From assembly GCA_963835625.1 (NCBI GenBank), contig CAWIGO010000010.1:127626-191625 (forward strand): a DNA stretch of 64,000 nucleotides, read 5' to 3'. The translations under genes were made by a program, and so were the position numbers. Below the pieces are notes generated by a model. The model was given only the letters and a program-made list of their open reading frames with translations, was not told the origin of the DNA and made no database searches. How positions within the stretch are numbered: the stretch's first letter is position 1; each line of letters starts with the position of its first letter. This DNA is from an uncultured Verrucomicrobiae bacterium. GTDB lineage: Bacteria > Verrucomicrobiota > Verrucomicrobiia > Limisphaerales > UBA11358. Below, piece after piece: positions 1 to 64,000 of this stretch.

Positions 1-738
1 ATCATCCTCGCCGCCGGATACGCTACGAGGTTGTATCCACTGACCCTGACACAACCCAAATCGTTGCTGACCGTCGCAGGCAAACCGATAATCGAGCATG
101 TGCTCGATAATCTCATTCCCATTGGCGGCATTGACCGGATTTACATCGTAACAAATGGGAAATTTGCCGCCCACTTCCAAAAATGGTCGGACCGTTATCG
201 CGCGACCAAGGCCAAACTGAATTTCACCATTGTCAACGACGGCTCGACCGACGATTCCAACAAACTCGGCGCGATTGGCGACATTCATTACGTCCTCAAA
301 ACGCAAAACGTGGACGCCGATTTGATCGTGGTGGCCAGCGACAATTTGTTCAGCGAAAAGTTGAGCGACTTCGGTAGATTCTGCCGCGAGAAAAACGCGC
401 CTGTGCTTGCCCTCTACGACGTGGGCGATTTGGAACAGATCAAAAAATACAATTCCATTTCCACCGACACGAATGGTCGCATCACATTCTTCGAGGAAAA
501 ACCGAAGAACCCGGCGAGCACGCTGACCGGCATCGCGCTTTATTATTATCCCAAGTCCACCATCCCGCTCATCAAGCAATACATTGCCGAGGGCAACAAT
601 CCCGATCAACCGGGCTGGCTCGTGCAATGGCTTTACTCGCGGACGCCGGTCTATACCTGGCGCGTGCCGGGCATCTGGCTCGATATCGGCTCGAAGGAAA
701 CTTTGGAGGAAGCGAACAGAATCTTCGAAAAGTTTTGA
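1..738 (+). CDS. Sugar-phosphate nucleotidyltransferase (NTP_transferase family), 5' end outside window
   Basis: Frame 1 is open from nt 1. IILAAGYATRLYPLTLTQPKSLL matches the G-x-G-T-R-L-x-P-L-T nucleotide-binding signature of glucose-1-P thymidylyl/uridylyl-transferase-like enzymes. The tracked ORF 31..738 is only the first in-frame alternative start. Confidence 0.8.
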   Translation: MILAAGYATRLYPLTLTQPKSLLTVAGKPIIEHVLDNLIPIGGIDRIYIVTNGKFAAHFQKWSDRYRATKAKLNFTIVNDGSTDDSNKLGAIGDIHYVLKTQNVDADLIVVASDNLFSEKLSDFGRFCREKNAPVLALYDVGDLEQIKKYNSISTDTNGRITFFEEKPKNPASTLTGIALYYYPKSTIPLIKQYIAEGNNPDQPGWLVQWLYSRTPVYTWRVPGIWLDIGSKETLEEANRIFEKF

Positions 739-891
739 TTGAATCTACGAACCGCAATTCACACGGTGGCAGGGCGTCATGCCCGTCCTGCCTGTTCAAC
801 CTAAAAATCACTTCGACGCCATGATTTAATTTTCGCGGTTCGAAAAGTATTTTCCGGAAAAGGACCTTCTGCTACAAGCAGGTTGTAGTCT

Positions 892-2049
892 GTGAACTTT
901 TTCGACCAGGAAACCCATGCCAAAAGGCAAACGCGTCTGCTCCTGTGCCTGTTCGGACTGGCGGTGTTCGCATTTGTGGTCCTGACTTACTTGATTCTCG
1001 TCGCGCCGATTCTGATTTTTTACAAACCGCCGCCGGAAAGCACGTCTGGATTTTTCCAATGGATTTGGGACGCGCGACTTGCCTTTTGGGTTGCGCTCGG
1101 CTCGGCGATTTCCATTTCGCTGGGCTGTTTTTACAAAATCCGCCTGCTTGCCGGCGGCGGTTCGGCCGTCGCGGAACTGCTCGGTGGACGAAAAATTGAA
1201 GCAAACCCTGCCGACCCGGATGAAAAACGATTGCGTGATGTCGTCGAGGAAATGGCCGTCGCGTCCGGCCTGCCCTTACCGGAAATTTATGTGCTCGACA
1301 GCGAGCGCGGCATCAATGCCTTCGCCGCCGGCCACGCGCACGACGACGTGGCCATCGGCATCACGTTTGGCGCGCTGAAATTGCTGAACCGCGACGAATT
1401 GCAGGGAATCATCGCGCACGAATTCAGCCACGTGCTGAACGGTGACACGCGGCTAAACATGAAGTTGATGGCGCTGGCGCACGGGCTTTTCTGGCCGACG
1501 GTTGTTGGCCGCATTTTGGTGCGCGGCTCGACGCACGCGCCGGAAATCGGCGACTCCATTTTTGACGAGGGCAACAATCCGGTTTTTCTGCCGACTGCGC
1601 CGATTGGCGTTTTGTTTTTGATTGTCGGGGGCATTAGTGCGCCCTTCGTGCGATTGCTAAAAAGCCTGATTTGTCGCGAACGCGAGTGGCTGGCCGACGC
1701 TGCCGCCGTGCAATTCACGCGCAATCCGGCGGGCATCGCTGGCGCGCTCAAGAAAATCGGCGGATTGTTCAAACAAGGCCGGCTCGACACGCCTTGCGCC
1801 GAAACTGCCAGCCATCTGTATTTTGTCAATTCAGCTTACGATCCGTGGCTCGGTTTTCTGTCCACTCACCCGCCGCTAACGAAACGGATTCTGGCGATTG
1901 ACTCGACCTTCGACTGCCAGTTCCCGCACATCAAATCACTGCCGCGACACGCGGATGAAAATCCGCAGGAAGTCAAATATGACCACTTGTATGAAGAAAA
2001 CGTCCGCCGCGCACGGGAGGAAGCCAAAGCCCGTGGCGAGCTGGAGTGA
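892..2049 (+). CDS. M48-family zinc metalloprotease (HtpX/Ste24-like), membrane anchored
   Basis: 385-aa ORF with N-terminal hydrophobic helices and an HExxH motif in IIAHEFSHVLNGD. Later EREWLADAAAVQFTRNP is typical of peptidase M48. Confidence 0.8.
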   Translation: MNFFDQETHAKRQTRLLLCLFGLAVFAFVVLTYLILVAPILIFYKPPPESTSGFFQWIWDARLAFWVALGSAISISLGCFYKIRLLAGGGSAVAELLGGRKIEANPADPDEKRLRDVVEEMAVASGLPLPEIYVLDSERGINAFAAGHAHDDVAIGITFGALKLLNRDELQGIIAHEFSHVLNGDTRLNMKLMALAHGLFWPTVVGRILVRGSTHAPEIGDSIFDEGNNPVFLPTAPIGVLFLIVGGISAPFVRLLKSLICREREWLADAAAVQFTRNPAGIAGALKKIGGLFKQGRLDTPCAETASHLYFVNSAYDPWLGFLSTHPPLTKRILAIDSTFDCQFPHIKSLPRHADENPQEVKYDHLYEENVRRAREEAKARGELE

Positions 2050-2052
2050 AAA

Positions 2053-3330
2053 TCACTTCGCCGTCAAGACGACATAGTTTTTTTTGCCCTTGCGCAATAA
2101 CAAATGTTTGCCAAAAAGCAAATCGTTTGAAGTCACGGCGCGTTGAACGTTTGGTTCACGAATATTGTTCACGTTTACGCCGCCACCTTCGATGTCCTTC
2201 CGCGCCTGTCCCTTTGAAGAACACAAGCCGGAATGAACGAGCAATTCAACCAATGACAAGCCGGCACCACCCAGCTTTGCTTTATCGATTTCTTTTGTCG
2301 GCGCTTCGCCAACGATCTCACTGAAGGTGCTCTCCGCAACGCCTTTCAGTTCGCCGCCAAAAAGAATCTCACTGGCACGAACGGCTTCCGCAGTGGCACC
2401 CGAACCGTGAATCAAATCCGTGACGGTCTTCGCCAGGGCTTTGTGCGCTTCGCGCGCGCCGGGATTTTCAGCGTGTTTCTTTTCCAGCGCTTCAATTTCT
2501 TCCTTCGACAAAAATGTGAAAAATTTCAGGTAACGAACCACATCCCGGTCGTCGGTATTGACCCAGAATTGGTAGAAGCGATAGACACTTGTTTTCTTCG
2601 GATCGAGCCAGATGGCGCCGGCTTCGGTCTTGCCGAATTTCGAGCCATCGGCATTCGTGATAAGCGGCAGCGTGAGACCGTAAGCCGTCTTGCCCAATTT
2701 CTTTCGGATGAGGTCAATGCCGGCGGTGATATTGCCCCATTGATCGCTGCCGCCGATTTGCAGCTCGCATCCGTATTTCTCGTAAAGCACCGAAAAATCG
2801 AACGCCTGAAGCAACATATAGCTGAATTCGGTGTAGCTGATGCCCGCGTCACGGTCTTCCATGCGTGCGCGGACGCTTTCCTTGGCGACCATCTGGTTGA
2901 CGGAAAAATGCTTGCCCACGTCGCGCAGGAAATCGAGATACGAGACATTCGCCGTCCACGAAGCGTTGTCCACAAGCCGCGCGGGATTCTTCTTCGTGTC
3001 AAAATCAAGCAACCGTTCAAGCTGTTCCTTGACACGGGAAATGTTGTGCGTGAGAACTTTCGGCGTGAGCAATTGACGTTCCTGCGTCTTGCCGCTGGGA
3101 TCTCCGACCATGCCGGTGGCGCCACCAGCAACGGCAATCGGATGATGGCCGAACAATTGAAATCGGCGCAGCGCGAGCAGCGGCACAAGGTTGCCGACGT
3201 GCAAACTATCCGCCGTCGGATCGAAACCGCAGTAGAGCGTGATGGGTGCGGAAATTTTTTTGGCCAGCTCCGCCGCATCGGTGCAATCAGCAACAAGGCC
3301 GCGCCAGTTCAGCTCTTCCAAGATGCTCAC
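2053..3330 (-). CDS. tyrS: Tyrosine--tRNA ligase
   Basis: 425-aa ORF. N-terminus LYCGFDPTADSLHVGNLVPLLALRRFQ (HIGH-type motif), KFGKT (KMSKS-type motif), and a C-terminal S4-like tail. Confidence 0.95.
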   Translation of the reverse strand: MSILEELNWRGLVADCTDAAELAKKISAPITLYCGFDPTADSLHVGNLVPLLALRRFQLFGHHPIAVAGGATGMVGDPSGKTQERQLLTPKVLTHNISRVKEQLERLLDFDTKKNPARLVDNASWTANVSYLDFLRDVGKHFSVNQMVAKESVRARMEDRDAGISYTEFSYMLLQAFDFSVLYEKYGCELQIGGSDQWGNITAGIDLIRKKLGKTAYGLTLPLITNADGSKFGKTEAGAIWLDPKKTSVYRFYQFWVNTDDRDVVRYLKFFTFLSKEEIEALEKKHAENPGAREAHKALAKTVTDLIHGSGATAEAVRASEILFGGELKGVAESTFSEIVGEAPTKEIDKAKLGGAGLSLVELLVHSGLCSSKGQARKDIEGGGVNVNNIREPNVQRAVTSNDLLFGKHLLLRKGKKNYVVLTAK

Positions 3331-3480
3331 GCGAACAGACTAATTCGCCGCTCGCCAATTGCCAACACCGACTTTCGTCGCGTGCTCGCGTCCCGCTGGC
3401 GGGACAGAGTCGCCAATTGGACTCAACGCGCACACATTTTGGACTTTAGACTTTGGACTCCGGACTTTAGCCTTCGCGCG

Positions 3481-5043
3481 ATGTCGCAAATGCTCAAGTC
3501 GTCCGGTGCGATGGCCGCCGCCACGCTGACCAGCCGCCTGCTCGGCATGGTGCGCGAGATGGTCTATGCGCGGTTCATGGGCGACAGCTGGGTGGCCGGC
3601 GCATTCCAGTTCGCGTTCACGATTCCCAATCTTTTCCGCCGCCTGCTCGGCGAAGGCGCGTTGACGGCGGCATTCATTCCTGTTTTCAAGGAAAAGGAAA
3701 AAACAGCCGGCGAAAAAGAAATGTGGCGCGCGGCCAATGCGGTGATTTCCGGATTGATTATCACCGCGAGTGTTATCGTTGCGTTCGCCCTGCTCGGCAT
3801 TTCCATCGCGCTGGCAGTGCATTCATTCGAGGCAAAAACGGAACTCATGCTGCGGCTGCTGCGCGTGATGTTTCCCTACATGCTGCCGGTATGCCTCGCC
3901 GCGGCGTTCATGGGCATGCTCAATGCGCGTGGACATTTCTTCATCCCGGCCATGAGCGCAACGATGCTCAACCTGGTGATGATTGCGTCCGTGCTCTGGT
4001 TCGCACCGCACATGGGACGTGAATTGGACGAGAAAATTTTCGCGCTTGCCATCGGCGTGCTGGCGGCGGGCGTTGCGCAGGCGGCGTTTCAACTGCCCAC
4101 GCTCTGGCACGACGGCTTTCGCTACCAGTGGATCTCGCCGTGGCGCAATGAAACGGTACGCCGCGTGATTTACAAAATGATTCCGGCTACGATTGGCGTG
4201 GCCGCGTTTCAAATCAATGTGACGCTGGTTCTCGCCATTGCGTTTTGGGTCAACCCGCAAATCGTCGCGTCGTTCAACTATGCCGTGCGCCTGATGGAAC
4301 TGCCGCAGGGCATGTTCGGCATTTCTTTGGCGACGTATTTGCTGCCGACGCTTTCCGGCCTGGCCGCGGAAAAAAATTACGCTGCATTTCGCGCCACGCT
4401 GCGGCATGGCATCGGCACGCTGATTTTTTTGAATTTGATTGCGGCCATTCTGCTCATTGTGCTGGCCGAACCAATTGTGCGGCTGCTGTTCGAACGCGGC
4501 GCATTCACCGCCGCCTCCACCGACCGCGCAACCTTTGCGCTCATATGCCTCGCGCCGGGGCTGGTGGCATTTTCGACAGTCAACATTCTGGCGCGGGCGT
4601 TTTACGCGGTCGGTGACACGCAAACACCGATGAAAATCAGCATCGTGTGTCTTGTCTTAAATCTGATTTTGGCCGCCGCGCTTGTTGTGCCGCTGCGGCA
4701 GGGCGGCCTCGGTCTGGCCAACACTGCGACTTCAATCTGCAACGCAAGTTTGCTGATTTACGCACTGCGCAAAAAACTCGGCAAGTTGGAAATGGAATCG
4801 TTGCGCGCCACATTTTTGCCGCTGGCATTGGCCGGGATGCTGGCCGGATTGGCCGCGTGGTTCGGCTGGCGGTTTTGGGAAAATTCACTCGGCCATGAAA
4901 CGCTTTTGCTGAAAACCGGCGGGGTGTTTGTCCCGGCGGGAATCGCCGGCTCGGTTTATTGGCTGGTTGCACTCGGATTCAAAATTCCGGCGGCGAAGGA
5001 AATCGCGGAATTTGCGCTGGCGCGATTCAAAAAAACAAGGTAG
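3481..5043 (+). CDS. murJ: Lipid II flippase MurJ (MviN)
   Basis: In-frame ATG at 3481 inside the 878-aa tracked ORF. MSQMLKSSGAMAAATLTSRLLGMVREMVYARFMG...AFQFAFTIPNLFRRLLGEGALTAAFIPVF is the canonical MurJ N-terminus, followed by a polytopic membrane profile. The upstream part of the ORF is antisense to tyrS. Confidence 0.9.
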   Translation: MSQMLKSSGAMAAATLTSRLLGMVREMVYARFMGDSWVAGAFQFAFTIPNLFRRLLGEGALTAAFIPVFKEKEKTAGEKEMWRAANAVISGLIITASVIVAFALLGISIALAVHSFEAKTELMLRLLRVMFPYMLPVCLAAAFMGMLNARGHFFIPAMSATMLNLVMIASVLWFAPHMGRELDEKIFALAIGVLAAGVAQAAFQLPTLWHDGFRYQWISPWRNETVRRVIYKMIPATIGVAAFQINVTLVLAIAFWVNPQIVASFNYAVRLMELPQGMFGISLATYLLPTLSGLAAEKNYAAFRATLRHGIGTLIFLNLIAAILLIVLAEPIVRLLFERGAFTAASTDRATFALICLAPGLVAFSTVNILARAFYAVGDTQTPMKISIVCLVLNLILAAALVVPLRQGGLGLANTATSICNASLLIYALRKKLGKLEMESLRATFLPLALAGMLAGLAAWFGWRFWENSLGHETLLLKTGGVFVPAGIAGSVYWLVALGFKIPAAKEIAEFALARFKKTR

Positions 5044-5100
5044 GGACGGCTCGCTGAAAATTTTCCGCCGGGAGGGCCGCCATTCTGGCCGCCCAAATTG

Positions 5101-5121
5101 GGGACGGCAAAATGCCGTCCC
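5101..5121. terminator. GC-rich hairpin GGGACGGCAAAATGCCGTCCC between convergent murJ and ispE
   Basis: Perfect 8-bp stem 9 nt beyond the ispE stop. There is no clear U-run on either strand. The murJ stop TAG is embedded in GGTAGGGACGG (5039..5049), the same word family as the GTAGGGAC elements elsewhere. Confidence 0.4.
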
Positions 5122-5129
5122 TCCCGGGT

Positions 5130-6002
5130 TCAAATCGGCACGACCGCCGTCCAGCAATTTTGTCCGAACTCCGACTTGAATTTTTCCGCGAGCGATTCGG
5201 CATCGGCAACATTTTCGGCAATGGCAAACGTTGTCGAACCACTGCCGGACATGAGCGTGGCGTGCGCGCCGTTGGCGCGAAGAAATTCCTGGAACAGCGC
5301 GAGCACCGAAAACTTCTCGAACGCTGGCGCTTCGAGTGAATTGTAAAATTCACTGCTGGCGGCGTGCAAACCTCCCGCTTGAAGTTTTGAAATCAGCTTT
5401 TGCGCACGGCCGCGCCGGCCATTTAAGACAACCGGAAACCGCGCGAGCGCCTGGTAAGCCCACGCAGTCAAAATGACGAAGCCGGGATGAATCAGCAAAA
5501 ACGCCTTGCCGCGCAACGCGGGAAAATCTTCGAGCGGCTGGATTTTTTCGCCGCGCCCGGTGGCGAGTGCGGGCCTGTTTTGCAAAAAAAACGGAACGTC
5601 CGACCCGAGTGCTGCAGCAAGTTCGTGCAACTTTTCCGAAGCGAGCGGTTGATCGAAAAGTTCATTCAACGCGAGCAGTGTCGTGGCGGCGTTGCCGCTG
5701 CCACCGCCAAGGCCGGCGGCAAGCGGAATTTTCTTCTCCAGATGAATACGGACACCGTCGCTGATCTTGGCCGCTTGCAAAAACGCAGTCGTCGCGCGGT
5801 GAATGAGATTTCGTCCGTCCGTCGGCAACGCCGCGTCGTTGCACGTGAGTTTGACGCCGTGCGCATCGCGCTCAAAAATCAGCCGGTCGCAGACATTGAC
5901 CGGATGCAGGATGGTTTCCAGTTCATGAAAACCATCGGGGCGCCTGCCGAGGATGTTCAGCAGCAGATTAATTTTGCACGGCGATTTTTTTTCGAGGCGC
6001 AT
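5130..6002 (-). CDS. ispE: 4-diphosphocytidyl-2-C-methyl-D-erythritol kinase
   Basis: 290-aa ORF. KINLLLNILGRRPDGFHELETI plus the GHMP-kinase loop PLAAGLGGGSGNAA. Confidence 0.9.
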   Translation of the reverse strand: MRLEKKSPCKINLLLNILGRRPDGFHELETILHPVNVCDRLIFERDAHGVKLTCNDAALPTDGRNLIHRATTAFLQAAKISDGVRIHLEKKIPLAAGLGGGSGNAATTLLALNELFDQPLASEKLHELAAALGSDVPFFLQNRPALATGRGEKIQPLEDFPALRGKAFLLIHPGFVILTAWAYQALARFPVVLNGRRGRAQKLISKLQAGGLHAASSEFYNSLEAPAFEKFSVLALFQEFLRANGAHATLMSGSGSTTFAIAENVADAESLAEKFKSEFGQNCWTAVVPI

Positions 6003-6073
6003 GGTGTTTCACGAAAACAAAACGCGCCAACGGGAATCTGTTGGCGCGTTGAGTAAAATGGATTGGGCCACAT

Positions 6074-6532
6074 TCAATCACCGAACACTCTGAACCGGCT
6101 ATTAGGGACGAACGGCGCAACATCACCGCCGCTAAAACCGACATAAGTGTCGGTGTCGAACATCGGGTCGGATATCAGGCCGGGCGTGTAGTTATCTGGG
6201 AAAACGGGTTCAGGCGCGAAGTATTTGGTGAAAATAGGATGATACGGCGGCAGCGGAAAAGTAGCGATTTCATAGAGGCCAATGCCCGTGCGCGCCAGCG
6301 AACGGTCGATGCCGCGAACAAGACCCACGGTATAGCCGGCGCCGGGCGAATCGAGCACAGCGGTTTGCTCAACGGAACGGCGCAGTTCGCCCATGCGGAC
6401 GATTTCAAAAGTGTTTCCCATCCCGCGACCGAGTTTTTGCTCCGGCCCTGCGCAACCAGCGGTGAACAATGTGGCGAGAGAAACCACTCCGAGAAAAGAA
6501 AGTGCATTACGCATAGATTTTAAAGTTGACAT
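6074..6532 (-). CDS. Lipoprotein, resembles the exosortase-associated TIGR04073 family
   Basis: Signal peptide with lipobox LFTAGC. KLGRGMGNTFEIV...GLVRGIDRSLARTGIGLYEIATFP recalls TIGR04073-type proteins. The family call is from memory only. Confidence 0.55.
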   Translation of the reverse strand: MSTLKSMRNALSFLGVVSLATLFTAGCAGPEQKLGRGMGNTFEIVRMGELRRSVEQTAVLDSPGAGYTVGLVRGIDRSLARTGIGLYEIATFPLPPYHPIFTKYFAPEPVFPDNYTPGLISDPMFDTDTYVGFSGGDVAPFVPNSRFRVFGD

Positions 6533-6571
6533 GCAGATCCTACGGCAAATCCAGCGGATGTAAAGTCCGTT

Positions 6572-7571
6572 TTACGATTCGCGCGCCGCGCGTTTCTTAT
6601 CCCGCCGATCCCAATACCATGCAATCCAGACGGTGATTTCATAAAGCAATTGCAGCGGCACGAACATAACGATTTGCGTGATGACTTCCGGCGTTGTGAG
6701 CACCGCGCCGAGAAACAGGTTGATCACGATCATGTAACGGCGCGCTTTCGACAACGTGCGATAATTGAGCACACCGATTTTGACGAGCGTGAGAACAACA
6801 ACGGGCAATTCAAATCCCAGCCCCATGCCAAGCATGAATTTGCAGACGAAACTGATGTAATCCTCCGCCCGCCATTGAAGCGCGCCGAGACCGAGCCAGC
6901 GGGAATACATCTGCGCCGCGGCCAGCGCCACCGGCATCAAAATGAAATAACAAAACGACACGCCGGTTAAAAAAAGTCCGACACCGATTATCAACCCGCG
7001 ATAAACGTATTTACGCTCGCGCAGTTTCAGCGCCGGAAAAACAAACGCCGCGATGAAGTAAAAAATGAACGGTGACGCCAGCACCGCACCGCCATAAATT
7101 GCCACTTGGAACGCCACCACAAATCCGCCAGCCGGACTAAGGTTGATGAGTTCAACGTTCACCCGCTGCGCGTCGGCGATGGCTTGCAAATTGTCGTTCA
7201 CCCGCCAGCCGAGAACCCGATTGGTGCCGACCGTGATGCGGTTCGACGGTAACGGCGACAAAACGGTTCGTGCCGAGGTTGAGCGATTGCCGTTGTTCGG
7301 GTGAAAGTTGAAAATTGCCGACGTGGTTGGTGCCGAAACTGACGATGACGACCTGGTTCGTTCCGTGGTATCCGACCGGGGCGCGTGTCAAAGGCCATTT
7401 GATGATTTGGACGATATAGTTGGCTGCAAAGAGGCAGACCAGCATCGCCAGGAAAAGCGTGACGACGCTTTTGATGAGCACCCAGCGGAAATCTTCGAGG
7501 TGTTCGAGAAAGGTTTTGACCGGGCCGCCTTCGGCCTCGTCAGGGCGTTCCGTTTCGTGGTCGCCGGCCAT
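6572..7571 (-). pseudogene. tatC: Sec-independent translocase TatC, split into two overlapping frames (7152..7571 and 6572..7261)
   Basis: The upstream ORF gives the TatC N-terminus and TM1 (FLEHLEDFRWVLIKSVVTLFLAMLVCLFAANYIV). The downstream ORF gives TM2-TM6 (ASPFIFYFIAAFVFPALKLRERKY...LLTTPEVITQIVMFVPLQLLYEI). The frame switch lies around 7225..7262. Confidence 0.8.
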
Positions 7572-7589
7572 GCCAGAAATGTTCCGCCG

Positions 7590-7862
7590 TCAGGCTTTGG
7601 GTGGATTGGAAGACTGTGAAACGGTCTGTTTGGGCTGCGACTGGCCGTTCGTCACGGACTTGTTTTGTTGCGCGGGTTTTTCTTCCGCCGCGTTTTGAAT
7701 TTCATCCGTCACTTCACGCGTCGCCTTTTTGAATTCCTTGATGCCCTGGCCCAAACCGCGGGCCAATTCGGGAATTTTTTTGGCGCCGAACAGCAGCAAC
7801 ACGGCCAATATGACGACAATCCACTCCCAGCCACCGAGAAAAGTTGCGAACATGGTATTCAT
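7590..7862 (-). CDS. tatA: Sec-independent translocase TatA/E
   Basis: [47 protein letters not shown] is a canonical TatA TM plus amphipathic helix. ATG at 7862 is preferred over the TTG at 7883. Confidence 0.85.
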
Positions 7863-7975
7863 AAATTTTTTCGAGCCTTGCAAACCCTACGCCCGTGCCC
7901 GGCATTAGTAAAGCCCCAAAAAAACAAGGGCCGCAACGCACGCAGCCCTTGAACAATTCAACATTTTCCCGCCAA

Positions 7976-8548
7976 TCAGACTCCGGTTTTGGGATGCAGC
8001 AGGACGAAGTCATCCCGGCGATTTTTCGCCCACGCGGCTTCGTCGTGGCCCGACTCCACCGGCTTGTCTTTGCCATAGCTGATGGTGCGGATGCGCGACG
8101 GATCAACGCCCAGCTTGGCCAGCGCCTCGCGGGCCGCCAGCGCGCGGCGCTCGCCGAGCGAGCGGTTGTATTCCTCCGTGCCGCGTTCATCGCAATTGCC
8201 TTCGATGAGCAGCTTTGTGCTCGGATCGCCGCTCAATGCATTGGCAACAGCCTTAAGGTTCGACTGCTCGCTGTGTCTGATGGCAGCGCTGTCGTAGGCA
8301 AAATGAATCGTGTAGGCCGCCAGCGCCGCGCGATCCATCGCCATGCCTTCAAAATCCGCCAAGCTCGTCGTCGGCACAACATTAGGTTCGGCCGGCAAAG
8401 TATTGCCAGGCCCCGTTTCGCCAACCATGCCTCCCGGCCCTGGCGGAATTGGCGTGACCCCGACGGGTTTGTGGCTTTTACAACCCGTGGCGGCCAGCGT
8501 AATGGCCAGCGCGAACGCCAGCGAGCAAGTCAGTTTCATTATTTTCAT
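7976..8548 (-). CDS. pal: Peptidoglycan-associated lipoprotein (OmpA-family, Pal)
   Basis: ATG at 8548 preceded by AAAGGA. Lipobox LAATGC. OmpA-like C-terminus FAYDSAAI...NCDERGTEEYNRSLGERRA. Lies immediately downstream of tolB. Confidence 0.85.
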   Translation of the reverse strand: MKIMKLTCSLAFALAITLAATGCKSHKPVGVTPIPPGPGGMVGETGPGNTLPAEPNVVPTTSLADFEGMAMDRAALAAYTIHFAYDSAAIRHSEQSNLKAVANALSGDPSTKLLIEGNCDERGTEEYNRSLGERRALAAREALAKLGVDPSRIRTISYGKDKPVESGHDEAAWAKNRRDDFVLLHPKTGV

Positions 8549-8588
8549 ATTTTTTCCTTTGGTTAAAAGTTTGTTAAAAAAGTTAAAT

Positions 8589-9782
8589 TTATCTCGCCCA
8601 AGCCGGTTCGGAATCATTGCCCGAAATTTGCTGAACATCCTTGGCTTGTTTTGTGAACACGTCAAGCAAAGACAGCACATATCGGTAGGATGACGTGCGC
8701 CGCACAAAAATCAGCGTGCGCGAATTTGGCGACCACGACGGGTCTTCGCCCGCCACGAGCACCGTAGGCGGTGCGCTGCCGTCCGCCGGCATGACACAAA
8801 TGTCAAACTCACCCATTTGCGAAGTGAATGCGATCCATTTGCCGTCCGGCGACCAGTCGGGTTCAGTCGGGTTCGGCGCGCCGGGAGTCGGAATCTGCTG
8901 CATCGCACCGCCGGCTGCCGGCACTTTTGCCAACACGCGCCGTTCGTGGATTTTCGTCGCAAAACAAATCCATTGTCCGTCCGGCGACCAGCACGGCGAC
9001 GATTCATCTTCGGGCGTGGCGGTCAACTGCTTCAAATTCGAGCCGTCGGCATCGCAGACCCAAACGTCCGGGCTGCCACCCTTGCTCAAAATCATTGCCA
9101 CTTTTGTGCCGTCCGGTGACACCGCCGCACTCGTGTTCAAACCGGAATGACCCGCAATGACGCGGCGCTGGCCGGTAGTAAGATTGTGATAAAAAATGTC
9201 CGGGTTGCCGAGCTTGTAAGACGTGTAATAAAGCGCGAGTTGTCCGGACACCCAAGCGGGCGCGGCGACAATTGTATTGTCATGCGTGATGGCTTGCGCG
9301 TTGTGGCCGTCAAAATCGGCGGCGTAAATTTCCCCGTTGCCGCCGGCGGACTCGACCTTGAATGCGATTTTTGTCTGCGCGATGCCCTTTTTGCCGGTGA
9401 TGGCTTGCACAATGTCATCGGCAAACGCGTGCGCCTGACGCCGCAACGTCGCGCCTGTGTAACTGCGGGAGAGCAGCGCGTTTTTGCTGAAACGATCCAC
9501 GACACGCCCTTGAACATTGCCCCCGCTGCTGCCGCTGATTTGATATTGCGCCGCGTCTGGACTGACAAACGTGAAGCCCTGAACGTAAAGGTCGAATTTC
9601 AAAACGTCCGCGACTTCGCCACTGAAACCATCGAGCGAAACGGGAATCGGTTTGGACTGACCCAGAACGTTGATTTCTTGTTGAATATTAATCTCATTTT
9701 GGCCGCGGGCAAAATTGACCGCGAGCACCGCGAGCAAAATCGGCAGACAAGGTTTTATCAAAGGAAGGCAATTATTTTTCAT
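8589..9782 (-). CDS. tolB: Tol-Pal system beta-propeller protein TolB
   Basis: 397-aa secreted protein with repeated SPDG/WSPDG propeller blades, positioned between the tolA-like gene and pal. Confidence 0.85.
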   Translation of the reverse strand: MKNNCLPLIKPCLPILLAVLAVNFARGQNEINIQQEINVLGQSKPIPVSLDGFSGEVADVLKFDLYVQGFTFVSPDAAQYQISGSSGGNVQGRVVDRFSKNALLSRSYTGATLRRQAHAFADDIVQAITGKKGIAQTKIAFKVESAGGNGEIYAADFDGHNAQAITHDNTIVAAPAWVSGQLALYYTSYKLGNPDIFYHNLTTGQRRVIAGHSGLNTSAAVSPDGTKVAMILSKGGSPDVWVCDADGSNLKQLTATPEDESSPCWSPDGQWICFATKIHERRVLAKVPAAGGAMQQIPTPGAPNPTEPDWSPDGKWIAFTSQMGEFDICVMPADGSAPPTVLVAGEDPSWSPNSRTLIFVRRTSSYRYVLSLLDVFTKQAKDVQQISGNDSEPAWAR

Positions 9783-10574
9783 CCAAGCAATCGTTTGGCT
9801 TTGAGGTTGAAGTTAATGATGTAAGTCCGTTCTTTTTCCGGAGCGCCCTTCGGAAACGGCGCGATAAATGTGACGCGCTCAAGCGTGCGCTGGATGGAAG
9901 TGTCCACGTTTGCGTCGCCCGACGGCGCGATGATGCGCGCGGAAATCACCGTGCCATCGCTGGCAATGGTGACGCTGACTTTTGTGTTCGCATCGTCGCT
10001 GGCCGTGTCTGCCGGCAGCGTCCACGCCTGTTCGTAGATGCTTTTGACAACGCCGGCATAATTCGCATAAGCCGCGCTGCTGTTGCCGGGCATGTCAACC
10101 GTCGTGCCCGACGTCAAATCACTTTTCAAATTCCGGAGGGCGTTCCGGAACGCCCGCGCGCGGGTGGCGGCGTTGGGGGACGTTTTCGGCGCGGTGCGCG
10201 TCACGAGTTGCGTGTTGATTTGAATTTTGGGCGTTTGGTTGACGACCGGCTTTTCGGCGGGCCTCGGCTCCGGCGTCAGCGCCTTCACGATTTGTTTGAT
10301 GGGTTCCGGCGTTTCCACTTTAGGCGGCGTGACGACCGGTTGCGGCGGCAGCGGTTGTGGCATGGGTTGCACAACAGGCGGCGGCGGCTGGGCATCGCGA
10401 ACACCGCTGTTGAACTCGGCGTCAATCAAATTGGCCGGAATCACATCGAGCACCTGCAGGTCATCCGCCTTCGGCTTCGGAATAAAAAAACGCCGGGCCG
10501 ACTAATAAAATCACGATCAACAGCAGGTGAACACCCACCGTCGCCATTAAACATTTTTTTTGCAGGCGATTCAT
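9779..10574 (-). pseudogene. TolA/TonB-like envelope protein, frame broken at a T7 (A7 on + strand) run
   Basis: ATG at 10574 overlaps the tolR stop (ATGA) and encodes MNRLQKKCLMATVGVHLLLIVILLVGPAFF (TM anchor). That frame stops at 10461. The Pro-rich linker and TonB_C-like domain continue in the tracked ORF 9779..10453. Removing one A from the run 10484..10490 joins them (…GPAFFIPKPKADDLQVLDVIPAN…). Confidence 0.7.
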
Positions 10575-10984
10575 TTGGTCGGTTCGGTTCGCAGCGAATA
10601 GCGTGTGATACCGTTGCGCTGGCAACTATTAATCACGTCGGCGACATACTTGTAGGGATCGTCCTGATCCGCGCGAATATAAACAATGATGTTGGGATTG
10701 ACACGGAAGTCGGCAGCGAGGCGCGCAATCAATTGCTCAAAGCTCATTCGCTGTTTGTCGAGCGCATAAACGCCGGTCGTGCTGACTTCGACGGTGCGAA
10801 TGTCGCGTTTGTTCACAAATTTGTCCGGTTGGCCGCCGCGCGGAAGTTTCAGGTTGATGCTTTGTTCCAGCAGCGGCGTGGTAATGACAAAAATGATGAG
10901 CAGCACGAACGCGAGATCGAGCAGCGGCGTGATGTTGATTTCGCTCAACGTCACGAGATAACTGCGCTGGGAAAATCGTCGCAT
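10571..10984 (-). CDS. tolR: ExbD/TolR biopolymer transport protein
   Basis: 137-aa ORF. EINITPLLDLAFVLLIIFVITTP is the ExbD/TolR TM signature. Sits within the Tol-Pal gene order. Confidence 0.85.
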   Translation of the reverse strand: MRRFSQRSYLVTLSEINITPLLDLAFVLLIIFVITTPLLEQSINLKLPRGGQPDKFVNKRDIRTVEVSTTGVYALDKQRMSFEQLIARLAADFRVNPNIIVYIRADQDDPYKYVADVINSCQRNGITRYSLRTEPTK

Positions 10985-10993
10985 GGCTGCAAA

Positions 10994-11719
10994 TCATTCC
11001 TCCGCCAGATACTCCGTCTCCATTTTGGAAACGAGTTCCTGCGCAAAATTGTCGAGGCCGACGGTGAACACGCGCAAATTATGCACGAGCCAGTTGTAGC
11101 CAAACATCGAGGGAATCGCCACCAGCAGTCCGGCGACCGTTGTGATGAGCGCCGCTGAAACGCCCGGAGCCATCACCGCCAGCGTCGCCGTGCCCTGTTG
11201 CGCGATGCCGGCAAACGTGCTCATCACACCCCAAACCGTGCCGAGCAGACCGAGAAACGGCGCGCCACTCACGGCAATAGCCAGCCAAATCAAACCGGAT
11301 TCCAGTTTCAACGATTCCTGCGCAACGACGTTCTCGAGCGCGCGTTTGACATGTTCCATGTTTTTGAGCGTGACGCGTTGCTTGCGTCGGTCGCCGCCGG
11401 GGCCGCGCAACCGCGCGTCGAGTTGCGTGCAGCCGGATTGATAGACCACAAAAAGTGGGCAGCCTCCGATTTGCAATTTGCGGTCAAAAATATCGAGCAC
11501 GGATTTTTGCGAATGAAATTCCTCGTTGAAATAATAATTCAGGCGGCGCGCACGGCGCATTTGCAGGGCTTTGGAGGTCATCACCGACCACGCGATGATG
11601 GAAAAGACAAAGAGACAGGCGATGACCGCCTTGCCTTCCGGCGTCGCCTGTTTCCAAATGTAGACGAGTTCTGCTTGATTGGAAGCAGCCCCCACGACAA
11701 CATATAAATATCCATTCAT
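10994..11719 (-). CDS. tolQ: MotA/TolQ/ExbB proton channel protein
   Basis: 241-aa ORF with three TM segments. The C-terminal GAPFLGLLGTVWGVMSTF...ALITTVAGLLVAIP motif is typical of TolQ/ExbB. Confidence 0.85.
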   Translation of the reverse strand: MNGYLYVVVGAASNQAELVYIWKQATPEGKAVIACLFVFSIIAWSVMTSKALQMRRARRLNYYFNEEFHSQKSVLDIFDRKLQIGGCPLFVVYQSGCTQLDARLRGPGGDRRKQRVTLKNMEHVKRALENVVAQESLKLESGLIWLAIAVSGAPFLGLLGTVWGVMSTFAGIAQQGTATLAVMAPGVSAALITTVAGLLVAIPSMFGYNWLVHNLRVFTVGLDNFAQELVSKMETEYLAEE

Positions 11720-11955
11720 ACCGATAATTCACCCGGTCGTGAGGAACCGATGTAGCGGCCAAATGGCAAGAGGTCGAGCAATTTCTCCTACCTGATCAGT
11801 TTTTATCCCTTGTCGGGAAAAATGCAATGACTTTTTATTGGAAAAATAAATGGTTGCCTCCATTCTAGCTGCGCGAAAAAATCGCATATAAAAGAACCCG
11901 ATGTCTCGTCCGCGCCTCACCAATTCGCCACCACGGAACCCCCAAAAAAATTGAA

Positions 11956-12645
11956 TCACACTCGCGCGAGCGCACGCAAAGTTCGTTCCACGCAAGGATA
12001 TTTCAAAGCGCGAACCACGTTGAAATTTCTTCCCAGCCATGGCAGCACGAAAATCTTCTCCGCATCGAAAAATTCTGCGAGCAAACTCGCGTTCGTGCTT
12101 GTCGAAGAATCCAGCCTTGACGGCGACATCAAAACGACGCGCGCTTTGGTCGCTGCACTGCGCGACAACGCTTCGAGCGTGAGCAATACTTGATTCACCG
12201 CGCCAAGCCTGTTCGGGCAGACAACAATCGGCGTTGCGCGCAGGGCCGCAATCAAAGCGCGCGAATTGAAATTCCCGCCAAGTGGACTCAACAAACCGCC
12301 CGCGCCTTCAATCAGCACAACGTCAAAACGTTTTTGCATCGCACGAACATGCACGAGGACTTGTGAAAGTTTCACCCGCCTTTTTTCCCGGCGCGCAGCG
12401 AGCAATGGCGCAATAGGCGCGCGGAAATGCCATGGATTGATTTCGTCGAGTGACAGAACTCCGTTCAACGCAGCGCGAAGCGCGCGTCCATCGCCACGAC
12501 CACCGGAACAAATCGGCTTGAGCGCTGCTGCGCGGACGCCGCGTTCGCGCAAGTGGCGTGTGAACAGCACAGTGAGTGCCGTTTTACCGATGCCGGTGTC
12601 CGTGCCGGTGATGAAAAATGTCGTCCGCTTCATTCGCGACATCAA
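11956..12645 (-). CDS. bioD: ATP-dependent dethiobiotin synthetase
   Basis: FFITGTDTGIGKTALTVLF P-loop and a KPICSG motif. The start is uncertain (TTG 12645, ATG 12642 or ATG 12633). Confidence 0.8.
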   Translation of the reverse strand: MMSRMKRTTFFITGTDTGIGKTALTVLFTRHLRERGVRAAALKPICSGGRGDGRALRAALNGVLSLDEINPWHFRAPIAPLLAARREKRRVKLSQVLVHVRAMQKRFDVVLIEGAGGLLSPLGGNFNSRALIAALRATPIVVCPNRLGAVNQVLLTLEALSRSAATKARVVLMSPSRLDSSTSTNASLLAEFFDAEKIFVLPWLGRNFNVVRALKYPCVERTLRALARV

Positions 12646-12737
12646 AGCGGAAATGCGGTTGGGAATCCATCAAAACCATTGACGAAATCGGCGCAGCTCA
12701 TTTACTCTGCGCGGCTCGCCGACCAGCGGGAATCATT

Positions 12738-14060
12738 GTGAATATTACCGTCGAAAATCTGGCTCCGTGCAAAAAATTGCTGCGGGTGGAAGTGGATGCG
12801 AAAGCTGTGGACGAAGCTTTCGATGCCACCGCGAAGGATTTCCAAAAACAGGCCGCGTTGCCCGGCTTTCGTCCCGGCAAGGCGCCGCGCGATCTCGTGC
12901 TCAAAAAATACGAGGCGGACATCAAGAACGAGGTCAAACGGAAGCTCATCGGCGATTCGTATCGCAAGGCGCTGGACGAGAAAAAAATCGCCGTGCTCGG
13001 CTATCCAGACATTGAGGAAATCCAATTCGGTCGCGGACAAAATTTGCAGTTTGCCGCGACGATTGAAACCGCGCCGGAATTTCAACTACCCGAATACAAG
13101 GGATTGCCGGTCAGACGCGAAAATAAATCCGTCACGGACGCGGACGTGGAGCGCGCGTTGAAAATGCTGGCCCAGCAGCACGTGAAATTTGAGACGGTCG
13201 CGCGCGAACTGCGCCTGGGCGACATCGCCATGGTGAATTACACCGGCGCCTGCGACGGCAAGCCGATCACCGACACCGCGCCGACGGCGAAGGGTTTGAC
13301 GGAGCAGAAAAAATTCTGGGTGGACACCGCGCCGGGCGGTTTCATTCCCGGTTTTGCCGATCATCTCATCGGCGCGAAGGCGGGCGACAAACGCACGGTC
13401 AACGTGGATTTCCCCGCTGATTTCGTGACGAAGGAACTCGCGGGCAAAAAGGGCGTCTTCGAGGTTGAGATCGTCGAGGTGAAGGAAAAAGTTTTGCCGC
13501 CGGTTGACGACGCATTCGCCAGGAAATACGACGCGGAAAATCTGGACAAGCTGCGCGCGGGTGTCCGCCGCGATTTGGAGAATGAGTTGAAATACTCGCA
13601 GGAAAAAGAGGTTCGCGGGCAGATTATCCGTGGATTGCTGGACCGGGTGAATTTCGATTTGCCGGAAATCGCCGTCGCGCACGAAACGCGCAACGTGGTC
13701 TATGACATCGTGCGCGAAAATTCGCAGCGTGGCGTGACGCGCGATTTGATTGAAAAACAGAAGGACGAAATCTACTCCGCCGCAACGCGCAGCGCGAAGG
13801 AGCGTGTGAAGCTGGCGTTTTTAATTCAGCGCATCGCGGAAAAGGAAAACATCAAGGTTTCGCAGGAAGAAGCACTGCAACACGCGCAGGCGTTGGCGGC
13901 GATGTATCAAATTCCGCCGGAAAAATTTCTCAAGGACTTGCAGAAGCGCAACGGCGTGATGGAGCTTTACGACCAGATTGCCCGTGAAAAAGTGCTCGCG
14001 TTTCTTGAACAGAACGCGAAAATTGAGGAAACACCCGCAGCCGCTGCAAGCTCGGGTTAA
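12738..14060 (+). CDS. tig: Trigger factor
   Basis: GTG at 12738 gives NITVENLAPCKKLLRVEVDAKAVDEAFD...GFRPGKAP (the ribosome-binding GFRxGxxP motif), followed by FKBP-like and C-terminal domains. Confidence 0.9.
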   Translation: MNITVENLAPCKKLLRVEVDAKAVDEAFDATAKDFQKQAALPGFRPGKAPRDLVLKKYEADIKNEVKRKLIGDSYRKALDEKKIAVLGYPDIEEIQFGRGQNLQFAATIETAPEFQLPEYKGLPVRRENKSVTDADVERALKMLAQQHVKFETVARELRLGDIAMVNYTGACDGKPITDTAPTAKGLTEQKKFWVDTAPGGFIPGFADHLIGAKAGDKRTVNVDFPADFVTKELAGKKGVFEVEIVEVKEKVLPPVDDAFARKYDAENLDKLRAGVRRDLENELKYSQEKEVRGQIIRGLLDRVNFDLPEIAVAHETRNVVYDIVRENSQRGVTRDLIEKQKDEIYSAATRSAKERVKLAFLIQRIAEKENIKVSQEEALQHAQALAAMYQIPPEKFLKDLQKRNGVMELYDQIAREKVLAFLEQNAKIEETPAAAASSG

Positions 14061-14183
14061 CCAAATGGTTACTTCGGGGATTGCCAGCGCGTCTTAAACC
14101 CGGCAAGTTTGGGCGAAGGTATAACTTTGGCTGCAGAATGGGATTTGTTTGAACGGGCGTGCTCAAGCGCGCTTTTTTGCACG

Positions 14184-15782
14184 ATGAAAAGTTTTAACGT
14201 TGTTTTGTTTTTTCTCTCCACGGTTTTCATGGCCGTCGCGCAGACGGACACAAACGCGGTCGCCGCGCAAACGGGCACGAACGTGGCCACCGTGCCGGTC
14301 GAGACCAACGCGCCGGCTCCACCCTCGGGCATCAATGCAGCCACCGCGCCAGCGGGCATGAACGCCGCTACGCGCCAAATGTCGCTGGACGACTGCATCC
14401 AGGAAGCCTTGCAGCACAACCTCGACGTGCAAATCGAGCGCTACAATCCGCAAATCTCCCTCTACAACCTGCGCGCGGCCTATGGCGGTTATGATCCGCT
14501 GCTCAACATTTCCGGCCAGCATAGTTATACGGTGACGCCGCCCCGTAACAATCCGTATTCAACCAACCAAACTCCGCCCACGGTATCCGATGAGAACTCA
14601 TTCAATTCCGGCATCAAGGGGTCGCTGCCGTGGGGATTGCAATACGATTTCAGCGGCAGCATTGCGGAGCAATACGGAAACAACGGACTTCCGTTTGATA
14701 ACTCGTTCGGCAATATCGGAGTAAGCCTCACACAGCCATTGCTGAAAAACTTCTGGATTGATAACACGCGATTGACCATCAAGGTCGCCAAAAACCGGCT
14801 CACATATTCCGAGCAGGGCCTGCGCCAACAAGTCATCACCAGCGTCACCGCCGTTGAGAACGCCTATTACGAGCTCATCTATGCGCAGGACAACGTGACG
14901 GTGCAGCAGGAGGCGCTGAAGCTCGCCCAGACGCAGCTTGACCAGGACAATCAGCGCGTGCAAATCGGCACGCTTGCCATCTTGAGCGTCCAGCAGGACG
15001 AGGCACAGGTTGCCACCAGCCGCGCAAATCTGATTGCGGCACAAAGCACGCTCAATACAGACCAAAACACCCTGAAAAACCTGCTCACTGATGAGTATTC
15101 GCGCTGGCACGACATGGACATCCAGCCCACCGCAACGCTGGAGGCCCCGCTGCAACTGTTCGATTTGCAGGACAGTTGGGGCAAAGGCATGACCGAGCGG
15201 CCCGATTTATTGCAAGCGCAGCTAAACGTGAAACAGCAGGGAATTCAACTGAAGTATTATCGTAATCAGCTTTTTCCCGAACTCGACTTGATCGGCACCT
15301 ACGGTTTCAATGGTGCCGGCAGGGAATTCAGCGACGCGTTCGGACAATTCAACGAGGGCAACGCTCCATTTTACAGCTACGGTGCGCAACTTTCCGTTCC
15401 CCTCAGCAATGTCGGCCCGCGCAACCAATACAAATCCAACAAGGCGACGCTGCAACAAATTGTGCTGCAACTGAAGCAACTCGAACAAAATGTTTTGGTG
15501 GAAATTGACAACGCCGTGAAACAGGCCCAATCCAATTACCAAAGCGTGGAGGCCACGAAACAGGCGCGCATTTACGCCGAGGCCGCGCTTGACGCCGAGG
15601 AGAAAACCTACACCGTCGGCAAGGCCACCACGTTTGAAGTGCTGCAATATCAAAACAACCTGACCGCCGCGCGTTCGCAGGAAATCCGCGCGCTCGCCAA
15701 TTACAACGAAGCCCTCGTCAATCTTGCCGCGCAGGAAGGCAGCACGCTCGAACGTCACGGCATCAAACTCGAAGTGAAGTAG
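14184..15782 (+). CDS. TolC-family outer-membrane efflux protein
   Basis: ATG at 14184 gives signal peptide MKSFNVVLFFLSTVFMAVAQ. Two repeats of the OEP pattern follow (LSLDDCIQEALQHNLD...; RPDLLQAQLNVKQQ...). Confidence 0.85.
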   Translation: MKSFNVVLFFLSTVFMAVAQTDTNAVAAQTGTNVATVPVETNAPAPPSGINAATAPAGMNAATRQMSLDDCIQEALQHNLDVQIERYNPQISLYNLRAAYGGYDPLLNISGQHSYTVTPPRNNPYSTNQTPPTVSDENSFNSGIKGSLPWGLQYDFSGSIAEQYGNNGLPFDNSFGNIGVSLTQPLLKNFWIDNTRLTIKVAKNRLTYSEQGLRQQVITSVTAVENAYYELIYAQDNVTVQQEALKLAQTQLDQDNQRVQIGTLAILSVQQDEAQVATSRANLIAAQSTLNTDQNTLKNLLTDEYSRWHDMDIQPTATLEAPLQLFDLQDSWGKGMTERPDLLQAQLNVKQQGIQLKYYRNQLFPELDLIGTYGFNGAGREFSDAFGQFNEGNAPFYSYGAQLSVPLSNVGPRNQYKSNKATLQQIVLQLKQLEQNVLVEIDNAVKQAQSNYQSVEATKQARIYAEAALDAEEKTYTVGKATTFEVLQYQNNLTAARSQEIRALANYNEALVNLAAQEGSTLERHGIKLEVK

Positions 15783-15827
15783 CCTGCAACAGTGGTTTGG
15801 GGGCTGTCACCGAAACAGGTGGAATTT

Positions 15828-16373
15828 TTACCGGTCCAAGCTCAGAATTTTTGTTCCCGTTCCACTTTTCAGCGTAACTTTGTCTTTCGAGATTGCCGTC
15901 ACCCGAAACTCACCCACGCGGTCGCCAACGAAAACCGTGGCCCCATCCACAATGGCGCACGGTCGCGTCGGGTCAAACAAAACGCCCTGGAGTTTTGGCT
16001 CCGGCGGCGGTGGCGGCGGCGGCGGAACGGCGACAACCTCATTTGAAACTGATGGTGCGTTGGTAGCAGCCGGTGTGGAATTGGAAACGGATTCGACCTG
16101 CTGGATCGGCGAAAGTATCGGCGCGGTTACTGGCGCGGTTGCCAGCGTGGTTGCCGGCGGCGGCGGCGACGGCGGTGGTGGCGTGTGCTTGGACAGTGAA
16201 AGTCTGATGAAAAATCCGGCAACGGCCAGAAACAGAACAATCGCCACCAGCAGAAGCCAATTCATGCCGCCGCGCGAAACGGATTCGACCGGCGGCAACG
16301 GCGGCTGGCTGGACGGTGGATTGTTTTGTTGTGACCGTCTGGCTTGTTTGAGGGCGTCGTTGATCAGGCTCAT
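15828..16373 (-). CDS. GspB/ExeB-like protein (N-terminal MSLINDALK, TM, Pro-rich linker, T2SSB-like C-terminus)
   Basis: The start ATG overlaps the ExeA stop (ATGA). It has one TM helix. The C-terminal LQGVLFDPTRPCAIVDGATVFVGDRVGEFRVTAISKDKVTL resembles the GspB C-terminal domain. Confidence 0.6.
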   Translation of the reverse strand: MSLINDALKQARRSQQNNPPSSQPPLPPVESVSRGGMNWLLLVAIVLFLAVAGFFIRLSLSKHTPPPPSPPPPATTLATAPVTAPILSPIQQVESVSNSTPAATNAPSVSNEVVAVPPPPPPPPEPKLQGVLFDPTRPCAIVDGATVFVGDRVGEFRVTAISKDKVTLKSGTGTKILSLDR

Positions 16374-17185
16374 AAGTGTATGTCTCCTTCGAGTTCACGG
16401 ACGGCGCGGCTAACCATCCGATAGTTGATACTTTCGGATTGCTCGACAAAACCGGCAAGCAACGCCTTGTCACATACGGCGTTGACCAGTCGCGGAATGC
16501 CGTGGCTGTAACCAAAAATGCGCCAGAGCGCGGGCCGCGTGAAATAGGGTGCGCCCCTGGCGCCGGCCAGTTCGAGCCGGTGCTGGATGTATTGGGCGAC
16601 CTCGGCGCGCGTGAGCGGCGCGAGATGGTATCGCACCGTGATGCGCTGGCGAAGCTGGCGCAGGCGCGGGTTATTCAGGCGGTCGCGCAATTCCGGCTGG
16701 CCCAGCAAAATAATTTGCAGCAGCTTGCGGTCGTCGGTCTCAATGTTGGAAAGCAGCCGGACTTGTTCAAGCAACTCGTCGGTCAGGTCCTGCGCTTCAT
16801 CAATGATGAGCACGGATTCCCTGCCACACTCGACCTGCTTGACCAAAAACTCATTGATTGCCGCCTTGACCCCCAGCCGGTTGCGCCATTTGACGTGGAG
16901 GCCGAATTCAGTGCCGATGCTCTTCATCAACTCGTCCATGTTCATCACCGGATTGAGGATGAGGGCGGTGGAATACCGCGAATCCAGTTGCTCCAGCAGC
17001 GCGCGGGAAAGCGTTGTTTTACCTGCACCGACTTCGCCGGTGAGCTGCACGAAGCCCTTGCGCTCGCGGATGCCGTAGAGCAGGTGATTGATGGCTTCGC
17101 GATGCTTCGCACTATGGAATAGAAAGCGCGGGTCCGGCGTGAGGTCGAACGGCGCCACCTTCAATCCGTAAAAATCCAAATACAC
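16370..17185 (-). CDS. ExeA/GspA-family AAA ATPase
   Basis: The GTG at 17185 gives (M)YLDFYGLKVAPFDLTPDPRFLF, the typical ExeA N-terminus. Walker A is TGEVGAGKTT and Walker B is VLIIDEAQ. Confidence 0.85.
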   Translation of the reverse strand: MYLDFYGLKVAPFDLTPDPRFLFHSAKHREAINHLLYGIRERKGFVQLTGEVGAGKTTLSRALLEQLDSRYSTALILNPVMNMDELMKSIGTEFGLHVKWRNRLGVKAAINEFLVKQVECGRESVLIIDEAQDLTDELLEQVRLLSNIETDDRKLLQIILLGQPELRDRLNNPRLRQLRQRITVRYHLAPLTRAEVAQYIQHRLELAGARGAPYFTRPALWRIFGYSHGIPRLVNAVCDKALLAGFVEQSESINYRMVSRAVRELEGDIHL

Positions 17186-17243
17186 GGCGGGTTTTTTAGC
17201 AGAAAACGGGCAGACTGGAAGCAAAAGGTTTTCTACCGGATAA

Positions 17244-18374
17244 CTACAACAAAATCTTCCGCGCCGCTTTCACCAATGCTTCCACTTCTGAGGGATTGCC
17301 AATTGTGATGCGCAGATACTTTTTCACTTCGGGAAAATTAAACCAGCGGACCAGAATTTTCCGGTCTCGAAACTTTTCCAGCCAGTCTTTCGCGGAAAAC
17401 AATGGCGGCTGGACGAGAATAAAATTCGCCTGACTCGGAAAAACGCGGAAACCGAGCTTCGTCAATTCGCGGCTCAACCACTCGCGTGTGGCGATGATTT
17501 TCCGAAAATTCGCGCGGTGATACGGCAAATCGTCCAGTGCTGCCACAGCGGCGATCTGGCCGAGGCCGTTGACATTGTAAGTGTCGCGAATTTTGTGCAG
17601 CGCGGCGATGAGGTCGCGATGACCAACAAAATAACCGACACGCTGGAAGCAGAGCGAATAAGCCTTGGAAAACGTCCGCGCCACGAGCACATGCGGATAT
17701 TTCAACGCCAGCTTCATCGCGTTTTCCTCCGCGAAATCCACATAAGCCTCGTCCAGCACTACGACGCCTTTCTGCGCCCGGCAAAGTTTTTCCAAATCCA
17801 CCGTCGAATAACCGCGACCGCTTGGTGCATTTGGCGTCGTCACATAAGTCAGTGCAGCATTAAATCTACACACCCTTCCATGTTTCAATTCCGCCACACT
17901 CGGCAGGCTAAAATCAGGCTTGAGTGACACGGGATTTTTCACTGCGCCATGAATATCCGCCAGCACTGGGTAGAGCGAATAACTTGGTGTGAAGTATTGG
18001 ATGATCTGGTAGGGACGCCCCGCCGGGGCGTCCGCGGACACGCGAGGCCGCGTGTCCCTACCTAAAACCGGCTCCACAAAGCACCGCGTGGCCAGCGCCA
18101 GCAATTCGTCCGAGCCGTTGCCCACGATGATGTTGTCCGCGTGACAACCGTGCAACTTCGCCAACTTTTCGCGCAATGCCTGTGCCGTCGGGTTTGGATA
18201 CTTCCGTAACCGCCCGTCCACCGCTGCTTTGACCGCCGCCAGCACCTTCGGCGACGGCGGATACGGATTTTCGTTCGTGTTGAGCTTGATCAATCCCTTG
18301 ATCTTTGGCTGCTCACCGTAGACATAAGGGTGCAACTTGTGCACGAGCATGCGAATTAGTTGCGAATTCTTCAT
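17244..18374 (-). CDS. hisC: Histidinol-phosphate aminotransferase
   Basis: LNTNENPYPPSP, GNGSDELL and the FSKAYSL (PLP-lysine) motifs. Carries an extra segment encoded by the palindromic element at 18009..18061. Confidence 0.9.
   Translation of the reverse strand: MKNSQLIRMLVHKLHPYVYGEQPKIKGLIKLNTNENPYPPSPKVLAAVKAAVDGRLRKYPNPTAQALREKLAKLHGCHADNIIVGNGSDELLALATRCFVEPVLGRDTRPRVSADAPAGRPYQIIQYFTPSYSLYPVLADIHGAVKNPVSLKPDFSLPSVAELKHGRVCRFNAALTYVTTPNAPSGRGYSTVDLEKLCRAQKGVVVLDEAYVDFAEENAMKLALKYPHVLVARTFSKAYSLCFQRVGYFVGHRDLIAALHKIRDTYNVNGLGQIAAVAALDDLPYHRANFRKIIATREWLSRELTKLGFRVFPSQANFILVQPPLFSAKDWLEKFRDRKILVRWFNFPEVKKYLRITIGNPSEVEALVKAARKILL
18009..18061. repeat. GTAGGGAC double-hairpin element inside the hisC coding sequence
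   Basis: GTAGGGACGCCCCGCCGGGGCGTCC-GC-GGACACGCGAGGCCGCGTGTCCCTAC is two perfect hairpins bounded by GTAGGGAC/GTCCCTAC. It is nearly the reverse complement of 61864..61924. Confidence 0.85.
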
Positions 18375-18400
18375 GAATTTAGCATAGGGAAATAAGAAAA

Positions 18401-18934
18401 TTACTTTCTGCGTGCTGAACGTAAAGCAACAACGGCGGTTGGTTCCCCAGTGTGACGTTTTACATTCTCTAAACAGAAAACTTCAATTTGGGCAACCAGC
18501 TTTTCAGCGATTTGCAACAGAGTTTCAAAGTGCGGAAGAGTATAAAGTCCTGCAATAGGAAATTGCAGAGCTTTCGAGCTGTAAAGTTCGCTGGCCAAAT
18601 AGAGTTCCTCGCGTTCTTTAGATTCGAGTTTCAACAAGTTGGTTAAACCACGCTCTTCAGCAGCGTTCAATGCAATGATGAGATTATGTTTACATTTGTC
18701 CGCCAAAAAATCTTCACTTTCTCCGCTACCACGTAAATAGCCTTTCAGCGCTAATTCAATCGCTTGGCAAGCCAAGAAATATAACGGTGCTTCCGGTTCT
18801 CCTATTAGCAACAAATTCGATTTCGCTCGTTCGTGCGTGAACAAGCTGCGTGCAGCTTCCGCATAACTCTTGGCACCATTCCATAACATCATTGAACTGA
18901 GATGATCAGCGCTCATTCTAATTTTTCCCTCCAT
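18401..18934 (-). CDS. HEPN-domain-like protein (orphan, no MNT partner seen)
   Basis: The 177-aa ORF is visibly AT-richer than its neighbours. YFLACQAIELALKGYLRGSG...KHNLIIAL...ELYSSKALQFP follows the classic HEPN helix pattern (…aEk.LKa.L…H.L..L…Y..aRYP). An alternative ATG at 18916 has a GGAGGG upstream. Confidence 0.5.
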   Translation of the reverse strand: MEGKIRMSADHLSSMMLWNGAKSYAEAARSLFTHERAKSNLLLIGEPEAPLYFLACQAIELALKGYLRGSGESEDFLADKCKHNLIIALNAAEERGLTNLLKLESKEREELYLASELYSSKALQFPIAGLYTLPHFETLLQIAEKLVAQIEVFCLENVKRHTGEPTAVVALRSARRK

Positions 18935-18937
18935 TTT

Positions 18938-20227
18938 TTAGCTTCTAATCTCCGCGCTTTTTCCATGCGCATCCAAACCTTCGAGTTCCGCGAATTTCTT
19001 CACAGCAGGCAGGGCTTTCCTGAGCGAGGCGCGGGTGTATTCCACCACACTCGTGCGGCGCTGGAACTGATCCACCGTCAGGCCGGCAAACGACGCGCCC
19101 GCGCCGCCAGTCGGCAGCGTGTGGCTCGGCCCGGCCACGTAATCACCCAGCACCGTCGGCGACCATGGCCCAAGGAAAATCGCACCCGCAGTCAAAATGC
19201 CCCTGGAAACCTTGCGCGGGTTGCGCGTCATCACTTCGCAATGCTCCGGCGCAAGCCGGTTCGCCAGCGCAACCGCGTCATCGAGCGTTTTCACCTGAAT
19301 CAGCCAGCTGTTGGCGTCGAGCACGCGCCGGATGAATTCGCGGCGCTCCAGCTTCGGCAATTGCCTGGCAATTTCCTTTTCGACGGCTTCCAAAATCTTA
19401 TTCGAAGTCGTCACAAGCCAGACGCGTTCGTGACCGGAGCCGTGTTCGGCCTGCGGCAATAAATCAGCCGCTATGAATTTTGGATTTGCCGTTTCGTCCG
19501 CCAGCACGAGCAGTTCACTCGGGCCGGGCAGCAAATCAATCGCGACATACCCGACGAGCAGGCGCTTGGCAGTGACGACGTAGGCATTGCCTGGTCCAAA
19601 TATCTTTTGCACCCGGCGAATCGTCCTCGTGCCGTAAGCCATTGCCGCAATCGCCTGTGCCCCGCCGACGCGGTAAATCTCCGTCGCACCTGCCGCCCGT
19701 GCCACAAAAAGCAGGGCAGGATTGATGGAGCCATCCCTGCCGCATGGCGTGCAAACGACAATTTCCGGGCAGCCCGCAACCTTCGCCAGCGTGATGGTCA
19801 TCAGCGCAGTCGAAACCAGCGGCGCTTTGCCGCCGGGGATGTAAACGCCGACGCGCTGGAACGGATCGAATTTCTCGCCCACCTTCGCGCCGTGCGAATT
19901 TTTAGTCTGCCAGTTTTTGCGCAGCGACTTTCTGGCGAAGTTCGTGATGTTTTTTCCCGCCCCGGCAATAGCGTTGCGCAAAGATTCATCGGCACCCAAC
20001 GAAGCGTTGAACAATTCTGCCTGCGTGACAGCCAGCCGATCGGCAGTGAGCTTCGCGCCGTCGAAGCGTTCCGTGAATTCCAATACCGCGTCGTCGCCGC
20101 GAATTTGCACCGCATCGAGGATGGCGCGGGTGCGCTGTTCGATGACAGGATCGAACAGGCTGGACGGCGCAGTCAGCTCCCGGAATTTTTGGGAAAAATT
20201 CGCGTCGCTGTGGCGGATGATTTTCAT
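18938..20227 (-). CDS. hisD: Histidinol dehydrogenase
   Basis: 429-aa ORF with the conserved GPGNAYV and QAEHG…E motifs of HisD. Confidence 0.95.
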   Translation of the reverse strand: MKIIRHSDANFSQKFRELTAPSSLFDPVIEQRTRAILDAVQIRGDDAVLEFTERFDGAKLTADRLAVTQAELFNASLGADESLRNAIAGAGKNITNFARKSLRKNWQTKNSHGAKVGEKFDPFQRVGVYIPGGKAPLVSTALMTITLAKVAGCPEIVVCTPCGRDGSINPALLFVARAAGATEIYRVGGAQAIAAMAYGTRTIRRVQKIFGPGNAYVVTAKRLLVGYVAIDLLPGPSELLVLADETANPKFIAADLLPQAEHGSGHERVWLVTTSNKILEAVEKEIARQLPKLERREFIRRVLDANSWLIQVKTLDDAVALANRLAPEHCEVMTRNPRKVSRGILTAGAIFLGPWSPTVLGDYVAGPSHTLPTGGAGASFAGLTVDQFQRRTSVVEYTRASLRKALPAVKKFAELEGLDAHGKSAEIRS

Positions 20228-20373
20228 GCGGGCAGGCTAAGACAAAATGAAGGCGGAAGGAAGAATAGAAAAGCTTTCAGTTTTCAGTTTCAAGTTTTCA
20301 GCTCTGAAAACTGAACTCTTGAAACTTGAAACTCTATGTTTCATCCAGACGGGATTTGTGGCAACATTTTGCC

Positions 20374-21078
20374 ATGCGCAATCCAATCATCGCCGCGCTG
20401 GATGTGCCAACCGCCGAAGCCGCGCTGGAGTTGGTCAAGAAAATCGCGCCGGTGGTCGGCGCGTTCAAGATTGGCAGCGAATTGTTCACCAGTGCCGGGC
20501 CGGATATTGTCCGGCGGATTCGCGCGACGGGGGCCGCGGTATTCCTCGACTTGAAATTCCACGACATCCCGAACACCGTCGCCAGAGCCGTCGCCTCGGC
20601 CGTGCGATTGGACGTGCAAATGCTCACCGTGCATGTCAGCGGCGGAGTGGACATGATGCGCGCGGCGGAGGAATCGGCGCAACAAACCGCGAAACAAACC
20701 GGTCACAATGCGCCGCTGGTGCTCGGCGTGACCGTGCTCACAAGCCTCTCCAGCCAGTCGTTAAGTGAAATCGGCCTTGACCCGAATGTCGCCAGCCAAG
20801 TGCGCCGGCTCGCAAACATGGCCGCCAAAGCCGGCTTGCGCGGCCTTGTCTGCTCGCCGTTGGAAGTGGCCGAGTTGCGTCAAATGTTGACTGCCGACAC
20901 TCAACTCATCACACCCGGTGTTCGCACTGGCACGGAAAAAGCCGACGACCAGAAACGCACGCTGACGCCGCGCGAAGCCATTGCCGCCGGGGCAAACTGG
21001 CTGGTGATTGGCCGCCCAATTTACGCAGCAAAAAATCCACGGGAAGCAACAGAGAAAATTCTGGAGTCTTTAAGGTAG
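20374..21078 (+). CDS. pyrF: Orotidine 5'-phosphate decarboxylase
   Basis: ATG at 20374 gives MRNPIIAALDV...FLDLKFHDIPNTV, with the catalytic DxKxxD motif. Confidence 0.9.
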   Translation: MRNPIIAALDVPTAEAALELVKKIAPVVGAFKIGSELFTSAGPDIVRRIRATGAAVFLDLKFHDIPNTVARAVASAVRLDVQMLTVHVSGGVDMMRAAEESAQQTAKQTGHNAPLVLGVTVLTSLSSQSLSEIGLDPNVASQVRRLANMAAKAGLRGLVCSPLEVAELRQMLTADTQLITPGVRTGTEKADDQKRTLTPREAIAAGANWLVIGRPIYAAKNPREATEKILESLR

Positions 21079-21086
21079 CGCGATTG

Positions 21087-22346
21087 TCAGCCCTCAAACT
21101 TTTTCGCCGCGATGCTCGCGTTGTGGCCGCCGAAACCGAAGGAATTATTGATGACGGCGTTCACCTTTAGTTCACGTGCCGTGTTGGGGACATAATCCAA
21201 ATCACATTCGGGATCGGGCACCTGATAATTGATGGTCGGCGGGACGATGCCATGTTTGATGGCGAGGGCACAGACACTCATTTCCACCGCGCCTGCCGCG
21301 CCGAGCATGTGGCCGGTTGCGCCTTTGGTGGAACTAACAGCTACCTTTTTCGCATGGTTACCGAAAACGGTTTTGATGGCCTGCGTTTCGCAAAGGTCGC
21401 CTTGTTGTGTGGATGTGCCATGAGCGTTGATGTAGGAAACGTCTTCCAGGTTCAATCCGCCATTGCGCAAAGCCATTCTCATGCAACGCACCGCACCTTC
21501 GCCTCCGGGCGATGGTGCGGTCAAATGGTAAGCGTCGGCGGTGTTTCCGTAGCCGACGATTTCGCAATAAATTTTCGCGCCGCGTTTTTTGGCGTGCTCC
21601 AATTCTTCGAGCACAATCACGCCAGCGCCTTCGCCCATGACGAAGCCGTCGCGTTCCTTGTCGAATGGCCGCGAGGCGTGTTGGGGGTCGTCGTTGCGCG
21701 TGCTCAAGGCTTTCATGGCGCAAAACCCGCCGATGCCAACGGGCATGATGGCCGCTTCCGCGCCGCCCGCGAACATCACCTGCGCGTCGCCCATTTTGAT
21801 GGCGCGCCAGGCTTCGCCGATGGCGTGGTTGGACGTTGCGCAAGCCGAACAGGTGGCGAAATTTGGGCCGCGCAAATTGTAAAACATCGAAAACAGGCCC
21901 GAGGCCATGTTGCTGATGAGCATCGGAATCATGAACGGCGACAGCCGCCCCGGCCCGCGGTTGAGCAAAACTATATGTTGCTCGGCGGTCGTTTGCAGTC
22001 CGCCGATGCCCGAACCGATGATGACACCGATTTCGTCGCGGTTTTCCTTGTCGAGGTCGAGGCCGGAATCCAGCAAGGCCTGATACCCGGCATAGATGCC
22101 AAATTGCGAATAACGATCCGTGCGACGGATTTCCTTCGGCGACGGGAACGCGGGCGTGGGATCAAAATTTTTCACCTCACCGGCGATTTGCGAATCGAAC
22201 GGTGTCGCGTCAAAGGAACTGATCCGGTCAATGCCGCATTTGCCGGCGAGGAGGTTGTTCCAGAAAATGTCGACTTGATGTCCCAGTGGCGTCACCACGC
22301 CAAGGCCGGTGACGACGACACGGAGTTTTGTTAAATGGCTTGCCAT
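21087..22346 (-). CDS. fabF: 3-oxoacyl-ACP synthase II
   Basis: 419-aa ORF. Active-site ACATS, and later HGTSTxxGD and GHxLGAAG motifs. Confidence 0.95.
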   Translation of the reverse strand: MASHLTKLRVVVTGLGVVTPLGHQVDIFWNNLLAGKCGIDRISSFDATPFDSQIAGEVKNFDPTPAFPSPKEIRRTDRYSQFGIYAGYQALLDSGLDLDKENRDEIGVIIGSGIGGLQTTAEQHIVLLNRGPGRLSPFMIPMLISNMASGLFSMFYNLRGPNFATCSACATSNHAIGEAWRAIKMGDAQVMFAGGAEAAIMPVGIGGFCAMKALSTRNDDPQHASRPFDKERDGFVMGEGAGVIVLEELEHAKKRGAKIYCEIVGYGNTADAYHLTAPSPGGEGAVRCMRMALRNGGLNLEDVSYINAHGTSTQQGDLCETQAIKTVFGNHAKKVAVSSTKGATGHMLGAAGAVEMSVCALAIKHGIVPPTINYQVPDPECDLDYVPNTARELKVNAVINNSFGFGGHNASIAAKKFEG

Positions 22347-22349
22347 AAA

Positions 22350-22394
22350 AAATCAAACGGGGCAGTTCAAGCCGAATCCAGCTGAAACTGCCCC
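22350..22394 (-). terminator. Hairpin plus T-rich tail between acpP and fabF (attenuator/terminator-like)
   Basis: GGGGCAGTT (22359..22367) pairs with AACTGCCCC (22386..22394). On the minus strand the stem is followed by GTTTGATTTTTT. Confidence 0.55.
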
Positions 22395-22413
22395 GAAGCA
22401 CTCAAGGTCGCAA

Positions 22414-22659
22414 CTATTTTTGCTGATGTTCCTCGATGTATTTGACCACGTCGCCGACCGTCGCGAGTTTTTCGGCCTGTTCATCCGGCACTTCGATGCC
22501 GAATTCCTCCTCCAGCGCCATGATCAACTCGACTGTATCGAGCGAATCCGCGCCGAGGTCTTCGATGAATTTCGCCTCCGGCGTCACTTGATCCGGCTTC
22601 ACACCGAGCTGTTCAACGATGATGTCCTTTACCCGTTGTTCAATAGGTTTGTCAGCCAT
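22414..22659 (-). CDS. acpP: Acyl carrier protein
   Basis: 81-aa ORF with the [19 protein letters not shown] phosphopantetheine-attachment motif. Confidence 0.95.
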
Positions 22660-22730
22660 AAGTTAGTTTTGACCCGTCTCTATGCCATGAACGCCAAAAT
22701 CGTCAAGCCTTGAATCATAAATTTTTTCAA

Positions 22731-23474
22731 TTACATCACCATCCCGCCGTCCACCGCCAAAACCTGCCCGGTGACGTAACGCGCCGCCGGGCTGGCGAAA
22801 AATAGTGCCACCTCCGCCACGTCCTCCGGCTGGCCCAGACTGGCCAGCGGAATCTGTTTGAGCAAGGCGGCACGCGCCTCCGGGCTGAGCGCCTCGGTCA
22901 TCTTGGTTTCGATGAACCCGGGAGCGATGGCGTTCGCGGTGATGCCACGCGATGCCAGTTCCCGCGCGACGGACTTTGTGAAGCCGATGACTCCGGCCTT
23001 GCTCGCCGCGTAATTGCACTGGCCGGCATTGCCGATCAAGCCGATCACCGAGGCGATGTTGACGATGCGGCCGGATTTCTGTTTCAGGAATGCGCGGCTG
23101 AATGCCTTGGTGAACAGGAATGTTCCCTTGAGATTGATGTCCAGCACGGCGTCCCAATCCGCCTCGCTCATGCGCATAAGCAGGCCGTCCTTGGTGATGC
23201 CGGCGTTGTTCACGAGGATGTCCACCTTCCCAGCTGCAGCCAAGATTTGTTCCACCGCCGAGTCCACGCTGGCGGCCTCGGACACGTTGGCGGCCACCGC
23301 CCAAGCCTTGCGCCCAAGCTTACAGACTTCCGCAACCGTTTCCTGCACAAACTCGGTTTTCAGGTCCACGGCCACGATGTCAGCTCCATGAGCGGCGAAT
23401 TTCAACGCGATGGCGCGGCCAATACCCCGGCCCGCGCCGGTGACGACGGCGACTTGATTCTCAAGTTGTTTCAT
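22731..23474 (-). CDS. fabG: 3-oxoacyl-ACP reductase
   Basis: SDR with [18 protein letters not shown] and YAASKAG motifs, sitting in the fab operon. Confidence 0.95.
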
Positions 23475-23531
23475 AACGGCGATTGTTTAACCACGAATGC
23501 ACACGAATGCACACGAAAAATTTAACCGCGA

Positions 23532-24455
23532 CTAGACGGCTTTCGCCGTCGCTTCCAGACTCGCCACGTCCGCCACGTTGAGCATCTGCGCATTCTTATC
23601 AATGCGCTTCATGAACCCGCTCAATGCCGTGCCGGGGCCGAGTTCAATGAACCGCGTGAACCTTTGCGCGAGCAGGTAACGCATGGATTTTTCCCACAGC
23701 ACCGATGAGGTCACTTGCTCGACAAGCCGCGTGGAAATTTCCGCCGCGCCACCGTGTGGCTGCCCCATGACGTTTGAAATCACAGACACGACCGGCGACG
23801 ATAATTTCATTTTGGCCAATTCAGCCTGAAGTTTCGGCTGCGCGCCGGCCATGAGCGGCGAGTGATAGGCGCCGGCGACTGGCAGCGAAATCGCGCGTTT
23901 TGCGCCCTTGGCTTTGGCGAGTTTGACGGCTTTGGCGATCTTGTCCGTCTCGCCGGAAATCACAAGCTGGCCGGGACAATTCAGGTTCGCCAGCACCACG
24001 CCCGCTTCGGCACAAACCTCGCGCGTGAGCGTTTCGTCCAAGCCGATGACCGCCGCCATGCCGCCACGCGTGGCATCGCAGGCTTCCTGCATGAATCGTC
24101 CGCGGTGGCGCACCACGCGCAGGCCGTCCTCAAAACTCATCACGCCCGCCGCCGCGAGCGCCGTGAATTCGCCAAGGGATAAACCCGCCGTGGCCTCAAA
24201 CTTGAGCGAAGGCGCGTGTTCCTTGAGCAACTGAAACGCAACCCAGCTCACGAGAAAAATTCCCGGCTGCGCGTTTTCGGTCTTGGCCAGTTCGGCTTCC
24301 GGACCGTTAAAACAAACCGAAGCAAGGTCGTAGCCGAGCGCGACGTTGGCGCGGTCGAACCAGGCTTTGGCCGAAGGAAATTTTTCGGCGAGGTTTTTGC
24401 CCATGCCGACGGCTTGCGCGCCTTGTCCGGCAAACAGCAATGCGGTTTTGGTCAT
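23532..24455 (-). CDS. fabD: Malonyl-CoA:ACP transacylase
   Basis: ATG at 24455 gives MTKTALLFAGQGAQ, with the active-site GLSLGEF. Confidence 0.9.
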   Translation of the reverse strand: MTKTALLFAGQGAQAVGMGKNLAEKFPSAKAWFDRANVALGYDLASVCFNGPEAELAKTENAQPGIFLVSWVAFQLLKEHAPSLKFEATAGLSLGEFTALAAAGVMSFEDGLRVVRHRGRFMQEACDATRGGMAAVIGLDETLTREVCAEAGVVLANLNCPGQLVISGETDKIAKAVKLAKAKGAKRAISLPVAGAYHSPLMAGAQPKLQAELAKMKLSSPVVSVISNVMGQPHGGAAEISTRLVEQVTSSVLWEKSMRYLLAQRFTRFIELGPGTALSGFMKRIDKNAQMLNVADVASLEATAKAV

Positions 24456-24524
24456 AAAACAGGTGTCAGGTGTCACGTGTCAAGAATTTGCAACACGTGA
24501 CGCTTGGCGCATGAAACTTGACAC

Positions 24525-25088
24525 TCATTTTCGCTGATACGTTCCCATCAACTGCCCTTCGGCGAGGATGTGGCTTTGCATCACTTTTAGCACGTCGCTC
24601 TTTGTTGCGCCCGGCTTGAGATCGAGCAGCGTGTCAAGCGCGTAAATCTTGAAAAAGTAGCGGTGTGGCTTGCCGCGCGGCGGACACGGCCCGTCGTAAC
24701 CCAGGTGCGGCCAACTGTTCAACCCCTGTTTCGCACCGCCGGGCAGTTGTGGCGACTTGGGAGTGTTCTCGGCGAGTTCGGTTGTGGTCGCCGGCAAATC
24801 GTAAATCACCCAATGCACCCACGTGCCGGCCGGCGCGTCTGGATCGTCGGCGATAAGAGCGAAACTCTTCGTGTTCGCGGGCGCGTTTGACCATTTCAAC
24901 GGCGGCGACACATCCTGTCCGTCACAAGTGTATTTCGCCGGAATCGGCTGGCCGCTGGCAAAGGCGGTGCTGGCGATTTGAATATTCATGGTTTTACCTC
25001 CGGTGGATTTTGGGTTGTCCGCGCCGCAGGCCACGCCGAAAACAGCAAGCCAAAGCGCAACAGGGAACATTTTGATCCGCACATTCAT
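24525..25088 (-). CDS. YbhB/YbcL-family phosphatidylethanolamine-binding (PEBP) protein, secreted
   Basis: ATG at 25088 gives a signal peptide. DDPDAPAGTWVHWVIYDLP and PPRGKPHRYFFKIYALD are PEBP signatures. Confidence 0.85.
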   Translation of the reverse strand: MNVRIKMFPVALWLAVFGVACGADNPKSTGGKTMNIQIASTAFASGQPIPAKYTCDGQDVSPPLKWSNAPANTKSFALIADDPDAPAGTWVHWVIYDLPATTTELAENTPKSPQLPGGAKQGLNSWPHLGYDGPCPPRGKPHRYFFKIYALDTLLDLKPGATKSDVLKVMQSHILAEGQLMGTYQRK

Positions 25089-25151
25089 GGCTTGATTTTG
25101 GCAGTCACGCGCCGCTTGTTCAAGCATATCGCTCCGGTTTAAGTTGTCCGC

Positions 25152-26060
25152 GTGACGGTTCTTGAAGCGATTCAGAAGAGCGCGGATTTTCTGGCCCAAA
25201 AGGGCGTGGAATCACCGCGCCTGCAAATCGAACTCTTGCTCGCGCATTTGCTCAAAATGCCGCGAATGAAGTTGTATCTGAATTTCGAGCGTGCGCTCAC
25301 GCCGACAGAAGTGGATGCGTTGCGTGAGATGGTCAAACGCCGGGGGCAACGCGAACCACTTCAGCACATTGTCGGCTCAACTTCATTCTGCGGACTTGAG
25401 ATCGCTGTGAACCCCCACGCGCTCGCGCCACGACCGGAAACCGAACTGCTGGCCGAACTCGGGTGGCGGTTTCTTCAAGGTAGGGCGGGTTCTCCGCAGC
25501 CCGCCGCGGCGTCCCGCTCTGCGGGAGAGAACGCGCCCTATCAAGATTTGCATGCTTTGGATTTCGGCACGGGCACCGGCTGCATCGCCATCGTGCTAGC
25601 GGTGAAGTGTCCGAATGCAAAAATCGTCGCGACGGACACTTCGGCGGACGCACTCGCGTTGGCCAAACAAAACGCCGTCCGGCACAATGTCACCGAGCAA
25701 ATCCAATTTCAACAAAGCGACGGTTTTGCCGCATTGTCCGGCAACGCGCGCTTCGACCTCATCATCAGTAATCCGCCTTATATTCCGTCCTCCGAAATTA
25801 TCACTCTTCAGCCAGAAGTCCGCGATTTTGACCCGCGCGTTGCGCTCGACGGCGGCACGGACGGCCTGGATTTTTACCGTTTGATTGCGGCGCACGCAGC
25901 GGCGTTTTTGAAATCGGACGGGAAAATCATGCTTGAATTCAGCGATGGCCAGGCTCAAGCAGTTCGGAAAATTTTTGGAAACGAAAAGTGGATTGTCGAA
26001 GTGGTGAAGGAAGATTACAGTCACCGCGAAAGATTTTTAATTGTGTCGTTGAATCGTTGA
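25152..26060 (+). CDS. prmC: Release-factor glutamine N5-methyltransferase
   Basis: PLQHIVGSTSFCGLEI, DFGTGTGCIA (SAM motif) and ISNPPYIPS (NPPY). Contains an extra segment encoded by the element at 25480..25541. Confidence 0.9.
   Translation: MTVLEAIQKSADFLAQKGVESPRLQIELLLAHLLKMPRMKLYLNFERALTPTEVDALREMVKRRGQREPLQHIVGSTSFCGLEIAVNPHALAPRPETELLAELGWRFLQGRAGSPQPAAASRSAGENAPYQDLHALDFGTGTGCIAIVLAVKCPNAKIVATDTSADALALAKQNAVRHNVTEQIQFQQSDGFAALSGNARFDLIISNPPYIPSSEIITLQPEVRDFDPRVALDGGTDGLDFYRLIAAHAAAFLKSDGKIMLEFSDGQAQAVRKIFGNEKWIVEVVKEDYSHRERFLIVSLNR
25480..25541. repeat. GTAGGG…CCCTA palindromic element inside the prmC coding sequence
   Basis: The outer inverted repeat is GGTAGGGCG / CGCCCTATC. The internal hairpins are GGCGGG-TTCTCCGCAG-CCCGCC and GTCCCGC-TCT-GCGGGA. 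It encodes …QGRAGSPQPAAASRSAGENAPYQ… just upstream of the SAM-binding DFGTGTG. Confidence 0.8.
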
Positions 26061-26095
26061 ATCGTTAAATTGGTTTAACGGTTTAACGGTTTGAC
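26048..26095 (+). other. Strand-specific RNA hairpin built from tandem octamers (CGTTGAAT x2 / GGTTTAAC x2)
   Basis: 26048..26069 pairs with 26074..26095 as 22 bp around a UUGG loop. Five of the pairs are G-U wobbles, so the stem is intact only in the + strand transcript. It spans the prmC stop (26058..26060) and ends 5 nt before the murA ATG. Confidence 0.6.
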
Positions 26096-26100
26096 AACAG

Positions 26101-27402
26101 ATGGAAAGTTTTTTGATCAAAGGCGGCGTGCCATTGCACGGCGAGGTGACGATTAGCGGCAGCAAAAATGCCGCGTTGCCCATTATGGCGGCTGCGTTGC
26201 TGACCGACGAACCGTGCGTCATCCGTGGTGTGCCCGACCTCAGCGACACGCGGTTCATGACGCAGATTCTCGAATCGCTCGGCGCCAGCACTCAATTTGA
26301 AAACGGCACGGTAACCGTTCGCGCGCAGAAAATTCGCGGCTACGGCGACTACGAACTCGTTCGCAAAATGCGTGGTTCGGTTTGCATCATGGGGCCGCTG
26401 TTGGGGCGGCTGAAAAAGGCGCGCGTGGCGCTGCCCGGTGGCTGTATTATCGGCGCACGGCCCATCAATCTTCACTTGAAAGGTTTTGAAGCGCTTGGCG
26501 CGAAAATCGAAATCGAAGGCGGTTACGTCAGCGCATCTGCGAAACAACTCACTGGTTCACCGATGTTCCTCGGCGGGCGCGCAGGCTCGACCGCTCTCGG
26601 CACGGCAAATGTGATGATGGCGGCGACACTGGCTGAAGGCGTGACGGTCATTGAAGGCGCGGCATGCGAGCCGGAACTCGTGGACCTGGCAAAGTTCCTG
26701 AACGCGATGGGCGCGAAAATTTCCGGCGCGGGCAGTCCGACGATTACGATTACGGGCGTCAAAAAACTGCATGGCGCGGAGCATGAAGTAATTCCCGACC
26801 GGATTGAGGCGGCGACTTACGCGATTGCCGCCGCCGCGACGAACGGCGAAGTGACGCTCAAAGGCGCACGCGCCGATCACATGGGCGCGGTGATTGACAA
26901 ACTGAATGGGGCAGGTGTTGCCGTTGAAAAACGCGGCGTAAATTTATTGGTTCATCGAAGCGGAAAACTTTCGCCGGCGGACGTGACGACGCTGCCGTAT
27001 GCGGGGTTTCCAACAGACGTGCAGGCGCAGATGATGTCGCTGCTCGCGCTCGCGCCGGGCATCAGCATCATCACGGAACGGATTTTTGAATCGCGTTTCA
27101 TGCACGTGAGCGAACTGGCGCGGCTCGGTGCGGACATCGAGATTGAGGGACCGAGCGCAATTGTCAAAGGCGGCAAACCGTTGAGCGGTGCGCCGGTGAT
27201 GGCGAGCGATTTGCGCGCGTCGGCAGCGCTGGTGATTGCCGGTTTGGCTGCCAAAGGCACGACGCAGGTGAATCGCGTTTATCACATTGACCGCGGCTAC
27301 GAAAATATTGACCGCAAGCTGCAACAACTCGGCGCGCGGATTCGGCGCGTTGAGGAAAATTCGCAGGAGCGCGAACAGTTTTTACGTCAAGCTAAAGCTT
27401 GA
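26101..27402 (+). CDS. murA: UDP-N-acetylglucosamine 1-carboxyvinyltransferase
   Basis: 433-aa ORF. ISGSKNAALPIMAAALL, and a catalytic-loop region LPGGCIIGARPINLHL containing the Cys. Confidence 0.95.
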   Translation: MESFLIKGGVPLHGEVTISGSKNAALPIMAAALLTDEPCVIRGVPDLSDTRFMTQILESLGASTQFENGTVTVRAQKIRGYGDYELVRKMRGSVCIMGPLLGRLKKARVALPGGCIIGARPINLHLKGFEALGAKIEIEGGYVSASAKQLTGSPMFLGGRAGSTALGTANVMMAATLAEGVTVIEGAACEPELVDLAKFLNAMGAKISGAGSPTITITGVKKLHGAEHEVIPDRIEAATYAIAAAATNGEVTLKGARADHMGAVIDKLNGAGVAVEKRGVNLLVHRSGKLSPADVTTLPYAGFPTDVQAQMMSLLALAPGISIITERIFESRFMHVSELARLGADIEIEGPSAIVKGGKPLSGAPVMASDLRASAALVIAGLAAKGTTQVNRVYHIDRGYENIDRKLQQLGARIRRVEENSQEREQFLRQAKA

Positions 27403-27448
27403 ACTCCAACACGGACAAGCTGTCCGTGCTCCGAACCATTCCCCACAA

Positions 27449-27525
27449 AGAAAAAAGGCGTGGCGAGAAGCTGTTGGCACAGGTGTGATTTTTCACCCGC
27501 GTAAACAGCTTTCCACACACGCCTT
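27449..27525 (-). terminator. Intrinsic terminator for the 27552..27890 gene
   Basis: AAGGCGTG (27455..27462) pairs with CACGCCTT (27518..27525), with the inner pair AAGCTGTT/AACAGCTT. On the minus strand the stem is followed by TTTTTTCTTTG. Confidence 0.6.
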
Positions 27526-27551
27526 CGTCTCCACTTTAAATCGGCGCGGTT

Positions 27552-27890
27552 TCATACGGCGGGAAATTCGCGGCCGTTCTTAAAAATGCGCGCCTGGCGC
27601 TGGGCGTGGCGGACGGCAGTCGCAGTTTTTTCCTCGAACAGCACCGGAAACACCAGCAATGGGTATAGCGCCGCCCATGCCAGTGCCGCTGCTTCGTTGG
27701 CTGCGCGCCGCAATGGAGTGTTCAATTCCGGCGCCGGTATTTCGGCCAATCGTTGCGTAAGCAACTGGTTTTTGAGCCGTTCGAATTCATTTTCCTGTGT
27801 GGCTCGAAACGACGCCAGCGGTCCCGTTCGCAACTCGAACCGTGTTTCGGAGACGAACTTTGTCGGCGCCCGTGTTTGATTTCTGTTCAT
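27552..27890 (-). CDS. Hypothetical protein (112 aa)
   Basis: ATG preceded by AAGGAAAG and followed by its own terminator. I recognise no motif. Confidence 0.55.
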   Translation of the reverse strand: MNRNQTRAPTKFVSETRFELRTGPLASFRATQENEFERLKNQLLTQRLAEIPAPELNTPLRRAANEAAALAWAALYPLLVFPVLFEEKTATAVRHAQRQARIFKNGREFPAV

Positions 27891-27919
27891 GTCTTTCCTT
27901 TCGTTTTCGGTTTTGGGTT

Positions 27920-27964
27920 AAAAAACAGGAAACCCGCGACTGACTGGCAATCGCGGGTTTCCTG
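27920..27964 (-). terminator. Intrinsic terminator downstream of the 35-codon ORF
   Basis: CAGGAAACCCGCGA (27926..27939) pairs with TCGCGGGTTTCCTG (27951..27964). On the minus strand it is followed by TTTTTT. Confidence 0.7.
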
Positions 27965-27982
27965 AAAAATTTGCCGTTTTAT

Positions 27983-28090
27983 TTAGAATTTTGTTCCCAC
28001 GACGCCAAGATCAAAGCCATTGCGCTGCCAAATAGACATGCATCCATCGGCTTGCACATGCTTCAGAGTTGGAACAACCGTGATTTTCAT
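27983..28090 (-). CDS. Possible small protein (35 aa, MKITVVPTLKHVQADGCMSIWQRNGFDLGVVGTKF)
   Basis: An ATG…TAA ORF found by hand and absent from the track. A strong terminator lies about 20 nt downstream. There is no convincing Shine-Dalgarno sequence. Confidence 0.25.
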   Translation of the reverse strand: MKITVVPTLKHVQADGCMSIWQRNGFDLGVVGTKF

Positions 28091-28211
28091 TTTTAACCGG
28101 TGGAAAGAAACACCATTCCAAGGCGTTTGTCAAACAAGTTTTTTTATAAGGAAAAAATAAGATTTCTCAGGCTTGTCGCGCAGCGGGGTGATGGTAAATT
28201 GATCTCAAAGT

Positions 28212-29207
28212 ATGAGCGACCAATTACGGATGGTCACGTGCGGATGGTGCGAGACAAAAGTCTTCGTCCCCAGCGATCTCGCGCCGCTGGCCACCACGCC
28301 GTGCAACAAGTGCGGACATTCGATTATGGTGCCGATGCAGCTGCGGCAATTTGAACTGCGCAGCATCATCGGCTCCGGAGGCATGGGCAACGTGTATCGC
28401 GGTTGGGACACGATGCTGGAACGGCTCGTGGCGGTGAAATTGATGAAAAAGGAGTTGTCCCAAGACCTGAAGGCGATGGAAAGTTTTTATCGTGAAGCCC
28501 GATCCTGCGCCCGGCTCAACCACACGAACATCATCCACATTTACACCTTTGACGAATGGGAGGGACGACGGTATCTCGTGATGGAATTAGCCGACCGTGG
28601 CAGTCTGGATGCGCGCATCGAAAAATTGCACGTGCTGCCGGAAGTCGACGTGCTCGACATCGGGATCAAAATCGCCTCGGCCCTCGACATGGCGCTCAAA
28701 TACGATTTGCTTCATCGCGACATCAAGCCCGGCAATATTTTGTTCAACGCGGATCATGAACCGAAGCTGGTGGATTTTGGCCTTGCGCAAGCAGCTGGCA
28801 CGAAACAGGAAATGGGGGATGTGACCTGGGGCACGCCGTATTATGTTGCACCGGAAAAAATCAAACGTGAGCCGGAAACATTCCTCTCAGACATGTATAG
28901 CCTCGGTGCGACTCTTTATCATGCGATGACCGGTCACACGCCCTTTGAAGCGCCGACAGTCGAGGACCTCATCGCCGCCCAGGTGCAAACGCCACTGACG
29001 CCGCCGAACCTCGTCGTGCCTGATATCACACAACCCACCAGCGACGCATTGGTGCAGGCGCTGGCGAAAAATCCGGCAGACCGTTTTCTGAGTTATGACG
29101 AATTCATCATGGCGTTGACAGCGGCGCGCAGCCAGTTGCTCATCAAGCAATCTCAAATGCCGCAGCCAAAGGCCAAGAGCTTTACCGGTTGGTGGAAGCG
29201 GCAATAA
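28212..29207 (+). CDS. Ser/Thr protein kinase with N-terminal CxxC…CxxC zinc ribbon
   Basis: CGWCETKV…CNKCGH is followed by Hanks motifs GSGGMGNVYRG, VAVKLM, HRDIKPGNILF, DFGLA and GTPYYVAPE. No TM or sensor domain is seen. Confidence 0.85.
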   Translation: MSDQLRMVTCGWCETKVFVPSDLAPLATTPCNKCGHSIMVPMQLRQFELRSIIGSGGMGNVYRGWDTMLERLVAVKLMKKELSQDLKAMESFYREARSCARLNHTNIIHIYTFDEWEGRRYLVMELADRGSLDARIEKLHVLPEVDVLDIGIKIASALDMALKYDLLHRDIKPGNILFNADHEPKLVDFGLAQAAGTKQEMGDVTWGTPYYVAPEKIKREPETFLSDMYSLGATLYHAMTGHTPFEAPTVEDLIAAQVQTPLTPPNLVVPDITQPTSDALVQALAKNPADRFLSYDEFIMALTAARSQLLIKQSQMPQPKAKSFTGWWKRQ

Positions 29208-29231
29208 AAAAGGCGGGCGCTGCCGCCCGCC
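29205..29231 (-). terminator. Hairpin GGCGGGCG-CTGC-CGCCCGCC with T-run on the minus strand
   Basis: It lies between the convergent kinase gene and 29257..29655. The A-run on the + strand (29205..29211) gives the U-tail for the minus-strand transcript. Confidence 0.6.
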
Positions 29232-29256
29232 CTGAATTCAGGGAAACTTCGGAGGA

Positions 29257-29655
29257 CTAATTGTTCGAGCTTTCCTTCTTTTGTTTCTCCCCACTCTTGA
29301 CGCCGAAATGCACAGTGACAGCGTTGTATTTGCCGTCATCGGTCTTCTTGTAAGAGCCGGAAACGGGCTGACCGACCACGCCATCCGACAAGGTCGCCGG
29401 CTGGCCGTCCTTGGTAATCTTGGTGTCGGGCGTGACTTGCAGCGTGAGTGTGCCCACCGTCAGCGTCATCGCCTTCGTGTCCACTGCGCTCAGCTTGCCG
29501 TTGAAGGGCGGGTTGTGTTTCTTGGGCTTGGCAGGCGCGGTTTGATTGGGTGACGCCGGCGCGTTACTGTCTTGCGCGCGCGACAACACGGGCATCGCAA
29601 CGAGCGCGGCAGCGAAAAGACTTAAGGTTGTGATTTTAGCAATTTTCTTTGTCAT
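29257..29655 (-). CDS. Secreted hypothetical protein (132 aa)
   Basis: Signal peptide MTKKIAKITTLSLFAAALVAMPVLSRAQ, a beta-rich core and a Lys-rich tail. No family recognised. Confidence 0.6.
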   Translation of the reverse strand: MTKKIAKITTLSLFAAALVAMPVLSRAQDSNAPASPNQTAPAKPKKHNPPFNGKLSAVDTKAMTLTVGTLTLQVTPDTKITKDGQPATLSDGVVGQPVSGSYKKTDDGKYNAVTVHFGVKSGEKQKKESSNN

Positions 29656-29738
29656 GATGGTTGATGGTTTGTTGTTTGGTTATTCGTCACAAAAGACGAT
29701 AGCAGGATAAGAATTGGTTTCAACCATTTTAATAATTT

Positions 29739-30251
29739 TTACCAAGTTCCCTCCGTCAGCAGTTCCGCAACATTACGCGCCAAATCCTCCGCGAGCAACG
29801 GGAGGGATTGACGCTCCGTGTCCGTCAAATCCCCGCCGACTTGGACAAGTGCATAACCGTTCACATCCTTGTCGAGCAACACCCTGCCCGTGTCGCGCGA
29901 GCGAGCGGTGACATGCGCGGTAATGTCAACGCGGTAATCCTGCGGCGTGGCAACGTCCGAATTCAAAAAACTCAAGCCTTTGCGGCTGTAACGTGTGATG
30001 ACGCCGGTGACGACAATGTCGCCAGGACCGCGTGTGACGAGATGATACGTGCCGTCGGTTTGCAACCGTTCGCGCAACGCCTGCGTTACCGAGTCGCCCA
30101 GGTGCGGTTGAAGCGTTTGATTGTTGAAAGGCAAAATTTCAATGGTTTTTTCGCCCGCGACAGCGCCGTTGACCGGCCCGAGATGATAACCGGCACAACC
30201 GGTCAGCAACCCAGTCATCGTGGAAACAGCGAGGAATTGGAGCAGGCGCAT
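29739..30251 (-). CDS. LptE-like outer-membrane lipoprotein
   Basis: The ATG at 30251 gives MRLLQFLAVSTMTGLLTGCAGY (lipobox). Size and pattern (ILPFNNQT…, VVTGVITRY…) fit LptE/RlpB-like proteins. It directly follows bamD. The longer tracked ORF overlaps bamD. Confidence 0.6.
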   Translation of the reverse strand: MRLLQFLAVSTMTGLLTGCAGYHLGPVNGAVAGEKTIEILPFNNQTLQPHLGDSVTQALRERLQTDGTYHLVTRGPGDIVVTGVITRYSRKGLSFLNSDVATPQDYRVDITAHVTARSRDTGRVLLDKDVNGYALVQVGGDLTDTERQSLPLLAEDLARNVAELLTEGTW

Positions 30252-30252
30252 T

Positions 30253-31239
30253 TCAGTTGGCCGGCGCTTCAAGGCGCGGCTTGAGGGCCTGAATACGCTC
30301 GCGCGCCCGCGCGGCGTAGGAGGAATTAGGATCGAGCTGCAACACTTCATTGTAATAAACCAGCGCGCCGTTCCATTTTTTGCTTTTTTCGTAAAATCGC
30401 GCGATTTCATAATTACCACGCACCTGTTCCGCTTTAAGCACGGCAATGGCCTTTCGCGCCTGCGGAACGCGCTTATCGTCTGGATAAAGCGTGATGAAAT
30501 CGGTGAAAGCCGCGACCGCCTGCACGGCGGCACTTTGATCGTATTCGGCGGTGTCCGCCTGTTTCTGATGCGAAACACCTTCGTCGAACAACGCGTCGGA
30601 GGCAATCGCCGGCTGGCCGTGATAGCGGTCAGCGGCAATCTCGTAGGCTTTCACCGCGGCGGGAAAATCCTTCTGTTTTTCGCGCGCCGCGCCAATGCGC
30701 AATTGCGCGCGTGGCGCAACATCGCTGTAAGGACCGTTCTCAACGATTTTGTCAAACATGTCCGCTGTTTTATCCATCGAATGGTAAAGCGGAATATAAC
30801 CCCAGAGTTTGAACCATTCGCCGCCAAGGAAACGGTCGGCGATTTGGTATTGGCGCCACAGCACGTCTTCGTATTCAGCGCTCTTGGGGTATTTTTCAAC
30901 GATGACCTGATAAGCGTTGAAAGCCTCTTCGTCCTTGCCCATCACTTCGAGACAACGACCGACGAGGTATTGCGCGCGCGGAGCGTAATCAGAAAGCGGC
31001 CATACGCGGACGATGCGGTGCGCAGCCCGCAGCGCGAGGCCGTAATCACGATTGTCAAACGCCTGCTGCGCCACATCCAATTGATCTTTGGCGCGGGCAC
31101 GCTGCCACTTGGTGCTTTCCCCGTAAGATTCGTAATACCACCCTTCACCCGGCGTGTAAGTCAGCGGCGCTGGCGAGCGGAATGGAAACAACACCACACA
31201 CGCAACAACCACAAACAGAACAACGAACCGGCGATTCAT
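30253..31239 (-). CDS. bamD: Outer-membrane protein assembly factor BamD-like TPR protein
   Basis: The ATG at 31239 gives a signal/anchor. TPR-like repeats follow, with YAPRAQYLVGRC…, YSDVAPRAQLRIG… and LYPDDKRVPQARKAI…, typical of BamD/YfiO. Confidence 0.75.
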   Translation of the reverse strand: MNRRFVVLFVVVACVVLFPFRSPAPLTYTPGEGWYYESYGESTKWQRARAKDQLDVAQQAFDNRDYGLALRAAHRIVRVWPLSDYAPRAQYLVGRCLEVMGKDEEAFNAYQVIVEKYPKSAEYEDVLWRQYQIADRFLGGEWFKLWGYIPLYHSMDKTADMFDKIVENGPYSDVAPRAQLRIGAAREKQKDFPAAVKAYEIAADRYHGQPAIASDALFDEGVSHQKQADTAEYDQSAAVQAVAAFTDFITLYPDDKRVPQARKAIAVLKAEQVRGNYEIARFYEKSKKWNGALVYYNEVLQLDPNSSYAARARERIQALKPRLEAPAN

Positions 31240-31290
31240 ACTGCGACAGTAATAAGCCACATCCGGTGAGTCAAGGCGCACAGAGATCAA

Positions 31291-31785
31291 TCATCCCCGA
31301 TAAACAATCAACACGCCGAAATCCATCATTATTTTTTGCGTGCCGACGTCGAGAAAGTTGTAGGTAGTCATGTGAATGCCAATAAGATTGGTCTCGCCAA
31401 TTTCATTCAAAAAATCCGTTACTTTCTCGTCAAATTTGTCATGGCCGAACTCAACACAACCTGCATGACGGATGGTGCGAACACGTATCTTTTTGTCGGC
31501 ACTTTTGGTGACGACCGCCGTCGGTTGTGCTTTTTTTACCAATGACTCGCCCGGCTTGTCACGCAACGGTACTTTAAGATGTTTTTCTATTTTCGCGGCC
31601 GCGGACGATGTGATGGGATTGACAGGCTGGCCGGTGATAATGGTTCCCCCGGGAGCCGGCTTTGTGGATTCTTGCGGAATCGTAATTGTCTCGCCGCACG
31701 ACGGGCATTCGATTTCCGTGCCGGCTCCGGCACTGTCCACCGCCAGTTCCTGTCCGCATTTGGGGCAATCAAAAATGATGTCCAT
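31291..31785 (-). CDS. Zinc-ribbon protein with uncharacterised C-terminal domain
   Basis: MDIIFDCPKCGQELAVDSAGAGTEIECPSCGETITIP (CPxC…CPxC), a linker, then a roughly 60-aa globular C-terminus. Confidence 0.6.
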   Translation of the reverse strand: MDIIFDCPKCGQELAVDSAGAGTEIECPSCGETITIPQESTKPAPGGTIITGQPVNPITSSAAAKIEKHLKVPLRDKPGESLVKKAQPTAVVTKSADKKIRVRTIRHAGCVEFGHDKFDEKVTDFLNEIGETNLIGIHMTTYNFLDVGTQKIMMDFGVLIVYRG

Positions 31786-31866
31786 AAGCCGCTCTGGTTT
31801 GACCGTGTGCTGAGTCTAATCCCACGCTGTAACGAAAACCAGCAAAAAATTGCATGTTGGAGAAAA

Positions 31867-33408
31867 TCACTCCCACTCAATGGTCCCCGGCGGTTTGCTG
31901 GTGATGTCGAACACGCAGCGGTTCACGCCTTTGACCTCGTTGATGATGCGGCTGGCGAGTTTCTCCAAAAGTTCATACGGCAGCTTCACCCAGTCCGCTG
32001 TCATGCCGTCCTGTGATTCCACCGCGCGGATGGCGATGGTGTAATCGTAAGTCCGCTCGTCACCCATCACGCCCACGCTGCGAACGGGCAGCAAAACCGC
32101 AAAACTCTGCCAGATTCTGTAATACCACCCGCTGTTCTTCATTTCTTCCACGACAATGCTGTCCGCGTTGCGGAGAATTTCCAGACGCGGCGGCGTGACT
32201 TCGCCGAGGATGCGCACGGCCAAGCCCGGGCCGGGGAACGGCTGGCGCAAAACAATTTCGCGCGGCAGGCCGAGTTCGAGTCCAAGCTTGCGCACTTCGT
32301 CCTTGAACAGGCATTTCAACGGTTCAACCAGCGCAAACTTCATCCTCTTCGGCAGCCCGCCGACATTGTGATGGCTCTTGATGAGCGCGGCGGGATTGCC
32401 GTCAATCGGCACGGACTCGATCACGTCGGGATAGAGCGTTCCTTGCGCGAGAAATTTCGCCTTGCCCGCGCGCCGGGCCGCATTCTGAAAAACTTCGATG
32501 AACGTTTTGCCGATGATCTTCCGTTTGCGTTCGGGATCGGTCACGCCTTTGAGCCGTTTCAAAAACAGCTTCGAGGCGTCTTCGTATTGCAGTTTGATTT
32601 TGAAATTGCGCCCGAAAACTTCCTGCACGACTTCCGCCTCGCGTCCGCGCAACAGGCCGTTGTTGACGAAAATGCAGGTCAGCTGGTCGCCGATGGCCTT
32701 GTGAATCAACGCCGCCGCGACGCTTGAATCCACGCCGCCGCTCAAACCGAGAATCACTTTTTCGCCGCCGACTTGCGCGCGAATTTCCTCAACGGCCCGC
32801 ATGATGTAACCGCGCATCGTCCAGTTTTTGCCGCAACCGCAAATGCCGTGGACGAAATTGGCGATGATTTCCCTGCCGCGCGGCGTGTGGACGACTTCGG
32901 GATGAAATTGCAGGCCGAAAAATTTCCGCGCGCGGTTTTCAATTGCCGCGTATTCGGAATTTTCCGTGACAGCGACCGGTTTGAAATCGCGCGGCAGTTT
33001 CGTGAGCTTGTCACCATGCGAGTTCCAGACTTGCAGGATTTCCGGCAGATTTGCAAACAGCGGGCAAAAATTGTCTGTCACGCGCAACGTGCCTTTGCCG
33101 TATTCGCGTTTGAGGCCTTTCTCGACCCTGCCACCAAGGAATTGCGCGAACAATTGCACGCCGTAACAAATTCCCAGCACCGGAATGCCGATCTCAAAAA
33201 TCTTTTGGTCGGGCAGCGGCGCATTTTTTGCATAAACGGACGACGGCCCGCCGGACAAAATGATTCCACGCGGCTTGAGCTTGGCGATTTCGCGCGCGGG
33301 CGTGTCGCAGCGCAGGATGACGGAATACACGTTGTGCTCGCGGACGCGGCGCGCGATGACCTGCGTGTATTGCGATCCAAAATCCAAAATGACGATTTGT
33401 TCATTCAT
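31867..33408 (-). CDS. guaA: GMP synthase (glutamine-hydrolysing)
   Basis: The ATG at 33408 gives [24 protein letters not shown], with GICYG (GATase), SGGVDSSV (PP-loop) and a C-terminal …PPGTIEWE. Confidence 0.95.
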
Positions 33409-33507
33409 GGAATCAAAGAACCGAGCTGTACCCTTTGCCTGTGCAGCGCATTTTTGGCGAGCAAAAAATGTTTTCACTCCGACCAGACTCGGCTAAACAA
33501 CACGCGC

Positions 33508-35205
33508 ATGATAGTTCCGACACCGCCTTCAGGCAAAGAGTGGTTGAACAAAATCTCCCGTTGGTTTGCGCTTCATCCTTATTGGGCACTGACGTTGGCT
33601 GTGCTGGCCGCACTTGGGCCGTTTCTGACCAAACCCTTCAACGTTGACGACCCACTTTTTATTTGGACCGCTCACCAAATCCAAGCGCACCCCGGCAATC
33701 CCTACGGCTTCAATGTGAACTGGTATGGAACCATGGAGCCGATGTGGTATGTAACGAGGAATCCGCCCCTAGCCTGTTATTATTTGGCGCTGGCAGCAGG
33801 GATTTTTGGCTGGGGCGAGACGGCGCTGCATTTCACGTTTTTGCTGCCGGCGGTGGCAGCGATTATAGGGGCATATCAGTTGGCACGCCGCTTTTGCAAT
33901 CACCCCATACTTGCGGCGCTCGTGACTTTGTTTACGCCGGTCTTCTTGATTTCGAGCACGACAGTAATGTGCGATGTGCCAATGTTGGCGTTCTGGGTTT
34001 GGGCCGTTGTGTTATGGGTCGACGGCACGAAACGAAACGACTTTGGACGACTGGCTGGCGCGGGGTTGTTAATCGCGCTGGCGGTATTGACCAAATACTT
34101 CGGCTTGTGCCTCGTTCCTCTGCTGGCTGCTTATAGCCTGATGAACCAACGCCGGCTGGGACGATGGACTGTGTATCTGCTGATTCCGTTGGCGGCACTT
34201 GGCGTTTATCAATTGGCCACATGGATGCTTTACGGGCATGAACTCATCTCCTTGTCGGCCAGTTACATTGTTTTTGCCAAGGGAATTTATCGGTTCTCAC
34301 GCATAGTGACAGGTTTGACGACGTTGACTTTCACAGGCGGATGTTTGGCTGGCGTGTTCTTTTTTGCGCCATTGTTCTGGCGGAGGCGAATGTGGACCGT
34401 GTGCCTCGCTGGAGCAGTCTTGCTTGCTTGGGCGTGTTTTTGGAACGGAGCCTGGTTGAAAACATATGTTTTGATTCCAGGCTCGTCTTGGGCGTTCGTG
34501 GAAATCCAAATGGTTTTCTGGGCCATCGGCGGCGTTGGTGTGCTGGCGCTGACCGTTGCGGATGTCTGGCGCTGGCGTGACGCGCGCGCGTGGTTGTTGG
34601 CGCTGTGGATATTCGGAACTTTCTTATTCACAGCGTTTTTCAACTGGACCGTCAATGGGCGTTCACTTTTGCCGATGGCTCCGGCGGTGGGAATATTGCT
34701 GGCGCGACACTTGGAACAAAAGGTTTTGGCGGGGCGAAAAGCATGGACGCGTGGTGTGGTGATTTGTTTTATCGCCGGCGCCGCGTTTGCTTTGCTGGCA
34801 ACGTGCGCGGATTTTCTTCTCGCCACCGCCGTCCGCCGGAGCGCGCAGCAGGTTTGCGCCAAATACGCGCGCGAATCGCGGATGCTATGGTTTCAAGGGC
34901 ATTGGGGATTCCAGTATTATATGAACGCTCTCGGCGCGTCGGCACTGGATTTCAAGCACTCCGCAATCAAGGCGGGCGACAATCTGGCCTTCCCCAGGAA
35001 CAATACAAATGTCTTTCCACCTTATCCTCAAAAAGTGACAACGCTGGATGTTTTCACCATTCCCGGACCGCACTTGCTTGCAACACTGAATGAAACCATC
35101 GGTGGGGGTTTTTACTCATCGGTTTTGGGCCCATTACCGTTTGCTTTTGGTCATGTGCCGCCCGAAAAAGTGTTCGTGGTTGCGCTGGAGCCCATCAACC
35201 CTTAA
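33508..35205 (+). CDS. GT39/ArnT-like membrane glycosyltransferase
   Basis: In-frame ATG at 33508. The product is polytopic, with an early DDPLFIW (DxD-like loop after TM1) and the LTKYFG pattern seen in PMT_2/ArnT-type enzymes. Confidence 0.7.
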   Translation: MIVPTPPSGKEWLNKISRWFALHPYWALTLAVLAALGPFLTKPFNVDDPLFIWTAHQIQAHPGNPYGFNVNWYGTMEPMWYVTRNPPLACYYLALAAGIFGWGETALHFTFLLPAVAAIIGAYQLARRFCNHPILAALVTLFTPVFLISSTTVMCDVPMLAFWVWAVVLWVDGTKRNDFGRLAGAGLLIALAVLTKYFGLCLVPLLAAYSLMNQRRLGRWTVYLLIPLAALGVYQLATWMLYGHELISLSASYIVFAKGIYRFSRIVTGLTTLTFTGGCLAGVFFFAPLFWRRRMWTVCLAGAVLLAWACFWNGAWLKTYVLIPGSSWAFVEIQMVFWAIGGVGVLALTVADVWRWRDARAWLLALWIFGTFLFTAFFNWTVNGRSLLPMAPAVGILLARHLEQKVLAGRKAWTRGVVICFIAGAAFALLATCADFLLATAVRRSAQQVCAKYARESRMLWFQGHWGFQYYMNALGASALDFKHSAIKAGDNLAFPRNNTNVFPPYPQKVTTLDVFTIPGPHLLATLNETIGGGFYSSVLGPLPFAFGHVPPEKVFVVALEPINP

Positions 35206-35236
35206 CGAAACGCCCCGGTCAGGTTGATTTTTTGTC

Positions 35237-35620
35237 TTACTGTTTCACCACTTTGACCGTTCCGGTGGCGGCGTCATAAACAATTTTGAAGCCGTAGGGT
35301 GCATTGGGTATCTTGCCGATGTAATTGGGCATGAGTTCATTGAGGTCTTTGGGATAACGACCCTCCATTGCGTTGAACTGCTGGATGGCCTCATTGAGAT
35401 ACGCAAGATCAATTTGCTTCTCCGAGTATTTTTTTGCCTGCGCCACCGCGCCGAGATAATCCACCGGCGCCGTGAGGGGATTGCCCGTGTTGTAATTCAC
35501 AGTGGTATTGGTGGAAGTAGCTGTTGAATTGGTGGTTTGAGCCTGTTTGCCGGAATTACTGCCACCGCAACCGGCCAGAAACAATCCGGCGGCGATCAAA
35601 ACCAAGAAAGATGTTTTCAT
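35237..35620 (-). CDS. Lipoprotein, hypothetical
   Basis: The lipobox is LFLAGCGG, followed by an S/T/N-rich linker. The C-terminal EGRYPKDLNELMPNYIGKIPNAPYGFKIVYD resembles pseudopilin-type C-terminal folds (weak). Confidence 0.55.
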   Translation of the reverse strand: MKTSFLVLIAAGLFLAGCGGSNSGKQAQTTNSTATSTNTTVNYNTGNPLTAPVDYLGAVAQAKKYSEKQIDLAYLNEAIQQFNAMEGRYPKDLNELMPNYIGKIPNAPYGFKIVYDAATGTVKVVKQ

Positions 35621-35666
35621 GCCGGCAACTTAAGCCAATCCCCCGAAAAATCCAAGCGTGACCCGG

Positions 35667-37700
35667 CTAAATTATTTGCGCCGCCAACTCTCGCGCCTGC
35701 CGGATCAAATCCAAATCCTCGGCCAGATTGCCGAAACGGAATTCCGGCAGGCCGCTTTGCCGCTGGCCGAGTAATTCGCCCGGCCCGCGCAATTTCAAGT
35801 CCACTTCGGCAATGCGAAACCCGTCCGTCGTCTCTTCCAAAACTTTCAATCGCCGCCCTGCGTCCTCATTCTTCGCGTCGGAAATCAAAATGCAGTGCGA
35901 TTCATGCGCGCCGCGCCCGATGCGCCCGCGTAACTGATGTAATTGCGCCAGCCCGAATCGCTCCGCATTTTCAACCAGCATGATCGTTGCGTTCGGCACA
36001 TCCAAACCCACTTCAACCAGCGTCGTCGCGACGAGCGCCTGAATTTGGTTCGCGCGAAACGCTGTCATTACTTCGTCCTTCTCCCGCCCTTTCAACCGGC
36101 CGTGCAGCAACCCGACACGGAATGGCGCGAGCAGCTTCTTCAAATTTTCGAATTCCTTCTTCACCGCTTTCAACCCGCCCGCGCCCGTATCTTCCACGCG
36201 CGGATAAACGACGTATGCCTGCCGTCCGGCAGCCAGTTTTTGGAGGATGAACTTCCAAACTTCCGGCAATTGTTCGGTCGTGCGCAAAAAAGTTTTTATC
36301 TGGCCGCGTCCACCGGGCATCTGGTTAATCACCGAAATGTCAAGGTCGCCGTAAAGCGTAAGGCCGAGCGTGCGCGGAATCGGTGTCGCCGTCATCACGA
36401 GCAAATGCGGATAGCGGCCTTTGCGCACGATTTGTTCGCGCTGTGCCACGCCAAACTTGTGCTGCTCGTCAATGATGACCAAACCCAATTTCTCCAATAC
36501 AAATCCCGACTCGATGAGGGCGTGAGTTCCAATCACAAGCGTCCTGCTGTTTGCCTCCTGCTCCTTGCCTTTCCCATGCGAACCGGTTTGCAGCCCCACC
36601 TTGACGCCAAGCGGTCCAAACCAGCGCGAAAAATTGTTGAAATGTTGTTCCGCAAGAACTTCCGTCGGTGCCATGAGCGCAACGTTATAGCCGCTTTCCA
36701 AAGCCATGAGCGCCGCACAGGCGGCAACCACCGTCTTGCCTGAACCGACGTCGCCTTGCAGCAGCCGCCGCATCGGATGCGCCCCGCTCATGTCCGCCCG
36801 GATTTCGCGGAGAACTTTCGTCTGGGCGTCGGTGAGCTTGAAGCCGAGCCGTGCCAGAAACGGCTTCATCAAACGATTGTCACCACCGCACGGTAATGCG
36901 CGCGATTTGACCTCGAAATTTTTCCGGCGAAGCTGCATGTCACGCTGCAACGCAACGAATTCATCCAGCGCCAGCCGACGCCGCGCGAGTTCCACGTCGG
37001 CCAGTTCTTCGGGAAAATGAATCGTGCGAATCGCGTTGGCGCGTGTCGGAAAGGGGTGGGGCGCGCAGTCCTCTGCGCGCCGTATGCCTGGCTTGCCGGA
37101 CGGCGCGGTAGGGACACCGCGCCCTACCTGTTTCGGCCACGGCTCGGCGATTTGTGTTTCAAATTTTCCCAACGTCCGCCAGATGAGCCCGCGCAACCAG
37201 CGTTGCGGCAGGCCTTCGGTGAGCGGATACACCGGCGCGATGCGGTTGATGTGGATGAAGCTCTCCTCGCCGCCCTCGATGACTTCGGTTTCGGGATGGT
37301 CCATGATGCGCGGTTTGGTTTCATTGAGCTTGCCGTAAACGAAAATCTCGTCGCCAACCGCAAAATAATTTTGCATGAACGGCAGATTCCACCACCGGCA
37401 ATGCAACCAGGCGCTACCATCATCGAGAATGATTTCAAAAACGGATTTGTTGCCGCCGCGAAAACGTCTGAGGCCGAGCGCGACAATTGTGCCGCGCGCC
37501 GTGGCCGGTTCATCCTTCGCCAATTCGGCGATTTTGCGGAAATGCCTGCGGTCCTCGTAACGCCGCGGCCGATGCAGCAACAAATCCTCAATGGTGTGAA
37601 TGTCGAGGCGTGCGAGTTGCGCCGCGCGTTCCGCGCCGACACCCCAGAGCGAAGTTACCGGTGCCGTAAGTGGGGAAATTTTTGTTTTCGACGGCAACAT
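35667..37700 (-). CDS. recG: ATP-dependent DNA helicase RecG
   Basis: The wedge-domain N-terminus is LWGVGAERAAQLARLDIHTIEDLLLHRPRRYEDRR. Helicase motifs are GDVGSGKT, DEQHKFG and TATPIPRT. ATG 37700 is preferred, with GTG 37721 as an alternative. Carries the element at 37053..37128. Confidence 0.9.
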   Translation of the reverse strand: MLPSKTKISPLTAPVTSLWGVGAERAAQLARLDIHTIEDLLLHRPRRYEDRRHFRKIAELAKDEPATARGTIVALGLRRFRGGNKSVFEIILDDGSAWLHCRWWNLPFMQNYFAVGDEIFVYGKLNETKPRIMDHPETEVIEGGEESFIHINRIAPVYPLTEGLPQRWLRGLIWRTLGKFETQIAEPWPKQVGRGVPTAPSGKPGIRRAEDCAPHPFPTRANAIRTIHFPEELADVELARRRLALDEFVALQRDMQLRRKNFEVKSRALPCGGDNRLMKPFLARLGFKLTDAQTKVLREIRADMSGAHPMRRLLQGDVGSGKTVVAACAALMALESGYNVALMAPTEVLAEQHFNNFSRWFGPLGVKVGLQTGSHGKGKEQEANSRTLVIGTHALIESGFVLEKLGLVIIDEQHKFGVAQREQIVRKGRYPHLLVMTATPIPRTLGLTLYGDLDISVINQMPGGRGQIKTFLRTTEQLPEVWKFILQKLAAGRQAYVVYPRVEDTGAGGLKAVKKEFENLKKLLAPFRVGLLHGRLKGREKDEVMTAFRANQIQALVATTLVEVGLDVPNATIMLVENAERFGLAQLHQLRGRIGRGAHESHCILISDAKNEDAGRRLKVLEETTDGFRIAEVDLKLRGPGELLGQRQSGLPEFRFGNLAEDLDLIRQARELAAQII
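37053..37128. repeat. GC-rich double-hairpin element inside the recG coding sequence
   Basis: The hairpins are GGCGCGCAG-TCCT-CTGCGCGCC (37060..37081) and GGCGCGGT-AGGGAC-ACCGCGCC (37102..37123). The second overlaps GTAGGG…CCCTAC (37108..37127). The element encodes …VGRGVPTAPSGKPGIRRAEDCAPHPF…. Confidence 0.8.
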
Positions 37701-37757
37701 CGGCAGCACGATACAAACCACCTAAAACCGCTTCAACGGGAAAGCGGCAGGGAAAAA

Positions 37758-38411
37758 TCATGCCTGCGCAATTTTTTCCAGCGTCACGAACAACGCCGGC
37801 GCGTTCTGCATGTGCGCCGCCTTGCCATCGCGCAACACTACACCGAATCCTTCGCCGTAAGCCGGGCCGTTCACGACGCAGGCGTCTGTGCGGCATTCGG
37901 CGATCTGCTGTTTGGCGGCGTTTAGAGCGTCCGCCCGCGTGCCGTTCGCCTCAAATTTCCAGCCAAAGAGCCGCGTTCGCGGAAACCAGGCGCGCAATTC
38001 GGCGATGATTTTTGGCGTCGGCACCAGTTCGACGAGCAATTTGCCCTCCCGCGTGGAAATTTTTTTGGCGGACTTGAATTCGGTGAGTTCGCCCGACGGC
38101 GCGCGCAGCCAGATTTTGCCGAAGGCAAAGTCGCTGACCGCTGCGGCGTGAAAAATCGCATTCACGCGCTTGCCCGCCAGCGCCTTCAGCTTGGCGCGCA
38201 AATCGGCGGTGGTTGAGAAAAGCTGCACCTGCTCCACGCGTTGCTCGCCGGAATACGTGGCCTGCTCGCCGACAAGCAACGTCACCTTGTGGCCGCGTGC
38301 GGCCAGAAAATTGGCCAGCTCCGTGCCAAGCCGGCCCGTGGAAAAATTCGTGAGCCGCCGCACATCATCGAGCGGTTCAAAAGTCGGGCCGGCGGTGACA
38401 ACGCAATTCAT
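37758..38411 (-). CDS. coaB: Phosphopantothenate--cysteine ligase domain protein (CoaB-like)
   Basis: The ATG at 38411 gives MNCVVTAGPTFEPLDDVRRLTNFSTGRLG, matching the CoaB signature (TAGPTxExIDPVRxxxNxSSGKxG). Confidence 0.8.
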   Translation of the reverse strand: MNCVVTAGPTFEPLDDVRRLTNFSTGRLGTELANFLAARGHKVTLLVGEQATYSGEQRVEQVQLFSTTADLRAKLKALAGKRVNAIFHAAAVSDFAFGKIWLRAPSGELTEFKSAKKISTREGKLLVELVPTPKIIAELRAWFPRTRLFGWKFEANGTRADALNAAKQQIAECRTDACVVNGPAYGEGFGVVLRDGKAAHMQNAPALFVTLEKIAQA

Positions 38412-38504
38412 GCTGGCGTTTAGCTTTAGCTTGTTCGCGGCGCGCGGCAAGCCAAAGCTTGAATGCCAACCCGTTCCATCGCCACTGGGCGCGCATGCGT
38501 TGGT

Positions 38505-39245
38505 TCATTCCAGCAACCATGCGAGCAGCGGCGCAATGGCGAGGGCCGGCAGAAAATTTGCCAGTTCCACCCTGCGGACTTCAAAAATCATCAACGCAAT
38601 GGCGCACACGACAAGGCCGCCGGCGACATTAACCGGATCAACCAAACCGTGCGTTTCGAGAAACGGCCGCACCCAAAGCTGGCAGGCGAGCGTGATTCCG
38701 CCGAGAAAGGCGAAGACAGGAAACGCCGACAGTGCGGACGGCCAGCCGAATAGCTTCACGAAACCGGTCATGGCCAAACCATCCATCACGGCTTTGATTG
38801 CCAGCAGCCAGAAGTACCCGAACTGGCCGCCTTGGGGCGGCAGCCCATCCGCCACCGCGCCGACCAATCCCAGCGGCGCGGCGCAAAAAAGCACGGCGCA
38901 CGCGCTGAAACCGCCGCTGATTTTGCGCGGCGCGTTCGATTGCGCGGACGCGATCAAACCGCCCGCGAAACGGCCGAGGCGATTCGATAATTTTTGCAAA
39001 TGGAGCAATTTTCCAACCCAAAAACCCAGAGTCACGGCGAGCGCGGCGATGAAAATTTGCCTCAACGCCGGCATAAAGGTTCCGCCGACGCTCAACCAAA
39101 CGAGCTGCAGACCAAAGAAAATGGTGAACGCGCCGAGCGCCGCCCGGAAAAAAATTTGCGTGCGAAGAGACAACGGCTTGCGCAGGGCGAGTCCCAAAAG
39201 TCCACCGATTAAAATGCCCAATGCGTTGAGAAATGCGCCGGTCAC
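38505..39245 (-). CDS. DUF554-family membrane protein
   Basis: The GTG at 39245 gives (M)TGAFLNALGILIGGLLG, the usual DUF554 N-terminus, followed by a polytopic profile. Confidence 0.7.
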   Translation of the reverse strand: MTGAFLNALGILIGGLLGLALRKPLSLRTQIFFRAALGAFTIFFGLQLVWLSVGGTFMPALRQIFIAALAVTLGFWVGKLLHLQKLSNRLGRFAGGLIASAQSNAPRKISGGFSACAVLFCAAPLGLVGAVADGLPPQGGQFGYFWLLAIKAVMDGLAMTGFVKLFGWPSALSAFPVFAFLGGITLACQLWVRPFLETHGLVDPVNVAGGLVVCAIALMIFEVRRVELANFLPALAIAPLLAWLLE

Positions 39246-39330
39246 ACGCTGACTGAACCATTGCGCACCCCAAGTGCCAAGCCGGAAATTTTTTGCGCGC
39301 ACGGCCCCGGCCTGTTTTACTCATGCCCGG

Positions 39331-40611
39331 ATGGCCGACGCAAAAACCAGTTCCCGCAGCCCATGGTTTTGGGTTCCCACGCTTTATGCGGCGGAAGGAC
39401 TGCCTTATGCACTGGTGATGTCGGTGTCGCTGGTGCTTTACAAAAACCTCGGCGTGTCGAACACGGACATCGCGTTCTACACGAGCTGGCTTTACTTGCC
39501 ATGGGTCATCAAACCGCTGTGGAGTCCGGTGGTGGATCTGCTCAAAACCCGGCGGCTGTGGATTTGGACGATGCAATTGCTCCTCGGCGCGGGACTGGCG
39601 GGCGTGGCGTTGACCATTCCCGCGCCGCATTTTTTTCAGCTCACGCTCGCGTTTTTCTGGCTGCTGGCGTTCAGCTCCGCGACCCACGACATTGCGGCGG
39701 ACGGCTTTTACATGCTGGCGACGACGGAACGCGAGCAGTCGTTTTTTGTCGGCATTCGCAACACGTTTTATCGCGTGGCAATGATTTGTGCGCAAGGCGG
39801 CCTCGTGATTCTTGCCGGTCAAATTCATGGCCGCACCGGTGATTATGCGTTCGCCTGGTCAATGGCGCTTGCCCTGACGGCGGGAATTTTTTTGTGCCTG
39901 GGCACTTATCATTTTTTTGTCCTGCCAAAGCCGGCGATGGATCAACCCAGGCGCGCCGGCTCGTCAGAAAATTTCCTCCGCGAATTCTTCAAAACGTTCG
40001 GAACATTTTTTCAGAAACCCAAAATCATCATGCTGTTGCTTTTTTTGCTGCTATACCGGCTCGGCGAAGCGCAACTGGTGAAAATGGTTCAGCCGTTTTT
40101 GCTTGATGGGCGCGAACAGGGCGGTCTGGGTTTGACAAACGAACAACTCGGCGTGGTTTATGGCACAGCCGGCATCATCGCGCTGCTGCTCGGCGGATTG
40201 CTCGGCGGGTTTGTGGTGGCGCGGCGCGGATTGAAATTCTGGCTGTGGCCGATGTTGCTGGCGATTCATCTGCCCGACGCGGTGTTCATCTGGCTGGCCC
40301 ATGCGCAGCCGCAGAATCTTTTCGCCATCGGCGCCGGCGTCGCGGTCGAGCAATTCGGCTACGGCTTCGGCTTCACGGCGTTCATGCTTTACATGATTTA
40401 CATCGCGCGCGGCGAACATCAGACGGCGCACTACGCGATTTGCACCGGTTTCATGGCGCTGGGCATGATGCTGCCGGGCATGTGGAGCGGCTGGTTGCAG
40501 GAGCACATCGGCTATCCGCATTTCTTCGTCTGGGTGCTGCTGGCCACGATCCCGAGCTTCATCGTCGCGATGCGAATTCCGTTGGAAGCGGAATTTGGGA
40601 AAAGGAATTAA
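39331..40611 (+). CDS. AmpG-like MFS muropeptide transporter
   Basis: ATG at 39331. AEGLPYALV…LYLPWVIKPLWSPVVD resembles the AmpG FKFLWSPLMD motif. About 12 TM segments. Confidence 0.7.
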   Translation: MADAKTSSRSPWFWVPTLYAAEGLPYALVMSVSLVLYKNLGVSNTDIAFYTSWLYLPWVIKPLWSPVVDLLKTRRLWIWTMQLLLGAGLAGVALTIPAPHFFQLTLAFFWLLAFSSATHDIAADGFYMLATTEREQSFFVGIRNTFYRVAMICAQGGLVILAGQIHGRTGDYAFAWSMALALTAGIFLCLGTYHFFVLPKPAMDQPRRAGSSENFLREFFKTFGTFFQKPKIIMLLLFLLLYRLGEAQLVKMVQPFLLDGREQGGLGLTNEQLGVVYGTAGIIALLLGGLLGGFVVARRGLKFWLWPMLLAIHLPDAVFIWLAHAQPQNLFAIGAGVAVEQFGYGFGFTAFMLYMIYIARGEHQTAHYAICTGFMALGMMLPGMWSGWLQEHIGYPHFFVWVLLATIPSFIVAMRIPLEAEFGKRN

Positions 40612-40691
40612 CAACAAAGAAACAAAGGAACAAAAACCCTGCCGAAAAGAATTGCTTTGAACGCATTGGGTTTCCCAGAATCCAACCTCAC

Positions 40692-42104
40692 ATGACATCC
40701 ATTTGCCATTACCGATCCCGCCATGCCTTCGCCGGCGCGCTGTTTGCGCTTGTGACAGCCTTGGGATTTTTGCCGGACGCGCAGGCACAATTTGTTTTCA
40801 CCAACAGTTCGCCAAAACCCATGCCGCGCCGTCCCAACATTATTTTGATTGTCGCCGACGGCCTCGGTTATGGCGATTTGAGTTGCTATGGCCAGACGAA
40901 GTTTCAAACACCGAATCTCGACCGGCTCGCCGCCGATGGCATCCGTTTCACGAGCTATTACGCGGGCGATGCGGCGAGTTCGCCGGCGCGCGCCGCGTTG
41001 ATGCTCGGCAAAGATTCAGCGCACTTGAAACAGCGCGCGGACGTGGACGTGCCGCTGGCAGCGGACGATGTCACGGTCGCGCAAGTGCTCAAGCAATCCG
41101 GCTATCACACCGGCTTGATTGGCGAATGGGATTTGGGGAGTGACGGCACGAGTGGCGCGCCGTGGAACAAGGGTTTCGATGAATTCGCCGGCTATTTTGA
41201 TGCCAGCGAGGCGGAAAATTATTACGCCGATTACATGTGGCGGCATGATCCAGCGACCCATTTTCAGGGCAAGGCGCCGGTATACGAAAACGCCGACGGC
41301 AAAAAGGGCCAATATATTCCCGACCGGTTTACGACCATGGCGATGAATTTCATCAAAAACAATCAACCCGACCAATTCAACCGTCACCAGCCGTTTTTCC
41401 TGCTGCTGAATTACACAACTCCGCGTGCGAACACCGCCGAAATGGCGCGCACCGGCAACGGGATGCAAGTGCCCACCGACGCTCCTTATTCAGGGGAACC
41501 GTGGCCGCAGGCGGAAAAGAACAAGGCCGCCATGATTGCGCGGTTCGATGGATGCATCGGGCAACTGCTGGAACAACTGCGACAGATAAATCAAACCAGC
41601 AATACGGTGATTTTCTTTTCCAGCGACACCGGGCCGGCAAAGGACGGGGGTGTTGACCCGAAATTTTTCCAGAGCACCGGGCCGTTTCGCGGCATTCGCG
41701 GCGACCTTTATGAAGGCGGCTTGCGCGTGCCGATGATCGTTCGTTGGCCGGGAAAAATTCACGCCGGCCAGGTCAGCGATTTCACCTGGGCATCGTGGGA
41801 TTTTTTGCCAACGGCACTGGGGATTGCGCTTACCCAGCCGCCGGAAAATATTGACGGCATCTCCGTTTTACCGGCGTTGTTCGGCCAAACGCAAACCAAC
41901 CGGCACGACTTTTTCCATTGGGAAATGAAAAATGGGAACGGCATCGCCCAGGCGGCGCGCATGGACGATTGGGAAATCACACGCGCACAAGGCGACAAAC
42001 CCTGGGAACTTTACAACCTCAAAACCGATCCAGGCGAAACTCAAAATGTCGCGGACAAAAATCCGGACGTGATTGCCAAGTTTGAAAAACTTTTAAATAG
42101 GTAA
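40692..42104 (+). CDS. Secreted arylsulfatase-family enzyme (Ser-type SxPxR site)
   Basis: The ATG at 40692 gives a signal peptide. NIILIVADGLGYGDL and SSPARAALMLG form the sulfatase signature, with Ser in the formylglycine position. Confidence 0.85.
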   Translation: MTSICHYRSRHAFAGALFALVTALGFLPDAQAQFVFTNSSPKPMPRRPNIILIVADGLGYGDLSCYGQTKFQTPNLDRLAADGIRFTSYYAGDAASSPARAALMLGKDSAHLKQRADVDVPLAADDVTVAQVLKQSGYHTGLIGEWDLGSDGTSGAPWNKGFDEFAGYFDASEAENYYADYMWRHDPATHFQGKAPVYENADGKKGQYIPDRFTTMAMNFIKNNQPDQFNRHQPFFLLLNYTTPRANTAEMARTGNGMQVPTDAPYSGEPWPQAEKNKAAMIARFDGCIGQLLEQLRQINQTSNTVIFFSSDTGPAKDGGVDPKFFQSTGPFRGIRGDLYEGGLRVPMIVRWPGKIHAGQVSDFTWASWDFLPTALGIALTQPPENIDGISVLPALFGQTQTNRHDFFHWEMKNGNGIAQAARMDDWEITRAQGDKPWELYNLKTDPGETQNVADKNPDVIAKFEKLLNR

Positions 42105-42252
42105 GGTCGCATCGCCTTGCCGTGCCGAAATGGAATGAAGGCGGGCGAGGCGACCGGCGGAAATTCCACCTCCCAACGGACGGGGGCCAGCCGTCTCCAC
42201 CACGAAAACTCGACGGGCGCGAATTTTGCGCTAAATTCAAGGCGTTCCGTTC

Positions 42253-43563
42253 ATGCACGAAGCTGAATTACCAGAACCATTGCCGCCGCCGGACAGAACC
42301 ACCGGCGAGCATCCGTATGCCATTTTCCGGAACCGGGATTTCACGCTTTATCTCACGGGCCGCCTCATAGCGGTATTTGGCCAGCAGATGTTCTTGCTGG
42401 CGGTGGGATGGGAACTTTATGAACGCACTGGCTCCGCGCTGGCGCTGGGGCTTGTGGGGCTGACGCAAATGATCCCGATATTTCTGTTCACGCTGCCGGC
42501 GGGGCACGTGGCGGACAATTACAATCGCAAACGGATCGTGGCGTTGATGGCGATCGTAATCGCAGCGGCAAGCCTCGGAATGGCCGTCGTTTCGGCGCTC
42601 AAGGCGCCGGTTTACTGGGTTTACGTCTGTCTGTTTGTCGGCGGCACCGCCCGCACGTTCATGTGGGCGGCCAACGCGGCATTTCTGCCGCATCTGGTGG
42701 ATCGCAAGGATTTCCCGCGCGCGGTGAACTGGAACGCCGGCGCGTTTGAACTATCCAGCATCACCGGCCCGCTGGCAGCGGGCGCGATCATCGCTTACAT
42801 GCTCAGGTATCACCCGGCCTACCCCGCAGCAGTGGTTTATGTGTTCACTATGGTGACGTCGCTAGTCTTTTTCATCTTCATCAGCATGATCAGGCAGCAA
42901 CACACCGTTGCCGTCAAGGAACCCATGACACTCCAGGCGCTGCTGACGGGATTCAAGTTCGTCTATGCGACCAAAATGATTCTGGGAATCATCACGCTCG
43001 ACATGTTCGCGGTGTTGCTGGGCGGCGCGACGGCGCTGCTGCCGATCTATGCGAAGGACATTTTGGGCAGTGGACCAGGCGGATTGGGATTGTTGCGCGC
43101 GGCGCTGCCCATGGGCTCCGTGCTCTGCGTGTTTATTCTGAATCACCGGCCGCCGCTGCAAAAAGCCGGTCGCGCGATGCTGTGGGCCGTGGCGGCCTTT
43201 GGGCTGGGCACGATTGCGTTCGGGTTTTCGACGTGGTTTTGGTTTTCGTTCATCATGCTGTTCATGTGCGGCGCGGTGGACAACATCAGCGTTGTGGTGC
43301 GGCACACGCTGGTGCAGATGCTCACGCCGGATGACAAGCGCGGGCGTGTCTCCGCCGTCAACAATCTCTTCATCGGCACGTCAAACGAATTGGGCGGGTT
43401 CGAGTCCGGCTTTGTGGCGCAAATCTTCGGGCCGACCATCGGGAACACCATCGTCGCCGGGGCGGTGATTTCCGTCGTGTCCGGTGGCATCGGAACCATC
43501 CTGACCGTGCTCGCCGTGGCCTGGATTTGGCCGGAAATCCGGCGGTATGGAAAACTGGCGTGA
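42253..43563 (+). CDS. MFS transporter (EntS/MFS_3-like)
   Basis: 436-aa polytopic ORF. FRNRDFTLYLTGRLIAVFGQQM…GHVADNYNRKRI is typical of this MFS subgroup. Confidence 0.75.
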   Translation: MHEAELPEPLPPPDRTTGEHPYAIFRNRDFTLYLTGRLIAVFGQQMFLLAVGWELYERTGSALALGLVGLTQMIPIFLFTLPAGHVADNYNRKRIVALMAIVIAAASLGMAVVSALKAPVYWVYVCLFVGGTARTFMWAANAAFLPHLVDRKDFPRAVNWNAGAFELSSITGPLAAGAIIAYMLRYHPAYPAAVVYVFTMVTSLVFFIFISMIRQQHTVAVKEPMTLQALLTGFKFVYATKMILGIITLDMFAVLLGGATALLPIYAKDILGSGPGGLGLLRAALPMGSVLCVFILNHRPPLQKAGRAMLWAVAAFGLGTIAFGFSTWFWFSFIMLFMCGAVDNISVVVRHTLVQMLTPDDKRGRVSAVNNLFIGTSNELGGFESGFVAQIFGPTIGNTIVAGAVISVVSGGIGTILTVLAVAWIWPEIRRYGKLA

Positions 43564-43751
43564 AAAATTTTGACGCGAATTGCGCGAATTTTCGCAAATT
43601 AAATTCGTGTCAATTCGTGAAATTCGCGTCTCGAAGAACGCTGGACAAAAAGTTTCGCCAGAAATAAAGTCAAAATTATGAAACGGGATAGGCTGTCCCG
43701 CAATTGCGGGATGCTGTCCATTATCTGTTAGGCGGCATATCAGCACGAGCC

Positions 43752-44111
43752 ATGAATAGCGCACCAGAAAAAAGTGACAGTCGTTTCTATGGCAAAGCCT
43801 CAGTCGTTGTGCCTCTCATTGGGGTGGCATGGCTTATTGTGGTATTTTGTTTCCTTATTTTTACCGCGAACGATGCAGAAGGCCGAGCTTGGGGAGTGCT
43901 TATCGGAGTTATTTTAGGTGGTTTCGGTCTATTCGTTTCGACGATTTTCGGTTTGGGTTTTAGTTGGGTTAGCAGAAGAGAGGAGAAGTGTCGTTTGCTT
44001 TCTTTGGTAGGGTTGATTCTTAATCTCATCCTGCTTTTATTGATAGTTTATATTTTGTTTGGCACGTTTTTGTTTGGCAAGTTGTTCCCATTTTACATTC
44101 GCACCAAATGA
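43752..44111 (+). CDS. Small 4-TM membrane protein, hypothetical
   Basis: ATG at 43752. Visibly AT-richer than its neighbours. Four hydrophobic segments. No motif recognised. Confidence 0.5.
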   Translation: MNSAPEKSDSRFYGKASVVVPLIGVAWLIVVFCFLIFTANDAEGRAWGVLIGVILGGFGLFVSTIFGLGFSWVSRREEKCRLLSLVGLILNLILLLLIVYILFGTFLFGKLFPFYIRTK

Positions 44112-44222
44112 TTGGATATTATGCCGCCTAATATGAGGATAGACTGCAAATTCCCTTCGCGTCCTTCGCGTGACCTGTGCACTTCAACTTGACGCCGACG
44201 CGCAGCGGTTTATTTTCGGCGC

Positions 44223-44810
44223 ATGAGAAAAATCTCGCTTTGGCTTTTCATTTTCGCCCTCACAGCCTGGGTGGCACACGGACAGGAGGACGCAACGCAA
44301 CAGCAAATCGACAAGCTCAACGGCCAGGTTCAGGACCTGCTCGACGTCCAAGCCACGCAGGCCAAGCGCATCGAGGCGCTGGAGAAGGAAATTGCCGGAT
44401 TGGGCGACCGGGTGAATCAGCCCGGCACCACGGTAAACCAGGATGATTTGAAGAAACTCGCCGAACAGGTGCAGGAAATTGACAAGAAACGGCAGGAGGA
44501 CAACGCGCGGATTTTGAAGGAGCTGGAACGCCTTGGGAAATCGTTGGGCGCGCCGCAGCCGGGCCATAAAATAACACCGAGTGTCCCAATCACAGCGCCG
44601 TCGGGCAATTCCGGCCCGGCTGCGGGCAGCCCGCAAAAAGGCTATGATTACAACGTTCGCAGCGGAGACACACTCTCGGCGATTGTGAAAGCATATCGCG
44701 ATCAGGGAATCAAAGTAACGACGGACCAGATTTTGAAGGCGAATCCCGGGCTAAATCCAGGCGACATGAAAATCGGGCAGAAAATTTTTATTCCAGCGCC
44801 GGCACAGTGA
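44223..44810 (+). CDS. Secreted coiled-coil protein with C-terminal LysM domain
   Basis: A signal peptide, then a heptad-like QQIDKLNGQVQDLLDVQATQAKRIEALEKEI. The LysM domain is YNVRSGDTLSAIVKAY…ILKANPGLNPGDMKIGQKIFIP. Confidence 0.8.
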   Translation: MRKISLWLFIFALTAWVAHGQEDATQQQIDKLNGQVQDLLDVQATQAKRIEALEKEIAGLGDRVNQPGTTVNQDDLKKLAEQVQEIDKKRQEDNARILKELERLGKSLGAPQPGHKITPSVPITAPSGNSGPAAGSPQKGYDYNVRSGDTLSAIVKAYRDQGIKVTTDQILKANPGLNPGDMKIGQKIFIPAPAQ

Positions 44811-44815
44811 TTTAC

Positions 44816-44887
44816 TTCGGAGGGGCGAGCTTCGCGAGTCCCCAATTGATTTAAAAATCAGGGGCTCGTGAAACCCGCCCCTCCGAA
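44816..44887. terminator. Long imperfect hairpin between convergent LysM gene and uppP
   Basis: TTCGGAGGGGCG (44816..44827) pairs with CGCCCCTCCGAA (44876..44887). Inner pairing is GGGGACTCGCG…/…CTCGTG…CCCC-type with a bulge and one G-U. Confidence 0.5.
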
Positions 44888-44891
44888 ATTC

Positions 44892-45686
44892 TCAACGCAG
44901 CAGCAGGAGAAAAATCGCAATCGCCAGTGCGATGCGATACCAGCCGAACACGTTGAAGGTGTGCGTCTGGATGTAACGCAGCAGCCATCTCACGGCGATG
45001 AAGGAAACCACCGACGCAATGACGGTCGCCAGCAAAACCATTCCCCAATTTTCATGCGGCGCATTGGCGATGGGATGATGCAACGCCTCAAAAATTTTCA
45101 GGCCGCCCGCCGCCAGCATCGTTGGAATGCCGACCAGAAAGGAAAATTCCGTCGCCGCCGGGCGGTTCATGCCGAGCAATAGCGCCAGCAAAATCGTCGA
45201 GCCGGAACGGGATGAACCGGGGAAAACCGCCGCAATCAACTGGCCGACGGCCACGGCGATGACGATGGGCCAGGTGATTTTATCGCTCATTTTTCTCCCG
45301 CGCAGCCACCATTCGATGGCGAGGAAGGCAATGCCACCGATGAGCAATGCCCAGGCAATGGGTGCAAGGTTTTCCTCAAGCTTGAAGCCGTTTTTATCAA
45401 GGACGAAACCCACGGCGCCGGTGATGACGAAGGCGGTGAGGATTTTCAGCAGGTAATCCCGCGTTTCCTTCTGGCGCCACTCAAAAACGAATTTGTAAAG
45501 GCGTTGGGGAAACAGCGGCAGGACGGCGATGACCGCGCCGCATTGGATGACGATGTTGAAGAGATCGCTCTCGTGGACTTTCAGGAGATGTTCCGCGACC
45601 AGCAGGTGTCCGGTGGACGAAACGGGAATGAACTCTGTGATCCCTTCGATCACGCCCAAAATGACGACGACAATCCAGTCAGGCAT
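44892..45686 (-). CDS. uppP: Undecaprenyl-diphosphate phosphatase
   Basis: 264-aa polytopic ORF. GVIEGITEFIPVSSTGHL and PGSSRSGSTI are BacA/UppP motifs. Confidence 0.9.
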   Translation of the reverse strand: MPDWIVVVILGVIEGITEFIPVSSTGHLLVAEHLLKVHESDLFNIVIQCGAVIAVLPLFPQRLYKFVFEWRQKETRDYLLKILTAFVITGAVGFVLDKNGFKLEENLAPIAWALLIGGIAFLAIEWWLRGRKMSDKITWPIVIAVAVGQLIAAVFPGSSRSGSTILLALLLGMNRPAATEFSFLVGIPTMLAAGGLKIFEALHHPIANAPHENWGMVLLATVIASVVSFIAVRWLLRYIQTHTFNVFGWYRIALAIAIFLLLLR

Positions 45687-45788
45687 GGGTTGTTTAGACG
45701 CGAAACGGGCACAGAGGGCAAGTCGGAAATGACACGCTGGATGCCGTTCGCAATAAGAACCGGACGCGAAAAGCGCTGGCCACTTCGT

Positions 45789-46025
45789 TTAAATCAACCC
45801 CGCATGGCTCCCGTCGCAGAACGGCGCGTTCTTCGAATGTTTGCAACCGCACCACGCGAGAGTCCGGATTTCCTTGATTTCGACTTTCTTCGGTGCAAAT
45901 CCGGTGCCTTTATGCGAGCCGTCACAAAACGGTTGGGCTTTTGATTGGCCGCAGGCGCACCACCAATACGTTCCGGGTTTGACTTGTTGAACAAACGGAG
46001 ATTTTTGAGCGATGGTCGGTTCCAT
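45789..46025 (-). CDS. CDGSH iron-sulfur domain protein (two CDGSH motifs)
   Basis: The ATG at 46025 gives a 78-aa product with CACGQSKAQPFCDGSH and CGCKHSKNAPFCDGSH. The rest of the 301-aa tracked ORF is antisense to rtcB. Confidence 0.8.
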   Translation of the reverse strand: MEPTIAQKSPFVQQVKPGTYWWCACGQSKAQPFCDGSHKGTGFAPKKVEIKEIRTLAWCGCKHSKNAPFCDGSHAGLI

Positions 46026-46112
46026 AATGCGTGAACAGTATTCCAATTCGGCAAAAATGCAAATGTTCCACTTTTCATTGGCACATGCGCCTTGCGAGGC
46101 ATAGTGTTTCTC

Positions 46113-47285
46113 ATGCCCGGCCAGCCCATCACCTACCGCCAGTGGGGCGTGGATCTGGACGCCAACGCGCTCCAGCAGATGGAGAATGCCTGCCGGTTGC
46201 CCGTCTCCGTCGCCGCTGCGCTCATGCCCGACGCCCATGTCGGCTACGGCCTGCCCATCGGCGGCGTGCTGGCCACCGACAACGCCGTCATCCCCTACGC
46301 TGTGGGCGTGGACATCGCCTGCCGCGTCAAACTCACCGTGCTCGATTTGCCGCTCGACTGGCTGCGCCGCCGCGAAACCGATCTCATCCGCGCCATTGAA
46401 GCCGAGACGCGCTTCGGCATCGGCGTGGAATTCAAACATCGCCGCTCGCATCCGGTCATGGACGAGGACTGGTCGGTCAGCCCCGTCACGCAACGCTTTC
46501 GCGACAAGGCCGCGGCGCAACTCGGCACCAGCGGCAGCGGCAATCATTTCGTCGAGTTCGGCGAATTCACCGTGGAGAACAAGGAACTCGGTCTTGAGCC
46601 GGGCACCTATCTCGCCTTGTTGAGCCACAGCGGCAGCCGCGGCACCGGCGCGCAGGTCTGCGACCATTACAGCCGGGTTGCCCGCCAGAAACACAGGGAT
46701 TTGCCGAAGGAATTGAATTTTCTCGCGTGGCTCGACCTCGATTCCGCCGACGGCCGGGAATACTGGGCGGCGATGGAATTAATGGGCCAATACGCCTCTG
46801 CCAATCACTATCTCATTCACAAACACATCGCGCGTCATCTCGGCGCGGGTGTGCTGCTGGACATCGAAAATCATCATAACTTCGCGTGGAAGGAACGCCA
46901 CGGCGGACGCGACCTCATCGTCCATCGCAAAGGCGCGACGCCGGCGGGCGCGGGCGTGCTGGGCGTGATCCCCGGTTCGATGGCCAGCCCGACATTCGTG
47001 GCGCGCGGCAAGGGTAATGCCGCGTCGCTTAACTCCGCTGCACACGGCGCGGGCCGCGTGATGAGCCGCCACAAAGCGAAGGAAAGTTTCAATTGGAAAA
47101 TGGTGCAGCCCTACCTGGATGAACGCGGCGTGAAACTGATTTCCGCCGGTCTGGATGAAGTCCCGATGGTTTACAAAAACATCGAGGAAGTCATGGCCGC
47201 GCAGACCGATTTGGTGGAACCGCTCGCCAAGTTTTTCCCGCGCCTCGTCAAAATGGCCCCCGCCGGCGAACGGGCGGAGGATTGA
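46113..47285 (+). CDS. rtcB: RtcB-family RNA 3'-phosphate ligase
   Basis: ATG at 46113. Metal and GTP-site motifs are MPDAHVGYG, GSGNHFVE and SHSGSRGTG, plus NHHNF and the nucleophile region AHGAGRVMSR. Confidence 0.9.
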   Translation: MPGQPITYRQWGVDLDANALQQMENACRLPVSVAAALMPDAHVGYGLPIGGVLATDNAVIPYAVGVDIACRVKLTVLDLPLDWLRRRETDLIRAIEAETRFGIGVEFKHRRSHPVMDEDWSVSPVTQRFRDKAAAQLGTSGSGNHFVEFGEFTVENKELGLEPGTYLALLSHSGSRGTGAQVCDHYSRVARQKHRDLPKELNFLAWLDLDSADGREYWAAMELMGQYASANHYLIHKHIARHLGAGVLLDIENHHNFAWKERHGGRDLIVHRKGATPAGAGVLGVIPGSMASPTFVARGKGNAASLNSAAHGAGRVMSRHKAKESFNWKMVQPYLDERGVKLISAGLDEVPMVYKNIEEVMAAQTDLVEPLAKFFPRLVKMAPAGERAED

Positions 47286-47437
47286 AACCTTGCCACGCAA
47301 AGGCGTAGAGAAGATTGAATCAATTTTTTCGTAAATTCAGTGGAGCAAAACTAATGGAGATGTGGTAAAATAAAACTGAAGCTGGAAAACGCCACGGGCC
47401 GGTGGCGCGGCCAAGTGGCAAACCGATGGGAGGCCGT

Positions 47438-47836
47438 ATGATAAAGGCAAAATTGGCGAAGGAAGCAATCGTCCGGCTGAATAACCGGGTTGGCGTGCTG
47501 GCCCAAGTCGCCAAAAGCATCGCGGAAAAGGGCATCAAACTCGACGCCATCATAGCCACCGTGGACGGTCAGGACGCCATCATCCAGATGGTCAGCAACG
47601 AGTATCAGCGGATGATGAATGCGTTGCGCGAAAAGCATTGGGAAGTGCAGGAAGCCAAGGTCATCCTCGTCGAATGCGAAAACCAGGCTGGCCAGCTGCA
47701 GTTCATCACCGAGAAACTGGCCAAGGAAAAGATTGACATACTGTATCTCTACGCCACGACGGTGAAGGTGGACCAATGCATGGTCGTGCTCTCGACGACA
47801 AACAACGACTGGGCCGTGATGGTGTTGAACAGTTGA
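47438..47836 (+). CDS. ACT-domain protein (tandem ACT-like)
   Basis: The ATG at 47438 is preceded by GGGAGG. NNRVGVLAQVAKSIAEKGIKLDAI and ENQAGQLQFITEKLAKEKIDI are two ACT-type beta-alpha-beta units. Confidence 0.65.
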   Translation: MIKAKLAKEAIVRLNNRVGVLAQVAKSIAEKGIKLDAIIATVDGQDAIIQMVSNEYQRMMNALREKHWEVQEAKVILVECENQAGQLQFITEKLAKEKIDILYLYATTVKVDQCMVVLSTTNNDWAVMVLNS

Positions 47837-47855
47837 ATCGTAGCCCTACATTTGG

Positions 47856-49097
47856 CTATTGCTTCAGCTCTTCCAACCCGATGCCCGAGGCATTGGTCAG
47901 GGTAAGGAACGGACCTTCGTAACCAGTCACGTGAATGTTGCGCAGGACGGCATTTTTGACGTTCTGTAGCGTGATGGCCTTTTTGCATGTGCCAGTGATG
48001 TTTTTCAGGATCAGCCCATCCAGCGGTCGTTCCGCAGCAATCTGGCTGACATCGGCCAGGGTGGTGCCGGTCATGCGGATGTTGGTGAAGTGGAAGTTCC
48101 GGCCCACCGGGTAGCCAGCCAGTCCCTCCACCGGATCGTCCGCTGTGTTTTTGTTGCCGGAGCTGATCAAGTTGACGCGGAGAAAGCCCCCGGCCAGCAC
48201 GTCGAGGTCATCGCCCGCGATGTTTTCGATGACTCCGGCGCGACCGATGCGGGTCTTCACATAAATGCCATACGTGTGGCTGGTCAACTGGCAATGTTCG
48301 ATCCGCACGTTGCGAATGCCGCCGGAGGTTTCACTGCCGATGCCAATGCAGGCAAAACGTTGCCCGTTCAAGTTGCATTTGGTAATGAGCACGTCTTCCG
48401 TCGGCTTGCCGATGCGCACGCCATCCAAGCCGCGACCGGATTTAAGGCTGATGGAATCGTCGCCCGTGTTGATGTCGCAACCTTCGATGCGGACATTTTT
48501 GCAGGAATCAATGTCAATGCCATCACGACCGCCGTTGATGTTCACGTTTTTGATCACGACGTCGGAACAGTAAGTGGGGTGGGTAGCCCAATTGCCGCCT
48601 TGCGTCACGGTGAAACCTTCCCAGCGAACGTCATTGCAGGAGATGGGTTCAAGGACGACCGCGCCACGGGGATTCTGCGGTGCGGCGACGGTAGGATTCC
48701 CGTCAATGCGACCCGGCCCGATGATGCCGGTATGATCCACGTTCGCCGCATAGATGAGCGCGCGGCGGCCCGGTTGCCAGCGGCCTTCCCAGCGGACGTC
48801 GAGCATCGGGTAATCATTGGTGTCCGCGCTGCCGGTGATGACACTGTTCGTTGCCAGCCGGAGGATGGTGCGGTTGCCGATCTGCACGCTGCCGATGAGA
48901 TAGTTGCCGGCGGGCACGAGCACTTCGCCGCCGCCGGCGATGGCGCACGCATCGAGCGCCTTTTGGAAGGCGACGGTGTCCTTGTTCGTGCCATCACCGA
49001 CCGCGCCAAAGTCGCGGACGTTGAATGGAAGTTTCGTTGCGGCGTCAGTGCTGAAAAGCGCGACCGCGAGAAATAGGAGGAAAAATAATTTTTTCAT
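47856..49097 (-). CDS. Glycoside hydrolase family 28 (polygalacturonase-like)
   Basis: A signal peptide, then FNVRDFGAVGDGTNKDTVAFQKALDAC (pectate_lyase_3-type N-terminus). Active-site-like NTGDDSISLKSG and GIYVKTRIGR follow. Confidence 0.85.
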   Translation of the reverse strand: MKKLFFLLFLAVALFSTDAATKLPFNVRDFGAVGDGTNKDTVAFQKALDACAIAGGGEVLVPAGNYLIGSVQIGNRTILRLATNSVITGSADTNDYPMLDVRWEGRWQPGRRALIYAANVDHTGIIGPGRIDGNPTVAAPQNPRGAVVLEPISCNDVRWEGFTVTQGGNWATHPTYCSDVVIKNVNINGGRDGIDIDSCKNVRIEGCDINTGDDSISLKSGRGLDGVRIGKPTEDVLITKCNLNGQRFACIGIGSETSGGIRNVRIEHCQLTSHTYGIYVKTRIGRAGVIENIAGDDLDVLAGGFLRVNLISSGNKNTADDPVEGLAGYPVGRNFHFTNIRMTGTTLADVSQIAAERPLDGLILKNITGTCKKAITLQNVKNAVLRNIHVTGYEGPFLTLTNASGIGLEELKQ

Positions 49098-49102
49098 GGG
49101 AA

Positions 49103-50518
49103 TCATCGGAACGAAGGTGACGCAGCCTTGGCTGCCGCCGCAGTGTCGAGTTCCGCTTCCGTCGGGAAATGATCAAAAGTGCGCTCGACTTTCATTCCGC
49201 GAAGATTTTTGTCGGCAAAGTCCATCATCGCAGTCCAATCCTCCTGCGTGAACGCGTGCGCATGATGCGCGTAATTCACACCAAGCCGGTCTTTTGCGCC
49301 GAAAAGTTCATAGGCCGGTTGCGCGCCCAGGATTGACTGCCTGACCGCTTCGGGAAGCGAAATCGTATCGCCGTCGCCTTCCAGGGCGATGAACGGGCGC
49401 GGCGCGCACAGCGCGAGAAACCAGTGTTCGTCGAAGGGCAATTTCTCGCGCTGCCCCCAGAACTCATGCAGATGCGGCGAAAACCAGTTCGGATATTTTT
49501 TCTGCATGATGTCCAGCGTCTCACTGTGGCGTGGCCCAGCGAAGCGATACGCGCCGATGCCGCCGCCCCCCGTCACGACCGGCGCGCCCATCAACCGCTC
49601 GTCAAACGCCGCCGCGATCATCGCGGATTTTCCGTTGCGCGACGCGCCGGTGATGATGAGCTTCGTTTTATCAATCGCGCGATCCGTTTCAAGATAATCG
49701 GCGACGCGCGACACGCCCCATGCCCAAGCCGCGAGAATGCCCCAATCATAACCGGGATAAGCCGGGAAAAATCGCGTGTGGCGAAACGCCCAACTGCCAT
49801 CTTCATTGCGCAACGTCGTGTCCTCGGCGCAATCGTTCGGGTTGAACATCACGAGCGCGTAGCCGCGACGGAACAATTCGCTGTTACGCTGCGCAATCTC
49901 TTCGGCGTTGGCCGGTATGCCGTGACCGCCACGGGTGGTAGTTGTTGCCGCCGCACTTGCGTTCGTTGCCGGGCCGACTACGAGCAAAACATCTTGTCCT
50001 TTGCCTTGGGTTGGACCTTGCGGCAGGCGCGGCAACGGTGTCGCGCCGGGCGGCGTGCCGCTCTGCGAGATGATGGCCGGGAACGGCCCGCCTGCGACCG
50101 GCATGAAGACACCAATGTCCAATCCCAGTTTCCCTTTTGGCCCGAAGGTCAGATGCACCAGTTGATACTTTACTTTTCCATCCAGCACCAATTGCGATTG
50201 GACCTCTTCTCCTTTCACATTTCCCGGCGGCGGCATCTGGCCGATGGCGTAATACTCGAGAATTTTTTTCATTTCCTCGCGGCGCTTTTCCCATTGCTTG
50301 ACCGTCGTGACTTTTGTGCCGTCGTTCATCGTCGTCACATCGGGCAGCTCGGGGCGAACCGGCAAATCGTTCACGCCCGGCAACGTGCCCATCGCGGTCT
50401 TGATTGCAGGCAATGGAATTTCCCGCGGGTCTGGGCCGGCGACGGAATTGGAAGGTTGTCCCCTGGCCGCGACGGCCATGGCTAAAACGGATAAAAAAAT
50501 TGTGCGCGAAAATTTCAT
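49103..50518 (-). CDS. CE15-like glucuronoyl esterase / alpha-beta hydrolase
   Basis: A signal peptide, then TGASRNGKSAMIAAAFDERL, which resembles the CE15 G-C-S-R-x-G-K nucleophile motif (Ala replaces Cys). Confidence 0.6.
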   Translation of the reverse strand: MKFSRTIFLSVLAMAVAARGQPSNSVAGPDPREIPLPAIKTAMGTLPGVNDLPVRPELPDVTTMNDGTKVTTVKQWEKRREEMKKILEYYAIGQMPPPGNVKGEEVQSQLVLDGKVKYQLVHLTFGPKGKLGLDIGVFMPVAGGPFPAIISQSGTPPGATPLPRLPQGPTQGKGQDVLLVVGPATNASAAATTTTRGGHGIPANAEEIAQRNSELFRRGYALVMFNPNDCAEDTTLRNEDGSWAFRHTRFFPAYPGYDWGILAAWAWGVSRVADYLETDRAIDKTKLIITGASRNGKSAMIAAAFDERLMGAPVVTGGGGIGAYRFAGPRHSETLDIMQKKYPNWFSPHLHEFWGQREKLPFDEHWFLALCAPRPFIALEGDGDTISLPEAVRQSILGAQPAYELFGAKDRLGVNYAHHAHAFTQEDWTAMMDFADKNLRGMKVERTFDHFPTEAELDTAAAAKAASPSFR

Positions 50519-50605
50519 ACGAATAAAACGGGTAAACGGAATGCAGAATTGCTGCGGAGAAAATATAAGTAAAGAAAGTTTACCGCCCGCCTGAAGTTAC
50601 GGAGC

Positions 50606-51400
50606 TTAAAGATTGGTTTCCGGCAATTCCTTTTTCCGATACTCGTCAATGTAGATGGTCATCGGCTCGGGCATTAAATCGCGATATAATCCCATCTTAA
50701 AATAAAACCGGCCGGGATGGGTGTAGCCGGTGGTCGCGTTTTCGGGATAAGCATTTACGCCCTTGTAATCCACCACCAGCTTGCCGTTGAGCCACGCCTT
50801 GATGCGCCCGGTTTCGTTGGTCGTGAAACGGGTTTGAAATTTGAAATCGAGCCACTTGCCGCGCAGCTCTTCCTTGGTTTCAAAAAGCGTCGTTTGGTGG
50901 CGACCGGTCTGATGGGTGATTTTAAGCACGCCGGAAACGTAGCGGATGGCCACCACCGGACTGTCGTCCGAACAATTGTCGTTGCCGCCGCAGTTCTGCT
51001 TCCACTGCGCGATGACCAGCCGCACCGGCACGATGGGAAAATTCGTCGGGATAAACATGCTGAAGGATTGTTCGTAGGCCATGTCTTCCTTCGAGGTCGG
51101 CTTTTTTGCTTCCAACAATTCGTCCCGCTCACTGTCCTTGCTGCCTTTGATGCCCGTTTCAAATTTATCACGGGGCCGAACCGTAATTTTTGCCGCGCCG
51201 TGGCCGGCACGGACAATGTTCGTCTGCATCGTCACCGCGCCGGCTTCGAATCTGTCCGTGTCCCAAATCTTGCTCAACTTGGCCGTCTCAAAACCGTCGT
51301 AAACGTCAATCGGCGCGTTCGTGCTTTGCGCGCGGGAAATGGCGGCTGAAAAAAACAAAAGGCCGGCGAGCGACATGAAAGTGAAATTCAACTTTGGCAT
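50606..51400 (-). CDS. Secreted concanavalin-like polysaccharide-lyase-family protein
   Basis: It has a signal peptide. GHGAAKITVRP…SERDELL…WLDFKFQTRF…GRIKAWLNGKLVVDYKG…YFKMGLYR resembles the Polysacc_lyase (heparin-lyase-I-like) jelly-roll pattern. Confidence 0.5.
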   Translation of the reverse strand: MPKLNFTFMSLAGLLFFSAAISRAQSTNAPIDVYDGFETAKLSKIWDTDRFEAGAVTMQTNIVRAGHGAAKITVRPRDKFETGIKGSKDSERDELLEAKKPTSKEDMAYEQSFSMFIPTNFPIVPVRLVIAQWKQNCGGNDNCSDDSPVVAIRYVSGVLKITHQTGRHQTTLFETKEELRGKWLDFKFQTRFTTNETGRIKAWLNGKLVVDYKGVNAYPENATTGYTHPGRFYFKMGLYRDLMPEPMTIYIDEYRKKELPETNL

Positions 51401-51455
51401 GAGTTGGTTTTGATTTGCGCGAGGGTAACTTCGTTACCTGAACCACGCAATCATC

Positions 51456-51530
51456 GGCTGGCGACAAAGATTCCGCTCCTCATGTAGCGGGGCAGGGCTT
51501 GGGCTGTGCCGTGGCCAGAATGATTTGAAC
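51456..51530 (+). repeat. Island repeat copy A (core GCGACAAAGATTCC at 51461..51474)
   Basis: GGCTGGCGACAAAGATTCCGCTCCTCATGTAGCGGGGCAGGGC…GATTTGAAC aligns with copies B, C and D in the same orientation. Confidence 0.8.
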
Positions 51531-51892
51531 ACTCGCCCTCATCCCGGCGTTGACTCACTCGCGCCCGCTCGCTCGGCCCTGCGGGCTTTCGGCTTCGCCG
51601 ATTTCCTTTCACCGATTCCCAATCGGCTCAAGTCTCCCCCCGGGGAGAAGGAGAATCGTTCGCCGCGTGCTTGGAATGTCGTGTGACTGGATTAACCGGA
51701 CGATCATCCGCAAAACCGGAAATGCCCACTGGCTGTTCCCTCTCCTTGGGGAGAGGGTCAGGGCGAGGGAGGTTGTAACCCGGATTTCCCGAATTTGCTT
51801 CACAAGTCAATGTCATTGACATACAATGGAGCTGCAGAAGCGAAGGCTGTGGTCTGTGGTTAATGTTGAAGCAACGAAAAACGGAGAATCCA

Positions 51893-52090
51893 ATGGGTAC
51901 AGGCAACAAGCAGGCTCTGCGGGTGACTTTCGATGGTCGTTTGAAGCTGGAGTTTCAAGGTTCCAAGGTCACGTCCGACGCCGGGTTATTGGCCTACCGG
52001 GAACTCGATGAGGCACTGGGTCTGACCGACTTGGGGGAGGATCTGCTGAACGATTGGCGCACGGGGAAAAACACTCAGCACTCGATGGTC
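51893..52090 (+). mobile_element. IS1380-family transposase N-terminal fragment (about 66 codons)
   Basis: [64 protein letters not shown] matches the conserved IS1380 (DDE_Tnp_1-assoc) N-terminus. Similarity ends abruptly, and no DDE domain follows. Confidence 0.7.
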
Positions 52091-52132
52091 GCGCCAAGGC
52101 CATATGGGAAATGTCGGTGTATAAGTAATTTC

Positions 52133-55100
52133 ATGCAAAACGGCATGTCCGTTAAATTTGCCAGGCGATTGTTTGGCGGACGGTTTATTGCCATCGCGTG
52201 CGCGGTGGTCTTACTCCCGTTTGCGGCACGCGCCCAAAGTCCCGAGAGACGGTTTTTGCATAATCATGTGCCACGGGTCGTGGAACGTTTACATTTGCAA
52301 CCTGTTAGGAGGCTTTCACCTGAAAAATGTCTGAACTTGGCGATAGGGTTGCCATTGAGAAACCAGCAAGCGCTCAACAATCTGCTTCAGCAAATCTATG
52401 ACCCGGCCAGTCCGAACTACCGTCACTACCTGACACCAGAGCAGTTCACGGAACAGTTCGGCCCGACGGAACAGGATTATCAGGCGGTGATCGCCTTCAT
52501 GGAGTCGAAAGGTCTCACAGTAACTGGCAAACATCCAAACCGTGTAGTTTTGGACGTGAGCGGGCCGGTGGCAGACATAGAGAAGGCGTTTCATGTGACG
52601 ATGCAGGTTTACCAGCATCCAACGGAAGCGCGGACGTTTTACGCGCCGGATGTTGAGCCTTCAGTGGACTTGACCGTTCCGATTTTGCACATCAGCGGTT
52701 TGGATAATTTCATCGTGCCTCGACCGATGAGTCTTAAAGTGACTCCATTAAACAACCTGACGAGGATAACGCCAGCCTCCGGTTCAGGGCCAGGTGGTTC
52801 GTATCGTGGGAACGATTTTCGGGCGGCTTATGTTCCGAGTGTGACACTCGATGGTTCCGGACAGGCCGTCGGGCTTTTGGAATTGGACGGCTATTACACC
52901 AGTGACATCACCAACTATGAAGGTCAGGCGGGCCTGCCGAATGTCACCCTGACGAATGTGTTGCTGAACAGCTTCAGCGGGACTCCCGGCGCCTACAATG
53001 TTGAGGTGTCCCTGGACATTGAAATGGCCATCTCCATGGCGCCGGGACTCTCCGGTGTTATTGTTTACGAAGCTCCCAATAACTCTTCAGGCGTTCTCGA
53101 TATTTTGAACTGCATCGCTTCGGATAACCTGGCCGAACAGATCAGTTCATCGTGGCTGACTGGTGACGACCCGAATTTTGACATCGCCTACGAACAATTT
53201 GCCGCGCAGGGGCAATCCTTTTTTCAGGCATCGGGTGATTACGGGGCCTATTATTCAGGGATAAGCCAGTGGGCTGACGACACGAACATCACGCTGGTTG
53301 GCGGGACAACCCTGTCCACGACCGGGCCGGGTGGCTCGTGGGTTTCGGAAACGGTTTGGAACTGGGGTAACGGCATTGGCAGCGGCGGCGGTATAAATTT
53401 CAACGACATCCCGATTCCGAGCTGGCAAACCAGCATCAACATGACGACCAATCAAGGCTCGACGACTTTGCGGAACGTTCCTGATGTTGCTTTGACTGCG
53501 GATAACGTCTGGGTCATTTACGGCAATGGCCAATCGGGAAGTTGCGGCGGCACCAGTTGTGCGGCGCCGTTGTGGGCAGGTTTTACTGCATTGGTGAATC
53601 AACAAGCCGCGTCTGCTGGCAGGTCAACGGTCGGTTTTATCAACCCGGCCATTTACGCCATTGGCAACAGTGTGAATTACACTGCTGATTTTCACGACAT
53701 CACCACTGGCAATAACATAAACAGCAGCATCGGGAACAATTTTTTTGCCGTTCCGGGTTATGATCTTTGCACCGGTTGGGGCACACCGAACGGAATGACT
53801 TTAATCACCGCCCTCGCGACCCCTGACACCTTTGGAATTCTGCCGGGAGCAGGCTTCAACGCCATCGGTCCAGTCGGCGGTCCATTCAATGTGACTGCCC
53901 AAAATTTTTCACTGACCAATTCCGGTGCCACGTTCAACTGGTCGCTTTACAGCATTCCATCGTGGCTTGATGTTTCCTCGACAGGCGGCACTTTGGCTGC
54001 TGGTGGTTCCACCCATGTGACGGTGAGTCTGAATTCCATCGCCAGTAACCTGCCTGTGGGAATTTATGCTACCAATTTGGTTTTCACGAACATGACCAGC
54101 GGCATCGCCCAAAGCCGTCGGTTCACACTGCAAGTCTTGCAGCCGCTGGCAGTCTCGCCGACCAACGGCTTTACTTCCAGTGGATCGGTTGGCGGTCCCT
54201 TTAACGTGACCACGCAAGACTTTTCGTTGACCAACATGGGGCCAGTTTCACTGAATTGGAGTGCTAATAGCCCCGCACCCTGGCTCACGGCTTCACCGGA
54301 CAGCGGCGCGTTGGCGGCTGGCGGGCAAACCACATTAACGGTGAGCTTGAATTCCGCCGCCAACAGTCTTGCCTCCGGAATTTACAATGCAAACGTGGTG
54401 ATCACCAACCAGAACGGCGGGGCTGTCATCCTGCCGTTCATTTTGCTGGTTGGACAGCCGCTGGTTCAGAACGGCGATTTTGAGACCGGCGATTTCACCG
54501 GCTGGACTTTGAATGGGGACGGCGCGCCCATCAATTTTGTCACAACCTCCATCATCTACAACACCGCCACCATCAATCCCCATTCGGGAACTTATTTCGC
54601 TGCGTTGGGCGAGCCATTCGTGCTGGCTTACCTCTCGCAGAATGTGCCGACGTTCGCCGGCCAGGCTTATCTGCTGTCGTTGTGGATGGATAGTCCAGAC
54701 GGCGAGACGCCAAATGAATTTAACGTGTCGTGGAATGGAAATACGCTGATCGATCTGGTCGACATGCCCGAACTCGGCTGGACCAATCTGCAGTTCATCG
54801 TCACCGCCAGCGGCAGCAGCACCGTCCTGCAGATTGGTGCGCGGGATGATCCCACCTATCTCGCGCTCGACGACGTGAGCGTGACGCCCATTCCGGCCAC
54901 TCTATTCCAAACGCTGACGCAAACGAATGGCACGCTCAACTTCACCTGGAATGCCCTGACCGGACTTGTGTATCAAGTGCAATACGAGACCAATTTGCTC
55001 CAAACCAACTGGCTCAATTTGGGCGGTCGCCATCACCGCGACCAATTCAACAGCGACCGCAACCGATCTCATTGGACCCGACCCACAACGATTTTATCGT

Positions 55101-55156
55101 CTCCAGTTGTTGTACTGAAATCCCGCCGTTCCTGCCCCGTCGCGCCAATGAAGTAG
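52133..55156 (+). CDS. S53 (sedolisin/kumamolisin-type) serine peptidase with long C-terminal extension; C-terminus frame-shifted near 55028
   Basis: It has its own signal peptide ([31 protein letters not shown]) and a pro-kumamolisin activation domain ([17 protein letters not shown]). Catalytic E/D is in EVSLDIEMA, followed by SGDYG and [12 protein letters not shown]. Two roughly 95-aa Ig-like repeats and a jelly-roll-like domain follow. The alternative frame from 55029 ends at 55118. Confidence 0.85.
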
Positions 55157-55225
55157 CATGGGCGCGTAACTGATCTGTTTCAACACGCCGGGCAAAACAT
55201 CCTGTAAATACAAATCAAGAAAATC

Positions 55226-55284
55226 GGGTGGCGACAAGGATTCCGTTCCTTACGAATCGGCGGGCGGTGGCGGGGGATTTGAAC
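55226..55284 (+). repeat. Island repeat copy B (core at 55231..55244)
   Basis: GGGTGGCGACAAGGATTCCGTTCCTTACGAATCGGCGGGCGGTGGCGGGGGATTTGAAC. Confidence 0.8.
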
Positions 55285-55397
55285 AGGCCTGAAGAAAAGC
55301 GGCGGAGGGCCGCCGCAGTCCAAAACGCGAGGCGTTTCTCGGCGACTTACAAACCGCGCGAAGCGTCATGGAGTGCGCCAGTCCTCTGGCGCTTTGC

Positions 55398-55461
55398 GGG
55401 TGGCGACAAAGATTCCGCTTCTTACGGAGCGGGGCGGCAGGCGGTGACGGGGGATGTGAAT
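55398..55461 (+). repeat. Island repeat copy C (core at 55403..55416)
   Basis: GGGTGGCGACAAAGATTCCGCTTCTTACGGAGCGGGGCGGCAGGCGGTGACGGGGGATGTGAAT. Copies B and C are separated by hairpins GCGGCGG-AGGG-CCGCCGC (55299..55316) and GCGCCAG-TCCT-CTGGCGC (55375..55392). Confidence 0.8.
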
Positions 55462-55702
55462 ACGGTCGCATGCCAGTTGACTCGCTACAATCCCCAAGTT
55501 GCTGCCTTACAAGTAAATATGCACTCAGCCTTCGTCTATAAGTTGACTTCACGCCATTTATAGGATGACAACACAAAACCTAGACCTCAAAAGAGCCTCG
55601 CAACGTAATAGGAAGCAGCGCCTATCTCGCCGTAAACTCATGCGAAACACCTTCGCAAATTTCACCGTCAAAAATAAGCGCGATGTGGTATACAAGTTTT
55701 GA

Positions 55703-56188
55703 TCAGTGGAGAATCTCCAGTTTGAAACGATGCACAGTGTTAGTATTCATCGGACTTTCAGCCATTATTGGCATTGTCGTAGATTTAGGAGACAACTCAA
55801 TTTTCCAATCATACATTTTGCCACGAATAGCATCTTGTGGAAACAAATTGGCATCGAGGCCTGTTATCAAAGGCGGATATGCAAGAAACCGTTTTGCTTT
55901 GATTGTAATTTCGTATCCATATTCTTCCGGCTCTGGAATCACTTGAATGTCTTCAATGTAATCACTCGCACCAAGATCAGCTTCGATTGCTCCACGACTA
56001 TTAAAAATGCAAGTTGGTCGAACGCGAGCAGCGAGTGTTGCTAGGAATTTTTCATCTAAAACCGCCTGTTGAGCAGAATGGTGAATCCAGGTAGCAGCGC
56101 CAGCAATTCCACCAATCACACCCACAACGGTAATAATGATAGCGGCAGCATTCTTCCACAACGCCACACAGTTAGATTCGTCATTCAT
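55703..56188 (-). CDS. Single-pass membrane protein, hypothetical (161 aa from ATG 56188)
   Basis: MNDESNCVALWKNAAAIIITVVGVIGGIAGAATWI is a TM anchor, followed by a domain of about 115 aa with no recognised motif. The region is AT-richer. The tracked GTG start at 56293 lies inside repeat copy D and looks spurious. Confidence 0.5.
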   Translation of the reverse strand: MNDESNCVALWKNAAAIIITVVGVIGGIAGAATWIHHSAQQAVLDEKFLATLAARVRPTCIFNSRGAIEADLGASDYIEDIQVIPEPEEYGYEITIKAKRFLAYPPLITGLDANLFPQDAIRGKMYDWKIELSPKSTTMPIMAESPMNTNTVHRFKLEILH

Positions 56189-56275
56189 GGCGCGATTCGT
56201 CAGACCTTCGTTCGTGATTCCATCGTGGCCATCAGCAAACTCCCGTTCACCCTTTCTGGCAAGGCCAATCACGAA

Positions 56276-56338
56276 TAGCGACAAAGATTCCACTCCTCAC
56301 AGGACGGGGCGGCGGGCGGTAGTGGGGAGATTTTACTC
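56276..56338 (+). repeat. Island repeat copy D (core at 56278..56291)
   Basis: ATAGCGACAAAGATTCCACTCCTCACAGGACGGGGCGGCGGGCGGTAGTGGGGAGATTTTAC. Confidence 0.75.
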
Positions 56339-56406
56339 GTGAAAGCTTTCAGAGTTGAACATAGTCACACTTGAACTGAGGGTTTAAAATGTGATGTTCT
56401 GTCCAT

Positions 56407-57030
56407 TTAAAAACCGCCTGTGATTGGAGGATATTGGTGTAACCATTTTTCAATGTTGTCCCGTACTTTTTGATCCGTCGCAGCCTGAGTGAAGATCATG
56501 TCTGTGACTTTTCCGATGTCATCAACAAAGTCCTCCGCAACGAACAGTGCAGCATCTGTAATTTGGGAGGTTTGATATTGCATGAGGTGAGTCCAATTAT
56601 TTTTGTCGCGTTCCTCTGCATGGCAAAGAACGATTGATCTATCGCGCCCACCTTTAGCACGCGCTCTTGTGTCCGGAATGAGCGAAAAATTATGAACGAT
56701 TCCGCACCGAAGGACATGATACATTTGAACATCCAAGTCTTGCTCTCCACTTTTGTAAACAAAGTCCCTGTACAGTGGTCGGACCTGGTTCATCCAATTT
56801 CTGACAAAATTTTTGTACCCGTCGCGTCCCTTATCTTGTCCTTCGACTAGCTTGGCCAAGTATTCAAGGAAAGCTGAAGCCGATAGAAAGACCCAAGGCG
56901 CCCCATCTTTGCAAGATGAACGCAGGCCATCGACTCCTTTGCGGAAGTAACTGGCTGCAGCATCGAGGTCCACTTCAATGCTTCCTCTGTATCTTGGCTT
57001 TGCTTTCAGATTTCTCTTCCGATCCGACAT
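56407..57030 (-). CDS. Hypothetical protein with Rx4H motif (possible HEPN-like RNase), overlapping or coupled to the ORF6N gene
   Basis: The ATG at 57030 overlaps the ORF6N 3' end by 56 nt. An alternative GTG at 56973 sits 1 nt after the ORF6N stop, with GAGGAA 9 nt upstream. MYHVLRCGIVHNFSL (R…H at 56692..56709) fits the HEPN Rx4-6H pattern. Otherwise it looks helical, with no family recognised. Confidence 0.55.
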   Translation of the reverse strand: MSDRKRNLKAKPRYRGSIEVDLDAAASYFRKGVDGLRSSCKDGAPWVFLSASAFLEYLAKLVEGQDKGRDGYKNFVRNWMNQVRPLYRDFVYKSGEQDLDVQMYHVLRCGIVHNFSLIPDTRARAKGGRDRSIVLCHAEERDKNNWTHLMQYQTSQITDAALFVAEDFVDDIGKVTDMIFTQAATDQKVRDNIEKWLHQYPPITGGF

Positions 57031-57565
57031 GAAAACCAATCCGCCGTCTTGGCGGTTCCGGTGGCGGTGGCGGCGGGTCGAGGATTTCCATGACGCGCCG
57101 GAGCACTTCTACAATAGCGATTTCATGTCCGTCGAGTCGCGCGGTCAATTTCTTTTCCAAGTCAGCCAATTGGCGCGCGAGTTCCTTTGTCCCGCCAAGC
57201 AATTCGCGCATTTTCACGAATGCACGCACCACAAACACGCTCATGCGCACGGCTTCCGGGCTGTTCAAGACATTGGCCGCCATGATTGCGCCATTCTCGG
57301 TGAAAGCGTACGGTAAGAACCGCCGTCCACCGTGCAAACTTGAGATGCCAAATTGGCATCTCAAGTTTTCAAACTCCTCCCTCGTCAATTGGAACATGAA
57401 GTCAGCAGGAAAGCGTTTGCGATTGCGAGTCACAGCACGATTCAACGCGCCGGTTTCCACACCGTAGATTTTAGCGAGGTCGGCATCGAGAAGAACTTTC
57501 TTTTCCCGAATCGTTTGAATCAGCGAGCCGATTTTGTCCACGCGCGATGGCGTTTGATTGCTCAT
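56975..57565 (-). CDS. ORF6N (KilA-N-related) domain DNA-binding protein
   Basis: IREKKVLLDADLAKIYGVETGALNRAVTRNRKRFPADFMFQLTREEFENLRCQFGISSLHGGRRFLPYAFTENGAIMAANVLNSPEAVRMSVFVVRAFVKMRE is the ORF6N signature. A coiled-coil and a PPPPPPEPPRRRIGF tail follow. Confidence 0.85.
   Translation of the reverse strand: MSNQTPSRVDKIGSLIQTIREKKVLLDADLAKIYGVETGALNRAVTRNRKRFPADFMFQLTREEFENLRCQFGISSLHGGRRFLPYAFTENGAIMAANVLNSPEAVRMSVFVVRAFVKMRELLGGTKELARQLADLEKKLTARLDGHEIAIVEVLRRVMEILDPPPPPPEPPRRRIGFHVGSEEKSESKAKIQRKH
57336..57368. repeat. Perfect 33-bp palindrome inside the ORF6N coding sequence
   Basis: AAACTTGAGATGCCAA-A-TTGGCATCTCAAGTTT encodes …ENLRCQFGISSL…. It is a sibling of the 31-bp palindrome at 57686..57716. 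Confidence 0.9.
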
Positions 57566-57588
57566 GTTCGTTGCCTTCTGAACCGGTT

Positions 57589-57746
57589 ACAATTTGTGCC
57601 GCTTATGTTTTGACATCGCAAATTGCGATATCAAATTAGACTTCCTTCAAGGTCACAAATTGTGACCTTAAAGATTTTGCCATCCAACTTGAGGTGCCAA
57701 ATTGGCACCTCAAGTTTATCTATCTGAACCTATCGCAATTTGCGAT
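57589..57746. promoter_or_regulatory. Array of palindromes with shared CAAATTG core upstream of the ORF6N operon
   Basis: The sites are ACAATTTGT (57589..57597), ATCGCAA-A-TTGCGAT (57615..57629) and AAGGTCACAA-A-TTGTGACCTT (57649..57669). They continue with AACTTGAGGTGCCAA-A-TTGGCACCTCAAGTT (57686..57716) and ATCGCAA-T-TTGCGAT (57732..57746). All lie 24-181 nt upstream of the ORF6N ATG (57565). Confidence 0.6.
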
Positions 57747-57823
57747 GGGTTGCTGATTCACCTCTTTTTCCTCTGCATCTTTGCCGCGATCCCGCAGAGC
57801 GGGACGCGCTTCGCGCGCCAATT

Positions 57824-59065
57824 TTATTTATTCTTTTGTACCTTAGCGGCCACTTTCAACCGCAGCGCGTTGAGCCGGATGAAGCCGGTGGCGTCGTCCT
57901 GGTTGTAAGTCCCGCGATGCGGGATCGGATCAGCTTCCATCGTCGCGATGTGCGGGTTGTAAAGGCTTACGGGAGATTTGCGGCCGGCAACCATGATGTT
58001 GCCTTTATATAACTTTACCCGCACGGTGCCGGTCACGTTTTTCTGACTCTCGGTCACCAGCGCCTGCAATGCCAGCCGTTCCGGCGCGAACCAGTAGCCG
58101 TAATACACCAGCTCCGCGTACCGCGGAATCAGCGAGTCCCGCAGGTGCATGACTTCCCGATCCATGGTGAGGCTTTCCATCTGCCGGTGCGCAAAATGCA
58201 GAATCGCGCCGCCGGGCGTTTCATACACGCCCCGCGATTTCATGCCCACATACCGGTTCTCCACCATGTCCACCCGCCCGACGCCGTGTTTGCCGCCGAG
58301 TTTATTCAGCGCCTTCATCACGCCGAGCGGGGACAGTTTTTTGCCATTCACCGCCACGCAGTTGCCTTTCACGAAATCCAGCGTCACAAACTCCGGTTTG
58401 TTCGGCGCGTCTTCGGGGAACACGGAGAGTGTGTTGAACGAGCCGCGAAACTTTTTGTCGCTCGCGTCCAGCCACGGGTCTTCGAGAATGCCCGCCTCGT
58501 AGGAAATGTGCAGAAGGTTCCGGTCACTCGAAAATGGTTTCTTCGCGCTGGTCCCGCTCTGCGGGAGAATCTTGTGCCGTTTGCAGTAGGCAATCATCTC
58601 CTGCCGTCCGGGAAATTCTCTCCGAAACCGCGCGTCACGCCACGGGGCGATGACCTGTAGATCCGGCGCGAGCGCGGCGGCGGTCAGTTCGAACCGCACC
58701 TGGTCGTTGCCTTTGCCGGTGGCGCCATGGGCGATGGCATCGGCCTTTTCCCTGCGGGCGACTTCGATCATTTCCTTGGCGATGAGCGGCCGGGCGATGC
58801 TGGTGCCGAGGAAATACTGGCCTTCGTAAATCGCGCCCGCCTGAATCATCGGATAGATGAAGTCACGCGCGAATTCCTCCTGCAAATCGCCGATATAAAT
58901 TTTCGACGCGCCGGTTTTTCTGGCCTTCGCCTCCAAGCCGCGCAGTTCCTCCTCCTGCCCGATATTGGCGCAGAAGGCGATCATTTCGGCATCATAGGTT
59001 TCTTTGAGCCACGAAAGCAGCACCGAGGTGTCGAGGCCGCCGGAATAGGCTAAAACGATTTTCAT
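57824..59065 (-). CDS. argG: Argininosuccinate synthase
   Basis: [15 protein letters not shown] (PP-loop), [14 protein letters not shown] and [12 protein letters not shown] motifs. Confidence 0.95.
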
Positions 59066-59217
59066 GCACCGATATTAAACCGTCAAAATGGCAAACGCGC
59101 AAAGAGGAAATGCAAGGCGTTGGTTTTGGTGGGGCAAGCGTACCCGTAAGCCGGATTCAGCCCAAAGCCAAAAGTCATTGGGACTGGACGGTGTAGGCGG
59201 TTTTCTTTTCCAGCTCA

Positions 59218-60006
59218 TCAACGGGTTTCCTCCACCATCAGCATCTGCATTGTTTCGCTGTCGCTGATGAGTGCGAGTCCCATTTCGGCCAGTGATTTTT
59301 TAAAGGCTTCGTCAGTCGGGTTGCTGCGTCCGGGTCCTTGCCAGACCACCGTGAAATCGTAAAACCCCGTCAGTCCGGTCTTGTCAAGGACGGGCTGTTT
59401 AAACCGGTCTTCGGCCATGCTGATGATCTGTTGAAGGGACGCGTGGCGGAAATACAGTTTGCCCATATTGTATGTGACATTTTCTTTGCCGGCGCTGCCC
59501 GGCTTCAGACCGGGACTGTTGGGATGTTGAACTTTGAGCACCAACACGTCGGCGTCGTGCTCCTGCCAATGCGCGGTGTAGCCAAGTTCGTTCTTGACCG
59601 CGTCGCGAAAGCGTTTCACCGGCTGGCCAGTCACGGTCACGAGAAAATCAAACCTGTTGGTGGGGACAACGGGCGGCAAAACCACGCGCGAGACAGGGCA
59701 TTGATAGGCCATCCCCATGACTTCAGCCAATGACACATTGCGCCCGACCATGCGCATCTGGTTTGGATCATATTTGCCGGAGCGGGAGCTGGACGGCACC
59801 GCAAAACATCCCGACCGCCGTGAAGTCGCAAATTGAGTCGGACGCAGGATGAACACGTGGGCCGGGGCTTTTTCCAGTTTTTGGTAATCAAGCTGGAAAA
59901 AAGTTTCGGCGACGCTCGGAACCCAAATCATTTTCACCGCGAACGTAACGGCCAGCAACAAAACCATGCTGCCAGCCACCGTCAATTGTGTCTTGGTTAC
60001 AACCAT
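59218..60006 (-). CDS. TIGR03435-family (soil-associated) protein
   Basis: An N-terminal anchor, then the C-terminal pattern PVLDKTGLTGFYDFTVVW characteristic of TIGR03435-type proteins. The family call is from memory. Confidence 0.65.
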   Translation of the reverse strand: MVVTKTQLTVAGSMVLLLAVTFAVKMIWVPSVAETFFQLDYQKLEKAPAHVFILRPTQFATSRRSGCFAVPSSSRSGKYDPNQMRMVGRNVSLAEVMGMAYQCPVSRVVLPPVVPTNRFDFLVTVTGQPVKRFRDAVKNELGYTAHWQEHDADVLVLKVQHPNSPGLKPGSAGKENVTYNMGKLYFRHASLQQIISMAEDRFKQPVLDKTGLTGFYDFTVVWQGPGRSNPTDEAFKKSLAEMGLALISDSETMQMLMVEETR

Positions 60007-60024
60007 GGAAAGTTTCTCCGCGCG

Positions 60025-60750
60025 TCAAAAGGTTTCCCAGTCACCGGCCTTTTTCGAGTCAACGTGAAAGTCAAAAAAGAGGTAGTTGCGCACAGTTTTG
60101 TGAACCGGCTGTGGGGCTGTGAACGGTTCTTTTTCATTCAGGCTGTCAGGATATTCAATCGCCTGCAAATCCATGTCCGCCAACGCCCACACCTGGTCCA
60201 GTGGCGCGGTGGCGGCGATGGCCGCCAGATTGAGCGCCGGCTGCTGCGCACTCGCCCGGCCAAACGGATAGCCAGGCAGTTGATCCAGCGGCGAATTGTT
60301 CGGGCGGGTGAGCGTGAACGAAAACGCGTGGGCGAAATTATCCGACTCCGGGTTGTAGCCGTTCGGCGGCGTGCGCAAATATCCCGGACAGGCCAGCACT
60401 TTCACCACGTTCGTGGCATTAGTTCCCACCATGGCGGGCGACGGCAACGCAAGGTATGCGGCCAGATAATACGAGATAAAATTGGTCTGCGTCGCGTTGT
60501 AGGCGGGCGTCTCCGACAAGTCGAGGTAATTGGGTGCGGCGGGGTTGTTGCCCGGCGGCAATTGCTCGTTATTGTCGTCCAGATACATTTTCAATGCCAT
60601 GCCCACCTGCTTGTAATTCGATATGCACTGAATCTGTATCGCGCGGTCCTTTGCTCGCGACAACACCGGCAACAACATCGCCGCCAGGATGCCGATGATG
60701 GCAATCACCACCAGCAATTCGATGAGTGTGAAAGCGCGCCTCGGATTCAT
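60025..60750 (-). CDS. Prepilin-type N-terminal cleavage/methylation protein with DUF1559-like domain
   Basis: [34 protein letters not shown] is a class III signal and methylation motif. The body is typical of the PVC DUF1559 expansions. Confidence 0.85.
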
Positions 60751-60918
60751 GCTGCCACCAGTATAGACACCGACTCCGCCCGATTGGTATGGAAATGCGT
60801 CGGATTCATTTTCACATAGACACCGACGCTAACAAATCGTTTCGCGGTTTTGGCAATGGTTGCCGGTCGTCCACTCTATAATAAGTGTCCGCTGAAATGG
60901 AAAAGGGAACGGATTATT

Positions 60919-61812
60919 TCATCTTTTCCGCGCAGCGACGTTCAGCGGCTCGATGTGCACGAGCACGTCGCAAACGGCGGGGAGGGCGTTGCGAATTTTG
61001 TCCTTCACGGCATGGGCGATTTCGTGCGAGCGAAGCACGGTCATCTGCGGATCCACTTCCACATGCATGTCCACGAAATACTGATAACCCACCTTGCGAA
61101 CAATGCATTTCTCCACGCCATTCACACCGGGCGTGGTTGTCGCAATCTGTCGGATCTGGTCAATCACTTCCGGACCGGGCGCGGTGTCCATGAGTTCGCT
61201 TAGGGCCGGACGGAGCAGATGCCAGCCGTTCCACGCGATGACCCCCGCCGCCGCAATCGCCGCCACGTCATCCGCCGCCTCGAAACCCTTGCCGCCGATG
61301 AGCGCCACGCTGATGCCGATGCCGGCGGCCACGGACGTGATGGCGTCGCTGCGATGATGCCAGGCGTCCGTGCGCACGGCGGAACTGTCCACCGCTTTGC
61401 CTTCGTGCGAAACAAACCGGAACAGGCCTTCCTTCACGGCCACCACCAATAGCAGCACGATGAGTGTGAATGGCGCCGGCGACGGGTGGGGTTTCGTGAT
61501 TTCGCCGAACGCCGTGATGGCGATCCACAGGGCCGCCCCCAACAACATGGTGGCGACGATGGCGGAGGCGATGGGTTCGGCCTTGCCGTGGCCGTAGGGA
61601 TGGTCTTCGTCCGCCGGCACCGCTGCAACGACGACGCCACGCCAGACGACGAGCGAACTGAAAATGTCGGCGAAGGATTCGACGGCATCGGCGACGAGCG
61701 CATGCGAATGGCCGGCAATGCCCGCGGCGAGTTTCGTGCCTGACAACACGAGGTTGGCGGCCATGCCCGCAAAGGTGGCGCGCAGACTGCGTTGGAGGCG
61801 ATTCAGTGGCAC
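60919..61812 (-). CDS. Cation diffusion facilitator (CDF) transporter
   Basis: Six TM segments with HSHALVADAVESFAD and the DAWHHRSDA metal-site motifs. A C-terminal cytoplasmic domain follows. Confidence 0.9.
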   Translation of the reverse strand: MPLNRLQRSLRATFAGMAANLVLSGTKLAAGIAGHSHALVADAVESFADIFSSLVVWRGVVVAAVPADEDHPYGHGKAEPIASAIVATMLLGAALWIAITAFGEITKPHPSPAPFTLIVLLLVVAVKEGLFRFVSHEGKAVDSSAVRTDAWHHRSDAITSVAAGIGISVALIGGKGFEAADDVAAIAAAGVIAWNGWHLLRPALSELMDTAPGPEVIDQIRQIATTTPGVNGVEKCIVRKVGYQYFVDMHVEVDPQMTVLRSHEIAHAVKDKIRNALPAVCDVLVHIEPLNVAARKR

Positions 61813-61863
61813 GGCTCAATGTTGAATTTTGAATACCGGGTGTCGAATGCAAAATTCACGGAG

Positions 61864-61924
61864 GTAGGGACGCGCGGCCCGCGTGTCCGAAGATTTGCCG
61901 GACGCCCCGGCGGGGCGTCCCTAC
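61864..61924. repeat. GTAGGGAC double-hairpin element abutting the DUF1015 stop codon
   Basis: GTAGGGACGCGCGGCCCGCGTGTCC-GAAGATTTGCC-GGACGCCCCGGCGGGGCGTCCCTAC approximates the reverse complement of the hisC-internal copy, with a longer central spacer. It starts 2 nt after the stop at 61926..61928. Confidence 0.85.
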
Positions 61925-61925
61925 C

Positions 61926-63137
61926 CTAAATCATATGGCAAAACATTCCGTCGCGGAGCTTTGGTTCGAACCACGTGCTCTTGGGCGGCATCATGCCGCC
62001 GGAATCGGCGACCGCCATTAAATCCTCGATACCCGTCGGGAACATGGAAAACGCGCAAGCATATTCGCCACTGTCCACCAGCTTTTCCAGTTCCGCCGTG
62101 CCGCGAATGCCGCCAATGCAGTTGATGCGCCCGTTCGTGCGAGGGTCGTCAATGCCGAACACAGGCGCGAGTACGTGCTTTTGTAAAAGGGTCACGTCGA
62201 GTAAGTCAACCGGGTCGCCCGCGGCAGTCAGCTTGTTGCGGAAGGCCAGGGTGTGCCATTTGCCGCGCAGATAAAGCCCGATTTCGTGCTTTTGTTTCGG
62301 CATCGCGCTTCCGGTTTCGATCGTGAAAACCGTTTCCAATTTTTTCAGCAATTGCTCCGGCGTCCGGCCTTTCAAATCCTTCAATACGCGGTTGTAGGAC
62401 AAAATCTGCACTTGATTGTGCGGAAAAATCACGGTCAGAAATTGTCCGCTGTGCCCCGCGCCATGGCGCTTTTGAAAAACGCGCGCCGCCGCCGCACTGC
62501 GATGATGCCCGTCCCCGATGTAAAGGCGTGAAATTTTTGCGAATTGCGCTTCGATAAGCCGAATTTCCGCCGCGTCATTAATCGTCCATGAGGTGTGCCG
62601 CACACCATCTCTGGCTGTGAAATCCACATCGGGGTTCCCCGCAATTTTCATCGCAACCAATTCGTCAAGCGCGGAACTGGCGCGATAAGTCAGAAACGCC
62701 GGACCGGTTTGGGAATTGAGCGTTTCAATGTGGCGCGACCGGTCGTCTTCCTTGTCGGGCTGGGTCAATTCATGCTTCTTGATGACGCCGTTGAGATACT
62801 CCTCGCAACTCGCCGTCGCGACAAGGCCGGTTTGCGAATGACCGCCCATGATTTGCCGGTACAGATAAAAACACGGCTGCGGGTCCTGCCGCAGAGCGCC
62901 GTCACGGATGAGTTTCTGAAAATTCTCCCTGCCTTTCGCATAAACTTCCGGCGCGTAAATGTCCGTGCCCGGCGGCAAATCAATTTCCGATTTGCTGACA
63001 TGCAGAAAGCTCAACGGATTGCCGGCGGCAATTACACGCGCCTCGTCCGACGACATGACGTCGTAAGGCAGTTCGCAAATGCGCGAAGCCAGTCCTAGTT
63101 TGGGTCGCAGAGCGGCAAATGGTTTGATCGTGGCCAT
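61926..63137 (-). CDS. DUF1015-domain protein
   Basis: The ATG at 63137 gives MATIKPFAALRPKLGLASRICELPYDVMSSDEAR, the typical DUF1015 N-terminus. The longer tracked ORF extension is Arg/His-rich junk. Confidence 0.85.
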   Translation of the reverse strand: MATIKPFAALRPKLGLASRICELPYDVMSSDEARVIAAGNPLSFLHVSKSEIDLPPGTDIYAPEVYAKGRENFQKLIRDGALRQDPQPCFYLYRQIMGGHSQTGLVATASCEEYLNGVIKKHELTQPDKEDDRSRHIETLNSQTGPAFLTYRASSALDELVAMKIAGNPDVDFTARDGVRHTSWTINDAAEIRLIEAQFAKISRLYIGDGHHRSAAAARVFQKRHGAGHSGQFLTVIFPHNQVQILSYNRVLKDLKGRTPEQLLKKLETVFTIETGSAMPKQKHEIGLYLRGKWHTLAFRNKLTAAGDPVDLLDVTLLQKHVLAPVFGIDDPRTNGRINCIGGIRGTAELEKLVDSGEYACAFSMFPTGIEDLMAVADSGGMMPPKSTWFEPKLRDGMFCHMI

Positions 63138-63166
63138 AAACCGGCAGAGTTTAGTATGCCGGTGAT

Positions 63167-64000
63167 TTATTTGGAAGACCCGGCGTTCCAGATGGCCATG
63201 GTATCGGGCGAGCCTTGGCTGCGGATGCCATTGTCGGTGAGGATGCCGTCGGTAGCGGCGAGCATTTCGGCCCGCGGAAACACCATCGTCTCGCCATCGC
63301 GACCAGCAAAGGCGATGGTGATGAATTTGTCCCTGGCATCGCGCAGGACTTCCACCAGATGGCCAAGGTTTTTGATGGGGATGCCGTTGACGGTTTTGAC
63401 CACCTGGCAAAACGGGTCCGAATAGCCTTCCGACAGTTTATGCGGAAAGAAGGGAGATGGAACCACCACAAGTTCCTCATCCTTGAAAGCCGGCCTGTCG
63501 CTGATGCGCGTTATCAGCGGGCTGCCCTTATAACTCAACCAGATCATCCAGCGTGCGCCCCGGCTGCCGCTGGTGAACTCACGGACGAACTGTTGCGAGG
63601 CGCTGGAAAACACCAATGGCCCGTAAATGAAATACGACGGGTAGGCGTCTCTCAAATCCGGCAAGAGCATCGGATGCTTCGGCGATACGGGCAATTCAAT
63701 ATGGATTTCTTTCCCATCGCGCTCCACCGTCAACGGCAATTTTCCGTTTTTGGCCGTTTTCTGAACTAGATATTGGAAACGAATGCGCAGGTCGTTCCCT
63801 TGTTTGACCATGCCCTGGTCGTCCACCGGCGTGTCGCCAATTTTGGTGATGACATCCCATTCCTTCAGCGGGTAGGCCGGATCGTCGCTGTCCGGCTGAT
63901 GCACGATCATTCCTTCCACCGGCTTGTCGAGTTTGAGAAACGGGCGTAAAGCGGGATTTTCGAGCGTTTGCAACTCATCAAACATGGCGGGCTTGCCGTC
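63167..64000 (-). CDS. PDZ-containing (S1C-like?) protease, C-terminal part; 5' end outside window
   Basis: The frame stays open to nt 64000 (…DGKPAMFDELQ…). PDZ-like segments are VITKIGDTPVDDQG and VVKTVNGIPIKNLGHLVEVL. The catalytic domain is not visible in the window. Confidence 0.5.
   Translation of the reverse strand, partial: DGKPAMFDELQTLENPALRPFLKLDKPVEGMIVHQPDSDDPAYPLKEWDVITKIGDTPVDDQGMVKQGNDLRIRFQYLVQKTAKNGKLPLTVERDGKEIHIELPVSPKHPMLLPDLRDAYPSYFIYGPLVFSSASQQFVREFTSGSRGARWMIWLSYKGSPLITRISDRPAFKDEELVVVPSPFFPHKLSEGYSDPFCQVVKTVNGIPIKNLGHLVEVLRDARDKFITIAFAGRDGETMVFPRAEMLAATDGILTDNGIRSQGSPDTMAIWNAGSSK

Follow-up and report, generated by a model that had tools for sequence, protein, structure and literature searches.

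What kind of DNA can stand in the middle of an enzyme gene, fold into two strong hairpins and still be read through as protein? The question is raised by hisC in the 64,000-nucleotide stretch of an uncultured Verrucomicrobiae bacterium that was analysed as a whole (hereafter, the window). An earlier note on these letters had described a GC-rich double hairpin lying in frame within this gene, with an inverted twin elsewhere in the window, and had compared it with the palindromic elements of Rickettsia (RPE). Based on its anatomy, its repetition and its occurrence in related genomes, the element is very probably a doublet of two inverted REP units headed by GTAG, that is, a REPIN/BIME-like non-autonomous repeat of the GGTAGGGAC...GTCCCTACC family, which is read through in a loop of HisC. 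The features on which this reading is based are compiled in Table 1.

Table 1. Positions in the window of the hisC element, its inverted twin, the other doublets and the genes that carry or adjoin them.
Feature	Position	Strand	Evidence or remarks
Probable REP doublet (REPIN-like), in frame in hisC	18008..18062	.	Fold, repeat in the window, covariance model R1
Unit A of the hisC element	18009..18033		GTAG head on the + strand
Linker of the hisC element	18034..18035		GC
Unit B of the hisC element	18036..18061		GTAG head on the - strand
hisC (histidinol-phosphate aminotransferase), host gene	17244..18374	-	376 aa; translation, profiles, PDB matches, model
Inverted intergenic twin of the hisC element	61863..61925	.	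R1 73.5 bits
DUF1015 gene	61926..63140	-	TAG stop codon (61926-61928) abuts the twin
Cation diffusion facilitator (cation-efflux) gene	60919..61812	-	Downstream of the twin
Second in-frame GTAG doublet, GGTAGGGCGGGTTCTCCGCAGCCCGCC...GAGAACGCGCCCTATC, in prmC	25479..25542	.	
prmC, host gene	25152..26060	+	TIGR03534 above cut-off
Third in-frame doublet, in recG	37055..37128	.	One end with a degenerate GGTG head, the other CCCTACC
recG, host gene	35667..37721	-	NF008168 above cut-off
Intergenic two-hairpin doublet of related type (GGGAGGG...CCCTCCC)	5068..5127		R1 26 bits; convergent ORFs on either side
Intergenic doublet, CGGAGGGG...CCCCTCCG	44816..44887	.	Convergent ORFs on either side

The 53 nucleotides at 18009-18061 read GTAGGGACGCCCCGCCGGGGCGTCC-GC-GGACACGCGAGGCCGCGTGTCCCTAC, letter for letter as they had first been given, and one additional paired base on each side stretches them to a palindrome of 55 bases with two hairpins, GGTAGGG-(hairpin)-GC-(hairpin)-CCCTACC. 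On either strand, the sequence folds into two hairpins that are both closed by the terminal stem GGTAGGG/CCCTACC, with energies of -42.2 kcal/mol for the + strand and -42.5 kcal/mol for the - strand (z = -5.3 and -5.8; none of 200 shuffled sequences folded equally well). Its GC content is 79%, compared to 56% for the window and 53% for the remainder of hisC. The two halves are inverted relative to each other, with their heads outward, the + strand reading GTAG-GGACGCCCCGCCGGGGCGTCC and the - strand GTAG-GGACACGCGGCCTCGCGTGTCC. Each half consequently presents the characters of a GTAG-type REP, which are a terminal GTAG or GTRG and an adjoining imperfect palindrome, GC-rich and about 20-40 nt long, and the pair presents those of a REPIN, in which two inverted REP units with a short spacer form one long hairpin. 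The covariance model built for the GGTAGGGAC family, R1, scores the element at 79.7 bits (E 4e-17), while no Rfam family matched anywhere in the window at gathering thresholds.

The reading frame of hisC continues across the insert (...FVEPVLGRDTRPRVSADAPAGRPYQIIQYF...), and the element itself, on the - strand, encodes GRDTRPRVSADAPAGRPY. The translated protein scores 299 bits on NCBIfam TIGR01141 (cut-off 276.6) in two stretches that are parted by the insert, which agrees with the in-frame location proposed at the outset, and Pfam Aminotran_1_2 is also matched above its cut-off. When the protein is aligned to the best matches of a phmmer search among PDB chains, 3hdo (HisC of Geobacter, E 4e-67) and 3cq5 (HisC of Corynebacterium), about 19 of its residues, precisely those between FVEP and QIIQYF, are without a counterpart in either chain; in homologues at 40-48% identity, no more than 2-3 residues stand at this place. 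The extra residues are therefore located directly after FVEP, where the earlier note had put them, and a segment of equivalent length is found neither in these solved structures nor in these homologues.

To place the insert in the structure, we used an AlphaFold model built from 109 diverse sequences, which has a mean pLDDT of 95.6 and superposes on 3hdo with a target-normalised TM of 0.94 and an rmsd of 1.6 Å; a run from close relatives alone (alignment A1) reached a mean pLDDT of 46 and was discarded. In the model, the insert (residues about 101-123, pLDDT 70-78) is a coil between helix 88-99 and strand 124-129, which suggests that the approximately 19 additional residues, rich in Arg, Pro, Gly and Ala, sit in a surface loop of the PLP-binding domain, the kind of position that had been suspected for them. 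Given the alpha/beta topology, a loop of this kind, leading from a helix to a strand, would be expected at the sheet edge that faces away from the PLP site.

A simple sequence of events probably accounts for this arrangement. One GGTAGGGAC...GTCCCTACC copy would have landed in the DNA of the HisC loop or replaced an earlier repeat there; with a length that is a multiple of three and a frame that skips the TAG inside GTAG, the insert would thus be translated as about 19 residues, and these would loop out and leave HisC functional. We infer that the extra peptide is neutral.

The first sign of repetition comes from the window itself. The 25-nt first hairpin of the element occurs twice in it and in none of 100 shuffled versions, the second occurrence being exact and on the opposite strand, at 61900-61924, within the intergenic twin. 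Over the aligned positions, the twin differs from the hisC copy by one mismatch, to which a 9-nt longer linker and a 1-nt indel in a loop are added; its REP units are separated by 11 nt, compared to 2 nt in hisC, and it also folds as one long imperfect hairpin. The claim of a near-identical inverted copy beside the DUF1015 stop codon is therefore upheld, with the correction that one base, and not two, separates the CTAC end of the twin from this codon. The DUF1015 gene, the twin and the cation-efflux gene, which begins about 50 nt beyond the twin, are all on the - strand. A place right behind a stop codon, between two co-directional genes, is the usual one for a REP, and from what is known of the family, the twin may affect the mRNA of the gene upstream, perhaps by stabilising its 3' end. 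No intrinsic-terminator-like site (a hairpin with a T-run) coincides with the twin, and a role as a classical terminator is unsupported, as no T-run follows it.

The existence of this copy also bears on the most trivial explanation, in which the segment would be a normal loop peculiar to the HisC of this lineage and palindromic by chance, or an artefact of assembly. It is true that all close relatives of this HisC have a segment of broadly similar length; however, a near-identical sequence of 55-63 nt is present 44 kb away and in other genomes, the site is filled by unrelated palindromes in relatives, and the same insert is found in the independent assemblies L035, L066, L067, L068 and L071. 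We give this explanation practically no credence and proceed with the REP doublet.

The hisC element and its twin are two of six doublets in the window. Three of the six are intragenic and in frame (hisC, prmC and recG) and three are intergenic, the latter (5068-5127, 44816-44887 and the twin) directly following genes, at their 3' ends. Besides its two strong copies, R1 recognises weaker relatives at 5070-5125, 25479-25542 and 37055-37128. The insert of prmC encodes GRAGSPQPAAASRSAGENAPY and has an orthologous counterpart in L066 and L067, that of recG reads VGRGVPTAPSGKPGIRRAEDCAPHP, and the doublet at 44816-44887 is of the type that constitutes family 'l' among the hisC inserts of relatives. 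An intragenic share of one half is unusual for palindromes that are called 'extragenic'.

The dispersal of the family was determined by scanning GTDB genomes, one per species and 596 Gb in total, with the query GTAGGGACGCCCCNNNGGGGCGTCC. The exact 22-base hairpin pattern was found at 65 loci, compared to about 0.07 expected at random by our own estimate. Almost every match in Verrucomicrobiota is part of a GGTAGGGAC-hairpin1-linker-hairpin2-GTCCCTACC doublet with a variable partner hairpin, and the exact hairpin variant is scarce, with 1-3 loci per genome. When 14 copies are aligned, pairing in the partner hairpin persists at 7 of 22 pairs in spite of changes on both sides; the second hairpin does not vary in this set, having served as the criterion by which the copies were chosen. 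Within 785 kb of related loci, R1 identified 11 sites other than hisC. When all families were considered, using a detector for GTAG...CTAC doublets with 12-nt complementary ends and at most 2 mismatches, 111 doublets were found in 1.33 Mb, compared to 9 in shuffled sequence, and 59 of the 111 are spanned by long ORFs, in a sample that is enriched for hisC.

These counts are in line with the mobile element that the earlier note had supposed, as further copies are present both in the window and in many Verrucomicrobiota genomes. The same can be said of its tolerance in frame within housekeeping genes: in addition to hisC, prmC and recG here, the hosts in relatives include a nagZ-like GH3 gene, tilS, recG, a rimO/miaB-like gene with two inserts and the thymidine phosphorylase gene, together with an Hsp70 gene, a Ser/Thr kinase gene with two inserts, a uracil-DNA glycosylase gene and prmC. 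The host genes of the relatives were named by sequence motifs, and the profile checks cover the genes of the window. In these inserts, the reading frame runs through the GTAG head either as GTA-GGG (V-G) or as GGT-AGG-GAC (G-R-D), and the TAG frame is never used.

As to the enzyme that might move such repeats, a RAYT is an HUH/Y1 transposase that acts on single-stranded hairpins with a GTAG head. It is usually encoded by one gene copy, so its absence from a window of 64 kb, in which neither a regex nor a tblastn search found a RAYT gene, is unsurprising. A RAYT gene flanked by GGTAGGGAC repeats is seen in two related Verrucomicrobiae MAGs (L005 and L034). In the former, the ORF at 2733-3260 reaches 83.9 bits with the profile NCBIfam NF047646, the REP-associated tyrosine transposase (cut-off 80), matches PDB 4er8, the TnpArep of E. 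coli, with E 4e-6, and has GGTAGGGACGCCCC-type repeats immediately on either side, in direct orientation. In the latter, a RAYT-like gene that scores 79.4 bits on the same profile, just below the cut-off, has GGTAGGGAC doublets on both sides and an in-frame pair of REP units of its own. Because the window holds no RAYT gene, the link between RAYT and REP in the source genome is drawn from these related MAGs. From what is known of the family, a RAYT would mobilise the doublet via its single-stranded hairpins, although we know of no in vitro reconstitution of the transposition of any REP by a RAYT. Indirect signs of mobility are the near-identical copies at unrelated sites and the different families within near-identical flanks.

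The identity of these genes is relevant to a second alternative, in which the element would be a classical MITE, a deletion derivative of an IS with a DDE transposase, moved via its terminal inverted repeats. The inverted ends GGTAGGG/CCCTACC, the small size and the dispersal would all suit a MITE, as would the comparison with Correia/NEMIS, ERIC, Nezha and RUP, which are likewise small and non-autonomous with inverted ends, and some of which lie in frame in genes. Those elements, however, measure 70-300 bp, derive from DDE ISs and carry target-site duplications, and the duplication expected of a DDE MITE is absent at both window copies, whose flanks are gatct-GGTAGGG...CCCTACC-taaaa and acgga-GGTAGGG...CCCTACC-ctaaa. 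Moreover, GTAG tetranucleotide ends are typical of REPs, each half of the element is a hairpin by itself, and the genes flanked by these repeats are Y1/HUH RAYTs and no DDE transposases. A MITE is thus very improbable compared to a REP doublet.

REPs and REPINs with their RAYTs have been described in several studies (Nunvar 2010; Bertels & Rainey 2011, PMC3116915; Di Nocera et al. 2013, PMC3733652). Di Nocera, De Gregorio and Rocco (2013, PMC3733652) split REPs into superfamilies tagged by GTAG and by CGTC, reported GTAG REPs in the PVC superphylum, and described RAYT genes with GTAG repeats on either side as well as 'REPtrons'. The elements studied here share with GTAG REPs and REPINs the GTAG head beside a GC-rich palindrome of 20-25 nt, the inverted pair that forms a larger hairpin, the dispersal with intergenic copies right after stop codons, and the RAYT genes flanked by the same repeats; the repeats around the RAYT gene of L005 are direct, whereas those of classical REPtrons are inverted. 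The same authors reported high intragenic REP counts in Opitutus terrae, in which in-frame GTAG dimers encode 20-30 aa, such as VGPALAAGREQRARLPAAGERPPY in Oter_0490 (PMC3733652). Our doublets resemble GTAG-17 to GTAG-20 of this organism, which are dimers in frame that contribute 20-30 residues, and differ from them in the host order (Limisphaerales), in the consensus GGTAGGGAC... and in the host genes, as none of hisC, prmC, recG and thymidine phosphorylase is in the list of intragenic REPs of PMC3733652. The view that such elements were uncharacterised for this lineage holds, in consequence, for Limisphaerales and for hisC, but not for Verrucomicrobia in general, as in-frame GTAG REP dimers have been published for Opitutus terrae (PMC3733652). 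Judging by its sequence, a more precise name for the element is that of a putative GTAG-type REP doublet associated with RAYT transposases.

The protein segments encoded by RPE are reported to lie on protein surfaces; RPE-1 is longer, about 100-150 bp, and to our knowledge RPE have no association with RAYTs. Their hosts are reduced intracellular alphaproteobacteria, whereas the host here belongs to the Verrucomicrobiota. As in the present case, RPE are palindromic repeats that housekeeping genes tolerate in frame (Ogata et al. 2000, cited in PMC3733652), and the analogy drawn in the earlier note is apt for this mode of action. It does not extend to membership, as there is no sequence relationship, and the heads are GTAG here, in contrast to the CGTC tags of the short RPE-4 and RPE-6, which are CGTC REPs (PMC3733652). 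The BIMEs of E. coli resemble our doublets in combining two inverted REP variants with a short linker, and the twin in lying at the 3' ends of genes. Unlike the hisC copy, they are, as far as we know, strictly extragenic, and we know of no recognised IHF or other motif in the linkers found here.

Taken singly, the element is ordinary: it extends the carriage of in-frame repeats seen in Opitutus terrae and Rickettsia to Limisphaerales and to hisC, prmC and recG. For annotation, it means that Arg/Pro/Gly-rich inserts like GRD...RPY in Verrucomicrobiota proteins are to be read as repeat DNA and not as functional motifs. The comparative result may outweigh the element itself: throughout an order, a single codon-level site of an essential gene is occupied by no fewer than 13 unrelated families, with swaps between loci whose flanks are 96% identical.

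For this comparison, the DNA between GAGCCN (E-P) and CAATACTTC (Q-Y-F) was read in 80 related hisC loci from metagenomes and in L035, 81 in total. An in-frame insert of 13-32 codons is present in 80 of them, the remaining locus (L077) being unreadable, and the frame stays open across the insert in all 80 readable loci, whatever the family; every close relative of the protein (78-90% identity) shows variable sequence here. Among the inserts, at least 13 families that are unrelated to each other can be told apart, exemplified by GGTAGGGAC..., GTAGGACAGGCTTCCAGCCTGTC...GACAGGCAAGATGCCTGTCCTAC, GTAGCGGCGTTCGGCAGAACGCCGC..., GTAGCCGCCGATGTGAATCGGCGG... and GTAGCACAGGCG..., and most are two-hairpin doublets with folding energies of -24 to -53 kcal/mol. 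Seven families begin with GTAG and end with CTAC, and others have the ends CGGAGGG...CCCTCCG or AACGTGCTGCCGGC...GCCGGCAGCACGTT. A different kind of insert, a non-palindromic tandem heptamer (AAAGTCC or AAAGTTC, 3-4 times) that folds weakly (-0.2 to -10 kcal/mol), occupies the site in seven of the classified loci and in at least one other, L100, and the site of L133 holds a short remnant. For nine of the families, additional copies lie at other places in the small DNA sample, and these families are therefore dispersed repeats in themselves.

Family and junction are shared by those HisC that are closest to the one in the window. Beyond them, insert family and gene history are almost decoupled. 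Over 585 nt of flank, L108 and L137 show 95.7% identity, with 73 of 75 and 71 of 75 adjoining bases identical, and they have unrelated inserts of 57 and 78 nt; likewise, the flanks of the window and L069 are 90.9% identical, and their insert families differ. The mean flank identity is 0.81 for pairs of the same family versus 0.80 for pairs of different families, and within 30 nt of the insert the values are 0.81 versus 0.79 upstream and 0.857 versus 0.845 downstream. Vertical descent of the families was rejected, as they are scattered over an NJ tree of HisC, a tree whose short internal branches lead us to distrust its detail.

The inserts themselves are well conserved within families. In seven of the ten families tested they are 88-93% identical, compared to 68-79% at the third codon positions of the flanks, and in the remaining three, with at most 3 pairs each, they are 77-80% identical. 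The encoded peptides have nothing in common between families, and it is therefore as DNA or RNA that the inserts are constrained, or young. This could be taken to mean that hisC itself has been selected for the hairpin as a cis-acting structure, in DNA or mRNA, such as a translational pause or an RNase, protein or gyrase site, with the repeat families as a mere source of hairpins. Such selection would explain why the site is filled in 80 of 81 loci, mostly by strong folds, why arms exceed synonymous flank positions in identity, and why stems are preserved through compensatory changes. On the other hand, the heptamer alleles fold weakly, L133 makes do with its remnant, and outgroup HisC proteins have no insert; the same elements also lie between genes and in many unrelated genes, and the conservation of the arms is equally expected from young copies or from homogenisation to a genomic master copy. 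A selected hairpin is accordingly improbable, and the REP doublet that is tolerated in a loop remains our preferred reading.

How so many families came to the same codons is a separate matter. One proposal, which we put forward tentatively and consider rather doubtful, is that the loops of HisC, RecG, thymidine phosphorylase and possibly the NagZ-like protein are a site-specific landing pad, in which members of other REP families would take the place of resident REP doublets, repeatedly and with precision, faster than the host gene diverges and with arms that stay near the master sequence of each family. The swap would proceed, for example, by RAYT-mediated cleavage and joining at the GTAG hairpins already in place, or by conversion of a very short tract. 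The cassettes may also be exchanged by homologous recombination, provided that its tracts are very short and end in the highly conserved flanking codons; regarding tracts that carry flanks with them, pairs of the same family are only marginally more alike, which speaks neither for nor against very short tracts. If true, the landing pad would represent a cassette-like mechanism of REPIN replacement inside essential genes, of which we know no description, and in the literature on intragenic REP hotspots and family turnover we found no account of many families at one codon-level site. In any case, the hisC site offers a natural and densely sampled system for studying the target choice of REPINs as well as their loss and replacement.

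Random insertion with survival in permissive loops does not explain repeated hits at a single site without compound inserts, and an exact exchange at GTAG/CTAC leaves the codons at the junctions, which are specific to each family, unaccounted for.

Other genes are reused in a comparable manner: the sites in recG and thymidine phosphorylase behave similarly to that in hisC, and the one in the nagZ-like gene more weakly so. At the last of these, a doublet is found in L001, L006, L056 and L061 and a single hairpin in L015, and the flanks in L051 match the site, with no spanning ORF called there. In thymidine phosphorylase, a gene that is not encoded in the 64-kb window, four families follow WLEVKESVA in the four loci that were translated, and doublets lie in the same gene in two more loci. 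In recG, one and the same site is occupied by one family in the window and by another, a GGTAGGGACGCCCC-type doublet, in L025.

Besides hisC, two further genes of the window carry an in-frame doublet, that is, a pair of inverted REP units, and both sites are occupied in related loci from other genomes and metagenomes (L-numbers). In prmC, the release-factor methyltransferase gene, a doublet of this family also occupies the corresponding position in the orthologues of L066 and L067. In recG, the site of the insert is identical to that of a doublet of another kind in the RecG of L025 (the GGTAGGGACGCCCC type, which encodes GRDVRPARPSEKKDAPAGRPY). The coordinates of these and other features, including two repeat families of the window that are distinct from the doublets, are compiled in the table.

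Features of the window and of the related locus L034
Feature	Position	Strand	Host gene	Remarks
In-frame GTAG doublet, second in the window	25479-25542		prmC, 25152-26060 (+)	encodes GRAGSPQPAAASRSAGENAPY
In-frame doublet, third in the window	37055-37128		recG, 35667-37721 (-)	degenerate GGTG head
RAYT-like gene	L034, 3467-4201	-		79.4 bits, slightly below the 80-bit cut-off (NF047646)
50-nt direct repeat, starting GCGACAAAGATTCCGCTCCT	51461, 55231, 55403, 56278			4 copies
AT-rich palindrome AACTTGAGATGCCAAATTGGCATCTCAAGTT	57333-57371, 57686-57716			2-3 copies

The surface-loop site of hisC is not the only one to receive several repeat families. Since four distinct families were found after WLEV[KR]ESVA.LE of thymidine phosphorylase among the four loci translated, we consider this gene to be a second multi-family site; it is absent from the window and is located 4-5 kb upstream of hisC in L124, L126, L129, L130, L132, and L138. 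At the hisC loop itself, some relatives have, instead of a REP doublet, three to four in-frame tandem copies of the heptamers AAAGTCC, AAAGTTC, or CACAGTC (L084, L089, L095, L100, L107, L109, L123, and L135, and perhaps L130 and L136). Directly upstream of hisD, the window contains inverted arrays of heptamer-like TTTTCAG repeats (20271-20333). N-terminal extensions, such as QSAIRNPQS, are present in the HisC relatives P0007, P0010, and P0032; judged from the peptides, they look like translated short tandem repeats.

The hairpin GTAGGGACGCCCCnnnGGGGCGTCC(CTAC) is also present in metagenome-assembled genomes (MAGs) labelled Anaerolineae, Peribacteria (CPR), Fibrobacteres, Acidobacteria, and Clostridiales, frequently as one perfect palindrome or with different partners. 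The loci with non-verrucomicrobial labels include, among others, L003, L004, L008, L009, L020, L022, L028, L030, L031, L036, L040, L041, L047, L049, L053, L060, L062, and L065. This distribution may reflect the horizontal spread of one lineage of RAYT, the REP-associated tyrosine transposase, or it may be the outcome of convergence.

The RAYT-like gene of L034 is flanked by GGTAGGGAC doublets, and its coding sequence itself holds an in-frame pair of REP units arranged head to head (...GHLGEMSLPNQVGTAGPAV...).
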